Positions 1 through 64,000 of a stretch of 64,000 nucleotides of DNA are shown here, one piece after another (within the stretch, counting starts at the first letter, position 1; each line of letters starts with the position of its first letter). The notes beneath the pieces are model-generated. The model was given only the letters and a program-made list of their open reading frames with translations. It had not been told where the DNA came from and ran no database searches. The stretch is from a virus (lineage: Duplodnaviria > Caudoviricetes), in IMG/VR virus record IMGVR_UViG_3300033070_001497, positions 32,001-96,000 of that record, one strand, 5' to 3'. The position numbers and the translations under genes were made by a program.

Positions 1-31
1 CTTCGAATCAAGGATCCAAACTTTTGACAGG

Positions 32-430
32 ATGAGGAAATCAAGCGGAGTGAGAATCGGTAGCGAATGGGATGCGATCATCCTCAGGCCTATCATGATC
101 GGATGGAACGTCGAAGAACAGATCACGAATTCCAGGACGTCGACGACGACCTTCGTGAAGATGGGCAAGATCCACCACAGGGCCGAGCCGTCGAAGATCT
201 ACATCACGTTCTACGAGTTCAACAGGCGCACCATGCCCAGCGAACCGAGGTTCCGAGTGAAAGCTGGCAGGAACGTGCAGCCATGTGAGGGTCTCCACTC
301 TTTCAACGACCTGAAATCGGCCACTGACTACATCACGTACCTGGCCGATTCGACAGATCGTTGGATCGAGAAAGTGAACTCCGACGAGACGGTCACCGCG
401 TACGAGAAACGATTCCCGCTCGAACAGTGA
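32..430 (+). CDS. hypothetical protein (frame is open to the window edge, so the true start is uncertain)
   Basis: Genome-typical codon usage; its TGA overlaps the GTG start of the next gene (GTGA at 427-430). Confidence 0.65.
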   Translation: MRKSSGVRIGSEWDAIILRPIMIGWNVEEQITNSRTSTTTFVKMGKIHHRAEPSKIYITFYEFNRRTMPSEPRFRVKAGRNVQPCEGLHSFNDLKSATDYITYLADSTDRWIEKVNSDETVTAYEKRFPLEQ

Positions 431-864
431 TCATCTACCAAGGGACTCCACAGGGCCATAACGCATGGATCGCTGGCTTATTGGCCAGCGAGCTTGGGTG
501 CGAGCAGAGGAACATCGCTGATGGCCCAAAATGGGCGGCAGAGAACCCCAAGAGGGTGATCATGATCGTGCCGGAATGGAACGGATCCTTTCCATTCACG
601 TTCAAGCAGATGATCGATGAATCCGGGTACCCATCGTTCTTCAGTGGGATGGGATTCGCAATAGTAGGAACGTCGTCCTCGCCATTGGGCAACATGGTCG
701 GGATCTCACACCTGAGCCACATACTTCAGTTCGTTGGAGCGCTGCCGTTCCACAAGTGTATCGCGCTGCCTGACGTCAGCTCGGAATCGCCGAAGCTCGC
801 CAACTTCGCTTCCTACTCCGGTCAGACCCTGGCCGAGTCGCTCAAAAAGAGTTTCCTCGGATAG
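427..864 (+). CDS. NAD(P)H-dependent FMN reductase / flavodoxin-like protein
   Basis: IVPEWNGSFPFTFKQMID resembles the FMN_red motif PEYNGSxPxxLKNxxD. Start re-called at GTG 427 (coupled to the upstream stop) instead of 361. Confidence 0.7.
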   Translation: MIIYQGTPQGHNAWIAGLLASELGCEQRNIADGPKWAAENPKRVIMIVPEWNGSFPFTFKQMIDESGYPSFFSGMGFAIVGTSSSPLGNMVGISHLSHILQFVGALPFHKCIALPDVSSESPKLANFASYSGQTLAESLKKSFLG

Positions 865-875
865 CCAGAAAGGTG

Positions 876-883
876 TAGATTTG
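876..883 (+). promoter_or_regulatory. Bacteroidota-type -7 promoter element (TAnnTTTG)
   Basis: TAGATTTG(CA) in the short intergenic gap, ending 5 nt before the ligase ATG. Confidence 0.5.
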
Positions 884-888
884 CACCC

Positions 889-2775
889 ATGGCAGAAGCA
901 ACCGCAGTCTCGCACCTCGAGAAGCTCGAGGGCGAGTACCTTCAGGCCAAACAGGCCTACTACAACGGTGCTCCGATCATGACGGACGCCGAGTTCGACG
1001 AGCTCGAGGATCAGCTTGTGGCTCTCAATTCCACAGTCACCACGAAAGTAGGTGCGGTCGGAAGCTACGACCGCAAGCACCCTTCGCCGATGCTCTCGCT
1101 CTCGAAGATCATGGTGATGGAAGACGACAAGCTGCCGATCGAGCAGTTCGAGAAATGGGCGTCCAAGGTGCCCGGGCCCACGCAATTCGAATACACACCC
1201 AAGCTGGATGGCTCATCGTGCAACTTGGTCTACATCAACGGCCAACTCGATTCAGCCATAACTCGAGGAGACGGCATCCATGGCACGGACATCACCGCCA
1301 AGATGCGGATGATCGTGCCGCACTCGATCTCGTGCACCGACCGAGTGGAGATCCGAGGCGAGGTGGTCATCAGGTCTGACATCTTCGCTCTGAAGTACCA
1401 GAAGGATTACAAGAACCCAAGGAACTTTGTGGCCGGTGTGTTGGGCCGCAAGGAGGACTTCGACGAGGCGAAGGACTTCACCTTCATCGCCTTCGAGGCG
1501 AGGATCCACAAGGATGGTGAGATCCAGTATGTGAAGATCGAAAGCGTCGATGGGAACGGCAACGTCGGAAGCTCCAATTTCAACCTCCCATACAGCTTCA
1601 TCGCGACGGCCAATGAATTCGATAAGGCATATCGGACGATGCTCTCGCATCGCATCGATTCATCCCTATTCCAGCTCGATGGATTCGTCGTCAAGTATCC
1701 ATACATCCATCGGGCCGATCTCGGAGAAAATGACCACGACCCAAACTGGGCAGTGGCCATCAAATTCCCACCGAAGGAAGCGATCACCGACGTGATCGGG
1801 CTCGAGTGGAACGTTGGATCCACATCAGAACTCTGCCCAGTGGCGGTGCTGAGGCCGGTGTTCCTCGATGGAACCGAGGTCTCACGGGTGTCAGTCTACA
1901 ACTACGGCAATGTCTCCAAGCTCGGCCTCTATCCGGGTGCAAGAGTGGCCATTGCCAAGTCTGGCGACATCATCCCGATCGTCAAGCGTGTGATCACACC
2001 GAGCACCAATGGGTCGGCGCCAGCCAGGTGCACATGTGGATCCGTCACAGAGATCGATGGCATCCACGTCTATTGCACAGGCGACACATGCGGAGATCGT
2101 GACCTGGTCAAGATCCGTCGAGGCCTCACTCTCCTCGGCGTCAAGAACTTCGGCGACAGCACGGTAGAGCGCCTGATGCAAGCCGGGATCAAGCGCATCC
2201 AGGACTACTTCGACGCTTCGAAGTTCAACAAGCTGGCGCTCATCAACAGCGGTCTCTTCAAGCCAGGACGCTCGCTCGACATCATTTTCGATTCCTTCAA
2301 CGAGCGCAAGCCACTCACACTTGACCTCGCTATCGTGATCCTCCAGTTCGACGGCGTCGGTCGAACGATCTCGAAGGCCATCGCCCAGCACATGGTCGGC
2401 GGCACACCTGACTTCAGTGGTATGACCAAGGAGGTGCTCGCAAGGATGCTGAGCCCGATCTCGGAAGAATCTCGAGCGGTGCGCGCGTTCCTCACTTTGC
2501 TCTCCGACAACGGGCACAAGGTCGAGAACCCCAAGAAGGTGAGCGCAGATGCCATCAAGATCGAGATGACCGGTTCACCGAAACCGCACTGGAACACGAA
2601 AGACGCGCTCATGGCCGAGCTCGCTGCCAAGAATGTGATCCACCATGGCCTCAAGCCAGACACCACCTACCTGGTCACAGACGACAAGAACTCCACTTCA
2701 TCCAAGATGGCCAAAGCCGCCAAACTCGGAGTCAAGGTGATCACCTACGCTGAGCTCAAATCCATCATCGCATAG
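889..2775 (+). CDS. ligA: NAD-dependent DNA ligase
   Basis: N-terminal YY...DAEFD, HPSPMLSL, adenylation motif KLDG, TRGDG, EIRGE, NPRN, DGFVVK, WAVAIKF, GDIIP, Cys4 zinc finger and C-terminal BRCT (TG...SSKMAKAAKLGV). Confidence 0.97.
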   Translation: MAEATAVSHLEKLEGEYLQAKQAYYNGAPIMTDAEFDELEDQLVALNSTVTTKVGAVGSYDRKHPSPMLSLSKIMVMEDDKLPIEQFEKWASKVPGPTQFEYTPKLDGSSCNLVYINGQLDSAITRGDGIHGTDITAKMRMIVPHSISCTDRVEIRGEVVIRSDIFALKYQKDYKNPRNFVAGVLGRKEDFDEAKDFTFIAFEARIHKDGEIQYVKIESVDGNGNVGSSNFNLPYSFIATANEFDKAYRTMLSHRIDSSLFQLDGFVVKYPYIHRADLGENDHDPNWAVAIKFPPKEAITDVIGLEWNVGSTSELCPVAVLRPVFLDGTEVSRVSVYNYGNVSKLGLYPGARVAIAKSGDIIPIVKRVITPSTNGSAPARCTCGSVTEIDGIHVYCTGDTCGDRDLVKIRRGLTLLGVKNFGDSTVERLMQAGIKRIQDYFDASKFNKLALINSGLFKPGRSLDIIFDSFNERKPLTLDLAIVILQFDGVGRTISKAIAQHMVGGTPDFSGMTKEVLARMLSPISEESRAVRAFLTLLSDNGHKVENPKKVSADAIKIEMTGSPKPHWNTKDALMAELAAKNVIHHGLKPDTTYLVTDDKNSTSSKMAKAAKLGVKVITYAELKSIIA

Positions 2776-2778
2776 CAC

Positions 2779-3351
2779 TTGAAAGGGAAGAGAATCGTGA
2801 AGGTGTGGACCACTGCTGATCTGAAAATCATCAGGGACAACTGGAGAACGCAAACCGACGACGAGTTAGCGGTTGCGCTTGGAGTATCCTATAAAGCGCT
2901 ACAGGCTCAGAGGTTGCGGATCGGCATCAACAGGCCACCCAACTGTTCAGGCCTTGTCAGGGCCAAAATGGCTCCCAAGAAACCGTCACCTAAGAAGGGA
3001 AAGCCTTTCACTTCCACCAGAAAGGGGAGAAAGATGAGGATGATCAGCGTCTTCTATCCTGACGGAACGAAGAAGACCATGACCTATGGGAAGTACCTGT
3101 GGATCAGAGAGAATGGTCCGCTTTCGGAAGGCAAAGAGCTGATGTTCCTGGACGGAAACGCTCTCAACACGAAAATGAGCAACCTGGCTCCGATGACTCG
3201 CAGCGAGGGAGCCCGGTACACACAGCTCAGAAGATCCACTGAGGAGAGGAGAGCCGCAGCGGCAAGGATGGTGGCGAAGCAAAAAAAGGCTAAGATGCTA
3301 CGGCTGTATCTCGAACACAAGCCCTACGAGTTCAAAAGAGAAGCCGCTTGA
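2779..3351 (+). CDS. HNH-family endonuclease-like basic protein
   Basis: WIRENGPLSEGKELMFLDGNALNTKMSNL matches the phage HNH_3-like pattern; HTH-like N-terminus (WTTADL...DDELAVALGVS); TTG start. Confidence 0.65.
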   Translation: MKGKRIVKVWTTADLKIIRDNWRTQTDDELAVALGVSYKALQAQRLRIGINRPPNCSGLVRAKMAPKKPSPKKGKPFTSTRKGRKMRMISVFYPDGTKKTMTYGKYLWIRENGPLSEGKELMFLDGNALNTKMSNLAPMTRSEGARYTQLRRSTEERRAAAARMVAKQKKAKMLRLYLEHKPYEFKREAA

Positions 3352-3355
3352 TCAG

Positions 3356-3380
3356 AAGTTGATCTGGGAGATCGGTTTTT
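3356..3380 (+). terminator. possible intrinsic terminator between convergent genes
   Basis: GATCT-GGG-AGATC core hairpin, extendable with G-U pairs, followed by GGTTTTT. Confidence 0.35.
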
Positions 3381-3425
3381 GCTTCGATGAATGGCGCTTC
3401 AAGGATTGGAACGTATCGATCCCAA

Positions 3426-3860
3426 TCAATTGTCTGCTAGCTCATCCAGCTTCTTGTCAGAGATCACGATGTTGTCGGTCGGCTTGCCGTTGACAGTGGC
3501 CGAGAAGTAAGCGAAGAGGAAAGTCTTCGTCTGGTACACCTCGACCGTGATGTTCTTACCGGCGTGGCAAGGATCCGACAGGTCGAACTTCTTGATGCGA
3601 TCCGCCTTCTCCTTGTCGATGAGTTCCATGAACATACCGATCCCGTCCTCATCGTTCAGGTTATTGGCGTGTGCGAGCTCCTCTGGCTTGAGGTGTAGAG
3701 CCTTAGAGATCGAGTTCATGATCGCCTCACTCTTGGCCTTGTCTCCTCCCTCAAACACCTCATCGGTCGCTTCCTTCAAGTCAGTCCACTGACGGAGCGC
3801 GATGTCGGCAAATGATTCGTTGAGCTTGCGGTATTCGTCCAACCTGAGGAGGCGTCCCAT
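3426..3860 (-). CDS. hypothetical protein, possible head-packaged internal protein
   Basis: Only convincing minus-strand gene. It fills a gap, is preceded by ATAGATA (3891-3897, minus strand), and its N-terminus LLRLDEYRKLNE resembles a capsid-targeting sequence. Confidence 0.75.
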   Translation of the reverse strand: MGRLLRLDEYRKLNESFADIALRQWTDLKEATDEVFEGGDKAKSEAIMNSISKALHLKPEELAHANNLNDEDGIGMFMELIDKEKADRIKKFDLSDPCHAGKNITVEVYQTKTFLFAYFSATVNGKPTDNIVISDKKLDELADN

Positions 3861-3890
3861 GGCAGTAAGGTGTTTGGTTCGTAAGTCCGA

Positions 3891-3897
3891 TATCTAT
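3891..3897 (-). promoter_or_regulatory. putative late promoter ATAGATA
   Basis: TATCTAT on +, 30 nt upstream of the minus-strand ATG at 3860. Confidence 0.6.
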
Positions 3898-3947
3898 CGC
3901 CAGCTGGATTCTACTGGCATAGGATAGCTGTAAACATAGCAATTTGC

Positions 3948-4760
3948 ATGACACGGAGAAAATCCTTCAGTGGGGTCAGCTATGACCACCTCTACCATGA
4001 GATCCTGGACGAGATCGATCGCAATCCCGAGTACTCTGGCGAGGCCAGGGGCAAGGGCTTCAAGGAGATCAGCAACCTGTCCTTCGAGCTCCTGAACCCA
4101 GTCGACCACTACCAGGTCTTCAATCGAGAGAGGAACTTCAATCTCGGATTCGCCGAGAAGTTCTTCGCGTGGATGATGTCCGGCGATTCCGATATCACGA
4201 AGCTCACTGGGGTTAACCCGAACGCCAAGAACTACATGGCAGAAGGCGAGCTCCCAGACAACTTCAACACGGCGTATGGACCGAGGATAGTTCGCCAGCT
4301 CCCAAGGGTCATCCAGCTCCTGAAAGAGGACCCAGGGACCAGGAGGGCAGTGATCCACATCCTCGAGGAAGGCGACAAGGTGATCTGGGACGTGGAGACC
4401 AAGCTCGAATACCCTTGCACACACGCTTACCAGTTCATGATCAGGGATGGGGCCCTCAACCTCTATGTCCTGATGCGATCGAACAACATGGTCCTGACCG
4501 TGTGCTACGATGTGTGGAATACGGCCAAGCTGCTGCAACACGTCGCGAAGGAGGTTGGTGTCGATGTGGGCACGCTCAACTTCAATTGCACGTCGGCCCA
4601 CTTCTTCTCTGACGAACAGGAGCTCGTGACGAAGGTCCTGCGATCATGGCGAGCTGAACAAAAATACTACGGTGTACAGGCCGAAAGGCTGGCAGCTGAC
4701 ATAGATTCCCAGATCCTTTCTGACATGCTTAAAGAAATCCAAGACGAAACCCAACAATGA
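3948..4760 (+). CDS. thymidylate synthase-fold nucleotide-modifying enzyme (dCMP hydroxymethylase-like, atypical)
   Basis: AYGPRI, DPGTRRAV, catalytic YPC, QFMIRDG, MRSN, SAHFF. Asp at the TS Asn177-equivalent position (RSNNMVLTVCYD) points to dCMP specificity. Confidence 0.85.
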   Translation: MTRRKSFSGVSYDHLYHEILDEIDRNPEYSGEARGKGFKEISNLSFELLNPVDHYQVFNRERNFNLGFAEKFFAWMMSGDSDITKLTGVNPNAKNYMAEGELPDNFNTAYGPRIVRQLPRVIQLLKEDPGTRRAVIHILEEGDKVIWDVETKLEYPCTHAYQFMIRDGALNLYVLMRSNNMVLTVCYDVWNTAKLLQHVAKEVGVDVGTLNFNCTSAHFFSDEQELVTKVLRSWRAEQKYYGVQAERLAADIDSQILSDMLKEIQDETQQ

Positions 4761-6049
4761 AGATCTTCTACGCTGTCCAGATGTCCAACTTCACGTTGGA
4801 CAACGGCACTCCCAAGTGGCTCATGCGCAACGATGCTTGTGTCAACATCTGTGTCGGCATCGTCTCGACGCTGCTCGAGCGGTACCCAGACTTCAGCTTT
4901 CTCATCAAGCTGCCACCGGCAGCTGATACCTCCGATGTGAAGAACCTCGATGACCTGTTCGAGGCAAAATACCTCAGCAGGATCGAGTTCTATCGGGAGA
5001 CGATCCCAGTCTCGCCGGTCACGAGCAGGTTCAACTTTGACTTCGGCTTCCACCAGAAGCACGCAACCGAGTTCAAGGACGTGGACGTGATGATCAATGA
5101 CGAGAACACTCTCGCGAAGAACTGGCGACACTTCTTCAAGTCCATCGGCAAGGACATCCCGATGGTGACTACCAACTACTTCCTAGACTCGCCGATCCTA
5201 CCGAAGAGCGAGTTCAAGCTCAGGTACTATGAGCGCCAGGTGGAGTCCATGTTCTGCTCAGAAGCGTTTGCGTTCCCAGTCGAGGCAGCTATGAAGGATG
5301 CTCTCGAGGCCATCGATCTCCTCTATCGGAACAGGGATGGCATGGGCAAGCCCTTGGTCTGGGGAATCGGCGCTTACTACGGTGAGGTGGCGAAGTACCA
5401 CTCACCAAAGAGGAAGGAGCGTCCCATCATCTACTTCGGCAACAGGATCACGGATTCCGTCAACCGGTACACGAACTGGCACTCGTTCGCTGAGGCTATC
5501 GGTAAGCTCTCCGAACTAGTCGATCCGAGCACGTTCGAGGCGGTGATGCTCAACCCAACCAGGAAGGCCACGAACTCACAGCTGAAGGAGATCAACTACC
5601 TCTCGAAGGGACATGTCAGGGTCATCTCCAACGAAGACGCTGGGTTCACACGAGAGCAGTACCTCAAGTTCATCAACGAGGCCAGCATCTCGTGCAACAT
5701 CTTCACAGGCGAGGTCCATGGCGGGTGCACACACATCGAGGCGATGATGGCTCGCAACATCATGGTGGCTCCAGCGATCAACGACTACCTCCATAAGTAC
5801 AAGGACAGCGGTAAGCTCGATGGTTACCCATTCCTGTTCGAGTGCGATGGGAAGACGATCGACACCGATCTCATGGCACAGAAGCTCCAATTGGCGCTCG
5901 AGGTGGTCAATACTGACGGCGCAAGCACATTACCGTTCTTCGGCCAACTGAACGAGAAGCTCGCGATCGAGTACGAGTCCTATGAGCGCTTCGCTGAGAA
6001 GATCGGTCAGGATTTGTTAGATTTGGTGCCAATGAAAGCGTTGGCCTGA
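4757..6049 (+). CDS. putative GT-B fold glycosyltransferase
   Basis: Two Rossmann-like halves; IIYFGNRI, REQYLKFI and GGCTHIEAMMARNIMVAP resemble the C-terminal sugar-nucleotide-binding region of GT-B enzymes; ATGA-coupled to the TS homologue. Confidence 0.65.
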   Translation: MKIFYAVQMSNFTLDNGTPKWLMRNDACVNICVGIVSTLLERYPDFSFLIKLPPAADTSDVKNLDDLFEAKYLSRIEFYRETIPVSPVTSRFNFDFGFHQKHATEFKDVDVMINDENTLAKNWRHFFKSIGKDIPMVTTNYFLDSPILPKSEFKLRYYERQVESMFCSEAFAFPVEAAMKDALEAIDLLYRNRDGMGKPLVWGIGAYYGEVAKYHSPKRKERPIIYFGNRITDSVNRYTNWHSFAEAIGKLSELVDPSTFEAVMLNPTRKATNSQLKEINYLSKGHVRVISNEDAGFTREQYLKFINEASISCNIFTGEVHGGCTHIEAMMARNIMVAPAINDYLHKYKDSGKLDGYPFLFECDGKTIDTDLMAQKLQLALEVVNTDGASTLPFFGQLNEKLAIEYESYERFAEKIGQDLLDLVPMKALA

Positions 6050-6564
6050 TGGCAAGGATCATCATACTCGACGGTCCTAGCAGGACCGGTAAGAGCACGA
6101 TCACAGATTACCTGTGCAACACCTTCGGGTGGAAGCACGTTCAGATCGAGGAGCGTAGGCCTAAGGGCTACGACCTGAGGTCATTCTACAAGGGCATCTG
6201 GGACGCGACGGTGTCCGTGCTGAACCAGTTCAACGACGAGACGTTCGTGATGGACAGGTTCATCTTCACTGAGCTGGCCTATGCCAAGGTCCTCAACCGT
6301 GAACCTTGCATCACAAGGGATGATGTCTTGGGCGTGCTCATCAACCACGAAGTCAAGGTGTTCTACCTGACCAACACGTACGACGAGTACAGGCAACGCT
6401 CGCCCAAGGAAGGCTACACCAGGAAACAGCACGACGACCTGCTGAAAGCGTTCGAGGACCTGTTCTTCGAGTTCAACGTGGAGCCGATAAGGATAGCGAC
6501 TTCTGGGGTTGGCATCGACCAAATTCGGGAGCGCATAGAAGACGAACTTGTAGCAAGCGAATGA
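6049..6564 (+). CDS. deoxynucleoside monophosphate kinase (thymidylate kinase-like)
   Basis: P-loop IILDGPSRTGKST and VMDRFIFTELAY (DRxxxSxxAY-like) motif. Confidence 0.85.
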   Translation: MARIIILDGPSRTGKSTITDYLCNTFGWKHVQIEERRPKGYDLRSFYKGIWDATVSVLNQFNDETFVMDRFIFTELAYAKVLNREPCITRDDVLGVLINHEVKVFYLTNTYDEYRQRSPKEGYTRKQHDDLLKAFEDLFFEFNVEPIRIATSGVGIDQIRERIEDELVASE

Positions 6565-6971
6565 GAGCAACGATCATCTATGGAGCGGATGTGCCAGGAA
6601 TCGGCATGTCGATGGTAAGGAACGCCATTTCCCGTGGCAGCTACGTCTTTGGCATCCAAGGGTTGGAGAACCCAGAGCCGATCATCGACGATGAGAACTA
6701 CAACTGCCTTAGCATCGAGCTCGATGATACCGAGACGATGATCCATGCCATGAAATCGATCTGCGATGATGCATCGGTCAAGGTGGAAGAGGTAGTCTAC
6801 GTCGAGACTGGCAAACCGATGGCAGACAACGCTCTCAAGGCGATCTTCAAGAGCTACTGCGACTCTTACCTCGAAGGAGCGGCATTCTTGGACTCTTCAC
6901 ACCCAATCGCTAGGGCGCATGGCGATCCTGTCGGTCTAACAGGGCCAAATGGCCCTTCTGGCAAGGAGTAG
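6561..6971 (+). CDS. hypothetical protein with truncated SDR-like Rossmann N-terminus
   Basis: ATIIYGADVPGIGMSMVRNAISRGSYVFG resembles SDR TGxxxGIG; only 136 aa. Confidence 0.55.
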   Translation: MRATIIYGADVPGIGMSMVRNAISRGSYVFGIQGLENPEPIIDDENYNCLSIELDDTETMIHAMKSICDDASVKVEEVVYVETGKPMADNALKAIFKSYCDSYLEGAAFLDSSHPIARAHGDPVGLTGPNGPSGKE

Positions 6972-7014
6972 TTCTCGGTTTGAGGGGTGGGTGTTACATT
7001 AGCGCCCAAGGCGC

Positions 7015-7641
7015 ATGAACATCTTCGTACTCGATAGGAACGCGATCACCGCTGCTGAGCAGCACTGCGACAAACACGTCCGCAAGATGGTGATCGAGTC
7101 AGCCCAGATGCTGACCACTGCATACTACTTTGGCGCTGGGATCAAAAGCAACAAAGCGGCCGATGCCAGGCGTTCGGACATCCATGACATCTTCGGTGGT
7201 TTTCCACGAGTGGACGACCAGGGCAAGCCTCTCCCATACAGGATCAGCCACCCTGGGCACCCGTGCACCGTATGGACCAGCAAAAGCTTCAACAACTTCG
7301 CCTGGCACCTGCTCCTAGCATCGGCCCTTTCCGAGGAATTCCAGCGGCGTTGGGGCAAGGAGCACGCGGTCAAACCCATACTCGGCTGGATGGCTAAACA
7401 CCCGCCTCCGAGCTCATACGCGTTTGACGAAAGTTTCAACCTCACGCCCTTCGCACAGGCCATGCCAGAATGCTTCAGGGGCCCAGACCCAGTGGAGGCC
7501 TACCGGAGGCTATACCACCACAAAGCCTCGCTATTCGACGTCACATGGAAAGCTCCAAGCACAGCGCCAGATTGGTTCTCGTTTGGCGGTGTACATTCAG
7601 CTAAAGCTACGTTTGCCCTCTCTAACCGAGTTGACCCATGA
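7015..7641 (+). CDS. pyrimidine-dimer DNA glycosylase (DenV/endonuclease V-related family)
   Basis: MNIFVLD...HCDKHVRKMVIESAQML, HPGHPCTVW, TPFAQAMP and DPVEAYR are characteristic motifs. Confidence 0.85.
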   Translation: MNIFVLDRNAITAAEQHCDKHVRKMVIESAQMLTTAYYFGAGIKSNKAADARRSDIHDIFGGFPRVDDQGKPLPYRISHPGHPCTVWTSKSFNNFAWHLLLASALSEEFQRRWGKEHAVKPILGWMAKHPPPSSYAFDESFNLTPFAQAMPECFRGPDPVEAYRRLYHHKASLFDVTWKAPSTAPDWFSFGGVHSAKATFALSNRVDP

Positions 7642-8024
7642 TCATCCAAGAGGAGTTCGGCGACGACGCGTGGAAACTCCTCGTAGGTTGCATCCTGCTC
7701 AACCAGACCAGCAACGTGCAGGTAAGGAGAGTGATCTACTCGCTGTTCGACCGTTGGCCAACTCCTGAGGCGATGAGCAAAGCGGAACCTAAGGAATTGG
7801 CCGATCACATCAGGACGCTAGGGTTCTACAACCGAAGGGCCAAATCGTTGATCCGTTTCTCCACAGAATACATAGCGAAAGACTTCGAGACCGCATCAGA
7901 ATTGCATGCGATCGGGAAATACGGAGACGATTCATTCCAGATGTTCATCAGAGGCAATATGGAAGTGCAGCCGACGGATCGGATCCTTTCGGCTTGGCTC
8001 AAGGGAGAACCTATCCCACAATGA
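7638..8024 (+). CDS. HhH-GPD DNA glycosylase, MBD4-like catalytic domain
   Basis: WKLLVGCILLNQTS, WPTPE, LGFYNRRAKSL, LHAIGKYGDDS and final PTD, as in MBD4 glycosylase domains. Confidence 0.85.
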   Translation: MIIQEEFGDDAWKLLVGCILLNQTSNVQVRRVIYSLFDRWPTPEAMSKAEPKELADHIRTLGFYNRRAKSLIRFSTEYIAKDFETASELHAIGKYGDDSFQMFIRGNMEVQPTDRILSAWLKGEPIPQ

Positions 8025-8518
8025 AAGACATCATCTCCTACGGCGATTTTCTTGAGGGCAGGAACAATGGGGTGCCGAACCAAATCTCGATCGTGATCGA
8101 ATGCGAACGCTTGGCGAAGGCGTTGGGTCAAATCGAACCTTACATCGTTGTAGCGTCTAACTCGAAGGGCCTTGGAATTCCAGAGACCATGACTGTGTTA
8201 GCCAGGATCAGGGACGGCTACCTCGCTTCCAATTCGATCAGGCTTTCGAACCCTGCTTCCATCGATGGCGGCTCACATGATCTCGTGGTCTTCGAAGCGC
8301 ATGTCCAATCAGAAGAATTGGTTAGTGCGCTGAACGAGAGCTTCGGATCTTCCACTCAGAAGCTGATGGCGATCGTGAAGGCGGTCGAACTTGGCTCTGG
8401 GGATACATACGTCTCAAAGCTCAAACAGTCTGGGTTAACCGACATCAGCGCAAAGGCATCGATGTTCAGCTACACCAAATTGAATGGGCACAAATCCTAT
8501 CTCTTCATCAACGCATGA
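8021..8518 (+). CDS. hypothetical protein
   Basis: Start re-called at ATG 8021 (ATGA overlap); N-terminus MKDIISYGDFLE is capsid-targeting-like. Confidence 0.7.
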   Translation: MKDIISYGDFLEGRNNGVPNQISIVIECERLAKALGQIEPYIVVASNSKGLGIPETMTVLARIRDGYLASNSIRLSNPASIDGGSHDLVVFEAHVQSEELVSALNESFGSSTQKLMAIVKAVELGSGDTYVSKLKQSGLTDISAKASMFSYTKLNGHKSYLFINA

Positions 8519-8748
8519 AAAAGCTGTCAGAGATCCTCGCTAACAAGGCTAAGCCAGAGGAGCCGATCAAAGTGAACACCGAAGCGAGCGCTCCACCGGT
8601 GTTGGAGAGCGAATCCATTCCAAACAGCGAGTACACCAAGCGGTACATGTCTCTGCTAGAGGGATTCGGAGCGAAGTCGATCCTTGATCTCGATGAGAAG
8701 CAGTTCGATCAGTTCCACACCGAGGTGTTGAAGATCATCAACGAGTAA
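8515..8748 (+). CDS. small hypothetical protein (paralogue of 58289..58510)
   Basis: ATGA-coupled; FGAKSILDLDEKQFDQF aligns with FGASTIHDLTDEDYDLF. Confidence 0.7.
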   Translation: MKKLSEILANKAKPEEPIKVNTEASAPPVLESESIPNSEYTKRYMSLLEGFGAKSILDLDEKQFDQFHTEVLKIINE

Positions 8749-8778
8749 CATCTCCAACGCTGAACCCGTTGGACCACT

Positions 8779-8803
8779 GAGGGCCTCGAAAGAGGCCCTC
8801 TTT
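8779..8803 (+). terminator. intrinsic terminator-like hairpin
   Basis: GAGGGCCTC-GAAA-GAGGCCCTC-TTT: perfect 9-bp stem with a GNRA loop, preceded by a second hairpin TCCAACG/CGTTGGA (8753-8773). Confidence 0.7.
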
Positions 8804-8818
8804 GCATAGAATAGGACC

Positions 8819-9844
8819 ATGCACACGCACGTCTTCGACATCGATGACACCCTGGTTCTCACCGACGGTAAGATAAAGGTCGTCAACCCATTGAATGGGG
8901 TCAGGCTACTTTCGGCCAAGGAATTCACCAAGTACCAACAGCACCCTCACGATTCGTTCGACTTCTCCGAGTTCAACGACGTGGATAAGCTGATGAACGG
9001 CACGCTAGTGAAGGACGTGTGCATGATCATCAGGGATTGCCATGACGCTGGGGAACGGATAGCCGTGATCACCGCAAGGGAGCAGGTGTGGCAGATCGTG
9101 CACTTCCTGAAGGAACGTATTGGAGTGACTATTCCACCGGAGATGGTCCTTGCGGTCAACGAGAAGCCGCGGAGGTTCTTCGGCGACAACGTCCCAGAGA
9201 TGAAGAGGCAGGCCATCAAGCGCCTGATCGAGTCTGGATCATCCAAGATCGACTTCTACGACGATGATCCGATGAACCTAGAGCTGGCTGCGATCGAGTC
9301 TGCCAAGCACGGAATCCCATTCCGAGCCATCCATGTCGATGACAAGTGGCATCGAACTAGCCTTCCGAAGAGGAGGATCGATGAGAAGATCGATGGGTTC
9401 TCTGGCATCCTGAAGCTGATCACTGGGATGTCGAACGCATCCACTTCCAAGGTCGGCTGTCTTGCCCTGAACAAGGACTTTCGGAACATCGCCGCATTCG
9501 GTTGGAACGGTTCGTATTCAGGAGCGCCGACGAACCCAGAGACCGGGGCAGAGGAGGAGTCCCTCGAACCAGGCATGAGCGGATTCATCCACGCCGAGGT
9601 CAACATGATCGCCAAGTTCAGGGAGCCGGATCCACAGAACTACATCGTCCTGTGCAGCCTGTCCCCTTGTGCGATGTGCACGAAGATCCTGGTCAATTCA
9701 GGGTTCAAGATGGTGTACTGGATAGACACCTATAGGGAGACCAATCACCTCCGGATCTTCCAGGAATGTGGAGTCATGTGCGGAAACATCGATGACCTCA
9801 AGAACCGAATCAACGAGATCCAGGGCAAACCCGGTCATAGATAA
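8819..9844 (+). CDS. fusion of HAD-superfamily phosphatase and dCMP deaminase
   Basis: N-terminal HVFDIDDTL, ITAR, K and FYDDD (HAD motifs I-IV); C-terminal KVGC, GWNG, HAEVN and SPCAMC (zinc deaminase). Confidence 0.85.
   Translation: MHTHVFDIDDTLVLTDGKIKVVNPLNGVRLLSAKEFTKYQQHPHDSFDFSEFNDVDKLMNGTLVKDVCMIIRDCHDAGERIAVITAREQVWQIVHFLKERIGVTIPPEMVLAVNEKPRRFFGDNVPEMKRQAIKRLIESGSSKIDFYDDDPMNLELAAIESAKHGIPFRAIHVDDKWHRTSLPKRRIDEKIDGFSGILKLITGMSNASTSKVGCLALNKDFRNIAAFGWNGSYSGAPTNPETGAEEESLEPGMSGFIHAEVNMIAKFREPDPQNYIVLCSLSPCAMCTKILVNSGFKMVYWIDTYRETNHLRIFQECGVMCGNIDDLKNRINEIQGKPGHR
9837..9843 (+). promoter_or_regulatory. putative late promoter ATAGATA
   Basis: Recurrent motif, 4 nt before ATG 9848. 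Confidence 0.65.
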
Positions 9845-9847
9845 GCC

Positions 9848-10348
9848 ATGGATGGACTTCTTCTTAGGATCGCCAGGGACCTGATCGTGGATTTCCAACG
9901 CAATGGATTAGACGTTGGTAGGGTGAGGATCAAGATCTTCCCAAGGGACAAGGCTAACCCAAAGTTCATCTTCCGAGGATACCAAACCGGGGAGCAATTC
10001 ATCTCTGCTTTCGACTCGGTGCTCACTAGCCCGAACTACCTCTGCTCGGCCGGTTCGTTACCGGTCATCGAGAACATCGAGCTCAACAACACAAACCTCT
10101 CGTTCTACAACTCTTACAGTTGGACGAACATACTGGATCGCAAGACGTTGGCAGAAAAGCTGGCCGCCGATTTCATCCGAGACGATGCTAGAGCCAAGGA
10201 GGCCGATCGGTACAAGGCGTACATGTCAAACAGGATCGACCAATACGTCTCGGATGCGAACTCCGCGGTGAACGTCAGGATAGAATCCTACGTGGATCCA
10301 TGCTACGTAGACGCGGGCTATGTTTCTCCGCAATCCGAGGTGTATTGA
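9848..10348 (+). CDS. hypothetical protein, probably virion-associated
   Basis: Preceded by ATAGATA; C-terminal YVDPCYVDAGYV motif; opens the structural module. Confidence 0.7.
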   Translation: MDGLLLRIARDLIVDFQRNGLDVGRVRIKIFPRDKANPKFIFRGYQTGEQFISAFDSVLTSPNYLCSAGSLPVIENIELNNTNLSFYNSYSWTNILDRKTLAEKLAADFIRDDARAKEADRYKAYMSNRIDQYVSDANSAVNVRIESYVDPCYVDAGYVSPQSEVY

Positions 10349-10377
10349 AGATCGCCTCTGTTGGGTTCCATCGGCGA

Positions 10378-13093
<2,716 letters not shown>

Positions 13094-13094
13094 C

Positions 13095-15554
13095 ATGAAC
13101 GGACACATCTACGCATCGAGCATGAGCGCGTCGTCGACTATTCTGACGGCGAACACCATTCTCAGCGACAATTCCACGTACTACATCATAGCACAATCAG
13201 CGTGCTTGTCGATCACGCTGCCAACTCTTGTCCTGAGCGCTAGCAGCACAGTGGTCAACGCTAACCGGATCTTCTTCATCAAGAACGAGACCTCAAGCGT
13301 ATTGACTGTAGCTGCTGCCGGTGGACAGACATTCGAAGGCGGCTCATCGTCGATCACAATCCTACCAAACCGGTGGCTGATGGTCCATGGCCAGAACTCG
13401 TTGCTCAGGTGGAACGTTTACCGCGTGGCTGACCTTACAGCAACCGGCGTGAACGATGTGACGTACGCACAGCTGATCTCGATGCTCGGCACCACTGGAG
13501 CCAGCTCAGCTACAGCTGGCTTCTATCGAGTCACGGACTTCAGGACCGCGGCTTACATCCTAGGGAGCTCAGGCGGATCGTCCTACGTCGGGACCTTGGA
13601 GCCGCTTATAGTGAACGTGTATTATGGCCAAGGGATGACTGCCTCCGTTCCAAAATTGGACCAAAGGGCCTTCTCTCCGCTTTGGCCTCAGGACATCATC
13701 TGGTACGATCCATACCCAGCAAATTGGATATACGACCGATCCTTCTGCAACACATTTGATGCGACGTCGATGGTGCCTAACTTCAAGGGCGTCATCTACC
13801 GAAGGCATGACATCAAGAAGGACATCCTTGGAGCCTATGACTGGAGAAACGTGTTGATCAGGAGATGGACATTCGACGCGGCTTCTAACGGTGGAAATTT
13901 CAGTGGAGCCATAGCTTATGACTTCGGAGACAGGGTCCTCGGTGGGATGTCGCTCATGTATGGCCCATCTGGATCGCTGAACGTGAACCAGTGGGCCTCG
14001 GTGTTCATGAATGGCATCTGTGCGATCGACCCAGATGACAACCCGAACTACTCACCCGCTGGAACGGTCACACAGGAACTATGCGTTGGGCCCACTGCCA
14101 ACTCCGCGACTGCCAGCACATGCGCCACTCTCACATGGACTGTCACCGGTTATCTGGACAGGCTCACGTTTGGCACGTACGGAGATCCAAATTCCGTCGA
14201 TCCATACTGCCGAGCGATCGATCTAGGAGGATATCAGTGGTACCCTGCCGCTGTGACCGGTGGAACAGGTGGTCCAACAGCCGCGTACAATTCGATCGTA
14301 AACTGCAACGTCTTAACTGCTACAACTACCGGTGGCATCAATTCCAACAGGCTCAACAACGTTAAGCTCCCAAGAAGGGCTTTCGGTAACAGCATCTACT
14401 CTGCTGGATACGAAGAAGACAACGATGTGAACAACATCCAGGGCGATGAGATGATGATCAACGTCAATCTCAACCCATACCCGGTAGTACCTGATTCGCC
14501 TTCATTCCCAGGTATCAACATCCGACGCGGCATCCGAAACATGAGGTTCAGCCGAGCCAAGAACGTCTACATCACCAGGGCTAGCAGCGACTGTGAGTTC
14601 GGACCCATCAAGGATTGCGCCTTTGAGAGCGTGCATGGAATCAAGATGGGTTACAACACGAACATGGTTGCCGCAACTGGAGCATCCAACAACGGGTGGT
14701 CGACTGGGAATGTCATCGTCAGGAGCGAGATGCTGGAGTTCAATGGAGTGAGCAATAGCCTCATATCCCGTTGCTATCGGACCAAGTTCGCTAGGTCGAT
14801 CTCGAAGCTGTACATCCACAACAACCAAGGTAACAGCAACATCGTCGATAGCCAATTCAGTGGAGATGTGAGCGATTGCAGCTTCATCAACTCCAGAGTC
14901 GATAACATACACGTCCTTGCGGCCTTCAAGAACAACCTGATCGAAGGATCCACGCTTAGGGCAACCAGATTCGGTGCAACTGCGACGACGGTGGTCATCG
15001 GCCCTACTTCGAACGTCACCGAATGCTCGTTCGATGGGGCTTTCACTTCTAGCCTCATCCAAGGATCGGTATCGAACACGAGATCGGCCGGCACGATCAC
15101 CACGCTCAGGATCGTCGGTGGCGCGACCGTGGCCAACACCAACTTCCACACCGCTCTGTCTGCTGTCACAGTGGATAAGACGCTGGGCACGAACGCGCAG
15201 ATCCTTGGATCATCCTTCCATGGTCAATCCATGGCCGGTTGCACTTTCGCTGGCCAGGTGCTGAATTGTGAGTTCTACGGCAACCTTTCCACGAACTACT
15301 TCCCATCGAATCTGTCAAGCAGCATTTTCATGGGTGGCCTCACTGGATCCACTGGCCTTGGGGTCGGCGGCACTTTCACTGGCGCACTCGTTATGGGAGG
15401 AGCGATCAATGGGCTCAACATGTCGGCAGCCACTGAATCAATAGCCAACCGTGGCAAGCTCTACATGCTCTCGAACGGCCAAAATCCTTACGTCCTGATG
15501 ATCAATGAGGCCGGCGGTTCGGCCACACCCATCGTGTTGGGCGCCACGGCCTGA
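13095..15554 (+). CDS. putative tail fibre / receptor-binding protein with beta-helix-like C-terminal half
   Basis: Ser/Thr/Gly/Asn-rich; VTYAQL...YRVTDFRT and YDWRNVLIRRW motifs seen in phage fibre proteins; periodic N/S-x-x-F-x-G repeats. Confidence 0.65.
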   Translation: MNGHIYASSMSASSTILTANTILSDNSTYYIIAQSACLSITLPTLVLSASSTVVNANRIFFIKNETSSVLTVAAAGGQTFEGGSSSITILPNRWLMVHGQNSLLRWNVYRVADLTATGVNDVTYAQLISMLGTTGASSATAGFYRVTDFRTAAYILGSSGGSSYVGTLEPLIVNVYYGQGMTASVPKLDQRAFSPLWPQDIIWYDPYPANWIYDRSFCNTFDATSMVPNFKGVIYRRHDIKKDILGAYDWRNVLIRRWTFDAASNGGNFSGAIAYDFGDRVLGGMSLMYGPSGSLNVNQWASVFMNGICAIDPDDNPNYSPAGTVTQELCVGPTANSATASTCATLTWTVTGYLDRLTFGTYGDPNSVDPYCRAIDLGGYQWYPAAVTGGTGGPTAAYNSIVNCNVLTATTTGGINSNRLNNVKLPRRAFGNSIYSAGYEEDNDVNNIQGDEMMINVNLNPYPVVPDSPSFPGINIRRGIRNMRFSRAKNVYITRASSDCEFGPIKDCAFESVHGIKMGYNTNMVAATGASNNGWSTGNVIVRSEMLEFNGVSNSLISRCYRTKFARSISKLYIHNNQGNSNIVDSQFSGDVSDCSFINSRVDNIHVLAAFKNNLIEGSTLRATRFGATATTVVIGPTSNVTECSFDGAFTSSLIQGSVSNTRSAGTITTLRIVGGATVANTNFHTALSAVTVDKTLGTNAQILGSSFHGQSMAGCTFAGQVLNCEFYGNLSTNYFPSNLSSSIFMGGLTGSTGLGVGGTFTGALVMGGAINGLNMSAATESIANRGKLYMLSNGQNPYVLMINEAGGSATPIVLGATA

Positions 15555-15573
15555 TAGAGTGCATAGGATTGCC

Positions 15574-16218
15574 ATGAGCCAAGACAGGTTCAAGGGCAGA
15601 GTTTTCCAGTGGATCAAGGGCGACCTTGAGGGCCAAGCCGAATTCGTGACGGAATCGAAGGATGGCAAAGTCTTCTTTGACAGCGGCAACAGCATCTTCA
15701 TCAAGGAGATCAGGGAGTTCATGGTCGAGATGGGCGTGCCTGGACTGGAGACGCTACGCATAGATCCGATCACCGGAAGCACAGCGGTTGGAGACATCCC
15801 AGGACTGAACACTCCAATAGACGCGCCGGCTCCAGCGGCTGAGCCGCAACCGATAGGAGAGGAAGCGATCATACTGAACCTGCTAGAAAAGCAGCGCAAG
15901 TCCTCATACATCAAGTTCGATCGCTCCATCTCTGTGCCGGTGCCGACTCCAGAGGCGTACGATTTCCTCAGGTCGACGTTCGACTCGGAGGTCATCACGA
16001 GCGCCATCATGAAGAAGGCACAGAAGGACATCGAAAGGGAGCTCAAAGAGGTGGCCGATTTCATCAGGTTCAACCTCCAATCAGCATTGGAACTCAAATA
16101 CGGAAACGATGGGAATGTCGGAATCGAGGAAACAGAGAAGGGAGTACGAGAAGTGGCTCAAGAAGTCAGACCCAAAGGCGTACAAGGCGTGGAAAGCGGA
16201 GAAGATCGAACGCGGTAA
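15574..16218 (+). CDS. hypothetical protein
   Basis: Start re-called at ATG 15574 (MSQDRFKG), after the upstream stop. Confidence 0.7.
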   Translation: MSQDRFKGRVFQWIKGDLEGQAEFVTESKDGKVFFDSGNSIFIKEIREFMVEMGVPGLETLRIDPITGSTAVGDIPGLNTPIDAPAPAAEPQPIGEEAIILNLLEKQRKSSYIKFDRSISVPVPTPEAYDFLRSTFDSEVITSAIMKKAQKDIERELKEVADFIRFNLQSALELKYGNDGNVGIEETEKGVREVAQEVRPKGVQGVESGEDRTR

Positions 16219-16381
16219 CGCGTTCCATCAATCCCACGTGGAAACCCAGCGGATTCTCCAGAGCGAAAGGCTCGAGGCCAAGCAGAAGGAGATCATCCAA
16301 AGCCTCAGGGCTGCCGGAAAAACCGATGCCCAGATCGATGAGTTCATCGAGAGCTGGGTCGAAGGCATCAGCCCGATCTGA
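16109..16381 (+). CDS. hypothetical small helical protein
   Basis: Protein-like composition; TGATG coupling to the next gene; overlaps the upstream ORF by about 110 nt. Confidence 0.65.
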   Translation: MGMSESRKQRREYEKWLKKSDPKAYKAWKAEKIERGNAFHQSHVETQRILQSERLEAKQKEIIQSLRAAGKTDAQIDEFIESWVEGISPI

Positions 16382-16731
16382 TGGTGAAGGTAGTCCTCGA
16401 GAACGCCTCGAACGGTGTCATCAAGAGAGTGAAGGATGACAACCACAATGGATCAGGGATGTACTTCACCCTGACCAAGCTGTATGAGATCGATCGAGAC
16501 AGCGAATACGCATCCCTACAATCGTTCCAACTGCTCGGCGACATCATCAACGATTTGGACCTGGACCTCGGGAATGAGCAACACGCTGAGGTACTCAACA
16601 TCAATAGCCGTTGGGGCGAGAAATACATGCCAACCCCAGCACAGATCAAGGCGAAGATCAAGGAGCTTCGGAGCGAAATAGATCAGCTCAAGGAGCTCAT
16701 GGTGATCTCCGAACAGGCGCAGAAGAAATGA
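16381..16731 (+). CDS. hypothetical protein
   Basis: Coupled starts and stops, typical codon usage, C-terminal coiled coil. Confidence 0.75.
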   Translation: MVKVVLENASNGVIKRVKDDNHNGSGMYFTLTKLYEIDRDSEYASLQSFQLLGDIINDLDLDLGNEQHAEVLNINSRWGEKYMPTPAQIKAKIKELRSEIDQLKELMVISEQAQKK

Positions 16732-17123
16732 CCGAGACCGATCCACAGAAGAACATCTTCTTCGTCCATTGCGATCTGGACTTCTTCAGGGAGAACTTCG
16801 TCAAGAAGCGCAACTCCGAGATCATCGTGTTCAGCGACATCGAGAAAAAGCTGACATCGAGGGAGATCGCGAAGACCAAACCGAGCCTTGAAACCATCCA
16901 GTTCAACATCTCGAAGAGGATCTCTGCTTTCCTGAGTTCCAGCAAGACGGAGTTCCTCTACTACTACCTGGACTCGATCAAGAAGGAGACCATCCTCAAG
17001 ATCAACAAGTTCGAGAAGCGTGAGGGCCTGTCGGTCTTCCTGATGCTAGAGGACAAGAAGCTGTTCGATCGGTACAAGAAGAGCGTGAGCAGCGCTATCC
17101 TGATCGAGGAGGCCCTTAGATGA
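16728..17123 (+). CDS. hypothetical protein
   Basis: Start re-called at ATG 16728 (ATGA overlap; MTETDPQK). Confidence 0.75.
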   Translation: MTETDPQKNIFFVHCDLDFFRENFVKKRNSEIIVFSDIEKKLTSREIAKTKPSLETIQFNISKRISAFLSSSKTEFLYYYLDSIKKETILKINKFEKREGLSVFLMLEDKKLFDRYKKSVSSAILIEEALR

Positions 17124-17689
17124 CAGACATCGAGCTCCTGCCAGTGGGCTCGATGTGCCATGCTGTCATGTACGCCGTCGATGACCCAGAGATCCTCTTC
17201 CCAGTCAAGGTAGAGATCACCTCGGCCGACATCGGCAGCAATTTCATGCTGCCGTCGTACAACGTTCGGATCGTCTGGTTCTACGACAACATCCTATTCC
17301 TGAGGAGCAACCTCGCGAACTGTTCGCTGAGGCTCAAATCTGGGGCCAATCGGATCATCAAGGTGTCGATGAAGCACTTCAAGACGCAGGAATCGATCTC
17401 TGAGTTCTTCGCGAACAGCGCGGAGCGTTACAAGATCGAGCACTTCTTCGTCCGTAAGAGAAGGATCGATATGGAGGAGCTCTTCACCAAACTCCAGAGG
17501 TACCTCATCAACAACCAGCTCAGGAAACTGGCCACATCGATGAACAGGAAGACTTACGGTGACAACGGTGGTGAGTTCTACGTCGTGAACCGTTCGGAGT
17601 TCCTGGAGAGACTCAGACGTGGCTTCGGTGACAAATTCAAGGATGACGAGAGCTTCAAAAGGTACACCAGCTATCTCTATGGGGTCTGA
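17120..17689 (+). CDS. hypothetical protein
   Basis: ATGA-coupled, typical codon usage. Confidence 0.75.
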   Translation: MTDIELLPVGSMCHAVMYAVDDPEILFPVKVEITSADIGSNFMLPSYNVRIVWFYDNILFLRSNLANCSLRLKSGANRIIKVSMKHFKTQESISEFFANSAERYKIEHFFVRKRRIDMEELFTKLQRYLINNQLRKLATSMNRKTYGDNGGEFYVVNRSEFLERLRRGFGDKFKDDESFKRYTSYLYGV

Positions 17690-17697
17690 CAGCTCCA

Positions 17698-17704
17698 ATA
17701 GATA
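17698..17704 (+). promoter_or_regulatory. putative late promoter ATAGATA
   Basis: Recurrent motif, 7 nt before ATG 17712. Confidence 0.65.
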
Positions 17705-17711
17705 GCCGGAG

Positions 17712-19460
17712 ATGCCCAACGAATTCTCCAACGAGTACATCCAGTCACAGGGAGCCCAAGGCGGATCGGCCGGCTTCAACGCGATCATCGGCGAGCTGTA
17801 CACCCAGCCTGATGGGAATTGGCCAGCGCCTCCAGCGATAACCGATCCACAGAATGGCGAATCGATCCAATACGCTGGCTCGAGGGCCGGCGCTAAGCCG
17901 TCGATCTTCAACCGGTACTCGATCTTCTTCTTCAACAACAGGACATCGAACTCGACCACCCCAGAGGACTACTTCGATAAGCCAGAGAAGTATGGGATCC
18001 GGGCACAGAACGACATGGCCACGACGGTGATCAGTCATCCGTCAGCGACGAACATCATCAAGTGGTCCAAGACTGGACAGACGAACGCAGTCGAATATGA
18101 TTGGCCAGACTTCACTTGGTGCAAGCACTACGGCGACGTGCCAAACAACTACATGGTCACTCTTCGTAGGTTCCCGATGCCATGTGCGGATGACCTGTTC
18201 GACAACTCGAAGAACCCAGCCCCTGATATCGGTAGGATGATCACCTGGGTCGACAACTCGATGAACAGCTTCGAGTCTGTTGGGATGAAGTTCAGCCATG
18301 GGATGACATGGAAGAAGCTGACAGCCGACATCCAAGAGGTCGAGTACCAAGGCGCATACCAGAACGAAGGACTGGGACTCCAGAACGATTACGCTGGAGG
18401 CGGATACAAGGGAACCATAGCCAGATCAGCTAACACTGTAGGTAAAGCGATAGTAGCCGCATCCGCAGCAACACAGGAAGGGTTCGGGAAGAATAACCTC
18501 GCTAACCCGAACATGGACACGTACAACCCGTACGGCGAGAACAGGAACGTCACATTCGGACCAGTGGACATCATCCGCGAGATGTACATCCGTGAGAAAG
18601 GGCTCGAGTTCACGCAGGAATTCTCGCTGAAATTCGAGTATGAGCTCAGATCGATCGATGGCATCAATCCGAAGGTCGCGTTCATGGATCTTCTTTCGAA
18701 CATACTCATCTGCACCGCGAACAAGGGCAGCTTCTGGGGCGGAGAGGTGAGGCACTACGGTGGTTACGCCAGGAAGGTCAAACCTTTGGGAGACCCCAGT
18801 ATGCTCGAGAAGGGCAATTTCCAGGGATACGTCAAATCGATTCTCCAAAAGCTCATGGGCCGGCTCAGCAGTCTGACAGATGGACAGGGTTTCTCTTTGG
18901 CTGGCCTAGGAAACGCCGCAAAGACCATTGGTTCGAACATCCTAGGAAACGTGCTGGGTGGATCGCTCGACAACATGGGCCGGCCACAAATCCATGGGCT
19001 GAATGCCCTGCTGACCGGCGAGGACACTGGCGAGTGGCATGTGACCGTCGGGAACCCTGCCAATCCGATGATCTCTGTTGGCAACCTTATCCTGGAGAGC
19101 ACGGACATTGCGTTCGATGGATCATTGGGCATCGACGACTTCCCATCGAGGATGATCGTCGAGTGCAAGCTCAAGCCAGCCAGGCCTAGGGACAGAAACG
19201 ACATCATGGCGATGTTCAGCCGCCATGGTCGAATGTACATCACGGATCCGCCGACCGCTTCAAAGTACGCCGGCGTCTTGGAAAAGGGCGGCCTTAACCC
19301 ACACGCGAGCAACGACATCTCTGGAGCTGGAGCCGACAAGGGCAAGTATTTCAACGAGGACAGCCTAAAGCAGATCAGGGAAAGCGGGGTCGCTTCCAGA
19401 TTCCCGAACCACATGAAGGACCCTGGATTGCTGACACAGGCTGCCAGGGGCATCGATTGA
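17712..19460 (+). CDS. virion structural protein, possibly baseplate/tail-tube initiator (gp48/gp54-like)
   Basis: Sits before the gp53-like and hub genes; tube-like beta patterns (FSLKFEYELR, GNLILESTDIAFDG). Function inferred from context. Confidence 0.5.
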   Translation: MPNEFSNEYIQSQGAQGGSAGFNAIIGELYTQPDGNWPAPPAITDPQNGESIQYAGSRAGAKPSIFNRYSIFFFNNRTSNSTTPEDYFDKPEKYGIRAQNDMATTVISHPSATNIIKWSKTGQTNAVEYDWPDFTWCKHYGDVPNNYMVTLRRFPMPCADDLFDNSKNPAPDIGRMITWVDNSMNSFESVGMKFSHGMTWKKLTADIQEVEYQGAYQNEGLGLQNDYAGGGYKGTIARSANTVGKAIVAASAATQEGFGKNNLANPNMDTYNPYGENRNVTFGPVDIIREMYIREKGLEFTQEFSLKFEYELRSIDGINPKVAFMDLLSNILICTANKGSFWGGEVRHYGGYARKVKPLGDPSMLEKGNFQGYVKSILQKLMGRLSSLTDGQGFSLAGLGNAAKTIGSNILGNVLGGSLDNMGRPQIHGLNALLTGEDTGEWHVTVGNPANPMISVGNLILESTDIAFDGSLGIDDFPSRMIVECKLKPARPRDRNDIMAMFSRHGRMYITDPPTASKYAGVLEKGGLNPHASNDISGAGADKGKYFNEDSLKQIRESGVASRFPNHMKDPGLLTQAARGID

Positions 19461-19462
19461 CA

Positions 19463-19469
19463 ATACATA
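19463..19469 (+). promoter_or_regulatory. putative late promoter variant ATACATA
   Basis: 4 nt before ATG 19474. Confidence 0.6.
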
Positions 19470-19473
19470 ACGC

Positions 19474-20004
19474 ATGCAGATCGCTCTATTGGACCTTAAG
19501 GCCACGATGGATCGTGATGGTGTGAAGATGATCGACTTCCTGGACAACAACTTCACTGTGAATTACCTGTCCCCAGACTTCCAGGTCATGCGGATCGTCA
19601 AGGTGGAGGAACACCACCTCTGCAGGATCGACCTGATCGCGTTCGAGGCCTATGGATCAGTGGATCAGGTGGACGCTGTTCTCAAGTTCAACATGATCAC
19701 TAACCCATTCTCGATGGAGATCGGCGACATCCTAGTCATTCCTTCCCTATCATCGGTCAGCAGCTTCTTCAAGCGATCGGCCCAGGCCCAATCACACACG
19801 ATCCTGGACACGAAGTCGATATTCATCGACACCAGTAGGGCCAGCAAAAAAGACGCCGCTAGGCTCGAGCAGTTGGCTCGGATCGCTTCCAAGAGGAAGA
19901 ACGGCGCATCGGAGATCAAGCCGACTAACTTGCTCAGGAACGGTGAGGTTCCATTCGCGACAACCGGCGGAGCCCTGAGGCTGGCCCCTAACGCGACCAA
20001 GTGA
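19474..20004 (+). CDS. baseplate wedge protein, gp53/LysM-like
   Basis: RIDLIAFEAYGS...LKFNMITNPFSMEIGDILVIP is the gp53/LysM-like signature. Confidence 0.8.
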   Translation: MQIALLDLKATMDRDGVKMIDFLDNNFTVNYLSPDFQVMRIVKVEEHHLCRIDLIAFEAYGSVDQVDAVLKFNMITNPFSMEIGDILVIPSLSSVSSFFKRSAQAQSHTILDTKSIFIDTSRASKKDAARLEQLARIASKRKNGASEIKPTNLLRNGEVPFATTGGALRLAPNATK

Positions 20005-21536
20005 GCACCGAAAGGACCATACTTCCTCTGTTGGATCCGACCATCAAGGTCGATCCACTCATGATCGAGGACCAGGAATCCGACGAGGCCAGGGCCTCGC
20101 TTGCGGGTGGAGTAGACCCAGACCTTCTGAACGAGAACTCCGCTAGGGCCGGCGCATGGATGCCCATGGTCGCAGTCAGGTCGATCATGTTCGATAAGAC
20201 GGAGATCAAATACCTCAATGTGAGCCTTGGGTCGAAGATCCCAAGGGTGACTCTCACGATCAAGGACTCTGCGCAGAAGTTCAACATCAACTTTCCTCTC
20301 GATGGAGATGTGATCTCGGTCTACCTGCGCCCTCCGGACAAGGACAATCAGCGGCCGATAAGGATCGACTTCGACATACTCTCGATCAACTCCTCGCCAA
20401 GCACACAGAGCTACACGTTCAGCGGCATCATGAAGATCCCTGGATTCTTCGGCGAGGTGTGCCGCTCGTTTCCATCTGCAAGCAGCTTCGACCACCTGAT
20501 GGATGTCTGTGAATCGGTCGGCCTTGGATTCGCATCGAACGAGACGACCATGGACGATGCGATGAAGAGGATCTGTGCGTTCGAGACATACGAGACGTTC
20601 GTCTCACAGTCCGTCCAGAACTGCTTCAAGAACGATGACAGTTTCTTCACTTGGTTCATTGATCCATACTACTACCTCTGTCTGGTCAACGTCAACAAGC
20701 AGTTCTCGCTCGAGGACAAGCTGGATGAGATCAACCTGAGCTATTCGGTGCCATTGGCTGGCATCGAGGGCCAGCAGGGCACCCAAGACACCATCAAAGG
20801 GTCGTTGGTCCTAACCAACAAGCTCGAGATGAATGGAATGAACACCTTCATCGAGCAGTTCTCGCTCGAGAACAAGAGCGCAAATGTGTGGATCGAGAAT
20901 GGTTACAAGCGGCAAGTCCAGTACTACGACATGGAGGCCGACGATCCTACCTACGTCAGGAACTTCATCGATCCATTGACGACACCAGGATCTGAGAACG
21001 AACAGATCCTGATGAAGGGCAGGAGGGACGAGGACACGTACAAGCGATCGATCAAGTACAAATGGATCGGCAACCAGTTCTCTAACACCAACGGCGGCCA
21101 CGTCCATGACAACTACATCTTCGCCAGGGTGCTCAATTTCCAGAACCTGATGGAAGTCGAGAAGATGTCGCTCAAGGTCAATCTGGCTGGCATGAACTTC
21201 TACCTTTCGAAGTACGCTCGAGTGCCGGTATTGATCTACCAATCTGGCCAAAACTCCAAGAACGCCCAACTCCTGAAAAAGAGGGACGAGGACCTCGGTG
21301 AGACACACGATTCTGACCCAAACAAGACGCAAGCTTTCAACGCTGCATCCTCGGTTGGGCCTGATGGATCACAGGATGGCCTGAACCCAACCGATCAGGT
21401 CAAGAACGAGTTCCTGTCTGGGTACTACGTGATCAGTTCGATCGACTATAAATACACGCCGCCTGGGCCAGTCAAGCAGTCGCTGGTGTTGGTAAGAAGG
21501 GAATGGCCGATCCCAGCTAGGAACAAGGATGTCTAA
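20001..21536 (+). CDS. putative baseplate hub protein (gp27-like)
   Basis: Lies between the gp53-like and gp5-like genes; C-terminal LSGYYVISSIDY...LVLVRR is typical of hub proteins. Confidence 0.6.
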   Translation: MSTERTILPLLDPTIKVDPLMIEDQESDEARASLAGGVDPDLLNENSARAGAWMPMVAVRSIMFDKTEIKYLNVSLGSKIPRVTLTIKDSAQKFNINFPLDGDVISVYLRPPDKDNQRPIRIDFDILSINSSPSTQSYTFSGIMKIPGFFGEVCRSFPSASSFDHLMDVCESVGLGFASNETTMDDAMKRICAFETYETFVSQSVQNCFKNDDSFFTWFIDPYYYLCLVNVNKQFSLEDKLDEINLSYSVPLAGIEGQQGTQDTIKGSLVLTNKLEMNGMNTFIEQFSLENKSANVWIENGYKRQVQYYDMEADDPTYVRNFIDPLTTPGSENEQILMKGRRDEDTYKRSIKYKWIGNQFSNTNGGHVHDNYIFARVLNFQNLMEVEKMSLKVNLAGMNFYLSKYARVPVLIYQSGQNSKNAQLLKKRDEDLGETHDSDPNKTQAFNAASSVGPDGSQDGLNPTDQVKNEFLSGYYVISSIDYKYTPPGPVKQSLVLVRREWPIPARNKDV

Positions 21537-24066
21537 CCAAGGATTCATAGACGGAGCCCTAAACAGGTTCGCGAAGACGAACTTGGCCTATGAGAACAAC
21601 CCTCTCATAGCCATCCAGGACCCAACTTACCTTGGGTTCAAGCTCATGTTCCTTTTCGACCAGCCGATGAGCGGGCTTCTGTCGACGGTCGACCACCCTA
21701 ACACCGCGATGGGTTACCTCTCAAGGATTGGGGACGACAACCGTGCGTACTACCTCTCACAGTTCGTGGATACCCTGAGAAGGATCAATGGCCATTGCCC
21801 ATGGTTCTTCCAATCGATCAGTGGATTAGATGAGGCATGGAAGCGTGGGTTCCATGAGGAAGAATTCAAATCTAGGCTGATCGATCGGAAGATCACGATC
21901 GGATGCCTTGAGAGCATCGACCTCAGGATGACTGCCCTGATGGATCTCTACCGGAAGGCCTGTTTCGATTGGAATTACTACCGCCAGGTTGTGCCATGGA
22001 ACCTAAGGACCTTCAGTGTCTATGTCTATGTCTATGAGTCGAGGACGATCAACCGAACAGGCACGCCCACCCGCGAAGTTGAGGGCCCGCCTTCTCCTAA
22101 TCCATCGATGACAGAGAGGATGCTCGGCAAGGAGATCCTTTCCGATTTCGATGATCCATCCCAGATCAACAACACCACGAATCGACTGCTTTTCAGGTTC
22201 GATCAGTGTGAGCTCATCCCAGACGATTCCTCAGGGATGCTCGAAAAGGTCGGCAACGATAAGATGGAGATGGCTTCTCAGAAGTTCAGCTTCTCCTACC
22301 GCCGCGTCTATGAGGAGAACCTGTACAACTTGTTCTCCGATCGGTTGCTATCTGATGAGATGATAGGCAACCTCGATAAGGCTGCGTTGGATGACTCTGA
22401 GATCATAGGCGGTTACGCCCTCAACTCTCCTGACAACCCTACGCCTGGCAAGATAGATCCGAAGACATTCAAGGACAAGCTCAAGGAACAGGTCGATAAG
22501 TTCAAGGAGAAGGCTAAAGCGAAGTTGGATGCTTTGGGCAACGTGTTCGATCAGGACACAGTCCTTAAGACAGTGGAGGATCAGCTTCTTGCAAGGGCCA
22601 AGAACTTGGTCGGTAGCCAAGTCGGTAAAGCTATACTAGGCAATGTGTATGGTTTCTCCCCAGGAGGAATCGTTGCAGCCGCTGGCGCTGGGATCGATGG
22701 GCTTGTACAGCAAGCGATCACCACCGCTGGTGGGCCTGGCGCATCGTTCACGAACACGATCGATAAGCCTAGCGGACAGTACTTCGATGAGGTCACGAAC
22801 AATCAGGTCACCACGCCTAACGGCAATGTGGCTACTGGCCCATCGCTCAATAACGTCCTTGAGATCGCGAACGGTGAATCGAATGGCGGCGCCTCGTTGG
22901 CCAACGTGCTAGAACAGGCCAGCGGTGAGCTGACAGATGGACCATCAGCCGATAACATCGAAGGCTCTGCCACCGGCGAGATCCAGGAAGGAGAATCGCC
23001 TTCAAACGTCAACATGGATCCGCCTCCTGGCTCTCTTACAGGAGAATCAGCCGCAAATACCGAGGGCGAACCCGCTGGAGAGGTCGGTGGCGGCCCGTCG
23101 ACCTCTAACACCGAAGGAATACCTACTGGTACCGTTGGAGGCGGCGAATCACTCTCTAACATCACCGAGGAGGCCTCTGGCAGGATCCAGGACGGTCAAA
23201 GCGTCGGCAATAAGACCACCCTTGCTGGAGGCAAGATCCAGGAAGGACAGTCTGTTGGCAACTCGCTTACTGACGCATCCGGTAAGATCCAGGATGGCCA
23301 ATCGGCCTCGAATGTCGAGCAGGAACCGGCTTCGAGCGGCTACTCTGGCGTATCGGCTGAATCCGGAAAGGCAAGCGGAAGCATCCAACCCGGCCAATCG
23401 GTCGGAAACGTAGAACAGGAGCCTACCCCATCTGACTACTCGGGCGCATCCACAGAGAACAAAGAGAGGGATGCCTCGGGACAAATCCAAGACGGACAAT
23501 CCGTTTCGAACCGCAATGGCATCCCAGATCCAAGCCCAATCCATGGCGAATCGGTCAAAAACACCGTACAACAAGGAGGAGGACAGATCTATGAGGGAAG
23601 CAGCACATCGAATCAGCTCACCGAAGCGAACGGCGAATTGCCTGACGGCCCATCGCGCCTGAATAGGACAGACGAGGATCCTATCGGCAAATCCCAGACT
23701 GGTGCATCTCTGGAGAACAAGATCGGGTTGGCGCATGGAAGCGTCGCCACTGGGCCTTCACTATCCAACCAGGACGTTTTCCATTCGAAGGCCAATCTCA
23801 ACGACGCGGAAGGCATCCCAGGCGGCAACCCAGTCAAGGATCGGTTCGAGCCATCTATGAACAACAAGACTGAGGATCTTCTCAGGTCATCGATCCAGGA
23901 TGGCCCTTCTGGACTCAACCGTCTTTCGGAAAGAGGCTTGACCGACAAAGGCGGAGATCAACCGTCGGAAGCCAATGGCACCGAATCGATCAATGAACGG
24001 ATAGCAGACGGTCCATCGAAAGGAAACTCGTTGGGGCCTCCTCCACATGAGAACGTGAACCGCTGA
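21529..24066 (+). CDS. structural protein with globular N-terminus and long 17-aa tandem-repeat tail
   Basis: Baseplate context; C-terminal half is xxxGxxxxGxSxxNxxx repeats. Confidence 0.7.
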   Translation: MSNQGFIDGALNRFAKTNLAYENNPLIAIQDPTYLGFKLMFLFDQPMSGLLSTVDHPNTAMGYLSRIGDDNRAYYLSQFVDTLRRINGHCPWFFQSISGLDEAWKRGFHEEEFKSRLIDRKITIGCLESIDLRMTALMDLYRKACFDWNYYRQVVPWNLRTFSVYVYVYESRTINRTGTPTREVEGPPSPNPSMTERMLGKEILSDFDDPSQINNTTNRLLFRFDQCELIPDDSSGMLEKVGNDKMEMASQKFSFSYRRVYEENLYNLFSDRLLSDEMIGNLDKAALDDSEIIGGYALNSPDNPTPGKIDPKTFKDKLKEQVDKFKEKAKAKLDALGNVFDQDTVLKTVEDQLLARAKNLVGSQVGKAILGNVYGFSPGGIVAAAGAGIDGLVQQAITTAGGPGASFTNTIDKPSGQYFDEVTNNQVTTPNGNVATGPSLNNVLEIANGESNGGASLANVLEQASGELTDGPSADNIEGSATGEIQEGESPSNVNMDPPPGSLTGESAANTEGEPAGEVGGGPSTSNTEGIPTGTVGGGESLSNITEEASGRIQDGQSVGNKTTLAGGKIQEGQSVGNSLTDASGKIQDGQSASNVEQEPASSGYSGVSAESGKASGSIQPGQSVGNVEQEPTPSDYSGASTENKERDASGQIQDGQSVSNRNGIPDPSPIHGESVKNTVQQGGGQIYEGSSTSNQLTEANGELPDGPSRLNRTDEDPIGKSQTGASLENKIGLAHGSVATGPSLSNQDVFHSKANLNDAEGIPGGNPVKDRFEPSMNNKTEDLLRSSIQDGPSGLNRLSERGLTDKGGDQPSEANGTESINERIADGPSKGNSLGPPPHENVNR
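22813..24035 (+). repeat. degenerate 51-bp (17-aa) coding tandem repeat, about 20 units
   Basis: For example EASGRIQDGQSVGNKTT / LAGGKIQEGQSVGNSLT / DASGKIQDGQSASNVEQ. Confidence 0.85.
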
Positions 24067-24824
24067 TGGAAACCTACCGCGATAACCTACACACGACATC
24101 TTGGCTAGGGGAGGTAGTTGATGTCAACGACCCGCTGAAGATCGGACGAATCAGGGCCAAGGTCTTTGGAAAGTTCGACGAGCTGAACACTGAGGACATC
24201 CCATGGGCCACCCCTGCGACGTCATGGTCAGGTGGCAGCGGCACAGGAGGCGGCTCATTCTCGGTCCCAAAGAAAGGATCGATCGTCGCGATCCAATTCA
24301 ACAATGGTGACCTATACCATCCGGAGTATAGGTTCAACCAGAACCTATCGAAAGAGGTCAAAGATCTGATCAAGGATTCGTACACGAATGCCCATGTCGT
24401 GGTCTATGACACCGTAACCGACGGTGGCATGAAGGTCTACTTCACGGAGAAAGATGGGCTGATGATCGATTACAAGTCGACGAAGCTGAACATCAAGCCG
24501 GACAATTCTATCAGCATAAAGAACCCGAATGGCGATGAGGTCGAGATGAAGAACAACGGCAACATCACGATCAACGTCGAAAAGACCGCGAAGATCAAGT
24601 GCATGGATGCTAAGATTGTAGCACAGAACTCGATCCATTTGGACTGTTCGAAAGCCGCATCCATCAAGCTGGGATCAGTTGCTACCAATTCGATCATCCT
24701 AGGAGAACCTTTCCTTGCTCTGTTCAACGCACACGTCCATGTAGGCAACCTCATGTACCCTACTAGCCCTCCTATAACGCCAGCACCAGCATCTCTTCTC
24801 AGTCTGGTTTCAAAGACCCAATGA
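24066..24824 (+). CDS. baseplate central spike, gp5/VgrG-like (OB fold + beta-helix, no lysozyme)
   Basis: WLGEVVDVNDPLKIGRIRAKVFG...IPWA...SVPKKGSIVAIQF..GD..HP is the Gp5_OB pattern; C-terminal FNAHVH metal-binding tip. Confidence 0.85.
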   Translation: METYRDNLHTTSWLGEVVDVNDPLKIGRIRAKVFGKFDELNTEDIPWATPATSWSGGSGTGGGSFSVPKKGSIVAIQFNNGDLYHPEYRFNQNLSKEVKDLIKDSYTNAHVVVYDTVTDGGMKVYFTEKDGLMIDYKSTKLNIKPDNSISIKNPNGDEVEMKNNGNITINVEKTAKIKCMDAKIVAQNSIHLDCSKAASIKLGSVATNSIILGEPFLALFNAHVHVGNLMYPTSPPITPAPASLLSLVSKTQ

Positions 24825-24825
24825 C

Positions 24826-25287
24826 ATGCCGCTAGACAAAGACCAACTGAAAGAGAGCATCAAAACCGACCTCTCGACGACGATCGCCCAGAGCTTGACC
24901 GAAACACAGGAAGCGCTGTCAATTGCACTGAAAGACTCCGATGGTGGTTTCTATTCTGCGCTTACTAACATCAAGAATCGGGCCGAAGCGTTGGCTGGAA
25001 CCGATGTTTCACAATTCGTTCCAGCAGTTCAACTGATCGTTTCAGAGGAGTTCGCAAAGACCATCTCAAAGAAGATCGTCGAGGCTCTCAATTCAACTTG
25101 GGTAGAAAAGGTCAGTGAAGCCTTAGCGAAGTGCATATCGACTCGGATAGACGAGTACATCAAGAGCGCAGAAATCAGGGTACCTCCTGGCGCATCAGTC
25201 TATGTTCCTCCTCCATCAACTGGAGTCGGTGCAAGCGCAGGCCAAGCCTATGTCCAAGGAATTTCGAACCCTGCGACTATTAGGTGA
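24826..25287 (+). CDS. hypothetical virion protein
   Basis: Follows the spike gene; IDEYIKSAEIRVPPG motif. Confidence 0.7.
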   Translation: MPLDKDQLKESIKTDLSTTIAQSLTETQEALSIALKDSDGGFYSALTNIKNRAEALAGTDVSQFVPAVQLIVSEEFAKTISKKIVEALNSTWVEKVSEALAKCISTRIDEYIKSAEIRVPPGASVYVPPPSTGVGASAGQAYVQGISNPATIR

Positions 25288-25288
25288 G

Positions 25289-25295
25289 ATAGATA
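25289..25295 (+). promoter_or_regulatory. putative late promoter ATAGATA
   Basis: Recurrent motif in the gap before the S1-like gene, 24 nt upstream of the called ATG. Confidence 0.6.
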
Positions 25296-25319
25296 CTTAC
25301 CACTTCTAAAGGGAACTAC

Positions 25320-26552
25320 ATGAATCGTCCGGCAATCCGGAAATCGACGGCTCCACAACTAGAGAGCCTCCTGGCCAGCTACAAGGTCAAGCTTGAAACT
25401 ACCGAGAATCCAATGTTGCCACCGGCAATAGACTGGGATGCGTTAAGCGCCCAATCTGGGAAGAGGCTGGCCAACAACGTGAGGGTCAAGCGTCACAGAG
25501 GAGATGAGAAGACCCAGATCTTCTGCCATGAGCCTTACGCCCAGGAGCTGTACGAAGCTTACTTCGGTGAGCTCGTTGGCCTAGTGGAACCGAAGGTCAA
25601 CGCAGTAGTCAAGGGAAAGGTCATCTCTTGCAACGCCAAGACCGCATCGATCGACATCGGATGGCGTGAGGAAGCGATGATCGATCTTGGCCGCGAGGAC
25701 AAGTCGTACCTTCCTTACATCGAAACAGGGAACGAGTTCGAGGTCATCGTGGAAAAGGTAGATCCGAACGGAAAGAAGCCGGTGATCGTCTCGCTCACGA
25801 AGATGGTGAAGCGACGCAACGAAGAGGAGCTGATGAATTCCATCGGAAGCCGTGTCGCTTTCCCTGGCAAGGTCGAAAGCATGATCCAGAACGCCGGCTA
25901 CTACGTCGACATCTCTGGGATCAGGTGCTTCATGCCAGGATCGTTGGGTGGCATGAACAAGATCGTCAACTTCGAATCCCTCGTCGGCAAGGAGCTCTAC
26001 GTAGTTCCTATCGTCTATTCGAAGGAGAAGGAGTGCATCGTTGTCTCACACCGCAAATACCTGGAATCGTTGATTCCGGGTGAAGTCGAGAAACTCATCG
26101 TGGGCCAACGCTACGACGGGTTCGTGACTGGCACCAGCGTGCATGGCATCTTCGTCGAGTTCAATGGCTGCCTCACTGGCCTGATCTCAAAGTCAGACAT
26201 GTCAGAAGAGGTCACGGAGCTCTTCAGCAATGGCAGGATCAAACCAGGTGACACCATCAATTTCTTCCTGAAGGAGATATTGGAAGACAATCGATTGGTT
26301 CTCTCGATCAACCCAGTTGAACCGTCTCCTTGGGAGACGATCGAGGACCGGCTGAAGCTCAACACGAAAGTGAGCGGAAAGGTCAAGAAGATCACCAAGT
26401 TCGGTGTGTTCATCGAGCTCGAGCCTAAGATCGTTGGCCTTTTGCACCGGTCTTACCTCGATGAGGCGGATGTGTTCGAGGTCGGCCAGACCGCTGACGC
26501 GGTCGTGGTCAAGATCGATGTTCCAGGCAAGAAAGTATACCTGGCAAGCTGA
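25320..26552 (+). CDS. rpsA: 30S ribosomal protein S1 homologue (4 S1/OB domains)
   Basis: VVKGKV...IDIGWREEAMI; GYYVDISGIRCFMPGS...IVVSHRKYLE; GFVTGTSVHGIFVEFNGCLTGLI; GKVKKITKFGVFIELEPKIVGLLHRS. N-terminal IDWDA resembles Bacteroidota S1. Confidence 0.88.
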   Translation: MNRPAIRKSTAPQLESLLASYKVKLETTENPMLPPAIDWDALSAQSGKRLANNVRVKRHRGDEKTQIFCHEPYAQELYEAYFGELVGLVEPKVNAVVKGKVISCNAKTASIDIGWREEAMIDLGREDKSYLPYIETGNEFEVIVEKVDPNGKKPVIVSLTKMVKRRNEEELMNSIGSRVAFPGKVESMIQNAGYYVDISGIRCFMPGSLGGMNKIVNFESLVGKELYVVPIVYSKEKECIVVSHRKYLESLIPGEVEKLIVGQRYDGFVTGTSVHGIFVEFNGCLTGLISKSDMSEEVTELFSNGRIKPGDTINFFLKEILEDNRLVLSINPVEPSPWETIEDRLKLNTKVSGKVKKITKFGVFIELEPKIVGLLHRSYLDEADVFEVGQTADAVVVKIDVPGKKVYLAS

Positions 26553-26650
26553 TGGTAGTAGCATCATTCATCCTGGGCGCAATCCTAGGAGCGGCTGTGA
26601 TCGGGTATGTCATCATCCGGTTGATCAACGAACAGGGTCCGAATTTCTGA
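26552..26650 (+). CDS. small single-pass membrane protein (32 aa, not in ORF track)
   Basis: TGATG-coupled to the S1 stop; MVVASFILGAILGAAVIGYVIIRLINEQGPNF; fills the gap exactly. Confidence 0.6.
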   Translation: MVVASFILGAILGAAVIGYVIIRLINEQGPNF

Positions 26651-26653
26651 TCA

Positions 26654-26660
26654 ATAGATA
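26654..26660 (+). promoter_or_regulatory. putative late promoter ATAGATA
   Basis: 4 nt before GTG 26665. Confidence 0.65.
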
Positions 26661-26664
26661 GCCG

Positions 26665-27915
26665 GTGAACACCCGGCCATCCCCAATCGATTTTACCGAT
26701 CCAAGGATCGTTTTCAGGTTCTCATGTGAGTTTCTGCATGGCGATCCGCTCGTGGGTCGAATCACGGAAGCCATCGGCCTCCATGTCATCAAGCAGGGCC
26801 AGCCCAACCCATACCAAGCCAGGCTCACCAAGTTAGGCAAGGAGCGGTGGAAACTCAGCACCGGTTTCATGGATTACTCCCACGGGAGGCTTAGCATGAT
26901 CAACACGATGAGGTGGTTGGCCGAGTCATCGAAGACCGATAGCCACTGTGGGATGGTCCTCGATTTCAGCGCGTTCGATGGAAAGAACAACGTCACGTAT
27001 CGCGTCGATCCTATGAAAACAGTGCTAGGGTTCGATGATCGGTTGGCGCTCGAATCGTTCTCGGAGACGAGCCATGCTCCACAATCGATGAGGACTGCGA
27101 TCGATCGCCTCAACATGAGCCAATCGTCGCCGATCTATGGATGCGGAATTTCCCTTGGGTCAGAACATGGAACGGACTTCACAAGGGTCAAGGATGGATA
27201 TGTCAGGGTGAAGTACATCGGCGGCGAATCTTACCCACAGAAGCTTTCTGAGGGGTTGGCCATCGTCGAGAGCATCGCTAAGTGCATATCCGAAGGATAC
27301 CGATCCCCGGGCGTATACAACGAGTCTGAGAGGTCAACGTTCATCAGGATGGTGAGCGAATCGACTTCGATCAAGGGATCCTGTGCGGATTACCAGACTT
27401 TCAGGCAACGGTACCCGGAGATGAGACTCCGAACCAACATGTCAGACAACCCAAGGGAGCTGTCGGCGATGTTCAACCGGTTCAAGCCTTTGCTCATTTC
27501 GCTGTTGGAAGGATGCGAGATCGATGGCAATGAAGCGGAGATAAACTACGACAGCGATCGTGGGATGCTACAGATCAAAGAGGCCAAGCTCACCGTCAAA
27601 TCGATCGAAAGGATAGACCTTCTAGATTGCACGATCAAAGGTGGCAGGCTCCACAAATGCCAACTGTTCGAGTGTGAGTGCAAGTCATCCACGCTGAGCT
27701 GTTGCTACACGAAAGAAACGTCGGTCAAGAACTGCACAGCGGTCGATTGCTACCTGGACCTATTCAGTGAGATCAACGAATCGATCATCGATGGCCGCAT
27801 CACCGAGATCAAATGCTCGGTCGAGAAGTCTGCGATCAGGAACGGCCGGATCGGAAAGAGAGCCAAGATCGATGCGCTCACTGAGATCTACGAAAATGTG
27901 ACCAAGGAACAATGA
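26665..27915 (+). CDS. degenerate amidoligase-like protein with C-terminal beta-solenoid
   Basis: WKLSTGFMDY...TDSHCGMVLDFS and YVRVKYIGGESY recall phage amidoligase E-x-x-T-G-P / C-x-x-H / EFRYxGG motifs, with substitutions; Cys-rich pentapeptide-like tail. Confidence 0.5.
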   Translation: MNTRPSPIDFTDPRIVFRFSCEFLHGDPLVGRITEAIGLHVIKQGQPNPYQARLTKLGKERWKLSTGFMDYSHGRLSMINTMRWLAESSKTDSHCGMVLDFSAFDGKNNVTYRVDPMKTVLGFDDRLALESFSETSHAPQSMRTAIDRLNMSQSSPIYGCGISLGSEHGTDFTRVKDGYVRVKYIGGESYPQKLSEGLAIVESIAKCISEGYRSPGVYNESERSTFIRMVSESTSIKGSCADYQTFRQRYPEMRLRTNMSDNPRELSAMFNRFKPLLISLLEGCEIDGNEAEINYDSDRGMLQIKEAKLTVKSIERIDLLDCTIKGGRLHKCQLFECECKSSTLSCCYTKETSVKNCTAVDCYLDLFSEINESIIDGRITEIKCSVEKSAIRNGRIGKRAKIDALTEIYENVTKEQ

Positions 27916-28670
27916 CACTCACGCCGACAACCCAAGAATTCATCGAGAGGGTCAAGCAGGAGCTGACTGTCGCTTGTGCGGTGCCGTTCGATCTCAAGGC
28001 CAAGGAGATCACTAGGCTGATCGAAGATGCGTATGGGTGGTTCACTTACTCATACGAGGATTCGGTTGAGGATCGGCTCTACGTCATACCAGTCTCGTCT
28101 TTCTCGGTCCCTCTGTTCAAGGCTAAGCGAGTCCTGCCGCTGCCCACCTGTGTGGTGGCTGTGAATGGGGTAAAGAAGCTTCGGGAGGATTTCCTGCCAT
28201 CCTTCTCGTTCGATGGCACCACGGACATCACGGCCGAGAAAGTGATCTTCAAGGATTCTGCCAACCTTGGCTATGGATCGGAATCCCTGATGTACTACGC
28301 GCTCAACCTCTATTGGATCGATCTGGCATCCCACATCCTCAACCACACGGTCTCCTGGACGTTCAACAAGAACACCGGGCTGCTCTTCTTCGGTGGAGAG
28401 ACGCCTAACCGGGACATCGTGGTCCAGTGCCAAACCAAGATCCCGCTGGATGATCTGATGAAGGACCATCTTTTCTACCGCTATGTGGTGGCCAAGGCCA
28501 AGATCCAGCTCTCCAGGATGATAGGAACGTTCGATTTCTCACTCGTCGGCAACGTGAAGATCAACTACGAGCTCGTAAGGGAAGAGGGCAAGGAGGAGCT
28601 ACAGGAGGTCAAGGATCGGATCAAGGGCGACAACGCCATGGACTTCTTCTTTACCAGTGGCGGCGGTTGA
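27912..28670 (+). CDS. neck protein, T4 gp13-like
   Basis: C-terminal YVVAKAKIQLSRMIGTFDFSLVGNVKINYELVREEGKEEL matches the gp13-like pattern. Confidence 0.7.
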   Translation: MTLTPTTQEFIERVKQELTVACAVPFDLKAKEITRLIEDAYGWFTYSYEDSVEDRLYVIPVSSFSVPLFKAKRVLPLPTCVVAVNGVKKLREDFLPSFSFDGTTDITAEKVIFKDSANLGYGSESLMYYALNLYWIDLASHILNHTVSWTFNKNTGLLFFGGETPNRDIVVQCQTKIPLDDLMKDHLFYRYVVAKAKIQLSRMIGTFDFSLVGNVKINYELVREEGKEELQEVKDRIKGDNAMDFFFTSGGG

Positions 28671-28677
28671 TTGTCCA

Positions 28678-28684
28678 ATAGATA
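28678..28684 (+). promoter_or_regulatory. putative late promoter ATAGATA
   Basis: 4 nt before GTG 28689. Confidence 0.65.
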
Positions 28685-28688
28685 GGAC

Positions 28689-29057
28689 GTGCCAATCGAT
28701 TTCTATTTCAGGATGCCAGAGGATCCTAACTACTCGAGCTACGAGACGGAGGTGGCCGAGGAGCTGGACCAATTCTTGCAGCAGGTCGAGATGATCCTGA
28801 CCACCCGGAAGGGCCAGGTCCTTGGAGAGCCGAAGTTCGGGGCCAACCTCGAGGATTTCCTGTGGAACTACAGGGCCTCGTCTTACCAGATCGAGAACGA
28901 GGTCAAGTCCCAGATCGAAACTTGGTGCAGCGAGCTCGGACAGAAGTTCAGCTACAAAGTCGAGGCAAGCTTCATCCCAGGTGACATAAGCGACTCGATC
29001 CTCGTCGATATCACCATCGACGGAACAAAAGTCCTAGGGATAGGAGTGAGACCATGA
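28689..29057 (+). CDS. baseplate wedge subunit, gp25-like
   Basis: ILTTRKGQVLGEPKFGANLEDFLW is the GPW/gp25 motif. Confidence 0.85.
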   Translation: MPIDFYFRMPEDPNYSSYETEVAEELDQFLQQVEMILTTRKGQVLGEPKFGANLEDFLWNYRASSYQIENEVKSQIETWCSELGQKFSYKVEASFIPGDISDSILVDITIDGTKVLGIGVRP

Positions 29058-30820
29058 ACATCCTGAACCCGCACAGAATAAAATACTCCGAGGTAGAGTC
29101 GGACGTGCATGGCTACCTTGGCAAGACTTACGCCCAGAAGCGATCGGTTTTCTCCGTCGCTTCCGTGTACGGCCAGATCCTGAAGGTGCTCAAGTCATTC
29201 TGGCAGCTGCTCATGCTCATGTTAGAAGACTCGATCGTCGAGAACAACATCTACACCGCTTCAAAGCAGAGGGCGATCTATGGCCTTTCCAGGCTAGCTG
29301 GCCACAACCCCACCAGGGCTCTGTCGGCCCAAGGCACGATAAGGATGAAGATCAAGGCGAGCGCCCTGGCTGATCTGAACGCCTCTTACATCGATATCGT
29401 CGATCGGACAACTCTCAAGTGCACAGACAACGGCCTCCCTTATTTCATCCAGCTCGGAGAATCCCTGGACTCGATCAGGATCAACATCTCTGACAGGGAA
29501 TTTCACCGAGTGACGATCGTCCAGGGCAAGGTGGAATCACAATCCCTGATCGGCACCGGACAGGCACTGCAATCGTTCAACATCAAGGCCAAGAAACCGA
29601 TAGAGAATGAGCTAGTCTTCGTCAAGGTGAACGGCGTGCCCTATGAGGTGGTCGATTCTCTCTACGACATGAGGAAGGGAGAGAACCTTTGTATAGTCAA
29701 GACCAGCGTCATCGATGGAATTGACCTGACATTTGGAAACGAGGACTATGGAGTCATCCCTCCATTGGGCTCGCTGATCACCGTCGAATACGTGACATCG
29801 GATGGTTTCGAAGGCAACATCTACAGCAAATCCGATAGGATCGAATTCAAGTGGGATGGCGAAGCGATCACCGACACCGGCGAACAGGTTGACCTGAACG
29901 AGGTCCTCGACGTTTTCATCGATAAGCCGATCGTCCTAGGCGCTGACAACGAGCCAATCGAACTCACAAAGCTCATTGCACCGAAGACATCGAGGTCTTA
30001 CGTTCTGGCTAACCCAGACAACTATGTGAATCTCCTCTCCAGGTTCAACTACTCGTATGTCGATGCTTACACGACGTTCGACGACGATTACCTGGACGAT
30101 GACAACGTCGTCTACCTTTTCCTGATCCCTGACCTGTCAAGACGGCTGGAAAAGAACACTGACTACTACACCACGCCATTGACTTCGTTCTATCTCGACA
30201 CAGACGAGAAGGATGCGCTGGTCTCGTGGATCCACCAATCCGGTAGGATGATCGCTTCGACTGAGCTCCAGATCGTAGACCCGATCGTCAAGAAGTATGC
30301 ACTCAACATCTTCCTACGGATCTTCGATTGGGCAGATGCTTCGACGGCGAGGTCAATGGCGATCTCCAAGGTGACTGACTACATGCTCACGGTCAACCGC
30401 CGAGACAAGATCCCGAAGTCAGACCTCATCGCCATCCTCGAGGGAATCAAGGGAATCGATTCGGTGCACGTCAATTTTGTCTCTGAGGAGAACGAAAAGG
30501 CGATCATCGATGGGTGGTACACGAAGCGAAGCTACCAGACTGATCGGATCCGTGGGCTCAAGACGTTGGTGGAGACCAGAGTCAATCTGACAGATGGAGA
30601 TGACCCAAGGCTTGGACTGGATGATTTTGGCGACATCAAGATCGGACTAAACGAGATGCCGCTCTTCCGAGGAGGATGGTACGATCGATTCGGCGCCTAC
30701 TACGACGATGGACTCACCGACCACAACAGCTGTTCCGTCAATGTGGTCATCAAGGAAGTGATACAGGACAGCGTGGCTAAGAGGATCGCGGCGAAGAACA
30801 AGGAAGCGCTCAAGAGATGA
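29054..30820 (+). CDS. baseplate wedge subunit, gp6-like
   Basis: ENNIYTA...LAGHNPTRA, IVQGK, FGNEDYGVIPPLGSLITVEYVTSDG.EGN and GADNE are gp6/baseplate-J-like; follows gp25. Confidence 0.8.
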   Translation: MNILNPHRIKYSEVESDVHGYLGKTYAQKRSVFSVASVYGQILKVLKSFWQLLMLMLEDSIVENNIYTASKQRAIYGLSRLAGHNPTRALSAQGTIRMKIKASALADLNASYIDIVDRTTLKCTDNGLPYFIQLGESLDSIRINISDREFHRVTIVQGKVESQSLIGTGQALQSFNIKAKKPIENELVFVKVNGVPYEVVDSLYDMRKGENLCIVKTSVIDGIDLTFGNEDYGVIPPLGSLITVEYVTSDGFEGNIYSKSDRIEFKWDGEAITDTGEQVDLNEVLDVFIDKPIVLGADNEPIELTKLIAPKTSRSYVLANPDNYVNLLSRFNYSYVDAYTTFDDDYLDDDNVVYLFLIPDLSRRLEKNTDYYTTPLTSFYLDTDEKDALVSWIHQSGRMIASTELQIVDPIVKKYALNIFLRIFDWADASTARSMAISKVTDYMLTVNRRDKIPKSDLIAILEGIKGIDSVHVNFVSEENEKAIIDGWYTKRSYQTDRIRGLKTLVETRVNLTDGDDPRLGLDDFGDIKIGLNEMPLFRGGWYDRFGAYYDDGLTDHNSCSVNVVIKEVIQDSVAKRIAAKNKEALKR

Positions 30821-31056
30821 CAACTGATTCATTCTACCGCAAAATGCTTGCCCGAGAGAGGGTCAATATGGGATTCGACTATTCGAACGGAATGCTGTCC
30901 AAATTCGTGTCTCCTAGGTTGTATGGGAACCCGATGCTCGCTGAATTTCTCAACCGGATAGACAAGGTGATCGTCGACATGGCCGAATCAATCAAGCGCG
31001 TCCAATTCTACTTCGCGTTCACAATCGATAAGAACGATCTAAGCATCAACCAGTGA
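30817..31056 (+). CDS. small hypothetical baseplate protein
   Basis: Coupled at both ends (ATGA, GTGA). Confidence 0.7.
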   Translation: MTTDSFYRKMLARERVNMGFDYSNGMLSKFVSPRLYGNPMLAEFLNRIDKVIVDMAESIKRVQFYFAFTIDKNDLSINQ

Positions 31057-34000
31057 GCTACAAGTACTACAACTTCTACAACAAGAGAGGCGAGTACCTG
31101 AACCTCGATTACGACGCTGACTCTGATTGCTGGACCGGTAGGATCCAACACGGAGTCATCTCTGAGGGGCTGGTCGAGGACGCACAGATCTACATCCTAG
31201 AACAGGTCTACAACCAAACTTCTGGGCTAGTGGAGAGCGCGTTTCCTGTGGGCTCCCCAGTGGTCTGTGATGGAGGAATCGTCTTGCAGGGAGCTGGATC
31301 GTCTGGCATCGATGGCACGTATTGTCCTGATGGCACCAGTGAAACCTTTCCAATGTGGACCCAGGTCGGAGGTACCACTTTCCAGGATAGCATCTACTAC
31401 ATCTACGTAGGAGGTGGCATCTATTTGTGGGTGATCACCAGCGGAGGATCATACTCCCAATCCCCGTTCTACGCAAAATACGCTGCCTACAACGTAGATG
31501 GGACTTTGCCGTTGCCCTCGGATTTCTTTGTGACCTCTGGTGGATTACCAGAAGTTCCTAGTTTCGGTTCAGTAGAGCTCATGGGTGCCGGTCCATTCCT
31601 AAACGTCTACTTTTCGCCGACTGGCGCATCCGAACACTTCCAATATGGATTCTCTGCTAACCCTACCGCTGATAACTGGCTCGTGAAGGAGCGCCAAAAG
31701 AACTATGGTCTGGAGATCAATAGTTTCACGATAGTTGGTGTGACTGGCAACGATCCAGGAATGAAGATAGTAGATGAGGTTAGGTCGGAAGCTCTTCAAA
31801 TCAACATCGGGTTCCAGCCATCCACCGAGGCCAATTACAGCAATTGGCTCACGATCGAAGACGGCTTGGGCCATGTCATCGCTAGGATAGAAGTCTATGG
31901 CGAGGGAGAGAACGAGGACGAGAGGCTCAAGGACATCCTCCAGAACTTCGGACACGACATCCTCAGTGAGGACATGCCAGTGTTCGACAAGACGGACATC
32001 AACGAGCCAGAGCCTGATTGGATATTCCTCAACCGCAAAAGGAAGGAGTTGATCACGGAGTTCGAGAAGATCTTCCCTTACATCGGCTCTTACCGGGCAC
32101 TGATCAACATCATCAAGTTCTTCGGATACCAGGATGTCCACCTAAAGGAGTACTGGAGGAACGTGGACCCTCGTTCGGTCAACTACGGCAAGTTCAAGCA
32201 TACCGACATCATCCAGATCTTCGACAAGACGGCCAACTTCAGGGATTCCCTGAGCGTGCCGAACAAGATCTACAAGAAGACCAACCTGTTTGGTCTGTTC
32301 TACGACATCACCAAGGAGACTGGGGAGTACGACGAGAATGGGTACCCGGTAGTAGAAGAGGTGTTCAGCTTCACTCCAGAGGAAGTGCTCATCAAGATCT
32401 TCGCGCTAAAGAACAAGCTCAAGAAGTACTTCCTTCCGACGAACGCAAGGATCATCGACATCGTCGGCGAAGCAGTCTACTACATGCGGTTGGACACCAC
32501 CGCAAGGACAAGCTTCTGCCGTGTGGACGCTGTCCAGCTTTCGCTGCATCCAACGTATGAGATTCTGCCAAAGCCATGCGGCTACATCCAGGACCTGAGG
32601 CCCCTGTACCACTACGGGTGCCCGGTCGGGCCAGATTTGCTGCTTGATGGCACGACTGACCTATTCTCATGGAGAATTGGGATCGGCAACACGGCGTACG
32701 TCGGTGGCATCCTTGACGGGATCCAGACCTATGCGCTATCGGTAAACATTCCGTTCGGTCCAACATCGTCGATCGTCAGCGCAACATTCCAGAGGGATCC
32801 TGACACCGGCCAAACCGCTTATTCTGGTGCAGAAATTGCGAATGGCCTGATAGCAGCATGGAATGATGCAGCCGAGACAGATGAGAGGCTGGCGCCATTC
32901 ACACTCTACCAAGAAGGCGGAAGTTCCGGAATCATCAGGATCCTACAGACTGAGCCTGGCAGCACAGGACAGATCTTCGCGTACTGGTACAGCAACACGA
33001 CTGGCGTCATCCCATCTGGCAAATTCAGCATCCCAGGCCCTACGGGTGGCACGGCAACAACGATCGACATCTCACCCGGTGGAACGTTCGGGCCGAGCGG
33101 CGCCCCGATGTCGTACTACAACGACTGCTTCCTGGCTTACTTCGACAACATCAACCTGGAGGTCGCCGAACTCAACGACGATGAGGACATCCCTGTAGGG
33201 TACCCAATCACCCTGGTCAACACCACGTTTGACATCTCATGGGATGAGGCCGAGGTGACATTCAATGACATCGATCAGACCGATTTTGGGCAGACTGGTC
33301 CAACAGGGCAAACGTACTATTCCCAGTTCAATCAATCCTTCCAAGTCACCGGTTGGACTTCGATCTATCCAAACCCTGGCCTGCCAAGTGGAGCGACTTA
33401 CCTGAGCATCGCAGCTACCGCTGGTATGACCGGATTCCCTTCGAACTTTCCGACCCAGAATGTCTACTCCTGGATAAACCTTGGCCGCTACAACTTCTAC
33501 GAGATGCAGTGGAAAGTGACATTCGATGGAGACATCGATTGGAGCTATGATTCCGGTAGAAAGACGGTGAGTGAACTAGAAAGGCACTCGCTGATCCTGC
33601 CTTACGCTGGCACATACACTGTAGAGCTGAGAATGTGGGATCTCTACAACACAGTAGCGATCAAGATCGATCCAGCCGCGATATGCGTGAAGATGCAGGA
33701 ATGCGATTTCATCGGTTGGTACCAGATGCTCGAGAAGGAATACACCTTCGACACGCCAAGGTACGAGGTGCAATCGGATTACTCAAAGAATGACCCGAGG
33801 TACCGGAAACCCAAGCAGCTGACATGGGATGAGTACGTTTCCACATGGGAGTTGCCATTCCATCCGAACGAGGAGATCGGCATGGCCGAGATCAGCTACA
33901 ACTCGCTGGATGGGATCGAGTTCTACCAGAACATCACTGATGAGGATCGTCATCCGTTGGCAGATCGGAACCCATACTACTTCCACAAGATCGGCAAGGT

Positions 34001-35204
34001 GGCCAGGTTCAAGGATCTCTACCACCTGTGGTGGGATGGTATCGGTACCAAGATCACACAGTTCAGCATCTCCGAGTGCTCGACCGGTCCGACCGGCTAC
34101 ATGTTCATGACGCTAGAGAATTGTCCGTTCGACATCACTGATCCGAACATGACGATCAGTTACGTCCAAGGCCCGACAGGCTACACCGGTCCATTGGGCA
34201 TCACCGGCGCTACTGGAGCGACTGGCGACGTCATCTACTCGGCCTACGATTCGAGCGTCTATCGCTACGATGGCTCGGTCTGGAAGCGGACATACGCAAC
34301 CATGGAGGGCTTCCCGTTGAGGTCCAACTACACGAACAGGAGATCGAGGTTCCAGAACTTGGTCAGCCAACTGAACTTCGACCTCTATGACGATGCCAGG
34401 GACCTTCCGATGCTCAGGTCATTCATCTACTACTTCGATGAAAAGTACGACACCGATTACTCGCTGAAGCCGTACGTGAGAGCAGTGTCCAAGGACTTCG
34501 ACAAGCACAACAGGCACCGGATAAGGTTCCAGGGCATGACCGGGGATTCGAAGTCTTACGAGACCACGTACTTCGGCTACATGGGAGACATCCCATCCCA
34601 CTTCGAGATCTACACCGTCTCATCATCGACTGGGCCCAGCAGCTCCATCACCGTGGAAGGGATGACGGCGCCATACCTGATTGGCGCAACCAACCTGATC
34701 TACTTGGCCGATGAGCTCAATGGGCCGACAGCCCAATCTTGGCCAGGGATCCGTGAGTTCTCGTACAACCTCGTCCTGGGTTGGTCTGGCGGCACCGGTT
34801 CGACGTCTTACTATGAGACGAAGGTCCAGGCCATCTCGAAGGCCTTCACTTCGCCTGACAAGTTCTGGGTGGAGTTCGATAACGTCATAGGCACCATCTA
34901 TGGGCGATCCCTCATCAAGAATCCGACCTTCGATAACCTGCGGATCCTCAAGTACAGCAAGAGGCTGCCAGTCCTCAGCCTTCTGAACTTCACCTATGAC
35001 AATTGCCAGGTGCACGGCAAGAAGAAGCCAGTCTGGAAGCTGTCAAAGGAGTTGGAAGGTTCAACTGTGGATACATACGACCGGAATCGGTACTTCTCGT
35101 TCCTGTTCACAGAAAAGGGCTCTTACACACTGAGCCTCAAACTCGAAGACACGAACGGAAACGTCGTGGAAACAACCAAACGGGAATTGATCATCGTCGA
35201 ATAA
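31053..35204 (+). CDS. large baseplate/structural protein (gp7-like position)
   Basis: IGSYRALINIIKFFGY resembles the wedge/tail-P2-I-like motif; Ig/PKD-like segments (GTYTVELRMWD, GSYTLSLKLEDTNGN). Confidence 0.65.
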   Translation: MSYKYYNFYNKRGEYLNLDYDADSDCWTGRIQHGVISEGLVEDAQIYILEQVYNQTSGLVESAFPVGSPVVCDGGIVLQGAGSSGIDGTYCPDGTSETFPMWTQVGGTTFQDSIYYIYVGGGIYLWVITSGGSYSQSPFYAKYAAYNVDGTLPLPSDFFVTSGGLPEVPSFGSVELMGAGPFLNVYFSPTGASEHFQYGFSANPTADNWLVKERQKNYGLEINSFTIVGVTGNDPGMKIVDEVRSEALQINIGFQPSTEANYSNWLTIEDGLGHVIARIEVYGEGENEDERLKDILQNFGHDILSEDMPVFDKTDINEPEPDWIFLNRKRKELITEFEKIFPYIGSYRALINIIKFFGYQDVHLKEYWRNVDPRSVNYGKFKHTDIIQIFDKTANFRDSLSVPNKIYKKTNLFGLFYDITKETGEYDENGYPVVEEVFSFTPEEVLIKIFALKNKLKKYFLPTNARIIDIVGEAVYYMRLDTTARTSFCRVDAVQLSLHPTYEILPKPCGYIQDLRPLYHYGCPVGPDLLLDGTTDLFSWRIGIGNTAYVGGILDGIQTYALSVNIPFGPTSSIVSATFQRDPDTGQTAYSGAEIANGLIAAWNDAAETDERLAPFTLYQEGGSSGIIRILQTEPGSTGQIFAYWYSNTTGVIPSGKFSIPGPTGGTATTIDISPGGTFGPSGAPMSYYNDCFLAYFDNINLEVAELNDDEDIPVGYPITLVNTTFDISWDEAEVTFNDIDQTDFGQTGPTGQTYYSQFNQSFQVTGWTSIYPNPGLPSGATYLSIAATAGMTGFPSNFPTQNVYSWINLGRYNFYEMQWKVTFDGDIDWSYDSGRKTVSELERHSLILPYAGTYTVELRMWDLYNTVAIKIDPAAICVKMQECDFIGWYQMLEKEYTFDTPRYEVQSDYSKNDPRYRKPKQLTWDEYVSTWELPFHPNEEIGMAEISYNSLDGIEFYQNITDEDRHPLADRNPYYFHKIGKVARFKDLYHLWWDGIGTKITQFSISECSTGPTGYMFMTLENCPFDITDPNMTISYVQGPTGYTGPLGITGATGATGDVIYSAYDSSVYRYDGSVWKRTYATMEGFPLRSNYTNRRSRFQNLVSQLNFDLYDDARDLPMLRSFIYYFDEKYDTDYSLKPYVRAVSKDFDKHNRHRIRFQGMTGDSKSYETTYFGYMGDIPSHFEIYTVSSSTGPSSSITVEGMTAPYLIGATNLIYLADELNGPTAQSWPGIREFSYNLVLGWSGGTGSTSYYETKVQAISKAFTSPDKFWVEFDNVIGTIYGRSLIKNPTFDNLRILKYSKRLPVLSLLNFTYDNCQVHGKKKPVWKLSKELEGSTVDTYDRNRYFSFLFTEKGSYTLSLKLEDTNGNVVETTKRELIIVE

Positions 35205-35774
35205 ATGGCAATCGAAACTACTCAACTCAACGGCACCGATTCCGTAGCTGCGGGCAGGATCACGATCAACGACAACTTCGCCACGATCAAGGACGCCCTT
35301 AACCGGGTCCTGAGCGTGTTCGATATTGCCACTGGTAAGATCAACAACTACGGGTTTGGCAGCGACAACGACATTGAGACCGAGGACCTGATAGTCCGAG
35401 GATCAACTGGCGGCGGGATCTCTGTGCTCTCCGGTGGAATCAGCATCAGCCTTGGTAATTTGACCATTGGTGGAGCTGGATACATCGAGTTCGGCAGCGG
35501 CTCCAGTGTCAAGATCGAGAAGCTCACCAAGCTCTTCAATATCTCGCCTGGCAACATCCCAGTCTGGAATGTGAGCGGCACTGGAGCTACTGGTGGCACA
35601 GGACCGATTGGCTACTTTGGTCTGCCGAGGCTCGACACCGCGACCATCAATGATATCAAGTTCCCACAAGTTGGGGCCCTCGTCTACGATGTGTCAGTGG
35701 GCACGACCGGCGCACTTAAGTGCTGCGTTGAGTCTGGCGTCACTGGGACCTGGCAAACAGTCACACTCACCTGA
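35205..35774 (+). CDS. virion structural protein
   Basis: N-terminal DSVAAGRITINDNF motif typical of baseplate/fibre-attachment proteins. Confidence 0.65.
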   Translation: MAIETTQLNGTDSVAAGRITINDNFATIKDALNRVLSVFDIATGKINNYGFGSDNDIETEDLIVRGSTGGGISVLSGGISISLGNLTIGGAGYIEFGSGSSVKIEKLTKLFNISPGNIPVWNVSGTGATGGTGPIGYFGLPRLDTATINDIKFPQVGALVYDVSVGTTGALKCCVESGVTGTWQTVTLT

Positions 35775-35777
35775 TGC

Positions 35778-37817
35778 ATGGCGTCTCCCCTGATCAATCC
35801 ATTGCGCGTCAATGGTGGGACTGTCTACACATTCACATCGGCTTCTAACGACCTAACTGGGTTCTTCGGCGACGATGATACCAGGGTGACCTTTTCGAAG
35901 TTCGTCCTGCTAGACCTCCCTGACGTTGCCACTCCATCCTCTAACTACGAGAACTACCTCGTCTGGGAAGCCATAGGCTCTAACCTAGGCGGAGGCACCT
36001 CAGGCGTCCCAGCCTTGGCTCTGGACGAGAACATCAACTTCGCACAGTCCTTACAGAACTACGTGCTCAATTTCGAGCAATTGGCGTTGGAAGGCAAGAA
36101 CACGCTGGCCCAAGGATACGACCAGCTGCAAAAGTCTTCGGTCAGCGAAAGGATTTTCTGGAAGTGGCTCTGTAACCTGAACGTCCTGAGATTCAGGGAT
36201 GCTAGCACATCGGAAGCAGCAGCTTCCAATCGATTCGTCGAATTGGATCCGACTTCGTACTACAACCGTGTTGTCAAGTACATCGGAGACATCGACATCG
36301 TCAACAACGTCAGGAAGGACGGACAGTCCTACATGGAGGCGTACATCCACGTTCCCACCGAACACGGATCCACTCCTACTGTGCTTTGGAAGACGCTGGC
36401 CGACACCAACTACGCTCCTGGCATGGTCTGGTCGAATGGCAACGTCTACGTCGACGGCCGGGATTCAGGATCAGTCCATCCATCTGGCCTTGACCTGAGG
36501 GCTTACTACGATAGCCCATCGAGCCAGTACATTTCCCAATCGACATTCGGCGACGTGACAAACGTAGCCGGCACAGCCATCCTAGGATCGGCGAAGCCAG
36601 TGGTCTTCTCGAAGATGGATGGCGCTGTGCTTGATTTTGATCCGAACTCCTACCAAGCGATCGTAGCGGACCCCAACGTCTCGATCATCTCGGAGTTCAA
36701 CATGACGGATGCGGCTTCGCATTTCAAGTTCAACGTCTGTCTGATCTACTATGACGTCTACCGCGAATCGGATCCAACCGATAGGGCGACTAACCTCTTT
36801 GGAGTCCTAGTCCTGGACGACTACATCAACCAGGGCTCGGGCTATTCATATTTGCCAAGGTTCGATAAGTTCAAGCCTAACAAGATCACTAAGCTCAATG
36901 GCAACGCCTATGGGCTCAAGCTGAACGTAAGGTTCGATACCTCGATCGATAACGTCGGAGTCGAGGTGGTGGTCAACGAGTACAACACGTTCTCGATGGA
37001 CCTGTTCACCGACGCGATGAACAGGATGCAGGAATCGGCCGACCTTTTCCAGGATCTCATCATCGAGGTCACTGGGATCAGGGAGAGGTTAGAGACCACC
37101 GAATCGATCTACTACTCGATAGGAGATCTGACTCTGCTTTCGCAGCGGTTGAATTCGTTGGAAGTCGGCCTCAATAACGCCAAGCTGTCGATGGAATCAT
37201 CGACGACGCTTCTGGACCTCATCAATAAGCTCGCGGACAACATCAATGCGATCCTGAATGGGACAACCTCATTGAACGTCGCTTTCAACTTGGACTTGAT
37301 CTTGAATGGTGATGGAACTATCATAGACCGATCTGTTCCAGGGCAAGTGTCCATCGTCAATACCGTCCAACAGTACAACACCATCATGACGTGTGGCAAC
37401 TCCGATAACAGCGGAATGTTGGCAACCTCGTCTAGCAACGGCAACACACTGGATTCCCTGACGGATGGCAACATCCTATTCCTCGGGCGTTTCAGTAACT
37501 ACTTCAAGCAGAGGAACACGAACACCGACCCTATGACAGGAGTCGAGGCCTTCTCTGACAACCTGTACATCAACATCGACGATTCCAATTACCGTTGGAA
37601 GAAAGGTCAAACGGTGAAGATCTACTTCGAAGGCCTGATCGATGCCAATGGATACAACATTTCGTTCTACACCGATGCTAAGAACGCTTTCGGCAACGGC
37701 GCTTTCGAGAAGCTGATCGGCACAGTCTACACGTCTAGCCTGAGCCAAGCACCGATCATCGAGATAGTCTGCCTCGATGAATCCACCTACCAATTCGACG
37801 TGAACATCCTCAAGTAA
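35778..37817 (+). CDS. virion structural protein
   Basis: Long ORF in the structural module, with a central coiled coil. Confidence 0.65.
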   Translation: MASPLINPLRVNGGTVYTFTSASNDLTGFFGDDDTRVTFSKFVLLDLPDVATPSSNYENYLVWEAIGSNLGGGTSGVPALALDENINFAQSLQNYVLNFEQLALEGKNTLAQGYDQLQKSSVSERIFWKWLCNLNVLRFRDASTSEAAASNRFVELDPTSYYNRVVKYIGDIDIVNNVRKDGQSYMEAYIHVPTEHGSTPTVLWKTLADTNYAPGMVWSNGNVYVDGRDSGSVHPSGLDLRAYYDSPSSQYISQSTFGDVTNVAGTAILGSAKPVVFSKMDGAVLDFDPNSYQAIVADPNVSIISEFNMTDAASHFKFNVCLIYYDVYRESDPTDRATNLFGVLVLDDYINQGSGYSYLPRFDKFKPNKITKLNGNAYGLKLNVRFDTSIDNVGVEVVVNEYNTFSMDLFTDAMNRMQESADLFQDLIIEVTGIRERLETTESIYYSIGDLTLLSQRLNSLEVGLNNAKLSMESSTTLLDLINKLADNINAILNGTTSLNVAFNLDLILNGDGTIIDRSVPGQVSIVNTVQQYNTIMTCGNSDNSGMLATSSSNGNTLDSLTDGNILFLGRFSNYFKQRNTNTDPMTGVEAFSDNLYINIDDSNYRWKKGQTVKIYFEGLIDANGYNISFYTDAKNAFGNGAFEKLIGTVYTSSLSQAPIIEIVCLDESTYQFDVNILK

Positions 37818-37818
37818 G

Positions 37819-40800
37819 ATGCCGCCGGTAAACAAATCCAAGAACTCCCTCACCACCCAGCTGAACGATCTCATGCGGATCCAGAAGGATGCGTATGAGA
37901 TGATGCTCAAGTTCAGCCAGTTGGTGTCGTCGAACTCGGACACTGTCACGTTCGACCTTTCGGACGCGGTTGGCAAGATCAAGAAGGTGACGGTGCCTTC
38001 GATGTCGTCGATCATGGCTGAAGTGAAGAGGGTCAGTAACTCCCTCGAGTCGATCTCCGGAGTTGGAGGCAAATCGGCCACGGTCAAGCTGTCAGATGGC
38101 AAATTCCGTAAGGTGTTGGCAGCTTCGCTCAAGCGTGAGGCCGCTGACATCAAGGCGATGCCATTGCCGAAGACGTTCAACAAGAAGGAGAACTGGTTCT
38201 TCGAGTCGTTCCTGAACCCGTTGCTCTATGTCAGCTTCGATCTGTCTGATCAGATCAAGCCTAACACCGAGAACGTTGAGATCCATCGCTACATCCTTAA
38301 CCTCGACACAGAAGCCAAGAAGAAGCTCTTCGACAAGAACTTCAAGGGCAATTCGAACATCCTCTTCCAGGATTTCTACTCGATAGTCCTGGACAACAAC
38401 ATCACCTTCTTCGATGACAACGAGGTGGTGTCTTTGCCGCCGCGATCGCTTCGATTCTTCGGCGACTTCGCGGTAACGGACGTGTTCGACGAATCGACGA
38501 CTGAGACCCTTGATGGAGTCCTTTACCAGAAGAGAGTTCTCAAGCTCAGGCTCGACACTCTCAAGTATAGCGATCACCAGTCGAGGTTCAAGCTTACCCA
38601 ATCGCTCAAGGTTGGGGATTCCTTGCTGGTCAACGCGAACAACAAGGACACCAGATATCGGATCGATTCTATCGAGTCTGACACCAGGACTGTGACGGTG
38701 AGCATAGTCGAAGGATTCGAGCCTATCAAGATCGGAGTCGATGTCCTCTCGTATTATGACGTCGACAATTCGTCGGTGAGCGTGGACGTCAATGTTGGAT
38801 TCAATGAGAACTGCGTCCTCTTCATTAGGCCCATCGACCCTGATTCGAAGATCGCATCGGTGAATTGGTCACCTGGTGTCGGTCTCTTTACCAATGAGCT
38901 GACGATCAAGGACGACAGCGACCAGGACATCACGCTTGACGTCTTCTACCAGAACCAAGTCATCGACTTTGGAGCTTACCTCTACTCGGTAGCAAAGGAA
39001 AAGATTCCTCCTTCGATCTTTGGGGTCACGCCAGATGCACCAGCGGTGACAACTGACAACTTCAAGGTCGTCCAGATCAACGAGCACATCACCTCGAACT
39101 CATCGATCCAGGATGTCAAGAAGCTGCACGCTGAGAAGAACCGGTTGCAATCGACAATCAGCACGATCGACAAGTCGATCGTCTCTCTGAGATCGAAGAT
39201 CGAATCGACCAAGTACGTCTCGAAGAAAGTCGAAGACACCGATCGAAACGAGCTTTCCAGGCTCATCGGCGACAGGGATTCCACTTCCAAGCTGTTCTCG
39301 TCATCGGTCGATGACATCAACAAGATCAGCACAGCTCGTGCATTGGGAGACGCGAACCCAAAGTACCGGGTGCGTGGATTCTTTCCGATCCCAAAGGCGA
39401 AGAGCACGGACAGGACCAATCCACAGGAAGTGGTCCAATTCATTGTCCAATATCGCTACCTCAAGAAGGATGGGTCCGCGAACCAACCGACCCAGATCAA
39501 ATTCCTTGACAACTCCGGCGAGGAGAGGAGAGGAACTTTCTCGACGTGGAACGAGCTCAAGACTCCAGTCAGGAGCAGGTACACGGACCCTTTCACCGGC
39601 GAGATCGCATGGAAGGTTGAGGATGTGGAGGATGGCGATAGCGTGAACATCAATCAGATCGACATCCCGATCTCCCAGAACGAATCTGTGGAGATCAGGA
39701 TCAAGTCACTCTCCGAGGCAGGATGGCCGATTTCGCCGAAGGAATCGGTGTGGTCAGAGACCGTAAGAGTCGAATTCCCATCTGACTTAGAATCGATCCA
39801 AGATGTCGGTTCGATCACAGATGAGGCCAACAAAGACAGGGCTAAGATCGAGCTACGGAAAGAGCTGGACAGCCTCGGGATCACTGATCACGTCAATAGC
39901 TCCTTCAGCCAGTCGTCGAAGTACTTTGCGCACTCTGCCAAGGAATTGGCATCTGGGTTCTTCACTTCCGAGCAGAACGTGATCCCTCTGTTCGATAAGC
40001 TCAAGGAGATGGAGGAAACGATCTTTGAGCTCCGAGCCATGATCGACAAGTCCAGGGCGATCCTCGTTGTACGCGTCGTCGATGAGCTTGGCCAGGAACA
40101 CACCGTCGAGAAGAACTCAACTCTCAGGCTGTTCGCTGGCAACTACAGAGAGCAGGTTTCTGGATCAGTCGTCAAGAAGGGAGCCATCATCACGAAGAAC
40201 TACTTCATCAGGGTGTTCAATGAGAAGCAGAGCGCCCTGGAGATGTACGCTCGTGAGTTCGGAAGCAGGTACGTCAAGATCACTCCATCGTATTCCAGCG
40301 GCGAAGACTTCAGGGTCAACGACCAGGATTACAACCGAGTGAGGAGATACGACTACGTTCCGCTTTCGTTGTCGAGCCCTCCAACCGAGGAGCTCAACTC
40401 CTACGGGTTCATCAGGAACTATCCACAGCAATCCTCGCAGGTCCTTGGACAGTTCATCGCTCTCCGTTACCTGGCGGTAGATGGCCGGCGCCCTCTCTAC
40501 TCGAATGTGGATGGTCTCACGTATGGGGTGTATGATTCCAGGGCCATCACCAACGGCACACCAGCTTACATCTCCACTGTCACAGAGGACGTTGAGCACA
40601 CGCTCAATTCCACGGTCATGGACACTCTCGTGGCCAGCACCAACGTTGGAGCTACAGTCTCTGGAGACTTCATCTGGAAGGGCGGCACCAACGGAACATG
40701 GGTCATCCCGTACACCGATGCAAACGTCCAGGCCAGCTATAACGACAACATCTTCATCCACATCAAGCACCCGATGGTGCCTTCTTGGGCTGGTATGACG

Positions 40801-41424
40801 TCGACTGACGCCGGTGTCAACACGATAGTCCAAGACGAGATCAGGAATTCTGTGTTCGCGAATGCTCCGTTCGGAACGACTGGCTCCGATAGGCAGACCG
40901 CGTTCTTCCACGAATCGATCGGTGGGACCGCTGACAAGCACGCCAAGATCGGATTCGTCGATGGGGATCAATACTTGATCGGACCAAGGTCGGTTGGAGC
41001 GTACCTGTTCTTCAACCCGAAGAGCCACGATGTCATCACAGTTCCAGGATCTGACAACCTCTCGTTCAAGACTCTCAAGTTCGGCACCAAAGAGGCATTG
41101 ACCATCCCAGTCACTTTCCAGTACAGGATGACCGATTACTTCGGAAGCGAGGACACTGGGCTTGGAAATGTCGGTGGCAACCCATCTGCTTCGGCGAACA
41201 CCAACCTCGAGTACATCAAGACCATTGGAGTCGATGTCTTCCCGAACCCAACAGAGAACGAGAGGTTCTCGTTTGACTTAGAGCTCTCGGCGAGGTACTA
41301 CTCCAGGACTCTGGCCTCGAAGGAGACTCCGTTGAGGACCTTCGAGAACACCATCGATGACTTCACGTCTCAGATCGTGACGTTGCTCCCACAGACATCC
41401 AGGGATGCTGGATCTAGGAGTTAA
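37819..41424 (+). CDS. large virion structural protein
   Basis: 1201 aa, coiled-coil and FN3-like segments, structural context. Confidence 0.65.
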   Translation: MPPVNKSKNSLTTQLNDLMRIQKDAYEMMLKFSQLVSSNSDTVTFDLSDAVGKIKKVTVPSMSSIMAEVKRVSNSLESISGVGGKSATVKLSDGKFRKVLAASLKREAADIKAMPLPKTFNKKENWFFESFLNPLLYVSFDLSDQIKPNTENVEIHRYILNLDTEAKKKLFDKNFKGNSNILFQDFYSIVLDNNITFFDDNEVVSLPPRSLRFFGDFAVTDVFDESTTETLDGVLYQKRVLKLRLDTLKYSDHQSRFKLTQSLKVGDSLLVNANNKDTRYRIDSIESDTRTVTVSIVEGFEPIKIGVDVLSYYDVDNSSVSVDVNVGFNENCVLFIRPIDPDSKIASVNWSPGVGLFTNELTIKDDSDQDITLDVFYQNQVIDFGAYLYSVAKEKIPPSIFGVTPDAPAVTTDNFKVVQINEHITSNSSIQDVKKLHAEKNRLQSTISTIDKSIVSLRSKIESTKYVSKKVEDTDRNELSRLIGDRDSTSKLFSSSVDDINKISTARALGDANPKYRVRGFFPIPKAKSTDRTNPQEVVQFIVQYRYLKKDGSANQPTQIKFLDNSGEERRGTFSTWNELKTPVRSRYTDPFTGEIAWKVEDVEDGDSVNINQIDIPISQNESVEIRIKSLSEAGWPISPKESVWSETVRVEFPSDLESIQDVGSITDEANKDRAKIELRKELDSLGITDHVNSSFSQSSKYFAHSAKELASGFFTSEQNVIPLFDKLKEMEETIFELRAMIDKSRAILVVRVVDELGQEHTVEKNSTLRLFAGNYREQVSGSVVKKGAIITKNYFIRVFNEKQSALEMYAREFGSRYVKITPSYSSGEDFRVNDQDYNRVRRYDYVPLSLSSPPTEELNSYGFIRNYPQQSSQVLGQFIALRYLAVDGRRPLYSNVDGLTYGVYDSRAITNGTPAYISTVTEDVEHTLNSTVMDTLVASTNVGATVSGDFIWKGGTNGTWVIPYTDANVQASYNDNIFIHIKHPMVPSWAGMTSTDAGVNTIVQDEIRNSVFANAPFGTTGSDRQTAFFHESIGGTADKHAKIGFVDGDQYLIGPRSVGAYLFFNPKSHDVITVPGSDNLSFKTLKFGTKEALTIPVTFQYRMTDYFGSEDTGLGNVGGNPSASANTNLEYIKTIGVDVFPNPTENERFSFDLELSARYYSRTLASKETPLRTFENTIDDFTSQIVTLLPQTSRDAGSRS

Positions 41425-41438
41425 GGGATCCAGGGTTA

Positions 41439-41445
41439 ATACATA
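41439..41445 (+). promoter_or_regulatory. putative late promoter variant ATACATA
   Basis: 4 nt before ATG 41450. Confidence 0.6.
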
Positions 41446-41449
41446 GCCC

Positions 41450-44400
41450 ATGAGTCGGATATTGAAGAGGACGTCCTTCGGCCTCGTGAGGACGAACCCA
41501 AAGCTGACGACGAACATTCAGATTGTCGCCGATTCGAAGGATCACCTCTATTTGGAGACGATCGATGCGAATCCTGCGTTGAGTCGCTCTATCTACAAGG
41601 GCTACCCAATCAGCTCAAAGAACAGCTACAGCTACGATCTGGCCCGTTTCTACTCACAGAATGGCAACCAGGTATCACCGAAGGACGCTTATTTCGTCCA
41701 CGAGAAGGACGAGTCCATCGAGCCAAAGGACCGTTACAAGAACCAGTACGATTTCACATACTGCACAGGGTTCTACGTCAAGAACTCGAGGATCTACGAT
41801 GAGGAGTACGCGATCTTCGCTCCGCTCTGGCTTGAGAAGGACAACATCCCTACTCGATTTGTCATCTTCAAGATGGATGGGCCAGTATCAGTCAATGTGG
41901 CCGGAGAGAGCAACTCCAATCTGAACAAGGACATTGAGCCGATCTTCGACGAAATGGTCAAGGATCCGGCCAACTTCTACGAGAATGTCATCAAGAAAGC
42001 CAGGATCGTAACGTCTTTCGACCTGACAGAGAAGACGGAGCTGGGCAGGTACATAAGCCGGCACACCAACGATCCGGATTTCCCTGAATCGCCGATCTAC
42101 TACTCCCCACAGAAGAACTCACAGACATACTGGCAAGGGATCTCGTTCGACAAGGGCGGATTCGTGAAGAAGAGCCAGGATGTCTACCTCGAGCACGTTG
42201 CGGTCGATAAGACGATCATAGAGGCCGACGATTTCATCACGACTGGGTTCCAACGAAACTCGGTCGTGTTAGCCAATCTGCTCAACATCGAATTCCTGTT
42301 CGATGATCCGGATGAGACGAAGTACGAGTTCTCGCGGTACTTTGGGCTCTACATGAACGAGGTGGAATTCGGTAAGTTCGTCATCGATGGAGCCAGGCTC
42401 TTCGACGACCGAGACCGAGAGACCACACAAGTCCTGAGGCCTTCCATGCCCAACTCGGTTGGGTACTACTACAACCGAAAGGACCAGCTACAAAGCAATG
42501 AGCTGGGAATCAAGGTATACCCTGAGGTGGTTGGGCCGACGGGAGCGTCTGGCATACACAGCGGCAGGTTGGTCACGTGGGAGGAAGTCCAGCTGAACAG
42601 GTTCGGATATGTTCGTGACACCGCATCGAACCTCTACTCGATCGATAGCACTAGGGACTGGACAGCCAGGTACACGTCGAACACATCGAGCTCGATAGAG
42701 CCGAATTTCGTCGGCGAACTATGGTTGGATATAGCGATCAACTATCCTTCGGCGATAAGCATCTACATCCCAGGGACATCGGTGAATGGGTACAATGCGT
42801 GGTATCTCCCAGGATCTACTGGAGGAACAGCTAACTCGTTCTACTTCGAGACTTCGAGCTCGGTTGCGCCAGAGGCTCCGGCCTGGTTCTTCGTCCATGG
42901 CGGAACGCACATGGCCTACGGCTTGACTGCCGGAAACCCTAGCTCGCCGTGGGAGACTGTCTTCTACGACAGCACAACCGCTGGCGCGATGCCGGTGCAG
43001 ATCCCAACGCCGGTCGTCGATTCTGGATACCTCAGGCTCAAGAACAAGCACATCAACTGGAAGACTTTCGGAGGATACGACGAACCACACTCCAAGATAG
43101 ACGCCAAGCTCTCCTCGGTAAAGGGCCGGCCAGGTTTCTCGTTCAAGGTCCTTTCCACTCCAGAGTCAGGAGACGAGATCAGGATCAAGTACACCGATTG
43201 GACCGATGCTGGCGCCTCTGGCATCATCGATTTCTACTCCGTCTGTGGTGACGATTCGTTGCCAGCCAACACGATCAACGGGCTGCAATGGAGCACCAGG
43301 GGCACGATGAAGGACATCGCAAGCGCCATCTCGAAGGCGATCAACAACATCGAACGCCTGATCGGTGAGACACAGATCTTCAGATCGATCTCCAAATCGG
43401 ATGAGGTGATCGTGTTCGCTATCAACGCAAGCGAGAATTGGAATAGGCTCAAGTGGTCCATATTCTCCAGCGCTTCGATCTTCCCATTCGACCCATTCAA
43501 CGACTTCGAGCCCGTTCAAGGAATCTCTGGCTACGTTCCTACCCCAATCCAAGCCTCAACTCCCATCGATGGCCTCTACTACTTGGATCACTTCAGGGGC
43601 GGATGCGACAACCCGTTGGCCAGGTGCACGGTCGACAGGGACACCTACAAGGAGTTCATCGGAGACGAGCGAACGTTCATCAAGACTTCACAGGGCTATG
43701 ACGAGCTAGGTGAGATCTCCATGTACTTCGATGAGCCGATCTACAACGGCCAAGGTGAGATCGTCGACTTCAGAGGATACGATGAGAAGATGACCCTCAT
43801 CCTGAAGGACAAGAAACAGCAGTTCGACCTTGGACAGGTCAAGAGGATCAGCCTGCACCGGTTAGGACTCAACAGGTGCGGATTCCTCTCGATCCTACCG
43901 ATCCGAGATTTCGACTTCGATTTCTGGAGCACGTACTACAACAAAGCCGTCGATTCTGGCACGACTGGGCTCTACGGATGGTATACCTCTGGGACTGGCG
44001 GAACCGGACAGATCCCGCTGTTCAACTACCCTAGCCTGAACGCAAACGCACAGTACGTCGTCGATTCGTTCATTGGACCGACATCAGATTTCCTGGTCAA
44101 CAGCGGATTCCAGGCCCTCGTAGGGATCACGGATGAATTGGAGGACACCGAGGATGTGCCGATGAACGAGTACGATCGGCTCAAGGAAAACTCGCTTTCC
44201 GCCCTTGCACTGTCATCCCGAGTCGTTCCATTCATCAACAAGTGGGTGTACGACAATGAGTCAAGCGACGTGAGGGAGAACAACTACCGATTGAACGCCG
44301 ACCAAGCTTTCTCTTACAACGGGTTCTCCCCATCGTTCGATCAGTTAGAGAGGAACCCAAAGTTCTTCACACACGAATGGTACTACCTCCAGAGGTACCC

Positions 44401-46585
44401 ACCCTACATGTCGTTCGAAGAGAAGCTCGCGTCGTATTCCTACTTCGACGAGAATCTCAACTTCCCTAACATCCCACTTCCGACTGATTCGGCCTTCGAT
44501 TCGGTCTGTGCCGGTTTGACTGGGGCGTCGGGCGCATCAGCTAACCTGCTCTCGGTAGCAGAAGACTACTTCACATCGTACTTCACCCGGGAAACCGTGG
44601 ATGGGATCGATGTGCCAAGGGACTTCAGGTACTCCATCTTCGGATACGGTGATAGAAACAAGCACGCAGAGACCCTATTCCGTGGGGTCAATGTGGAAAT
44701 CAAGGAGAGGCAAGAATCCTCGCCAATCAACCACAACAAGGATTCGATCAGGTTCATACCAAGCGAAAGGTACAACGGCTACAAGTTCTCGGCTGTGCTG
44801 ACCGACAGCGACGTTGGCAACCAGATCACGGTGATCAAGAATGAGAAGTGGAAGGCGGTGACGCTGGTGATCCAGAGCGAGCTCAGGAACGATTTCACGA
44901 TGTTCTACGACACGGAGGCTGGCGCCACGTCGTTCTTCATCGACAAGACGATCCTTTACTCGCTCAACCACAAGATCGATTTCGTTGGGCCGAGCGCGAT
45001 CTACTCTGACAAGAAGGTGTCTGGAGGCATCGTGAATTGGATCGACGATGGCACAGATTTCATTGTGACAGGCGGATCAAGCGTGGATGGCACGTTCTGT
45101 AACTTCGCCGAGGAGATCACGCAGAACGGGAACGGCGTCTACAACAGCATCATCGCTACCGATGGCACATACACATTCGAGTTCCGGGACATCTTCGATG
45201 TCTCCACCTCGAGCTTCAGGTGCCGAAGGATCTTCAGCTCGACTCTGGACACTTACCCTATGGTGCCAGATGGCACAAAGAGCCTCTATCCGAACATCTA
45301 CTACGTCATGTGGGCTTCGGAGTATTGGCTCAGGGACCAATATGTCCAAGCGCTTAGGACAGATGTCAGCTACGACGGAGGCGGATACAACGCCTTCAAG
45401 GTGATGAGCGATTCCATCACCTTCGGTGACATCGCGCACAAGATCAATAGCGGGATCCCAACCATCAAGTACGTGAACGTCGACAAGAACGGCAAAGTCG
45501 AGTACGACACGTTCTGCATCGAGCTGAATAGGCCGGAAACCCTCTACAAGCTCAGCTACGCCGAACCGACGAGGATCACGAACAGGCCGATCGATTTCCA
45601 GAACTCGACGCTGAGCATCGGGTATGAGCTCAAGGCAACAAAGAGGACCAGCGTCATCGAGTTCACGAGGGTCAAGGGCGGCTTCAGTCCAAAGTTCGTG
45701 GATGTCTTCAAATTCGCGGACACCGAAGCCCTGAGAGAGGAAGGATTCGACTACCAGAACATCCAATTCTACCTGGGAGATTCGTACCCGTTTGGAGTGA
45801 TCAAGAACCTCTACTTCAACAAGGTCAACACGGAGAATCCGAACCTTATCCTTCGGTCATCGAGCGACAAGGATCGATCCATATTTCCTGACATAGACGA
45901 GATCGCCATCGACTACGCTGACTTCTTTGTCTTCAGGTCCAATTGGGATCCGTTCTTCTACCGAAAGTACCTGAAAAAGGACGTGTCGAACCCAGTCATC
46001 GGAACGAGGGAGCCAAAAGAGATCAAGGCGTTCTTCGCGTCGAAGACCATCGCGATCCCAGATGTAGTCAGGATCGAGAACTTCCCAGAAGGAGCGATCT
46101 CTATCCAAGAGTTAGGAAGGATATCCATGATCGAGACAGTCGACCAGAATGTGGTTTCCTCGGTCAAGGAGGGCCAGGACACCCGAACGCTAGAGCTGAA
46201 CATCTTCACTGGGCTTGTGCTCGAGAATTGGCTCATCCAGAATGGGTTCGGTGCCAGCTTCACAAAGTACATTGACCCTAACTACTCGTTCGGCAACAAA
46301 GGCCTTGAGGACGACATCAAGCTCTACATCAAGGAGAACATCTACGAGAGGTACTATGTGGCCGATGTGAACTTCTACGAACGGGTGATGAAGAAGGGTG
46401 AGAACCTGCCGGCTTTCAACTGGGAGTTGGACGACCAGGGCAAGTTGAGCGCCGGCTACGTCCAGAGCAAGGACTTCTCGGTCACTAACTTCTCGACTGA
46501 GAGCCTGGACTTTGCCCTCTCATACTCGGTGCCAGTCACCAAGCGCACGTCGATCGCCCTATCGATCATCCTTCGAAAGAAGTAA
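41450..46585 (+). CDS. very large virion structural protein
   Basis: 1711 aa, late motif upstream, structural context. Confidence 0.65.
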   Translation: MSRILKRTSFGLVRTNPKLTTNIQIVADSKDHLYLETIDANPALSRSIYKGYPISSKNSYSYDLARFYSQNGNQVSPKDAYFVHEKDESIEPKDRYKNQYDFTYCTGFYVKNSRIYDEEYAIFAPLWLEKDNIPTRFVIFKMDGPVSVNVAGESNSNLNKDIEPIFDEMVKDPANFYENVIKKARIVTSFDLTEKTELGRYISRHTNDPDFPESPIYYSPQKNSQTYWQGISFDKGGFVKKSQDVYLEHVAVDKTIIEADDFITTGFQRNSVVLANLLNIEFLFDDPDETKYEFSRYFGLYMNEVEFGKFVIDGARLFDDRDRETTQVLRPSMPNSVGYYYNRKDQLQSNELGIKVYPEVVGPTGASGIHSGRLVTWEEVQLNRFGYVRDTASNLYSIDSTRDWTARYTSNTSSSIEPNFVGELWLDIAINYPSAISIYIPGTSVNGYNAWYLPGSTGGTANSFYFETSSSVAPEAPAWFFVHGGTHMAYGLTAGNPSSPWETVFYDSTTAGAMPVQIPTPVVDSGYLRLKNKHINWKTFGGYDEPHSKIDAKLSSVKGRPGFSFKVLSTPESGDEIRIKYTDWTDAGASGIIDFYSVCGDDSLPANTINGLQWSTRGTMKDIASAISKAINNIERLIGETQIFRSISKSDEVIVFAINASENWNRLKWSIFSSASIFPFDPFNDFEPVQGISGYVPTPIQASTPIDGLYYLDHFRGGCDNPLARCTVDRDTYKEFIGDERTFIKTSQGYDELGEISMYFDEPIYNGQGEIVDFRGYDEKMTLILKDKKQQFDLGQVKRISLHRLGLNRCGFLSILPIRDFDFDFWSTYYNKAVDSGTTGLYGWYTSGTGGTGQIPLFNYPSLNANAQYVVDSFIGPTSDFLVNSGFQALVGITDELEDTEDVPMNEYDRLKENSLSALALSSRVVPFINKWVYDNESSDVRENNYRLNADQAFSYNGFSPSFDQLERNPKFFTHEWYYLQRYPPYMSFEEKLASYSYFDENLNFPNIPLPTDSAFDSVCAGLTGASGASANLLSVAEDYFTSYFTRETVDGIDVPRDFRYSIFGYGDRNKHAETLFRGVNVEIKERQESSPINHNKDSIRFIPSERYNGYKFSAVLTDSDVGNQITVIKNEKWKAVTLVIQSELRNDFTMFYDTEAGATSFFIDKTILYSLNHKIDFVGPSAIYSDKKVSGGIVNWIDDGTDFIVTGGSSVDGTFCNFAEEITQNGNGVYNSIIATDGTYTFEFRDIFDVSTSSFRCRRIFSSTLDTYPMVPDGTKSLYPNIYYVMWASEYWLRDQYVQALRTDVSYDGGGYNAFKVMSDSITFGDIAHKINSGIPTIKYVNVDKNGKVEYDTFCIELNRPETLYKLSYAEPTRITNRPIDFQNSTLSIGYELKATKRTSVIEFTRVKGGFSPKFVDVFKFADTEALREEGFDYQNIQFYLGDSYPFGVIKNLYFNKVNTENPNLILRSSSDKDRSIFPDIDEIAIDYADFFVFRSNWDPFFYRKYLKKDVSNPVIGTREPKEIKAFFASKTIAIPDVVRIENFPEGAISIQELGRISMIETVDQNVVSSVKEGQDTRTLELNIFTGLVLENWLIQNGFGASFTKYIDPNYSFGNKGLEDDIKLYIKENIYERYYVADVNFYERVMKKGENLPAFNWELDDQGKLSAGYVQSKDFSVTNFSTESLDFALSYSVPVTKRTSIALSIILRKK

Positions 46586-46600
46586 CAGGTCTCCGGGCCG

Positions 46601-46607
46601 ATAGATA
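46601..46607 (+). promoter_or_regulatory. putative late promoter ATAGATA followed by a structured leader
   Basis: Motif 60 nt upstream of GTG 46668; stem AGCAGAGCCG/CGGCTGTCTGCT follows. Confidence 0.6.
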
Positions 46608-46667
46608 AGCAGAGCCGAGACGCGTCTTACTGGCGGCTGTCTGCTCGCACAAAAAGCGCAACCAAGA

Positions 46668-49568
46668 GTGTCGAACATCGTCATCAGGGAGCTACTTCCA
46701 TCCGATCCGCTCTCGGAGGCGGTGGAGAAGATCAACTTCAATTTCGACCAGCTGATGTTGGCTGGCGGTGGCCCTCAGGGCATCCAGGGCAACACTGGTC
46801 CGACGGGTTCACATGGGCCCATCGGCCCAAGGGGCTCGCTCTGGTTCAGCCACGGAGGTACCGGCCTCACCGCCACAGATGAGGGCGAGGATCTCAGGCA
46901 CGAGGATCAGGTCCTTCTGATCACCGGCGACATCTACAGCTGGTACGAGCTCGGTGGATCTGGTGGCTCCACTGGCTGGACGTACAGCGGGATCAACATC
47001 ATGGGCCCAACCGGCAGCGATGGACAGACGGGCGGCGCTTACGAGTGGCAATTCTTCCCTGGGTCCACTGGAAATGCCCAAGACCCTAACGCCTATGGAC
47101 CGACAACTGGCAACTCCTCGACCACACAGACGACCAACGTCGATTTCATCGTCCCAATAGAGCCGAACAAGAACTCCCTCTTCATAGGCAGCCGGCAATG
47201 GGCCTATGACAAGCTGGCAAGTTTCAACACCTTCCCAGATGGGTCCAGTGCGAGCTTGACATTCCAAGGAGATTCGCCCAAGATCACGATCATCCAGAAG
47301 GAAGTCAACTATGCTGGCCTCAATGGCCTTGCGTTCGGTGCGGTTGGGCTCACCTCGAGCGCGTCTTCCTTGCCACCGATGGGCGACCTGACCGCTCCGG
47401 TCACTGCCTTCGATTTCGTGCACCTGGGGTTCGTCAGGGAGGCCACTCTCCCAGAGAAGCAGACGTTCCTGTTGAACTCCTTCAGGATGCCAGTAAGGCT
47501 CCAGATCGGGAATGACACATCGAACTACCGTAGGGCAGACTTCACGTTGAACTCCCACCAGGCGACAGTATCGAACTACGACGTGACGAGGTTCATCCGG
47601 TCTGGACAGACTTCGGCCCCATTCGGCATCAACCGGCAACAGGCTTTCATCGAGATCGTAGCGAAGCACAACCAACACGGCGCCCTGTTGGGTGGCACAT
47701 CGGGGTATGTCTCCATCCAGGGCCACGCAGGCTCCGTCTCGGGATCAGCTGAGCACCCATACGGGTTCACGATCATTGGCCCAACGTATTCGAACGTTGG
47801 ATCATACACGGCCTTCGTTGCCGGTGATCCATCTGCGCTGATCATCTCCAGGCAGATCACCACATACAACAGCGATTCATCGATCAAGTTCTATTCGCCG
47901 GGCAACGGCTTTGGCCTCTTCAACAACAACGACTTCATTGCGAAGTTCGTCGGCCTAGCCACTGTCAACGGCAAGAGTTTCCAGATCTCTGGCCGAAGGA
48001 TAGGCATCAACCCGAAGTTCGACACGAACGAGGCTAGGCTGGTGCCTTTGATGCCATTCCATGTCAGGCAAAAGCAATCCAACCTGACTGGCTATTTCGT
48101 TGGGTCTGGGATCGTTTCCCACCCACACGCCGACACGTGGATGGCTGGATTCGATTCAGTGGATGGATCGAACGGAGTGTACACCCAACAGTTTGGCCTA
48201 GGGATCGGTTACACCACGCCTGGCTTGAGCTTCACTGGAGAGAGAAGATTCCCACTCATCCAGACGTACATGAGCGCTATCGGATCAGCTGTAGCAGCTC
48301 CATTGGTCATGCAGATCGGACAGGAAGAGGACATGGGCAACCTGATGCTCGGACTCTCGCCTAACCCGAACTACTACATGCCAAAATCGAAGCTCTCGGT
48401 CTTTGGCTCGATAAATGTCGGGTCGACCGCTTACCACGCGGTGACAGTTTCCAAGGCGCCGGACTTTGGCATCAGGTCAGAGGGGCCTATCATCGTTGGT
48501 ACACTCGACTTCGCGCCGACAACGACTGTCATTCCGGTCTCTTCTGGTGTAACTGGCTTGATCGGCTCGACCTATGCCTTCTACTCCACGCAGAAAGTCA
48601 TCTCCAGGAACTTCGTCGCGACGTCGAACAACGGACAGGTGAATTCGTCTATCAAGTCAGCCGCATTCGCGACCTCGGACTTGGTGACAGGTCTCAGGGG
48701 TGCCACGTACGCAGGAGAGGCTTACATCACCGTCAAATCCGGCAATTCGTCCTCCGACGATGTCATCAAGTTCTCAGCGGTCAGCGATGATGCTAACGAG
48801 ATCAACGCCTACGCCGTACAGATTCTGAAGATCCATGCGATGAAGCCGAGGTACCTCTCGGCGTACAACCTGACACAGTTCACGGAGATCATCGCTAGCC
48901 CAACTGCGACAGGCAACTATGGTCTAACTACGATTCCGACGAACAGCTCGGTGATCGTCCTTGACGGTGGAGGCACGCACGACCATGATGGCTACTATTC
49001 CACGTGGAAGGGCCACTTCGAAGCGGAACAGGGGTTGGTCGCTAACAGCACATACTTCATGGTCGAGCTCCAGGATGGGTTGTACGATGGACAGGAAGTC
49101 GAGATCATCTCTAATGGTTGGGGCACGAGAGGCCTCTATGGCAGCGCCCAGCCGGCCTTCTCGTTCAAGAACAACGCCAGGTGGCCGCTGACAACCGCGG
49201 TTCCGAAGATGATCCTCCAGAAGGAATTCAACGGCGGTGGACAGACGGACGCCATCAATGGATATGGCTTCGATGGACCGCTGAACCCTGGCTTCGGCCT
49301 CCCTTACCCGTTCCCACACGGCGCTAAGGTCGCTGGGCCTGCGCTTTCCAATGAGTCGGTCGACAACAGCAAGTGGTCACAGCAGGGCCAGTTCACAGTC
49401 TTTGGCTCCAAGACGATCAAGCTCCGTTGGATGCGCGTCATCCCAATGGAGAACACGCTCTATCTCAACAAGTACCGTTGGGTAGAAATCTCGCGCACAT
49501 CCAACTCAGTGGATGACACGATCACCAACGGCGCATACATCGGTAACACTGGATACACAGTCGGATGA
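46668..49568 (+). CDS. putative tail fibre protein
   Basis: SDPLSEAVEKINFNF N-terminus, short collagen tract GPQGIQGNTGPTG...GPRGSLW, Gly/Ser/Thr-rich body. Confidence 0.65.
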   Translation: MSNIVIRELLPSDPLSEAVEKINFNFDQLMLAGGGPQGIQGNTGPTGSHGPIGPRGSLWFSHGGTGLTATDEGEDLRHEDQVLLITGDIYSWYELGGSGGSTGWTYSGINIMGPTGSDGQTGGAYEWQFFPGSTGNAQDPNAYGPTTGNSSTTQTTNVDFIVPIEPNKNSLFIGSRQWAYDKLASFNTFPDGSSASLTFQGDSPKITIIQKEVNYAGLNGLAFGAVGLTSSASSLPPMGDLTAPVTAFDFVHLGFVREATLPEKQTFLLNSFRMPVRLQIGNDTSNYRRADFTLNSHQATVSNYDVTRFIRSGQTSAPFGINRQQAFIEIVAKHNQHGALLGGTSGYVSIQGHAGSVSGSAEHPYGFTIIGPTYSNVGSYTAFVAGDPSALIISRQITTYNSDSSIKFYSPGNGFGLFNNNDFIAKFVGLATVNGKSFQISGRRIGINPKFDTNEARLVPLMPFHVRQKQSNLTGYFVGSGIVSHPHADTWMAGFDSVDGSNGVYTQQFGLGIGYTTPGLSFTGERRFPLIQTYMSAIGSAVAAPLVMQIGQEEDMGNLMLGLSPNPNYYMPKSKLSVFGSINVGSTAYHAVTVSKAPDFGIRSEGPIIVGTLDFAPTTTVIPVSSGVTGLIGSTYAFYSTQKVISRNFVATSNNGQVNSSIKSAAFATSDLVTGLRGATYAGEAYITVKSGNSSSDDVIKFSAVSDDANEINAYAVQILKIHAMKPRYLSAYNLTQFTEIIASPTATGNYGLTTIPTNSSVIVLDGGGTHDHDGYYSTWKGHFEAEQGLVANSTYFMVELQDGLYDGQEVEIISNGWGTRGLYGSAQPAFSFKNNARWPLTTAVPKMILQKEFNGGGQTDAINGYGFDGPLNPGFGLPYPFPHGAKVAGPALSNESVDNSKWSQQGQFTVFGSKTIKLRWMRVIPMENTLYLNKYRWVEISRTSNSVDDTITNGAYIGNTGYTVG

Positions 49569-50389
49569 TCCCATTCTCGTCAATAACAGCGTGCGTTGGC
49601 AAGTTCCTAAGAGGGCTAAAGCTCAAGGACATGCTCTGGATAGTCGGCGTCATTCTGGCGATCATGCTGTTCAAGCAGTGTTCGACCATCAACGAGCTCA
49701 GGCAGCGAGAGAAGATCATCGAGCAGAATGCGATCGCTCTCACTGACACAGTCAAGATCGAGAGGACGAACCGAGAAAGGACGCTGAATGCGTACAAAGC
49801 GGTCATGGTCGCCGACCAGGAGGAATTGAAGAAGCTGAACAGCGACCTCTATTGGAAGATCGATTCTCTGAAACGGGTCAAAGGGATCAGGGGCAATGTC
49901 CTGACCTTCCAAGAAGCCGGAGTCAACATCAAGGGCGATACTGGCATGGTCGAGGCTACTGTCGTCTATGTGTCTCCAAGCGGAGACGTCAGGCTGAGGT
50001 TCGAGCGTGATACCGCTTTCGATGCGTACAACTCCAGGGGCCTGGCTGGCCACCTGGATTTCCACATCGATTCGATGGACATAAGCAATGCGTCGATGAC
50101 GATCGATCGAGACGACATCTCGATGAGCCTTGCCACTGGGATCACTGAGGAGGATGGCACCTACAAGATCTTCGTCAGCTCAGATTTCCCTGGGTTCACA
50201 GTCACAAAGCTCGATGGCGCGGTGCTAGATCCGAAGATGCTACGTAAGATCGCGAGCGATGAGAGTTCATTCATCTTTGGGCCTCAGCTAGGGTTCGGCT
50301 ATTCGTTCGGAAGCTCGACTCCAGCTCCAATCATAGGGATAGGGATCTCTTACAACGTCAACAAACCGTTCAAATCGCTTCTGCGCTGA
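49565..50389 (+). CDS. membrane-anchored coiled-coil protein, candidate spanin/lysis accessory
   Basis: N-terminal TM helix ending in KQCS, coiled coil, C-terminal amphipathic beta-hairpin FIFGPQLGFGY...IGIGISYN. Confidence 0.5.
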   Translation: MIPFSSITACVGKFLRGLKLKDMLWIVGVILAIMLFKQCSTINELRQREKIIEQNAIALTDTVKIERTNRERTLNAYKAVMVADQEELKKLNSDLYWKIDSLKRVKGIRGNVLTFQEAGVNIKGDTGMVEATVVYVSPSGDVRLRFERDTAFDAYNSRGLAGHLDFHIDSMDISNASMTIDRDDISMSLATGITEEDGTYKIFVSSDFPGFTVTKLDGAVLDPKMLRKIASDESSFIFGPQLGFGYSFGSSTPAPIIGIGISYNVNKPFKSLLR

Positions 50390-52560
50390 TGGCCACAACA
50401 TCAAGGTTCGTCCTCCTTTCCTCATCAGTCCTCCTAGAGTACGTTTACGCCGACCGCTCCGTGTTGAACGATGTGGGTAACCCTTACCGGGTCAACACCA
50501 CGACGTATCCGATATGGAAGCTTGACAACTCCTCCACTGGGTTTGTCCAGATCCTGAACTCGGATTCATCTGAGGTCATCCAAGACGGTTTACCGGTTGG
50601 CACAGGAAACGTAAGGAATCGGTCATGGACCAGGTTGCCAGGCAACAAAGGCGCGCTGCTTGACATCGACAAGGTCGTGTTCTACAACGACTATGATGTC
50701 AACCTCACACCGACCGCATCGCTGCCCATATCTTTCACGAACCCACACGCCCCAGTCTACGACACGATCAAGCTGCACTTGGTCCAAGGGTTCAACTTCC
50801 AGAACCACAAGGGGTTGGCCCTGGAAGTCAAGGCCAAGGACAAGGATGGCGATGATTTCTCACTGTGCAATCTCGTTTACCTTAGGAACGATCTCTGGGA
50901 GACTCTCAACCCATCGCCATTCTTCTTCGCCGGTAGGGTGTATGAGTCCTACCTCGAGGTAAGGGTCCTATCCCTGTACGATCTGGTCTATGACTACTGG
51001 CTTGGATCGTTGGATGGAGACACGGTGGTTGAACGGATCACCGATGGAAACGGAGTCCTACGCACACAGCCCATCCAAATCGAGTTCTCTTGGATCAGGG
51101 AACGCTGGGTCCAGGAAGACCAGGACTATTTTGACCTGACTGAGACTGTCCAAAGGGATATTCCAGTCAGGGACCAGTTCGAGACCATTGCCGCAACAAT
51201 CCAAGAGGCGACAACCGCTGATTACATCGAGTTCTACGCTAGCCACAATGGAGCGATCATCGACCAGTTCATCACCGATCTTAACCGTTCCGGAGGCGAC
51301 TACATCATCCTACATGATCTGAATCTCTTCGAGTACGTCTCTAACCCAGAGGATGGAACGTACCACTGGGTCAAGACGGATGAGCTACAGATCTCACAGG
51401 TCGATGACTTCGATCTCCCAAAGGTGTACCGGCCAGTCATCAAGAACGGCTCGGCCCAATCCTTCAGGATCGATTACGTCGTCAGGCTGTACAACCGGAA
51501 CGACAACAGCCAGGTCTTCAAGGCAGGATCGATGATCTCTTTCGCTACTGCCAAGTACGGCCGCAAGCTGAAGCAGATCAACCTGGGCACCAACCCTATA
51601 CAGACGAAGGTGTACAACCGAAGGACGATCAAGGATTTCTCCGTGATCGCTGATAAGGATCCGCTGGCAGACCAGACGAAGTACATCACTTCCTTCGTGG
51701 ACAGCCAATCGGTCTCAGTTTCCTACCAGTCGGTAGGCGAATCCACCGATTCCACTGTCCAATCAGCCGAATTCGCTAGGGTGAGGTCCAGCTCCGACAA
51801 GTCACAGGTCTATGCCAACGGGTTGGCAAGGATATTCATCCCGGAGACCACGAGCTTCCTACGGTTCGTCATACATCAACGGAGCGATAACGGTGACACC
51901 CTGCTCAACCTGAACAGTATCGGCGACCTGAGCCTGTCATTCTCGTCCGGCAAGGGAGACGAAGTCACGATCGATGAGTTCCCGAGCGTCTTCGCATCTA
52001 AGGGCAATGGAGAGGTCATCTTCAGGATCTCCGACATCCAGGCCAAGTCGATCCTTGGGTTGGAGGATCGCACGTTCAAGATTTTCCTGAAGAACGAGAA
52101 GGGAGATCGGACATTCGTCTACGGTGGCAAATTCTTCTCCGTCAACGAGTACCAGACGCTAGCCGAGACCGATAGGATCACGCTGCTCGAGCGGCAGAAC
52201 AGGTCACAGCTCGACACGATAGAGTCCCTCAAGGACCAAGTCGATTCGCAGCAGGCTCAGATCGCCGATCTTCTCTCGAAGTCGTTGAACCTCTCGAGCA
52301 CGCTTTCCAGCGACGAGGAGTTGATCGCTTCCCTGAAGAGGACGATCCTCGAGATGAGCCGCAAGCAGGCCGAGATCAACGGGAAGATCGACACGAACAC
52401 TGACCGGACCTCTAAGGAGACTGGGATCGTGAAGCCTCCCAAGCCGAAGCCAACCGAAGCCAAGGATCCCACGCGGACTTTCCTCGAATCGAGCCTCTCG
52501 AAGAACAGGGTGAGCGTCGCTAAGGTCGACGCATCGCCCTACAAAGTCACTAAGAAATGA
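50389..52560 (+). CDS. hypothetical (probably structural) protein with C-terminal coiled coil
   Basis: 723 aa, TGATG-coupled. Confidence 0.65.
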   Translation: MATTSRFVLLSSSVLLEYVYADRSVLNDVGNPYRVNTTTYPIWKLDNSSTGFVQILNSDSSEVIQDGLPVGTGNVRNRSWTRLPGNKGALLDIDKVVFYNDYDVNLTPTASLPISFTNPHAPVYDTIKLHLVQGFNFQNHKGLALEVKAKDKDGDDFSLCNLVYLRNDLWETLNPSPFFFAGRVYESYLEVRVLSLYDLVYDYWLGSLDGDTVVERITDGNGVLRTQPIQIEFSWIRERWVQEDQDYFDLTETVQRDIPVRDQFETIAATIQEATTADYIEFYASHNGAIIDQFITDLNRSGGDYIILHDLNLFEYVSNPEDGTYHWVKTDELQISQVDDFDLPKVYRPVIKNGSAQSFRIDYVVRLYNRNDNSQVFKAGSMISFATAKYGRKLKQINLGTNPIQTKVYNRRTIKDFSVIADKDPLADQTKYITSFVDSQSVSVSYQSVGESTDSTVQSAEFARVRSSSDKSQVYANGLARIFIPETTSFLRFVIHQRSDNGDTLLNLNSIGDLSLSFSSGKGDEVTIDEFPSVFASKGNGEVIFRISDIQAKSILGLEDRTFKIFLKNEKGDRTFVYGGKFFSVNEYQTLAETDRITLLERQNRSQLDTIESLKDQVDSQQAQIADLLSKSLNLSSTLSSDEELIASLKRTILEMSRKQAEINGKIDTNTDRTSKETGIVKPPKPKPTEAKDPTRTFLESSLSKNRVSVAKVDASPYKVTKK

Positions 52561-53123
52561 TCCACGGAGCCAGGACTGACGCGTTCAGTTTCAATTTACC
52601 GGTCGTCTTCTTTCCGAGCCACGTCAAGGACAGGTTCACGCCTTACCTCAAGAGGATGCCATCTCCGACGGATAGCATAGTCAGCCTCGTGAATTGGTCG
52701 ATCCAGTCGATCACCGTGCCGGGCATCTCATATTCTCCCGTCGAACAGACAAGGCCTGGGTTCGATGGAAAGGCCAGGGGCACCAGCAGGTATTTCAGGG
52801 GCAGCCGCCACACGGAGACGATGCTCGACAGGAAATTCGAAGTGACCTTTCGAGCGGTGGACGCGTACCTCAACTACTGGATCCTCCTAGAGACTTTCCA
52901 CCACCACTACGCGTTCGACAACGAGAACCCATACACTTGTGACATGGCGGTCTATGTCAAGGACGCCGATGGCTTAGCGCTCTACTCGCTCACGTTCAGG
53001 CACGTCCTATTCACTGGCATCGATCAGATGTCACTGAATTTCAGCGAGCAATCGTTGGATTCGAAGACTTTCAACTGCAGTTTCCAGTTCAACGAGATGG
53101 AGATAGACTTTCCCATCCAGTGA
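52557..53123 (+). CDS. tail tube-like protein (gp19-fold)
   Basis: SIQSITVPGI...FEVTF...F..V..TGI..MSLNF...TFNCSFQFN pattern and size fit tube-fold proteins. Confidence 0.55.
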   Translation: MIHGARTDAFSFNLPVVFFPSHVKDRFTPYLKRMPSPTDSIVSLVNWSIQSITVPGISYSPVEQTRPGFDGKARGTSRYFRGSRHTETMLDRKFEVTFRAVDAYLNYWILLETFHHHYAFDNENPYTCDMAVYVKDADGLALYSLTFRHVLFTGIDQMSLNFSEQSLDSKTFNCSFQFNEMEIDFPIQ

Positions 53124-53127
53124 GGCT

Positions 53128-53134
53128 ATAGATA
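53128..53134 (+). promoter_or_regulatory. putative late promoter ATAGATA
   Basis: TATAGATAG, 18 nt before ATG 53153. Confidence 0.6.
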
Positions 53135-53152
53135 GATTCTAACCTCAGCTAG

Positions 53153-53833
53153 ATGCATCAGCTCGTAGCGGTCGACTTCTCGATGTCGTCCACCGCAGTC
53201 TCAGTCCGAAAGGACAACACCATCACGATCTTCTCGTTCGTCCCAAACTACGATCCTAAGCTATCCAAGTTCAGGCTCCATGGGTCGTTGGCCCCTCACG
53301 TCCAAGTGATCGGCTACGAAAGGGCAGAGAAGGTAGATGGGTACTCTGAGAACGAAGCCATCAAGCTCGGCAATGCACAAAACCTCGCAAAGGCGATAGT
53401 CATGGCCATACGATCGACTGGGGTCCTGAAACCGAGAGTCGCCTTCGAGGGATTCTCTTTCGGATCCAGGGGCTCGTCATTCATCGACCTGATCGTCTTC
53501 AACACGTTCGCAAAGAAGCAGATCATGGACCATTTCTTCTGTCCGATCGAGGTCATATCGCCAGCGACGATCAAGAGGCATTTCTCCGGAAAAGGGAACG
53601 CCACGAAGTCGGAGATGTTCCAGGCTTTCCTTGAGCGGCCATCAGCGTTCCGAGACCACGTCTCATCGCTCGTGGGCCCACTCGCGCCTGAGAAGGACCC
53701 ACCAAAGCCGATAGACGACGTCGTCGACTCATTGGCAATCTTGGGTTGGATGTCAGGAGAAGAACCTAAGGCCCAAGAAAAGGCCCCGAAGGCCAAAAAG
53801 GCCCCGAAGAAGTCCGCCGGTCAGAAGCCCTAA
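53153..53833 (+). CDS. RuvC-like (RNase H fold) Holliday junction resolvase/nuclease
   Basis: VAVDFSMSSTA, AFEGFSFGS, ISPATIKRHFSGKGNATKSEM and DDVVDS catalytic pattern. Confidence 0.8.
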   Translation: MHQLVAVDFSMSSTAVSVRKDNTITIFSFVPNYDPKLSKFRLHGSLAPHVQVIGYERAEKVDGYSENEAIKLGNAQNLAKAIVMAIRSTGVLKPRVAFEGFSFGSRGSSFIDLIVFNTFAKKQIMDHFFCPIEVISPATIKRHFSGKGNATKSEMFQAFLERPSAFRDHVSSLVGPLAPEKDPPKPIDDVVDSLAILGWMSGEEPKAQEKAPKAKKAPKKSAGQKP

Positions 53834-53934
53834 GGTTCATGCCCTTGACTTCTTTGGAAGGTTCAGAAATTCTATGCATCCCATGACAAGTGCAACCACA
53901 TGTCCACAACTATTTACCAGTCAACCATCGACAG

Positions 53935-54053
53935 ATAAATAGGAAAAACACAGAACGCGAATGACAGCATAAAGACGAACCCCAAACCGCACATAAGACA
54001 ACGCAAACCAAACGCCGAAAGGCAAAGAACAGCAAACCAAAAACACAAACCAA
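53935..54053 (+). promoter_or_regulatory. ATAAATA promoter plus A/C-rich unstructured leader of the SSB gene
   Basis: GATAAATAG, then 112 nt with only 3 T, four CAAACC copies and one GCC-GAAA-GGC hairpin. Confidence 0.6.
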
Positions 54054-55013
54054 ATGGACAACAACGACATCTTCAACCTCAAGTTCGACGACTTCGCCAT
54101 CCCAAAGAAGGAGCAGAAGTCCGCGGGTTACAAGCCTGATCCGGCCAAAGCGAAAGACGGAGTCTACAAGGCGATCATCCGCTTCATTCCGAACCTCAAG
54201 GATCCCACGTTCAAGGGATCGGTCATCAGCAAGACCACTTACTGGTTGAAGGACGATCCGAACTCCTTTGGAGTCGATTGCCCAACGTCGATCGGCGAGA
54301 AGTCGATCATCAACGAGACGTTCTGGAAGCTGAAGAACTCAGACAGTGCCTACGAGCAGAACAAGGCGACGCAGCTCCAACGCAAGAAGAAGCACTTCGC
54401 CTACATCTACATCGTGAAGGACTTCCAGGACTCTGAGCTCGACGGCACAGTCCAGCTCTACTCGTTCCCAACGAAGATCTACGAGAAGATCGAGGCCCAG
54501 CTCCAGCCAGACAAGGAAGCGATCGAAATGGGCGCCGAACCGGCGAACATCTTCGACTTCTTCGAAGGCAAGGACTTCCTCCTCAAGATCAAGGTGAAGG
54601 CCGACTACTGGAACTACGACGACTGCCAATTCGTCGCCAACAAGAGCGCGATCAAGGTGAATGGCACCGTCATGGAGCGCAACCAGGAGTGCTTCGAACA
54701 GATCAAGAAGCTCTACGACAACGTTCGTCCTCTCGAGGACTTCAAGTACAAGCCATGGGATAGCGAGACGCGCGCGAAGGTGCATGCGTTCCTCCACGAG
54801 CTGACGGGCGGCAACGTCCCATCGGCGGCGATCTCGAAGGTCTCCAAGCCAGATGCCAAGCCGACCGGCAAGCCAGCTGCGGTGCACGCTGACACGTCGG
54901 CCGAAGGATCTGACCTTGTGCTCGAGAAGAACGATGCCGATGAGAAGTCCACTGCTCCTAGCTCCGAAGAAGGAGAGGACATGGAAAGCTTCCTCAAGCA
55001 GTTCGAGGCCTGA
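54054..55013 (+). CDS. single-stranded DNA-binding protein, T4 gp32-like
   Basis: AIIRFIP, CPTSIGE, YIYIVKD...GTVQLYSFPTKIYEKI, IFDFFEGKDFLLKI, NYDDCQF, acidic C-terminal tail. Confidence 0.9.
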   Translation: MDNNDIFNLKFDDFAIPKKEQKSAGYKPDPAKAKDGVYKAIIRFIPNLKDPTFKGSVISKTTYWLKDDPNSFGVDCPTSIGEKSIINETFWKLKNSDSAYEQNKATQLQRKKKHFAYIYIVKDFQDSELDGTVQLYSFPTKIYEKIEAQLQPDKEAIEMGAEPANIFDFFEGKDFLLKIKVKADYWNYDDCQFVANKSAIKVNGTVMERNQECFEQIKKLYDNVRPLEDFKYKPWDSETRAKVHAFLHELTGGNVPSAAISKVSKPDAKPTGKPAAVHADTSAEGSDLVLEKNDADEKSTAPSSEEGEDMESFLKQFEA

Positions 55014-55034
55014 TCACATCTGAAAGCAGCAGAG

Positions 55035-55061
55035 AAGAGGAGAGCGAAAGCTCTCCTCTTT
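55035..55061 (+). terminator. intrinsic terminator-like hairpin
   Basis: AAGAGGAGAGC-GAAA-GCTCTCCTCTT: perfect 11-bp stem after the SSB gene. Confidence 0.75.
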
Positions 55062-55074
55062 CAGCATCACAGAG

Positions 55075-56115
55075 ATGGTATCCAGGGAAAAGCTAACATC
55101 GAAGGTTCAACAGATCCTCGACGACCGGTTCACCGGCGATAGGGCCAAGGTAAGGGCCTTCCACGACCGTCTCAACTTCGCGTGCCCCTACTGTGGCGAT
55201 TCGTCAGACGACAGTCGAAAGAAAAGGGCAAACATCTACTGGAAGAACTACAGCTTCCACTGCTTCAATGGCGGTTGCCCTAACCCATCATCGACCCTTC
55301 TCAAGTTCTTCGCCGATCATGGCCAAAGGATCGGTGACATAGGCGACATCGATGAGATCTCGTCTGTCATCCATGAGGCAAGGAACAGCGCGAAGCGCTC
55401 GAGCTCCATCGAGTTCAACCAGTTCATCGAGCTCGAGCGCTGGGCGGTACCAATGCAGGAGATCGACCGGGCATTAGGGCTCACGAGTGTGGATGGCTCG
55501 GCCTTTGCAGCTGAATACCTCCGTTCCAGGAAGATCTCTGGGCACAGGGAGATGCTGAGGTTCGGCAAGCGGGATAGATGCATCTACATCTTCAACCTGA
55601 CCGCTGACCACAGCTCAGCGATAGGGTACCAGATCGCCAAGCTCGGAGGCCCATCGAAGTACCTCTCGTTCAACCTCGAACGGTTGAACTTCGAGGTCGG
55701 AAGGAAAGTCGAGTTGGATCCAGAGACACTCGCACGGACAAACACACTGAGCCTCTTCTTCGGCCTTCTGCAGTGCGATTTCTCGAGGCCGGTCACGATC
55801 TTCGAGGGAGTGTTCGATTCCCTTTTCATGGAGAACTCCATCGCGGCGGCTGGCCTCAAGCGCGATCTCTCGCTCTTCAGCGGCAACAACTCGAGGTTCA
55901 TGCTCGACAACGACCAAAGCGGATTCACAGTCGCTAAGGATCTCCTCAAATCGAGGCAATCGGTCTTCATGTGGAAGAAGTTCCTCCGTGAATGCGGGAT
56001 GGACACCTCCATAAAGGACCTCAACCAATTCGTCATAGAGTCACATGGCAGCACGGCGCAAAAGGATCCAGGACAGTACTTTACTCGAGATCCTCTCGAC
56101 CTCATCTACGTCTGA
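55075..56115 (+). CDS. DNA primase, T4 gp61-like
   Basis: NFACPYCGDS...KKRA...FHCFN zinc domain; Toprim IFEGVFDSLF and LDND; KDLN. Confidence 0.88.
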   Translation: MVSREKLTSKVQQILDDRFTGDRAKVRAFHDRLNFACPYCGDSSDDSRKKRANIYWKNYSFHCFNGGCPNPSSTLLKFFADHGQRIGDIGDIDEISSVIHEARNSAKRSSSIEFNQFIELERWAVPMQEIDRALGLTSVDGSAFAAEYLRSRKISGHREMLRFGKRDRCIYIFNLTADHSSAIGYQIAKLGGPSKYLSFNLERLNFEVGRKVELDPETLARTNTLSLFFGLLQCDFSRPVTIFEGVFDSLFMENSIAAAGLKRDLSLFSGNNSRFMLDNDQSGFTVAKDLLKSRQSVFMWKKFLRECGMDTSIKDLNQFVIESHGSTAQKDPGQYFTRDPLDLIYV

Positions 56116-56281
56116 TAGGAAGCCCAAGAAGAGGGCCAAGCCGAGCTTCAACGGTGGATTGTTGGATGAGGTGGAATTCAGTGGATTTGAGCTTCGCGAC
56201 GGGATTCCGGGCATAGAACCCGAGCCAATCAAGCGGAGTCGCACATTCACTAAGAAGGACAAAGGGTCCAAGCTTTTCTGA
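56108..56281 (+). CDS. small basic hypothetical protein (start uncertain, possibly ACG at 56108)
   Basis: Fills the primase-UvsY gap and ends in TGATG coupling; SDRKPKKRAK...GSKLF. Confidence 0.45.
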   Translation, partial: TSDRKPKKRAKPSFNGGLLDEVEFSGFELRDGIPGIEPEPIKRSRTFTKKDKGSKLF

Positions 56282-56763
56282 TGGAAACCAAGCCGGTCGA
56301 GGACACACAAAGGATCACCGAGGAGCAGAAGTGCGACAAGCTGGACGAGGTCTTCAAGACGGAGCGCGACAAGTGGTCGGTCCTGATCAAGGACCTCGTT
56401 GCCAAGGTGAAGGACGTGACCGCGATCACTGAGGCCCAGGCCACGATGCTCTCTTACCGGCACATCTTCAACGACCAGATCGCGAAGTACAGATCCACCC
56501 TCGCGAAGAGGAAGGCCGGTAATTCCAAGCAGTGGCAGATCAGGTTCAACTACTACAAGACCCCGAACCCTAACCTCCAGATCCGTTACCAGGATAGGGA
56601 GCTCCAGGAGCACATCAAAGCCGACCTCGCGTTCCGCACGAGGGAGAACGACATCCTCATGAACCAGATCACTTGGTTCGAGGACGCCGTCCAGACGATG
56701 GACAAGCTAGGCTACTCGATCAAGGTTGCCGTGGACCTGGAAACAAAGCTCAAGTACCATTGA
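56281..56763 (+). CDS. uvsY: recombination mediator, UvsY-like
   Basis: Helical; HIKADL...QITWFEDAVQTMDKLGYSIKVAVDL resembles the UvsY C-terminus; adjacent to UvsW. Confidence 0.6.
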   Translation: METKPVEDTQRITEEQKCDKLDEVFKTERDKWSVLIKDLVAKVKDVTAITEAQATMLSYRHIFNDQIAKYRSTLAKRKAGNSKQWQIRFNYYKTPNPNLQIRYQDRELQEHIKADLAFRTRENDILMNQITWFEDAVQTMDKLGYSIKVAVDLETKLKYH

Positions 56764-58268
56764 TCTGGAAGCTCATCAATGGCGATAGGACGCTGTGCTT
56801 GGTCGAGGCCAGCAAGCTGGAGGTAGACCAGCTCCGGCTCTCCTTCACGAAGACGATCCCAACCGCAAGGTTCGATCCAAGGGTGAGGGCTGGCCACTGG
56901 GATGGCAAGATCTCGTACTTTCGGTCTGACCGTTACCTGCCTTCGGGGCTATGGGGAGAGCTGGTGGAGATGGCGGAATCGTTCGACTTCAGCCTGGAGA
57001 TCGAGGACATCGAGCGCCTGTTCGACCACTCGATAGACGAGCAGGAGTTCAAATCCTGGGTGGAATCGAAGTGGAAGGATGCAGAGCTCAAGCCGCGCGA
57101 TTACCAGATCCAGTCGGCCTACAAGATCCTGAGGACCAGGAATTGTCTCTCTGAGCTCGCGACCTCGGCCGGTAAGTCTCTCATCATCTACATGGTCCTG
57201 GGGTACCTGTTGGAACGCGGTGATTCCAAGAGGGTCCTCATGATCGTCCCGAACACTGACCTGGTGATCCAGGCCTCCGAGGACTTCGAGCAGTACAACT
57301 CCGAATCGGTCAGGGTCGACCTGAACATCCAGCAGATCTACGGCGGCTCCAAACTCAAGGAATCCTCGAACGTTGTCATCGGCACCTACCAGTCGCTGAT
57401 CAACAAGACCGAGGCCTACTTCGTGCACTTCGACACCGTCGTCGTGGACGAGACCCACCGTGCCAAGGGCTACTCGATCAGGAGCATCCTCGAGAAGTGC
57501 ATCAACTCCACACGAAGGTTCGGCCTCTCTGGGACGATCCCTAAGGTCGGTACCCTTGACCGGTTGACCATCATGTCGTACACCGGCCCGGTCGTGAGCA
57601 CCGTCAAGGCCGATTTCCTTTCGAAGAAGGGGTACATCTCCAAGTGCAAGGTGATCGTGGTGGAGATGGACTATGCGGCCAAGGAGGTCAAGGAGGCATT
57701 CGAGACGATCTACGACAGTGGGCCAGACCAACGCAAGACACTTTTCAACCTCGAGAAGAACTATGCGATCGAGTCCAAGGGCAGGCTATCGTTCATCACA
57801 GATTTCATCCTCAAGGTCAGGAAGAATTCGCTAGTCCTCTTCCACCGGGTCGAGTATGGGCAGGCCCTGTACAACGCCCTCAGGGCCAAGACGGAGAGGC
57901 CGGTGTTCCACATCGACGGAGGGACCGAGAAGGATTTCCGGGAATCATTCAAGGATGACATGGAGGAAGGCGTCGACAAGATCATGGTCGCCTCGTTCGG
58001 AACGTTCTCCACTGGCATCAACGTCAAGAACATCCATGCGGTCTTCCTGACCGAATCCTTCAAATCGGAGGTCATCATCCGTCAGAGCATTGGCCGTGGG
58101 CTCAGGCTCCACGACGATAAGGACCGGTTGCTGGTGATCGACTTTGCGGACGATTACTCGATCAACTCGTTCGAGAACTATCTCATGGACCACTCCAAGG
58201 AGCGTAGGGCCATCTACAAACAGGAGAAGTTCCCATTCGAGGTGCGTCGGGTCAAGTTCGAAGCGTGA
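56760..58268 (+). CDS. uvsW: SF2 DNA helicase, UvsW-like
   Basis: WDGKISYF, PRDYQ, ATSAGKS, DETH, GLSGT, GTFSTGINVKN, QSIGRGLR. Start re-called at TTG 56760 (TTGA overlap). Confidence 0.92.
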   Translation: MIWKLINGDRTLCLVEASKLEVDQLRLSFTKTIPTARFDPRVRAGHWDGKISYFRSDRYLPSGLWGELVEMAESFDFSLEIEDIERLFDHSIDEQEFKSWVESKWKDAELKPRDYQIQSAYKILRTRNCLSELATSAGKSLIIYMVLGYLLERGDSKRVLMIVPNTDLVIQASEDFEQYNSESVRVDLNIQQIYGGSKLKESSNVVIGTYQSLINKTEAYFVHFDTVVVDETHRAKGYSIRSILEKCINSTRRFGLSGTIPKVGTLDRLTIMSYTGPVVSTVKADFLSKKGYISKCKVIVVEMDYAAKEVKEAFETIYDSGPDQRKTLFNLEKNYAIESKGRLSFITDFILKVRKNSLVLFHRVEYGQALYNALRAKTERPVFHIDGGTEKDFRESFKDDMEEGVDKIMVASFGTFSTGINVKNIHAVFLTESFKSEVIIRQSIGRGLRLHDDKDRLLVIDFADDYSINSFENYLMDHSKERRAIYKQEKFPFEVRRVKFEA

Positions 58269-58277
58269 CCCAGACCG

Positions 58278-58284
58278 ATAGATA
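58278..58284 (+). promoter_or_regulatory. putative late promoter ATAGATA
   Basis: 4 nt before ATG 58289; context ATAGATAAGCCATG is identical to 9837-9850. Confidence 0.7.
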
Positions 58285-58288
58285 AGCC

Positions 58289-58510
58289 ATGCTACGCTAC
58301 GGCCAGTTCGTCGCCCTCAACAAGGACATCACTGCCAAGAAGGACCTCGAGAACCGCCAGAACGAGTACAACCGTTTTGCGTCCGAGGCGCTTTCCAAGT
58401 TTGGGGCTTCGACGATCCATGATCTCACGGACGAGGACTATGACCTCTTCTTGGAAGAAATGAAGCGTTACAGGCGGGCTAAGATGGTCTCCGAAACCAA
58501 AGGCCGGTGA
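58289..58510 (+). CDS. small hypothetical protein (paralogue of 8515..8748)
   Basis: Late motif upstream; MLRYGQFVALN N-terminus. Confidence 0.75.
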   Translation: MLRYGQFVALNKDITAKKDLENRQNEYNRFASEALSKFGASTIHDLTDEDYDLFLEEMKRYRRAKMVSETKGR

Positions 58511-59589
58511 AAAACTTACGCGACACATATCTGGAGCTCGGGGCCTCAGGGTTCAGGAGCTTGATGAGAGAGCACATAAGCGTCATCGAGCGCTTCGACG
58601 CCCCGAAGATCCGGGTCTGGAAGGACGGGGAATCCCTAGCCTTTGGCAAACGAGACAGGGACCTGAACCTCATCGACCGGGTCCTGGATCCCAGCATCTC
58701 GGGGCCAATGGCCGTCCTGGAATCGATGGATCGATCCGTCTTCCAGGATGGGTTCGTCTACGAGTTCAGCTGCTTCGATTCGGTGAAGCCGGTATCCTTC
58801 GAGTATGAGAGGATGCCCAAGGATGGGTTGGTCTACATGTGCAAGCGCAAGGGCCAATCGATAATCGAGAGGCCCGACTTTGACATGCAGTTCGAGAGCG
58901 CCGTCCTTTGGCAGGGCAACCTGAGCGATAGGATGGTCGACCAGTTCGTCGGGATCGCCAAGGCTTCGCTCTCCGCTGGCATCGGTCCAAGCCGCGTGCT
59001 GGAGATCGTTGGCGCCACCCCGACGTTGAACGAGTCTGCGACCTATGGGCTGGTCATCAGGGCCGGCAAATGGAACCCCGTCTATTTCTCCATCAACGAC
59101 TCGGTGAACGAATCGTTCCGTGAGAATGCGATCCAACGCAGGGACCCTATCGATTTCCATGGGATCATCCTCTGTGACTTCATCGATTTCTGTGAGGTTG
59201 GAGCAAAGCTCGATGAGGCTATAGGGCACGTCGGAGACGTGCACGAGAGGTTCCTGACCTCAGTCTCTAACCTTTACCTGCAGTACATGGCCGACCGGCC
59301 TGGGATCTTCGATGGGGTCGAGATCTCCGATCGCGATTTTGGCGTGGACGAGAAACTGATCATGCCCGAGGTCTCGGAGACATTCAAGGGCCACGTGAAC
59401 AACAAGAAGGTGTTCCAGATGATCCTCCAGTCCCTCTACTCCCCGAAGAAGAAACCGACTGGGACCCTGACCGAATCCATCCTTCAGACTATAAATAGGA
59501 TCCGGAACCGGATCACCGAAGCGATAAGGATCACGTCAGGCGATGAACCCATCACTTTCTCCGAGTACCTCCTAACAAAAAAGATCTGA
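58507..59589 (+). CDS. hypothetical protein
   Basis: GTGA-coupled 360-aa ORF. Confidence 0.7.
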   Translation: MKNLRDTYLELGASGFRSLMREHISVIERFDAPKIRVWKDGESLAFGKRDRDLNLIDRVLDPSISGPMAVLESMDRSVFQDGFVYEFSCFDSVKPVSFEYERMPKDGLVYMCKRKGQSIIERPDFDMQFESAVLWQGNLSDRMVDQFVGIAKASLSAGIGPSRVLEIVGATPTLNESATYGLVIRAGKWNPVYFSINDSVNESFRENAIQRRDPIDFHGIILCDFIDFCEVGAKLDEAIGHVGDVHERFLTSVSNLYLQYMADRPGIFDGVEISDRDFGVDEKLIMPEVSETFKGHVNNKKVFQMILQSLYSPKKKPTGTLTESILQTINRIRNRITEAIRITSGDEPITFSEYLLTKKI

Positions 59590-59590
59590 T

Positions 59591-60613
59591 ATGAAGGCGA
59601 GCAAAGAATTTGTGAATGTTTTAACATCTGGGATCCGGCTAGCCCAGGATAAGTTCGGTTGGGAGAAGATCCATGGTGCGTCTATGTGGTCGGTCTTCTA
59701 TTTGATCTCCGACAGCGTTTCTCCAGGACATCGTCACAATGCTAAGCTGGATATGCCCGAGAACCCGGCTTTTGCCAAGGAACGCGCTGATCTGACCGAT
59801 GCACAAATCGAGACCGCGATGAAAGCTGCCATGAAAATGAACGAAGCCAAAGCCGAGAACATGACACGAGAACACCTGCTAGAGGCCGTTGAATTCCGGC
59901 CAGTCAACATCCGTCTGGCTGATGGGTCGCTCAAGACGATCACCAAGGCCGAGGACGTTGCCGAGGACATCGCCTTCGAGTCGATCGAGGAGATCTACCC
60001 TAAAGGATTCGATGAGCTCAGCGAGCGAGTTGTCGTGAAGCGCAGGTACGGTGCATCGCCTGAGGTTGCTATCAGCAGCCATGGACCGCTGAGGAACGAC
60101 GTGTTGGAGTTCGTCGGCAACAAGTTCGTCACCGAGACAGAGCTCCAGGCTTTCTTCAACAAGCTCGACGAGGAGCGCGGCAAGAAGCTCAACTACAAGA
60201 AGTGGTTCAACGAGAACCAGAAGTTCTTCGAGTCGTACACCCTCAAGGGCACCAAGGTGTGGAGCTTGTCCAAGATCGGCAAGCGCGCTTTCGAGCACGT
60301 GATCGATCGCAGGAGTTCGAACACCGTCAATGAGCGCATGGTGCTAAGCTACGATGAGTTTATCCTGAACGAGGAGCTGGATGTGCCCGAAGAATCGATC
60401 GAAGAATCGATCAAAACTCCGGTCAAGAAAGGCACCGTCCAAAAGGTGATCGAGCTAGCGCTCAAGCACCTCAAACCGAAGGTGACAGAGGACGAGGTGG
60501 TCAAGCAGCTCGCCGGTGTCATGAGCCTTGAGGACCTCTACGATAAGGCAGTCAAACTGATCTCTCCTGACCAGGTGAGCCAGTTCGAGACTGCCTTCCC
60601 ATCCGTCGATTGA
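59591..60613 (+). CDS. hypothetical protein, possibly head-associated
   Basis: TATAAATA at 59490-59497 upstream; internal VLSYDEFILNE motif. Confidence 0.7.
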   Translation: MKASKEFVNVLTSGIRLAQDKFGWEKIHGASMWSVFYLISDSVSPGHRHNAKLDMPENPAFAKERADLTDAQIETAMKAAMKMNEAKAENMTREHLLEAVEFRPVNIRLADGSLKTITKAEDVAEDIAFESIEEIYPKGFDELSERVVVKRRYGASPEVAISSHGPLRNDVLEFVGNKFVTETELQAFFNKLDEERGKKLNYKKWFNENQKFFESYTLKGTKVWSLSKIGKRAFEHVIDRRSSNTVNERMVLSYDEFILNEELDVPEESIEESIKTPVKKGTVQKVIELALKHLKPKVTEDEVVKQLAGVMSLEDLYDKAVKLISPDQVSQFETAFPSVD

Positions 60614-60616
60614 GCT

Positions 60617-60991
60617 ATGCCATCCGTCTCCAAAGCCCAACAACGTCTCATGGCCCAGGCCTACGAGGTGAAGAAGTTCCAGGAGTCTGGAGGCAAGGAG
60701 GGATTGGATCCGAAGGAACTTAGCCCAAGGTACAGGGACAAGATCGTCGAGCTGGCCAAAGGCATCAAGAAGAGTGACCTGAAACACTTCGCCGAGACGA
60801 AGAGGTCTGGCTTGCCAGACCACGTCGATGAGAATAACCCAGTTGCCACAGTGAGTAACGTGAATGGCATGGGCGCAACGGTCTTCCCGACGGCGACGTC
60901 GAATGGATCCGGTGACCTTCCAGCCAGCGGCAACCGCCTCAAGCGGTTCAGCGAATGGAAGAAGCGGAAACGCCGCCCCAAACAGGACTGA
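60617..60991 (+). CDS. DUF3008-like small protein
   Basis: MPSVSKAQQRLMAQA...LKHFAETKRSGLPDHV pattern. Confidence 0.7.
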   Translation: MPSVSKAQQRLMAQAYEVKKFQESGGKEGLDPKELSPRYRDKIVELAKGIKKSDLKHFAETKRSGLPDHVDENNPVATVSNVNGMGATVFPTATSNGSGDLPASGNRLKRFSEWKKRKRRPKQD

Positions 60992-61019
60992 TAGATGGAC
61001 AGTAGACGGTGCCAGACTG

Positions 61020-61232
61020 ATGAAGTTGAAGCAGCTAAATACTCGAAAAAGCTGGCGTTCAGTCTTGCTTGGGTTCGCCGTGTTTTGCAATCCGTTCGGA
61101 TTCGACGTAGCCTTTTCTTTGGTGATGAAGATGACCGGATCCTATTGGATCACGGATGCAATCTTCTACGGCCTCTCCCTTATGTTTTTTGGCTTGTATT
61201 ACTGGTATGGTCGAGATTCCAATAAGGCGTGA
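61020..61232 (+). CDS. small two-TM membrane protein
   Basis: VLLGFAVFCNPFGFDVAFSLVMKMTGSYWITDAIFYGLSLMFFGLYY; start re-called at ATG 61020. Confidence 0.65.
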   Translation: MKLKQLNTRKSWRSVLLGFAVFCNPFGFDVAFSLVMKMTGSYWITDAIFYGLSLMFFGLYYWYGRDSNKA

Positions 61233-61809
61233 CTGTTGCGTCTACTTTCATATCGTAACGATCGGCAATCAACCGGTAGTTTTCTACGTTGGACAGGGTC
61301 TTAGTGATCGGCCTCATTTTTCAAGAAGGAATCGTTTCTGGCACAACTTCGTCAATAAGCACGGTCCGTACGAGGTTATCATCGATCAAGATGGGTTGAC
61401 TCATGAGGAAGCATGTGAATTAGAGCGCAAGTGGATTGCTTGGTTTGGCAGACGAGATCTTAAGCAAGGCACCCTCGTAAATCTGACGGATGGCGGAGAT
61501 GGCCCATTTGGATACAAGAGGATCCATTCTGCCGAAACGAAGCGAAAGATCTCTTTGGGTTTGATGGGTAAACAACCCAGTGATCAGGCTAGAGCTAAAA
61601 TGTCAGCCTCGAGGCGAGGTAAGAAGCTGTCGCTGAAACACATTGAAGCATGCAAAGCTGGATTCGCTAAGAGTTGGGCTTCTGGGAAGCGTAAGAAACC
61701 AACAATCTCTGATGACGAGAAAGCCAAAAGATCAGCCAGAATGCGGGCTGTCAATGAATCCGGCCGAAATGGACATCACAACACCAGACGCAACTTGAGG
61801 TTGTCATAG
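61207..61809 (+). mobile_element. free-standing GIY-YIG homing endonuclease with NUMOD3 repeats
   Basis: VYFH...FYVGQG...R, ELERKWIAWFGR, LVNLTDGGDG, HSAETKRKIS / PSDQARAKMS; AT-richer codon usage; start re-called at ATG 61207. Confidence 0.85.
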
Positions 61810-61818
61810 AAGGAGCGC

Positions 61819-62262
61819 ATGAAATTCCTCAAGACACGGGACGTTAAGAGTCCCAACCGTGGCACAAGCCACAGCGCAGGCATCGATCTCTTTGTGCCCA
61901 ATGATTTCGATCGAGTTACATTGAATCCTGGTCAGCGGATCAACATTCCATCCGGAATCAAAATGAATGTTCCGGAGAATCACGCTTTGGTTGCATTCAA
62001 CAAATCCGGAGTAGCTACCAAAAAGGGATTGGTAGTTGGAGCCTGTGTGATCGATTCTGATTACACAGGCGAAATCGGACTCCATGTGATCAATTCTGGA
62101 GTTGATTCTGTGACAATTGAGCCTGGAGATAAGCTTCTTCAGGTTCTGTTGCTTCCGATCCACATGGTCGAATTGGAAGAGTGCCATTCAGCAGAAGAAG
62201 TGTTCATGAACAAACAAACAGAGCGAGGAGAAGGAGGATATGGGTCGACTGGAGACAAATAA
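61819..62262 (+). CDS. dut: dUTPase (trimeric)
   Basis: SAGIDL, KSG, VIDSDYTGEI, GDKLLQ and RGEGGYGSTG (motifs I-V). Confidence 0.95.
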   Translation: MKFLKTRDVKSPNRGTSHSAGIDLFVPNDFDRVTLNPGQRINIPSGIKMNVPENHALVAFNKSGVATKKGLVVGACVIDSDYTGEIGLHVINSGVDSVTIEPGDKLLQVLLLPIHMVELEECHSAEEVFMNKQTERGEGGYGSTGDK

Positions 62263-62368
62263 CGTCCAAGTCTATTTCCATTTTTGTATTTCAACCCAGG
62301 AGGTCTTTTACGTTGGAATAGAGTGGATTCGTTCGAATGTGCAGAGGAGATGTTGCCTCGTGGAATAA
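62240..62368 (+). pseudogene. truncated GIY-YIG endonuclease remnant (not in ORF track)
   Basis: MGRLETNNVQVYFHFCISTQEVFYVGIEW... then a stop after 42 codons; same VYFH...FYVG motif as 61207..61809. Confidence 0.65.
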
Positions 62369-62410
62369 TTGGAAACTGATCGACGTAGTAGAAAGGCATT
62401 GAACGTTCAA

Positions 62411-62653
62411 ATGAACCAACCAAACCCAACCGACGTCCCAAAGATCAGGGTCAACCTGGCCAAGGATAGCACCGCCATCCTCTGTGAGTGTGGATCGGAG
62501 TTCTTCCAGGAAGTCATGCGCATCAGGCGCATCTCTCGCCTCCTGACCGGCGAGCCAGAGGATCGGATCATGCCTGTTCCGGCCGTGCTCTGCGTGTCTT
62601 GTGGCAAAGAATGTGATCCAACCGCTCCCACAAAACCGAGCATCGTCACATGA
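62411..62653 (+). CDS. small zinc-ribbon-like protein
   Basis: CECG...CVSCG; start re-called at ATG 62411; ATGA-coupled to the polymerase. Confidence 0.75.
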   Translation: MNQPNPTDVPKIRVNLAKDSTAILCECGSEFFQEVMRIRRISRLLTGEPEDRIMPVPAVLCVSCGKECDPTAPTKPSIVT

Positions 62654-64000
62654 TCCTCGACATCGAGACCTTCGGCGACCGTCTCAGGATCTCCTACTAC
62701 GACCAACAGGGCAAAGTCAAGCTCAAGGACTACAGGGTCCCTGACTGTTCGGATTGGTCGATCTGTTCGCCGTCGGATCCAAAGCGTTCGATGGAGTACA
62801 AGAATTGGGATGGGTCTTCCGTGAAGAAGAGGCCAGCCAAGTTCCTGAACAAGTTCTCTGTCCTGGAGTTCATCCAGAACCTTCCGCCAGACGACAAGGC
62901 AGAGATCACGGCCCTCAACTTCCCGGCCATCCAATCGGTCGACATCGAGACCGAGATCATGGACACCTTCCCTGATCCAAACGTCGCCCGAGAGCGCATC
63001 ACCGCGATCGCTATAGCGACCGAGGATTGCAAGGTCACCGTCTTCGGTTGGAAGGAGATCACCGAGGAGAGGAAGAAGTGGATCTACGACCAGCAGCGTG
63101 AGTACCTTAAGGACTTCGGCGAGTGGGAGTTTAAGTACGTCTGCTTCGAGAACGAGCACTCGATGCTCTTGGCTTTCATCCAGAAGGTCCTGCCAAGGTG
63201 CTCGATGGTCACAGGCTGGAACTTCAGCCAGTTCGACTGGAAGTACATAACCAACCGGTGCAAAAGGATCGGCATCAATGTCGCCGATGCTTCGCCTTCC
63301 AGGCGTGTCATGGGAAAGGAGGAGATCCCTCTTCACATCGGGATCTGTGACTACATGGAGATCTACAAGAAGTGGGATCGCTATGTCAAGGTCAAGGAAA
63401 GCAACTCCCTCGATTTCGTTTCAAACGCAGTACTCGGCGTCACGAAGATCAAATACCCAGGCACCCTCAAGCAGCTCTACGAGGAGGACTACGACAAATT
63501 CATCCTGTACAACGCGATCGACTCCGCGCTGGTGTGCCTGATCCACAAGAAACTCAAGATCACGAACGCCGCTTTCTCGGTCTCCGTCTTCTGTGACCTT
63601 CCTCTCTACAAGTGCAACTCCCCAGTAGCTCTGACGGAGGCCTTGCTATGGAAGGGCTACTACAAGCGGAAGATGGTCATCGCGGATGAGAAGCTCGAGA
63701 CTCCGAAGCAACAGTATGAAGGAGCCTATGTGAAGGAGCCGGTGCCTGGCTTCTACCGAGCTGTCACCTGCTTCGACTATGCCTCGCTGTACCCATCGAT
63801 CATGAGGCAGTTCAACATCTCGCCCGAATCCTTCATCAAGAAGGAGACCGACCCAGCCAAAATCGAGGAAGCGAAGAAGGATCGGTCGAAGATCGTTGCA
63901 GCGAGCGGCTCGATCTATGGGACCGAGCTCTCAGTGATGAAGGAGATCCTCACGAACCTATACAGCGACAGGCGCAAGCACAAGGACTTGCACCTTGAGC
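62650..64000 (+). CDS. family B DNA polymerase (T4 gp43-like), truncated by the window end; not in ORF track
   Basis: Hand translation: ExoI VDIET, ExoII GWNFSQFDW, ExoIII YNAIDS, YEGAYVKEP, and FDYASLYPSIMRQFNISPES (PolB motif A). Confidence 0.95.
   Translation, partial: MILDIETFGDRLRISYYDQQGKVKLKDYRVPDCSDWSICSPSDPKRSMEYKNWDGSSVKKRPAKFLNKFSVLEFIQNLPPDDKAEITALNFPAIQSVDIETEIMDTFPDPNVARERITAIAIATEDCKVTVFGWKEITEERKKWIYDQQREYLKDFGEWEFKYVCFENEHSMLLAFIQKVLPRCSMVTGWNFSQFDWKYITNRCKRIGINVADASPSRRVMGKEEIPLHIGICDYMEIYKKWDRYVKVKESNSLDFVSNAVLGVTKIKYPGTLKQLYEEDYDKFILYNAIDSALVCLIHKKLKITNAAFSVSVFCDLPLYKCNSPVALTEALLWKGYYKRKMVIADEKLETPKQQYEGAYVKEPVPGFYRAVTCFDYASLYPSIMRQFNISPESFIKKETDPAKIEEAKKDRSKIVAASGSIYGTELSVMKEILTNLYSDRRKHKDLHLE

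Follow-up and report, generated by a model that had tools for sequence, protein, structure and literature searches.

A module of three genes through which phage DNA comes to contain sugar-coated 5-hydroxycytosine (5hoC) instead of cytosine has been described in papers from 2025-2026. RB69 gp48 and DLP3 gp80 are 5hodCMP synthases, i.e., flavin/O2-dependent dCMP 5-hydroxylases of the thymidylate synthase (TS) superfamily (Lee et al., NAR 2026, PMC13326640), and AfhB of HY126 is likewise a flavin/O2-dependent dCMP 5-hydroxylase (He et al., 2026, in Nat Chem Biol, as cited by Lee et al., 2026; PDB 9iqc, 9iqu, and 9ir2). The diagnostic residue of 5hodCMP synthases is an Asn for Asp169; further criteria are the replacement of Leu143 by an acidic residue and N177D, which gives cytosine specificity (Lee et al., 2026). 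All D169N homologues tested, which were chosen for diversity and included IMG/VR-derived ones, made 5hodC (Lee et al., 2026). The pathway from C5 hydroxylation of dCMP through phosphorylation to glycosylation in DNA was shown experimentally for TS homologues with this residue pattern (Lee et al., 2026), who cite He et al. (2026) for the same pathway evidence.

Organization of the gene cluster

The window, which is the whole 64,000-nucleotide stretch of viral DNA analyzed here, carries three translationally coupled genes on the plus strand. They encode a TS-fold enzyme (3948-4760, 270 aa), a GT-B glycosyltransferase (4757-6049, 430 aa), and a Tmk-like P-loop nucleotide kinase (6049-6564, 171 aa). 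The junction between the first two genes is ATGA at 4757-4760 and that between the second and the third is TGATG at 6047-6051. A coupled cluster of these three enzymes had been proposed in the first-pass annotation, and the ORF coordinates and the start/stop overlaps bear it out. A further ATGA at 6561-6564 joins the kinase gene to a 136-aa ORF (6561-6971, plus strand), which is therefore coupled to the module as well.

The gene order was found to be that of RB69 gp48-gp47:46-gp45 and of DLP2_044-045-046, and by locus number the same triad is present in RL38JI as gp214-216 (Lee et al., 2026). We consider it likely that the three coupled genes represent a 5-hydroxycytosine DNA hypermodification module, with predicted functions of hydroxylase, DNA-acting GT-B, and kinase.

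The window derives from an uncultivated large phage; contigs of its lineage reach 294 kb, and by UvsW helicase the record closest to it is that of a metagenomic phage of 462 kb (51.5%). None of 50,697 phage records matched the three module genes in a megablast search. The 109-kb record containing the window corresponds to about 38% of the genome (CheckV), and what is missing from it is therefore weak evidence: it gave no match to MazG, MazG-like, ThyX, Glycos_transf_1, Glyco_tranf_2_4, or Epimerase, and contained no MazG-type dCTPase, further glycosyltransferase, or sugar-nucleotide gene.

Residues, fold, and relatives of the TS-fold enzyme

The TS-fold protein matched Pfam Thymidylat_synt (PF00303) with 60.2 bits (cut-off 24.3) and contains the motifs AEKFFAW (residues 69-75), YPC (155-157), and RSNN (177-180). 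Residue equivalences to E. coli ThyA and T4 gp42 come from an alignment made with MAFFT, and an independent hmmalign alignment agreed with them. Relative to ThyA, W61, C146, and R166/S167 are retained, the first two as W75 and C157, whereas E58 is replaced by F72, L143 by E154, D169 by N180, G173 by T184, N177 by D188, and Y209 by F220, and the Trp80 position holds a Lys. The catalytic Cys and the Asp at the Asn177 position, as well as the changes from Glu to Phe, from the RSxD Asp to Asn, and from Gly to Thr, had all been read from the sequence by eye, and both alignments confirm them. The enzyme thus departs from ThyA at Glu58, Trp80, Asp169, Asn177, and Tyr209 (F72, K, N180, D188, and F220), and its best NCBIfam score was 64.5 bits compared to an equivalog cut-off of 174.55. 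Of the residues expected in a gp42-type enzyme it has the Cys and the Asp, but Glu60 is replaced by Phe and the Asp169 equivalent by Asn.

The earlier view that the altered residues act in binding and activation of methylene-tetrahydrofolate is right for ThyA, and a change of cofactor, with flavin in place of folate, would account for their loss. It had been recognized that the proposal of non-canonical C5 chemistry would fail if the Glu and Asp were kept in a shifted register with ordinary folate-dependent synthesis. The HMMER pairwise alignment to MilA does place E70 of "AEK" onto the MilA Glu by means of a two-residue gap. Position 70 is Glu or Asp in only 47 of 62 viral relatives, whereas position 72 is Phe in 61 of them; since the former is variable and the latter nearly invariant, no conserved Glu is concealed by a register shift and E70 was rejected as a substitute for Glu58. 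The Cys corresponding to C157 was invariant across all alignments. The N180 position was invariant in a clade of 30 sequences and was Asn in 61 of the 62 relatives, 60 of which had the full pattern of D169N, N177D, L143E, and Cys together with E58F, G173V/T, and Y209F. RB69 gp48 is among the relatives with the full pattern, as is the homologue in DLP2 of DLP3 gp80. The residue changes reproduce the signature published for flavin/O2-dependent dCMP 5-hydroxylases.

Similarity and fold point the same way. The enzyme is 36% identical to RB69 gp48 (E 4e-45) and 19% identical to T4 gp42. A PDB sequence search returned 9iqu/9iqc at E 2.6e-36, MilA at 4.4e-21, and ThyA at 1e-9 or weaker. The AF2 model (pLDDT 90.8) superposed on AfhB (9iqc/9iqu) with a TM of 0.93-0.94 and an rmsd of 1.2-1.4 Å, and these entries ranked 1-2 in Foldseek. 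By sequence as well as by fold, the nearest solved structures are therefore those of HY126 AfhB with dCMP and with FAD. The comparison with ThyA, gp42, and phage dCMP hydroxylases that had been suggested as a check thus gave hydroxylase-type residues and a hydroxylase as the best structural match. In the tree, a D169N clade that includes the window enzyme was separated from T4 gp42 and ThyA with support of 97/99.

These results bear on the possibility that the enzyme is a folate-dependent dCMP hydroxymethylase like T4 gp42, so that the cluster would make glycosylated 5-hydroxymethylcytosine. The TS fold, the catalytic Cys, the Asp at N177, and the acidic L143 position are common to T4 gp42, the T4-like relatives of the window enzyme are annotated "dCMP hydroxymethylase" in many database records, and a T4 glucosyltransferase gene adjoins gene 42. 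We nevertheless regard this as extremely unlikely, in view of the tree, of the lower identity to gp42 than to the verified hydroxylase RB69 gp48, of a dCMP hydroxylase being the best structural match, and of the equivalents of Glu58, Trp80, Asp169, Gly173, and Tyr209, all of which gp42 retains in the same alignment and the window enzyme has lost.

A reaction at C5 of dCMP other than hydroxymethylation or hydroxylation, with a different donor and a chemically novel base as its product, has somewhat other evidence to draw on. Identity to the verified hydroxylases is only 33-36%, the enzymes of the window and of locus L012 form their own branch within the D169N clade with Thr rather than Val at the G173 position, and a C-terminal helix of approximately 40 residues is absent from RB69 gp48. 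Against this, every signature position matches, the diverse D169N homologues tested by Lee et al. (2026; PMC13326640) all made 5hodC, and a nearby FMN reductase (see below) suits flavin chemistry. The Thr is also found in a neighboring branch of six loci (L013, L015, L016, L018, L019, and L042), which is itself mostly uncharacterized, only L013 being seen in a T4-like contig. We consider such new chemistry very unlikely. The assignment as a predicted dCMP 5-hydroxylase (5hodCMP synthase) of the AfhB/RB69 gp48 type is supported by sequence, fold, and gene neighborhood.

Glycosyltransferase, kinase, and neighboring genes

The 430-aa protein gave no hit in Pfam, PHROG, or NCBIfam, including no match to PF00534. 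Its AF2 model (pLDDT 87.3) has two Rossmann-like halves and superposed over its full length on GT4 enzymes, as expected of a two-domain GT-B fold. VIA-align gave a Z of 31.7 to BshA 6d9t (rmsd 2.8, 349 aligned), 31.1 to 3mbo (rmsd 2.9, 349 aligned), 31.0 to MshA 3c4q (rmsd 3.1, 365 aligned), and 30.2 to 6kih (rmsd 3.4, 371 aligned), and Foldseek matches to GT-B structures had E-values of about 1e-12. Two invariant glutamates in GEVHGGCTHIEA, E319 and E328, have the spacing EX8E, compared to EX7E in the donor-binding motif of GT4. Model, fold matches, and position suggest a GT4-like, retaining-type GT-B that would act as the first transferase on 5-hydroxycytosine in DNA. Among the structures matched by the model are 3mbo, 3c4q, 6kih, 7qsg, and 2gej, which are the PDB matches given for phage 5hoC transferases (Lee et al., 2026).

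At the sequence level the protein stands apart. A tblastn search against the 50,697 phage records (E 1e-3) gave no match, and hhalign of the family with ADLP2_045, the DLP2 protein at the DLP3 gp79 position and the sole known first transferase compared in this way, gave a probability of 0.6, i.e., no similarity. The family appears separate in sequence from that transferase and is not described in the 5hoC literature searched. It comprises at least 158 metagenomic clusters and is 50-81% conserved. Both this gene and that for the D169N TS homologue were located in 11 loci, and in every one of them the glycosyltransferase start overlapped the TS homologue gene or lay within approximately 30 nt of its end. 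Because sequence comparison with ADLP2_045 and by tblastn gave no similarity, we infer DNA as the acceptor from position and fold alone.

The hydroxylase and kinase could thus act as proposed while the GT-B uses a non-DNA acceptor, in the cell envelope or a small molecule, leaving the DNA with bare 5-hydroxycytosine or glycosylated by an enzyme encoded elsewhere. This would agree with the lack of similarity to the tested DNA 5hoC transferase, with the top folds being the small-molecule and lipid GT4 enzymes BshA, MshA, and PimA, and with approximately 60% of the genome lying outside the record. It would not account for a gene whose ends overlap the stop codon of the hydroxylase gene and the start codon of the kinase gene, for the conserved adjacency to D169N TS homologues, or for the PDB matches shared with known phage DNA transferases. 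In RB69, DLP2, and RL38JI, too, the predicted first DNA transferase occupies the equivalent slot. Host repair of the endonuclease III type acts on bare 5hoC, which would favor capping. We therefore find a non-DNA acceptor unlikely and retain glycosylation of 5-hydroxycytosine in DNA as the predicted function.

The kinase matched the thymidylate kinase family phrog_761 (E 1.3e-14), has the P-loop GPSRTGKST, and is 26% identical to ADLP2_046 of the DLP2 cluster (E 9e-12), whereas a PDB sequence search found nothing. As a P-loop homologue adjoining the glycosyltransferase it resembles the 5hoC-cluster kinases RB69 gp45 and DLP3 gp78. Profile (HMM) hits in stretches of up to 10 kb on either side of the TS homologue placed a kinase homologue near it, as a rule no more than about 3 kb away, in almost all of the 58 viral loci examined. 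These features suggest a 5hodCMP kinase, although the kinase in the verified assays of RB69 and DLP3 was a dNMP kinase of the T4 gp1 type and not a Tmk-like one (Lee et al., 2026). The coupled 136-aa ORF is 40% identical to the ORF at the equivalent position in L012. Its product may be a shortened domain of the Rossmann/SDR type; an Atlas match to the N-terminal halves of SDR/epimerase proteins (score 0.90, TM 0.70-0.75) is a lead only, and comparison with the full-length L010 epimerase showed no similarity.

Upstream of the module, an ORF at 361-864 (plus strand, with an uncertain TTG start) encodes an NADPH-dependent FMN-reductase homologue (PF03358, 26.1 bits, gathering cut-off 24). PF03358 takes in SsuE-type reductase components of two-component monooxygenases. 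The profile of its family (A5) matched YhdA 3gfq (E 1e-10), ChrR 4hs4 (1.4e-9), and FMN reductase 3u7r (7e-9), and the core motif PEWNGS-P..K..ID is conserved. The reductase was kept upstream of the module in L010, L012, L032, L034, L050, L066, and L067, and was also upstream in L040 and L062, neither of which has the glycosyltransferase family of the window; it adjoins two different hydroxylase subclades. No reductase homologue was found in the RB69 and DLP2 genomes. The reductase probably supplies reduced flavin to the hydroxylase. The linkage may instead reflect shared ancestry rather than function, since the reductase travels with the phage lineage. The literature searched describes no partnership between such a reductase and a TS-fold hydroxylase.

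Downstream, at 7638-8024 (plus strand), lies a gene for a 128-aa MBD4-like HhH-GPD mismatch DNA glycosylase (E 2e-23 to MBD4 glycosylase domains) that keeps the GKYG-DDS motif. The gene is conserved downstream of the module in relatives, and homologues among isolated phages belong mostly to Xp12-like phages. It is a candidate for repair of deaminated modified cytosine; a glycosylase of this type beside the module is not described in the 5hoC-module literature searched. The 341-aa protein encoded at 8819-9844 (plus strand) has a HAD/PNK-phosphatase-like N-terminal domain fused to a dCMP deaminase (PF00383 at residues 206-301; phrog_174, phrog_415), and relatives have a stand-alone dCMP deaminase at the equivalent relative position. 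It is a nucleotide-pool enzyme that might be linked to the module.

Proposed pathway and comparison with known systems

The chemistry proposed here is that reported for the family, from which the activity of the window enzyme is predicted. Cys157 would attack C6 of dCMP, and reduced flavin and O2 would replace methylene-tetrahydrofolate, so that C5 is hydroxylated to give 5-hydroxy-dCMP; the FMN-reductase homologue would probably furnish the reduced flavin. The Tmk-like kinase would form the diphosphate and host NDP kinase 5hodCTP, which the phage B-family polymerase would incorporate. Finally, the GT-B would glycosylate the 5-hydroxyl in DNA with an NDP-sugar as donor, probably a UDP-hexose of the host, with the fold class suggesting retained configuration. 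The identity of the sugar and a complete replacement of cytosine are conjectural. Non-canonical, possibly flavin-linked C5 chemistry on dCMP such as hydroxylation, followed by phosphorylation and glycosylation in DNA, had been guessed in the first-pass annotation, and the guess gains support from the hydroxylase signature, the fold, and the neighborhood. Its further suggestion of an undescribed base still holds for the sugar only, because the 5-hydroxycytosine chemistry has already been published.

A more extended reading is tentative, and we rate it as somewhat doubtful: the pathway may be self-contained, with a phage NADPH:FMN reductase feeding the TS-fold hydroxylase as a two-component monooxygenase on a thymidylate synthase scaffold, a sequence-unrelated glycosyltransferase family adding a non-arabinose sugar (an undescribed base), and the MBD4-like glycosylase removing the deamination product.

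Altogether, E58F, D169N, G173T/V, and Y209F appear to mark a folate-to-flavin switch in the TS superfamily, and the pattern seen in the relatives widens the single diagnostic residue published so far. The range of glycosyl-5-hydroxycytosine DNA, so far T4-like phages and phages of Rhizobium, would come to include an uncultivated large-phage lineage. Additions to the module would be a new candidate DNA glycosyltransferase family, a flavin reductase that may be dedicated to it, and a mismatch glycosylase to match. Such DNA modifications decide phage escape from restriction and CRISPR and are a source of enzymes for modified-DNA production.

Compared to RB69 gp48, DLP3 gp80, and AfhB, the window enzyme shares the TS fold, the Cys, N177D, L143E, D169N, E58F, and Y209F, and its gene is likewise followed by those for a glycosyltransferase and then a Tmk-like kinase. 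It differs in the Thr at G173, the extra C-terminal helix, and its separate branch. The phage itself is not a Straboviridae or Pootjesviridae isolate, lacks arabinose-activation genes in the 109 kb available (~38% of the genome), and has a nearby FMN reductase, which RB69 and DLP2 lack. Relative to SsuE/YhdA/ChrR-type FMN reductases, that protein passes the Pfam cut-off and its profile matches the YhdA and ChrR structures, but it is phage-encoded, short (~150 aa), and divergent. The glycosyltransferase occupies the same slot between hydroxylase and kinase as RB69 gp46:47, DLP3 gp79, and RL38JI gp215 (Lee et al., 2026, Table 1) and has the GT-B fold and the nearest PDB entries MshA 3c4q/3c4v and 6kih in common with them, but it is 430 aa long compared to about 300-314 aa. 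The logic is that of T4 gp42 and the alpha- and beta-glucosyltransferases, with a TS-fold enzyme acting on C5 of dCMP, a kinase, and a GT-B acting on a hydroxyl in DNA, and in both phages a glycosyltransferase gene adjoins the TS-fold gene. Whereas T4 gp42 is folate dependent and keeps Glu60 and the Asp169, Gly173, and Trp80 equivalents, the window enzyme has lost them; and whereas the T4 sugar is carried on a hydroxymethyl group, that of the window phage would sit directly on the ring oxygen.

The TS-fold enzyme of the gene cluster

The source record is 109,314 bp long with a completeness of about 38% (CheckV), and the window, which covers its bases 32001-96000, has a GC content of about 54%. 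The cluster consists of three genes on the + strand: P0001, encoding the TS-fold enzyme (3948-4760, 270 aa; Pfam Thymidylat_synt, 60.2 bits), P0002 (4757-6049, 430 aa; GT-B fold in the model, zero matches in Pfam, PHROGs and NCBIfam) and P0003 (6049-6564, 171 aa; thymidylate-kinase PHROG match). The translational coupling proposed for them in the first-pass annotation is borne out by overlapping start and stop codons (P0001/P0002, ATGA; P0002/P0003, TGATG), and it reaches one gene further, to an ORF of 136 aa (6561-6971) joined to P0003 by ATGA. This fourth ORF has a counterpart with 40% identity in L012, the nearest relative. A weak Atlas pointer connects it to SDR/epimerases, namely to their N-terminal Rossmann half, and the full-length epimerase/dehydratase genes of relatives stand near its position.

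Residue equivalences were obtained by MAFFT alignment with E. coli ThyA and T4 gp42 and by an independent hmmalign, and both agreed. ThyA residues Glu58, Trp61, Leu143, Cys146, Asp169, Gly173, Asn177 and Tyr209 correspond to Phe72, Trp75, Glu154, Cys157, Asn180, Thr184, Asp188 and Phe220 of P0001, which also lacks Trp at the Trp80 and Trp83 positions. T4 gp42, in contrast, retains the Glu, Trp80, Asp169, Gly173 and Tyr209. Both alignments hence confirm what had been seen by eye, i.e., that the catalytic Cys is kept, that Asp occupies the Asn177 position, and that Glu, Asp and Gly are changed to Phe, Asn and Thr. A shifted register restoring Glu58 had been set beforehand as a refutation of this observation. 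In the HMMER pairwise alignment to MilA, E70 of P0001 was indeed placed on the MilA Glu through a two-residue gap. However, an acidic residue at position 70 occurs in only 47 of the 62 relatives, against 61 that share Phe72, so that no conserved Glu is hidden; the shifted register was ruled out and the residue observation stands.

The PDB entries 9iqu, 9iqc and 9ir2 were the top sequence matches of P0001 (E 2.6e-36), with MilA behind and any ThyA far behind. The AlphaFold model (pLDDT 90.8) had 9iqc and 9iqu as leading Foldseek matches (TM by target 0.93-0.94, rmsd 1.2-1.4 Å). These entries are titled 'Monooxygenase dependent on riboflavin with dCMP and FAD' (9iqc) and 'phage HY126 dCMP hydroxylase-AfhB' (9iqu), and a 71-residue stretch of their sequence is 100% identical to Mosigvirus coliphage enzymes. 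The flavin-bound HY126 structure is attributed to He et al. Nat Chem Biol 2026, as cited in PMC13326640. RB69 gp48 and DLP3 gp80 co-purify with flavin and convert dCMP to 5-hydroxy-dCMP with oxygen from O2, Asn at the Asp169 position being diagnostic (Lee et al. NAR 2026, PMC13326640). All further homologues with this Asn that were tested, including IMG/VR sequences and that of Rhizobium phage RL38JI, made 5-hydroxy-deoxycytidine (5hodC) (PMC13326640).

Every signature residue of these D169N hydroxylases is present in P0001, which shares 36% identity with RB69 gp48 (E 4e-45). A maximum-likelihood tree set the D169N clade, P0001 included, apart from T4 gp42 and ThyA (97/99 support). P0001 is a member of the published dCMP 5-hydroxylase class, its activity being predicted from sequence and model. 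The mechanistic guess in the first-pass annotation, non-canonical C5 chemistry on dCMP with hydroxylation as one example, was a good one. P0001 falls far below the NCBIfam ThyA cut-offs.

One hydroxylase-clade homologue (L020:9962-10675) has Cys for Asn at the Asp169 position (RS.C), a variant of the diagnostic residue, and keeps all other signature residues. Homologues in two other loci (L068 and L069) have Asp at the N177 position but keep Asp169, Gly173 and Tyr209; their residues suggest ordinary dCMP hydroxymethylases, which provide an internal contrast in the alignment.

Glycosyltransferase and kinase

The P0002 model (pLDDT 87.3) has a complete GT-B fold. Its structural matches are retaining GT4-type enzymes: BshA 6d9t (VIA-align Z 31.7, rmsd 2.8 Å, 349 aligned), BaBshA 3mbo (31.1, 2.9 Å, 349), MshA 3c4q (31.0, 3.1 Å, 365), 6kih (30.2, 3.4 Å, 371) and 7qsg (30.2, 3.4 Å, 352). 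The RB69, DLP3 and RL38JI transferases were assigned those same PDB entries (Lee et al. NAR 2026, PMC13326640). The invariant pair E319...E328 is reminiscent of the EX7E motif, with one residue more between the two Glu. No sequence similarity was found between P0002 and ADLP2_045, the DLP2 protein at the DLP3 gp79 position, and tblastn against 50,697 phage records gave zero matches. The metagenomic family of P0002 comprises at least 158 clusters (49-81% identity) on contigs of up to 226 kb, and in the relatives inspected its gene directly follows that of the D169N homologue.

In some relatives epimerase/dehydratase genes and a GT11-type transferase follow the P0002 homologue, which suggests a second sugar. 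The window and L012 lack these genes after the transferase, and the 109 kb of the record yielded neither a further GT nor a sugar gene. A single sugar is therefore expected here, presumably drawn from a host NDP-sugar pool.

P0003 is 26% identical to ADLP2_046 of Acinetobacter phage DLP2 (E 9e-12). Within stretches of up to 10 kb on either side of the TS homologue, the kinase HMM matched in nearly all of the 58 IMG/VR loci with P0001 relatives, usually no more than about 3 kb from that homologue.

Genes surrounding the module

An FMN-reductase homologue (361-864, 167 aa) scores above the Pfam cut-off of the NADPH-dependent FMN reductase family, and its family profile matches YhdA, ChrR and FMN-reductase structures (E 1e-10 to 7e-9). 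It lies two genes upstream of the module, preceding an NAD-dependent ligase and an HNH endonuclease (2779-3351) located between ligase and hydroxylase, and occupies the same place in every relative carrying a P0002-type transferase. A reductase was also found near D169N enzymes in two loci without a P0002-type transferase (L040 and L062, immediately adjoining in the latter). In the tree the window and L012 hydroxylases group apart from the subclade of the other reductase-bearing phages, and they are only 32-34% identical to those of cousins such as L010 although the transferases are 60% identical. This suggests that the hydroxylase gene was replaced inside a conserved neighborhood, with the reductase gene retained across the apparent swap. 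Such retention fits a supply of reduced flavin to the hydroxylase and makes the homologue a candidate dedicated reductase; alternatively, the linkage could result from shared ancestry of these phages.

Downstream of the module an MBD4-like HhH-GPD glycosylase gene (7638-8024, 128 aa; E 2e-23 to the MBD4 glycosylase domain) with the catalytic Asp motif is conserved among relatives. Its homologues in isolated phages are mostly from Xp12-like Xanthomonas phages; in Xp12 DNA cytosine is replaced by 5-methylcytosine. It is a reasonable inference that the glycosylase excises deaminated modified cytosine opposite G.

In the dCMP deaminase (8819-9844) a HAD/PNK-phosphatase-like domain of about 200 residues is fused at the N-terminus, whereas the deaminase of relatives is stand-alone (about 158 aa). 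A dUTPase-family protein (61819-62262; 84 bits, plus a weak dCTP-deaminase-like match) is the sole candidate in the record for clearing the pool of dCTP or dUTP. The source record has a DHFR-like gene at L006:6972-7436 (genome 26972-27436; PF00186, 29.1 bits). Its 109 kb yielded neither a canonical ThyA nor a ThyX, and the rest of the genome may encode a folate-dependent thymidylate synthase. Two large collagen-repeat proteins are encoded, at L006:8196-10661 (- strand) and at 10391-13093; the latter has tail-fibre PHROG matches and opens the structural module directly after the nucleotide-metabolism block. An ORF with a NUMOD3 motif (61156-61809, homing-endonuclease-like) immediately precedes the gene of a B-family DNA polymerase. 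This polymerase is apparently split into two consecutive ORFs (62650-64032 and 64029-66587, counted in window coordinates).

Comparison with the published module

The hydroxylase-transferase-kinase order in the window is identical to that of RB69 (gp48, gp47:46 and gp45 along the transcribed strand) and DLP2 (ADLP2_044, 045 and 046). The same three functions are encoded by RL38JI gp216, gp215 and gp214 (Lee et al. NAR 2026, PMC13326640). RB69 and DLP2 have no FMN-reductase homologue. Publications of 2025-2026 already cover the enzyme class, its chemistry and the three-gene module, and the module described here is a further case in a new phage lineage. Its transferase family is new, and the candidate dedicated reductase and the mismatch glycosylase beside the module are additions relative to the accessible literature on the 5hodC module.

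Follow-up and report, generated by a model that had tools for sequence, protein, structure and literature searches.

The S1 gene and its neighbours

The window analysed here (64,000 nt) covers positions 32001-96000 of a 109-kb IMG/VR phage contig, which CheckV estimated to be about 38% complete, a value that puts the whole genome at roughly 290 kb. A 410-aa open reading frame on the plus strand of this window (25320-26552) encodes a homologue of ribosomal protein S1. The original prediction started the gene at 25289 and ended it at 26552; the end was correct, while position 25289 belongs to a non-coding ATAGATA box. In this frame the codon at 25290-25292 is TAG, and the ATG at 25320 is the earliest start codon available.

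The product of this frame is a true descendant of rpsA, with the four OB repeats that had been predicted for it. The S1 domain PF00575 matched in four stretches (Pfam; E 1.4e-25; 89.9 bits, cut-off 22), and residues 78-408 were colinear with positions 3-340 of the 516 positions of TIGR00717, i.e., with domains 1 to 4 of rpsA (NCBIfam; E 4.6e-46). The rpsA models of NCBIfam were matched with E values of about 1e-46 to 1e-48. The corresponding scores (157-165 bits) fell far under the equivalog cut-offs (524-577), and the phage protein is thus a divergent paralogue of rpsA products rather than an equivalog. An AF2 model built from a 34-sequence family alignment (A1; mean pLDDT 82) displayed a helix at residues 74-82 followed by four OB barrels, with residues 1-33 disordered (pLDDT <50). 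The closest Foldseek matches of the model were bS1 proteins on 30S subunits (9gut_B, E 4.9e-25), and a PDB sequence search likewise matched the phage S1 to ribosome-bound bS1. The protein ends directly after domain 4, and domains 5-6 of the Gram-negative type are missing from the Pfam and NCBIfam matches and from the AF2 model. No family was found for the frame in PHROGs, megablast of the S1 region against phage records gave zero matches, and the N-terminal 137 residues searched alone gave no PDB match. The PDB entry 28jw/9tvu, named 'Ribosomal protein S1 homologue' and bearing a long N-terminus, was considered as a possible phage structure and proved to be the Chlamydomonas chlororibosome protein.

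The gene is surrounded by baseplate and neck genes, all on the plus strand, as originally described. Upstream lies a baseplate hub gene (24066-24824) coding for a gpV/gp5-type OB protein (PF04717, E 7.6e-9; phrog_37871, phrog_430). The gene directly downstream (26665-27915), which follows S1 in all cases, codes for a 416-aa protein characterised through its predicted model, Foldseek and its adjacency to S1 in relatives; the model displayed a weakly glutamine-synthetase/amidoligase-like N-terminal part and a C-terminal beta-solenoid, Pfam and PHROG matches were not found for it, and the ESM Atlas gave no usable match. It is followed by a gp13-like neck protein gene (27912-28670; phrog_211), whose orthologues have PF26809 (Phage_T4_gp13), and by the gp25-like and gp6-like baseplate wedge genes (28689-30820; phrog_43 with a weak PF04965, and phrog_219), located at 28689-29057 and 29054-30820, respectively. 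No conserved nuclease or polymerase neighbour of S1 was found. A gene for bS21, the sole other ribosomal protein searched for, was not found in this partial contig, which leaves S1 as the one ribosomal protein gene identified.

The S1 gene shares a promoter-like element of late type with these neighbours. The ATAGATA box ahead of S1 (25289-25295, plus strand) is one of 10 copies in the window, where 2.4 would be expected; this count was attained by none of 100 shuffles, and the same heptamer stands before the 416-aa protein gene and the gp25-like gene. The 24 nt between the box and the ATG of S1 (25296-25319, plus strand), which contain AAAGGGAA, are likely the 5' leader of the S1 message.

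Domain architecture, N-terminal extension and predicted uS2 contacts

The four OB domains differ in how well they retain the features of RNA-binding S1 domains. Domain 1 (residues 96-158; 25605-25793, plus strand) is degenerate for RNA binding, as is domain 1 of bS1, and carries D112 and R116. Domain 2 (residues 181-243; 25860-26048, plus strand) bears the bS1-D2-type motif CFMPGSLGGMNK, which pairs with AFLPGSL of E. coli; residues F204, M205, P206, G207, S208, G211, N213 and K214 are invariant in the family alignment, and the model has low confidence at residues 210-213 of the invariant loop GSLGGMNK. In domain 3 (residues 264-329; 26109-26306, plus strand), H275, F278 and a CLTGL motif are invariant. 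Domain 4 (residues 350-409; 26367-26546, plus strand) gave the best Pfam stretch (347-406) and is of the canonical RNA-binding type, with F/Y361, F364, D400 and K/R404 kept in 34/34 sequences and H376 in 32/34. Taking the canonical RNA-contact positions to be those usually attributed to the S1 domain (Bycroft et al. 1997), all five are kept in domain 4 and part of them in domain 3, where the histidine of the GLxHxS motif is replaced by Ser290. The RNA-binding residues singled out in the original prediction are therefore intact in the last domain and only partly so in the one before it.

In E. coli, domains 1-3 form the minimal active S1 and retain its activities on the 30S subunit (PMC3858243). 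As these three domains suffice there and the RNA-contact residues are kept here, a four-domain S1 would be expected to be active rather than to act as a blocker.

An N-terminal extension had been predicted and is present, although it is shorter than the approximately 90 aa first proposed. Residue 5 of E. coli S1 pairs with phage residue 78, the first OB strand starting at residue 96, so that the truly extra part amounts to about 73-77 aa. The phage-specific segment as delimited from the family alignment and the AF2 model (residues 1-73; 25320-25538, plus strand) is variable over residues 1-33 and conserved from W39 on, with the pattern FDW...N.KIKKHPGD.SKV[FY]CH.PY. W39 and N53 are invariant, and V/I67 and F/Y68 are found in 34/34 sequences.

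The extension is followed by the counterpart of the N-terminal helix that anchors bS1 to uS2 (residues 74-90; 25539-25589, plus strand), identified by phmmer, the family alignment and the AF2 model. In E. coli S1, F5 and F9 stack on F32 of uS2 and are essential for ribosome binding, and D39 and K43 form salt bridges at the zinc pocket of uS2 (PMC4288201). The phmmer alignment pairs these four residues with Y78, F82, D112 and R116 of the phage protein. Conservation in the family is high at these places: Q75, Y78 and R116 occur in 34/34 sequences, D112 in 29/34 and Y81 in 28/34, and an aromatic residue stands at position 81 or 82 in 31/34. The docking helix is internal in the phage S1, behind about 75 extra residues, unlike in any characterised S1.

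A complex was modelled between phage S1 residues 30-180 and uS2 of F. johnsoniae, used as a stand-in for that of the phage host. The structure prediction with uS2 that had been suggested passed its controls, with an ipSAE of 0.73, whereas the best of three controls scored 0.00, a difference to which memory of solved S1-uS2 structures may have contributed. Among 80 solved complexes, 58 attained this mark, compared with two among 110 mismatched pairs. Agreement between runs covered at least 87% of the contacts, and the partner pLDDT was at least 80. Predicted uS2 contacts of the helix region comprise residues 77-78, 80-81, 84-85 and 88-90, while those of domain 1 (residues 110, 112 and 115-118) are directed to uS2 residues 17 and 204-209. 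For extension residues 47-50, 65-69, 71 and 73, the model places the contacts on uS2 residues 32-35. The model indicates a likeness to the known docking of S1, which is distinct from binding itself. Together with the conserved residues, it makes docking of the phage S1 on the ribosome through uS2 plausible.

Compared with bacterial bS1 (E. coli; 6h4n_y, 9gut_B), the phage S1 has the same fold, a colinear arrangement of the N-terminal helix and domains 1-4, equivalents of the uS2-contact residues, an AFLPGS-type motif in domain 2 and a canonical RNA-binding domain 4. It differs by the absence of domains 5-6, by its approximately 75 extra N-terminal residues, by a sequence identity of only about 22-30% and by its placement in a separate clade.

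A phage-only S1 family in a conserved virion gene module

The four-domain S1 belongs to a large family that is monophyletic and confined to phages. More than 120 homologues of about 390 aa were recovered among 5.8 billion proteins searched, at 47-73% identity and with at least 87% of the query covered. Cluster representatives added many more at 30-45% identity, and these were followed by S1 proteins of cellular size at about 30%. Family members measure about 370-430 aa and share the conserved N-terminal extension. In a tree of domains 1-4, the 68 representatives of at most 450 aa fell into one clade (support 1.0), and 47 proteins as long as cellular S1 (483-694 aa) were placed outside it. All contigs long enough to be judged were phage-like.

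The position of the gene is conserved as well. In the gene order shared by all these contigs, the hub is followed by one or two small genes and then by S1, the 416-aa homologue, gp13, gp25 and gp6. Sampling independent of S1, based on the gp6-like wedge protein, retrieved 59 viral loci, among which 42 had enough upstream DNA. S1 was present in 40 of these 42 loci and occupied the same slot in 39. Two loci (L071 and L072) kept the module with an unrelated 473-aa protein in the S1 slot. S1 identity (31-52%) was in step with that of the neighbouring structural proteins, and the gene is thus an old, near-universal part of the module that has been inherited vertically. The cultured relative Flavobacterium phage MaF61, considered as an S1-less comparison, was dropped because it was not syntenic.

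The 462-kb huge phage LR756500.1, one of those published by Al-Shayeb et al. in 2020, carries a family member with 36.5% identity in the same gene slot, and its order of hub, S1, 416-aa homologue and gp13 is that of the phage studied here. The phage studied here and its S1 are GC-rich (54%), in contrast to the relatives (24-33%). Relatives of the wedge protein were found in huge phages, Lak phages of Prevotella, phages of Flavobacterium, Tenacibaculum and Chryseobacterium, and Sphingomonas phage PAU. A Bacteroidota host is plausible from these sequence relationships. The phage clade, which is large and widespread and probably infects Bacteroidota, has kept its own S1, with an added putative docking segment, near-universally and for a very long time. 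No clear cellular donor of the family emerged from a genome contig search that yielded four loci only, and neither PDB nor NCBIfam scores favoured any phylum as the source of the S1.

The family differs in history from the phage-encoded bS1 of Microcystis jumbo phage PhiMa05, which is thought to replace the host protein. The PhiMa05 gene adjoins other ribosomal protein genes, and its product groups with Vampirovibrio S1 (PMC13157829), a cellular affiliation that points to recent capture. The gene described here, in contrast, belongs to an old phage-only clade and stands among virion genes.

Gene starts and candidate roles of the phage S1

The genome showed no SD enrichment upstream of genes, as SD 4-mers preceded 15% of genes against 17% of random positions. 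Internal cistrons without an SD make up the majority, and such cistrons depend on recruitment of the S1 type. In six phages the leader of S1 displayed no significant fold (z -1.5 to +1.5; -0.09 for this phage), so that a structured autoregulatory leader like that of rpsA is not indicated.

The T4 late promoter TATAAATA is a short A/T-rich box near late/virion genes with no -35 element. The phage box resembles it in being short, A/T-rich, located upstream of virion genes and devoid of a -35 element, and its neighbours are T4-like baseplate and neck genes. It differs in its sequence, ATA[GC]ATA, and in often lying only 4 nt from the start codon. By analogy with T4, the box is probably a promoter. 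A ribosome- or S1-binding element appears less likely, considering that the heptamer is strict, is found only at the heads of gene blocks and lies at a distance from the start that varies between 4 and 47 nt in the clade.

The short spacing between box and start codon noted in the original prediction was recovered genome-wide: ATA[GC]ATA lies 4-9 nt from the start codon at 17 genes, and at exactly 4 nt at eight of them. If the box works like TATAAATA, the messages of such genes would be leaderless or nearly so. AT-rich relatives carry ATATATA[AC] ahead of the same genes, at distances that depend on the gene. For S1, the box was found in 28 of 35 distinct upstream regions of the clade, with spacers of 24-47 nt, the longest of the genes compared. 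For the gp25-like gene (box in 37 of 44 regions), spacers were mostly 14-22 nt and reached 4-5 nt in only 3 of 37 cases, and for the 416-aa protein gene (box in 15 of 43 regions) they were mostly 12-22 nt. The 4-nt spacing is thus rare where S1 is clade-wide, and represents a peculiarity of the GC-rich lineage.

S1 recruits messages without a strong SD to bacterial ribosomes, and interference with it by phages is known. The preferred reading, to which a slightly better than even chance is given, is that a phage S1 made late docks on uS2 and supports SD-independent initiation on phage messages. The protein would be produced from its own late-type promoter alongside the virion genes and would dock on the host 30S subunit at uS2 through the N-terminal helix and domain 1, in the manner of cellular S1. 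The conserved strand V/I67-F/Y68-C69 of the extension may enlarge the uS2 interface and aid competition with host S1, while domains 3-4 would bind single-stranded A/U-rich RNA. Phage messages without SD, internal cistrons included, could be recruited in this way when structural proteins are needed in bulk. If host S1 were indeed replaced, the clade would clearly exemplify viral ownership of part of the machinery by which the ribosome selects its messages. Several considerations weigh on the docking reading. The docking helix is internal, unlike in characterised S1 proteins, and the rpsA scores stay far under the equivalog cut-offs. A host that already initiates without SD leaves the need for a second S1 unexplained, which counts against it, and the strict and long retention of the gene in a structural module is odd for a translation accessory gene and would also fit a virion-linked role.

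Host S1 also has partners other than the ribosome, as it is the cofactor of T4 RegB and is held through domains 1-2 in Q-beta replicase. The phage S1 might accordingly be an off-ribosome RNA-binding protein, acting as a chaperone or mRNA protector, as the cofactor of a phage nuclease, or as an enzyme subunit attached through domains 1-2. S1 domains are common in non-ribosomal proteins, the scores of the phage protein lie far below the rpsA equivalog cut-offs, and the invariant GSLGGMNK loop of domain 2 with its low model confidence would fit another partner. For Q-beta replicase, S1 uses the same contact residues as for uS2 (PMC4288201), and a role 'on or off the ribosome' was left open for phage S1 (Al-Shayeb et al. 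2020, PMC7162821). Nevertheless, it is specifically the uS2-docking residues that are conserved, the uS2 model passes its controls, the features of domains 1 and 2 are those of ribosomal S1 rather than of generic S1 domains, and the gene has no conserved nuclease or polymerase next to it. An off-ribosome role is consequently considered unlikely.

The original prediction joined the S1 and the short promoter-to-start spacing into one takeover system, in which the shortened S1 would displace host S1 and, acting selectively or as a dominant negative, disfavour leadered host mRNAs to the benefit of near-leaderless phage late mRNAs. The at least 17 genes starting 4-9 nt behind ATA[GC]ATA, among them the eight with a 4-nt spacer, and the missing domains 5-6 are in line with such a system. 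The predicted enlargement of the uS2 interface by the extension would help displacement, and S1 is dispensable for leaderless mRNAs in E. coli (PMC4288201). The association expected between S1 and short spacing was nevertheless not borne out across the clade, where S1 is present in 40 of 42 loci and the spacers of the gp25-like and 416-aa protein genes are mostly 14-22 and 12-22 nt. The longest spacer everywhere is that of S1, the majority of phage cistrons are internal rather than 5'-proximal, and domains 3-4 keep RNA-binding residues in a protein that exceeds the three domains sufficient in E. coli (PMC3858243). A takeover based on leaderless messages is therefore improbable. Equally doubtful is the possibility that the phage S1 outcompetes host bS1 by means of the extension strand and re-specifies late initiation, which, with start codons at or next to message 5' ends, would amount to a phage-owned regime of late translation in the GC-rich lineage.

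A virion-associated protein, packaged or attached while the tail or neck is assembled and delivered along with the DNA to act on the first phage messages, or recruited to structure or assembly, would account for the fixed slot between hub and neck genes, which is kept in 39 of 42 loci and at identities as low as about 31%, for an evolutionary rate equal to that of the structural neighbours and for the box common to S1 and virion genes. It is nevertheless very improbable, as conserved RNA-binding and uS2-docking residues are needless in a purely structural role, the gene's own promoter box and leader set it apart from any assembly operon as a unit of its own, and L071 and L072 keep the module although the slot is filled by an unrelated protein.

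A link between S1 of phages and messages lacking SD was already published in 2020. Huge phages were reported to encode S1, those with a possible rpS1 rarely having SD sequences, proteins with 'up to six' S1 domains were described, and a role in initiation was proposed (Al-Shayeb et al. 2020, PMC7162821). The four-domain architecture, the conserved N-terminal extension, the baseplate-neck slot and the gene's own promoter box do not form part of that account, and no paper was found on the architecture of the family or on its position in a virion module. As both the family and the idea had been published, the value of this window is modest, and what it adds is negative, namely that the S1 and the near-leaderless gene starts seen in this lineage are not coupled.

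Phage bS21, reportedly treated also by Mizuno et al. in 2019 beside Al-Shayeb et al., offers a parallel in being a phage copy of an initiation-related small-subunit protein with an added N-terminal segment. The extension of phage bS21 was proposed to aid competitive ribosome binding (Al-Shayeb et al. 2020, PMC7162821). It concerns another protein at another ribosome site, and the extension of the phage S1 is predicted to lie on uS2 and not on RNA. Residues Y78, Y81, V/I67-F/Y68 and R116 of the phage S1 provide concrete targets for mutation.

Spacing of boxes and start codons

At eight genes of the whole contig (G000), exactly 4 nt separated the ATA[GC]ATA box, a putative late-type promoter element, from the ATG or GTG, and at nine further genes the distance was 5-9 nt. 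Examples of such close boxes are at 9837, 19463, 26654, 28678, 41439 and 58278 of the window. The relatives (about 32% GC) displayed the box as ATATATA[AC], mostly 14-22 nt from the start, whereas the G000 phage harbored ATA[GC]ATA at 4-9 nt at 17 genes. As judged from this spacing, late leaders seem to have collapsed in the G000 lineage. Shine-Dalgarno 4-mers were not enriched upstream of the 104 genes predicted on the whole contig (15% vs 17% background), and many genes of this contig were joined by ATGA overlaps or separated by gaps of 0-3 nt.

Genes following S1

A 32-codon ORF (26552-26650, + strand), whose ATG overlaps the S1 stop codon (TGATG), encoded a single hydrophobic helix (MVVASFILGAILGAAVIGYVIIRLINEQGPNF). 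Between the end of this ORF and the following ATAGATA box lie 3 nt. The ORF is probably not kept among relatives, since the gene tables of three of them (L004, L006 and L008) left a gap of only ~40 nt between S1 and the next gene.

The gene that was always found after S1 (26665-27915, + strand) encoded a 416-aa protein for which family searches gave no match. The predicted model (pLDDT 74) displayed a beta-solenoid at residues 290-416, while the N-terminal part showed weak likeness to the glutamine-synthetase/PafA amidoligase fold (Foldseek E ~1e-3, TM ~0.25). An active ligase role seems unlikely from the alignment of seven sequences, as no invariant Asp, Glu or His was present in residues 1-290.

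S1 in related loci and genes upstream of the baseplate block

Two related loci, L071 and L072, kept the module of hub, 416-aa homologue, gp13, gp25 and gp6, but the place of S1 was taken by an unrelated protein of 473 aa (4924-6345 in L071). This protein had no match in a Pfam search and was aligned to the S1 family with an hhalign probability of 0.3%. Unless S1 is encoded elsewhere in their genomes, both are natural comparators without S1.

An S1 of 36% identity was encoded on L013 (ONCO01000010.1), a 43-kb contig binned in a rumen MAG labelled Erysipelotrichaceae, where gp25- and gp6-like genes adjoined it on the opposite strand. L013 is probably a phage contig binned together with a bacterium.

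In the window, the genes upstream of the baseplate block include those for an NAD-dependent DNA ligase (889-2775), a fusion of a dCMP deaminase with a polynucleotide-kinase-like part (8819-9844) and a collagen-like tail fibre protein (10391-13093).
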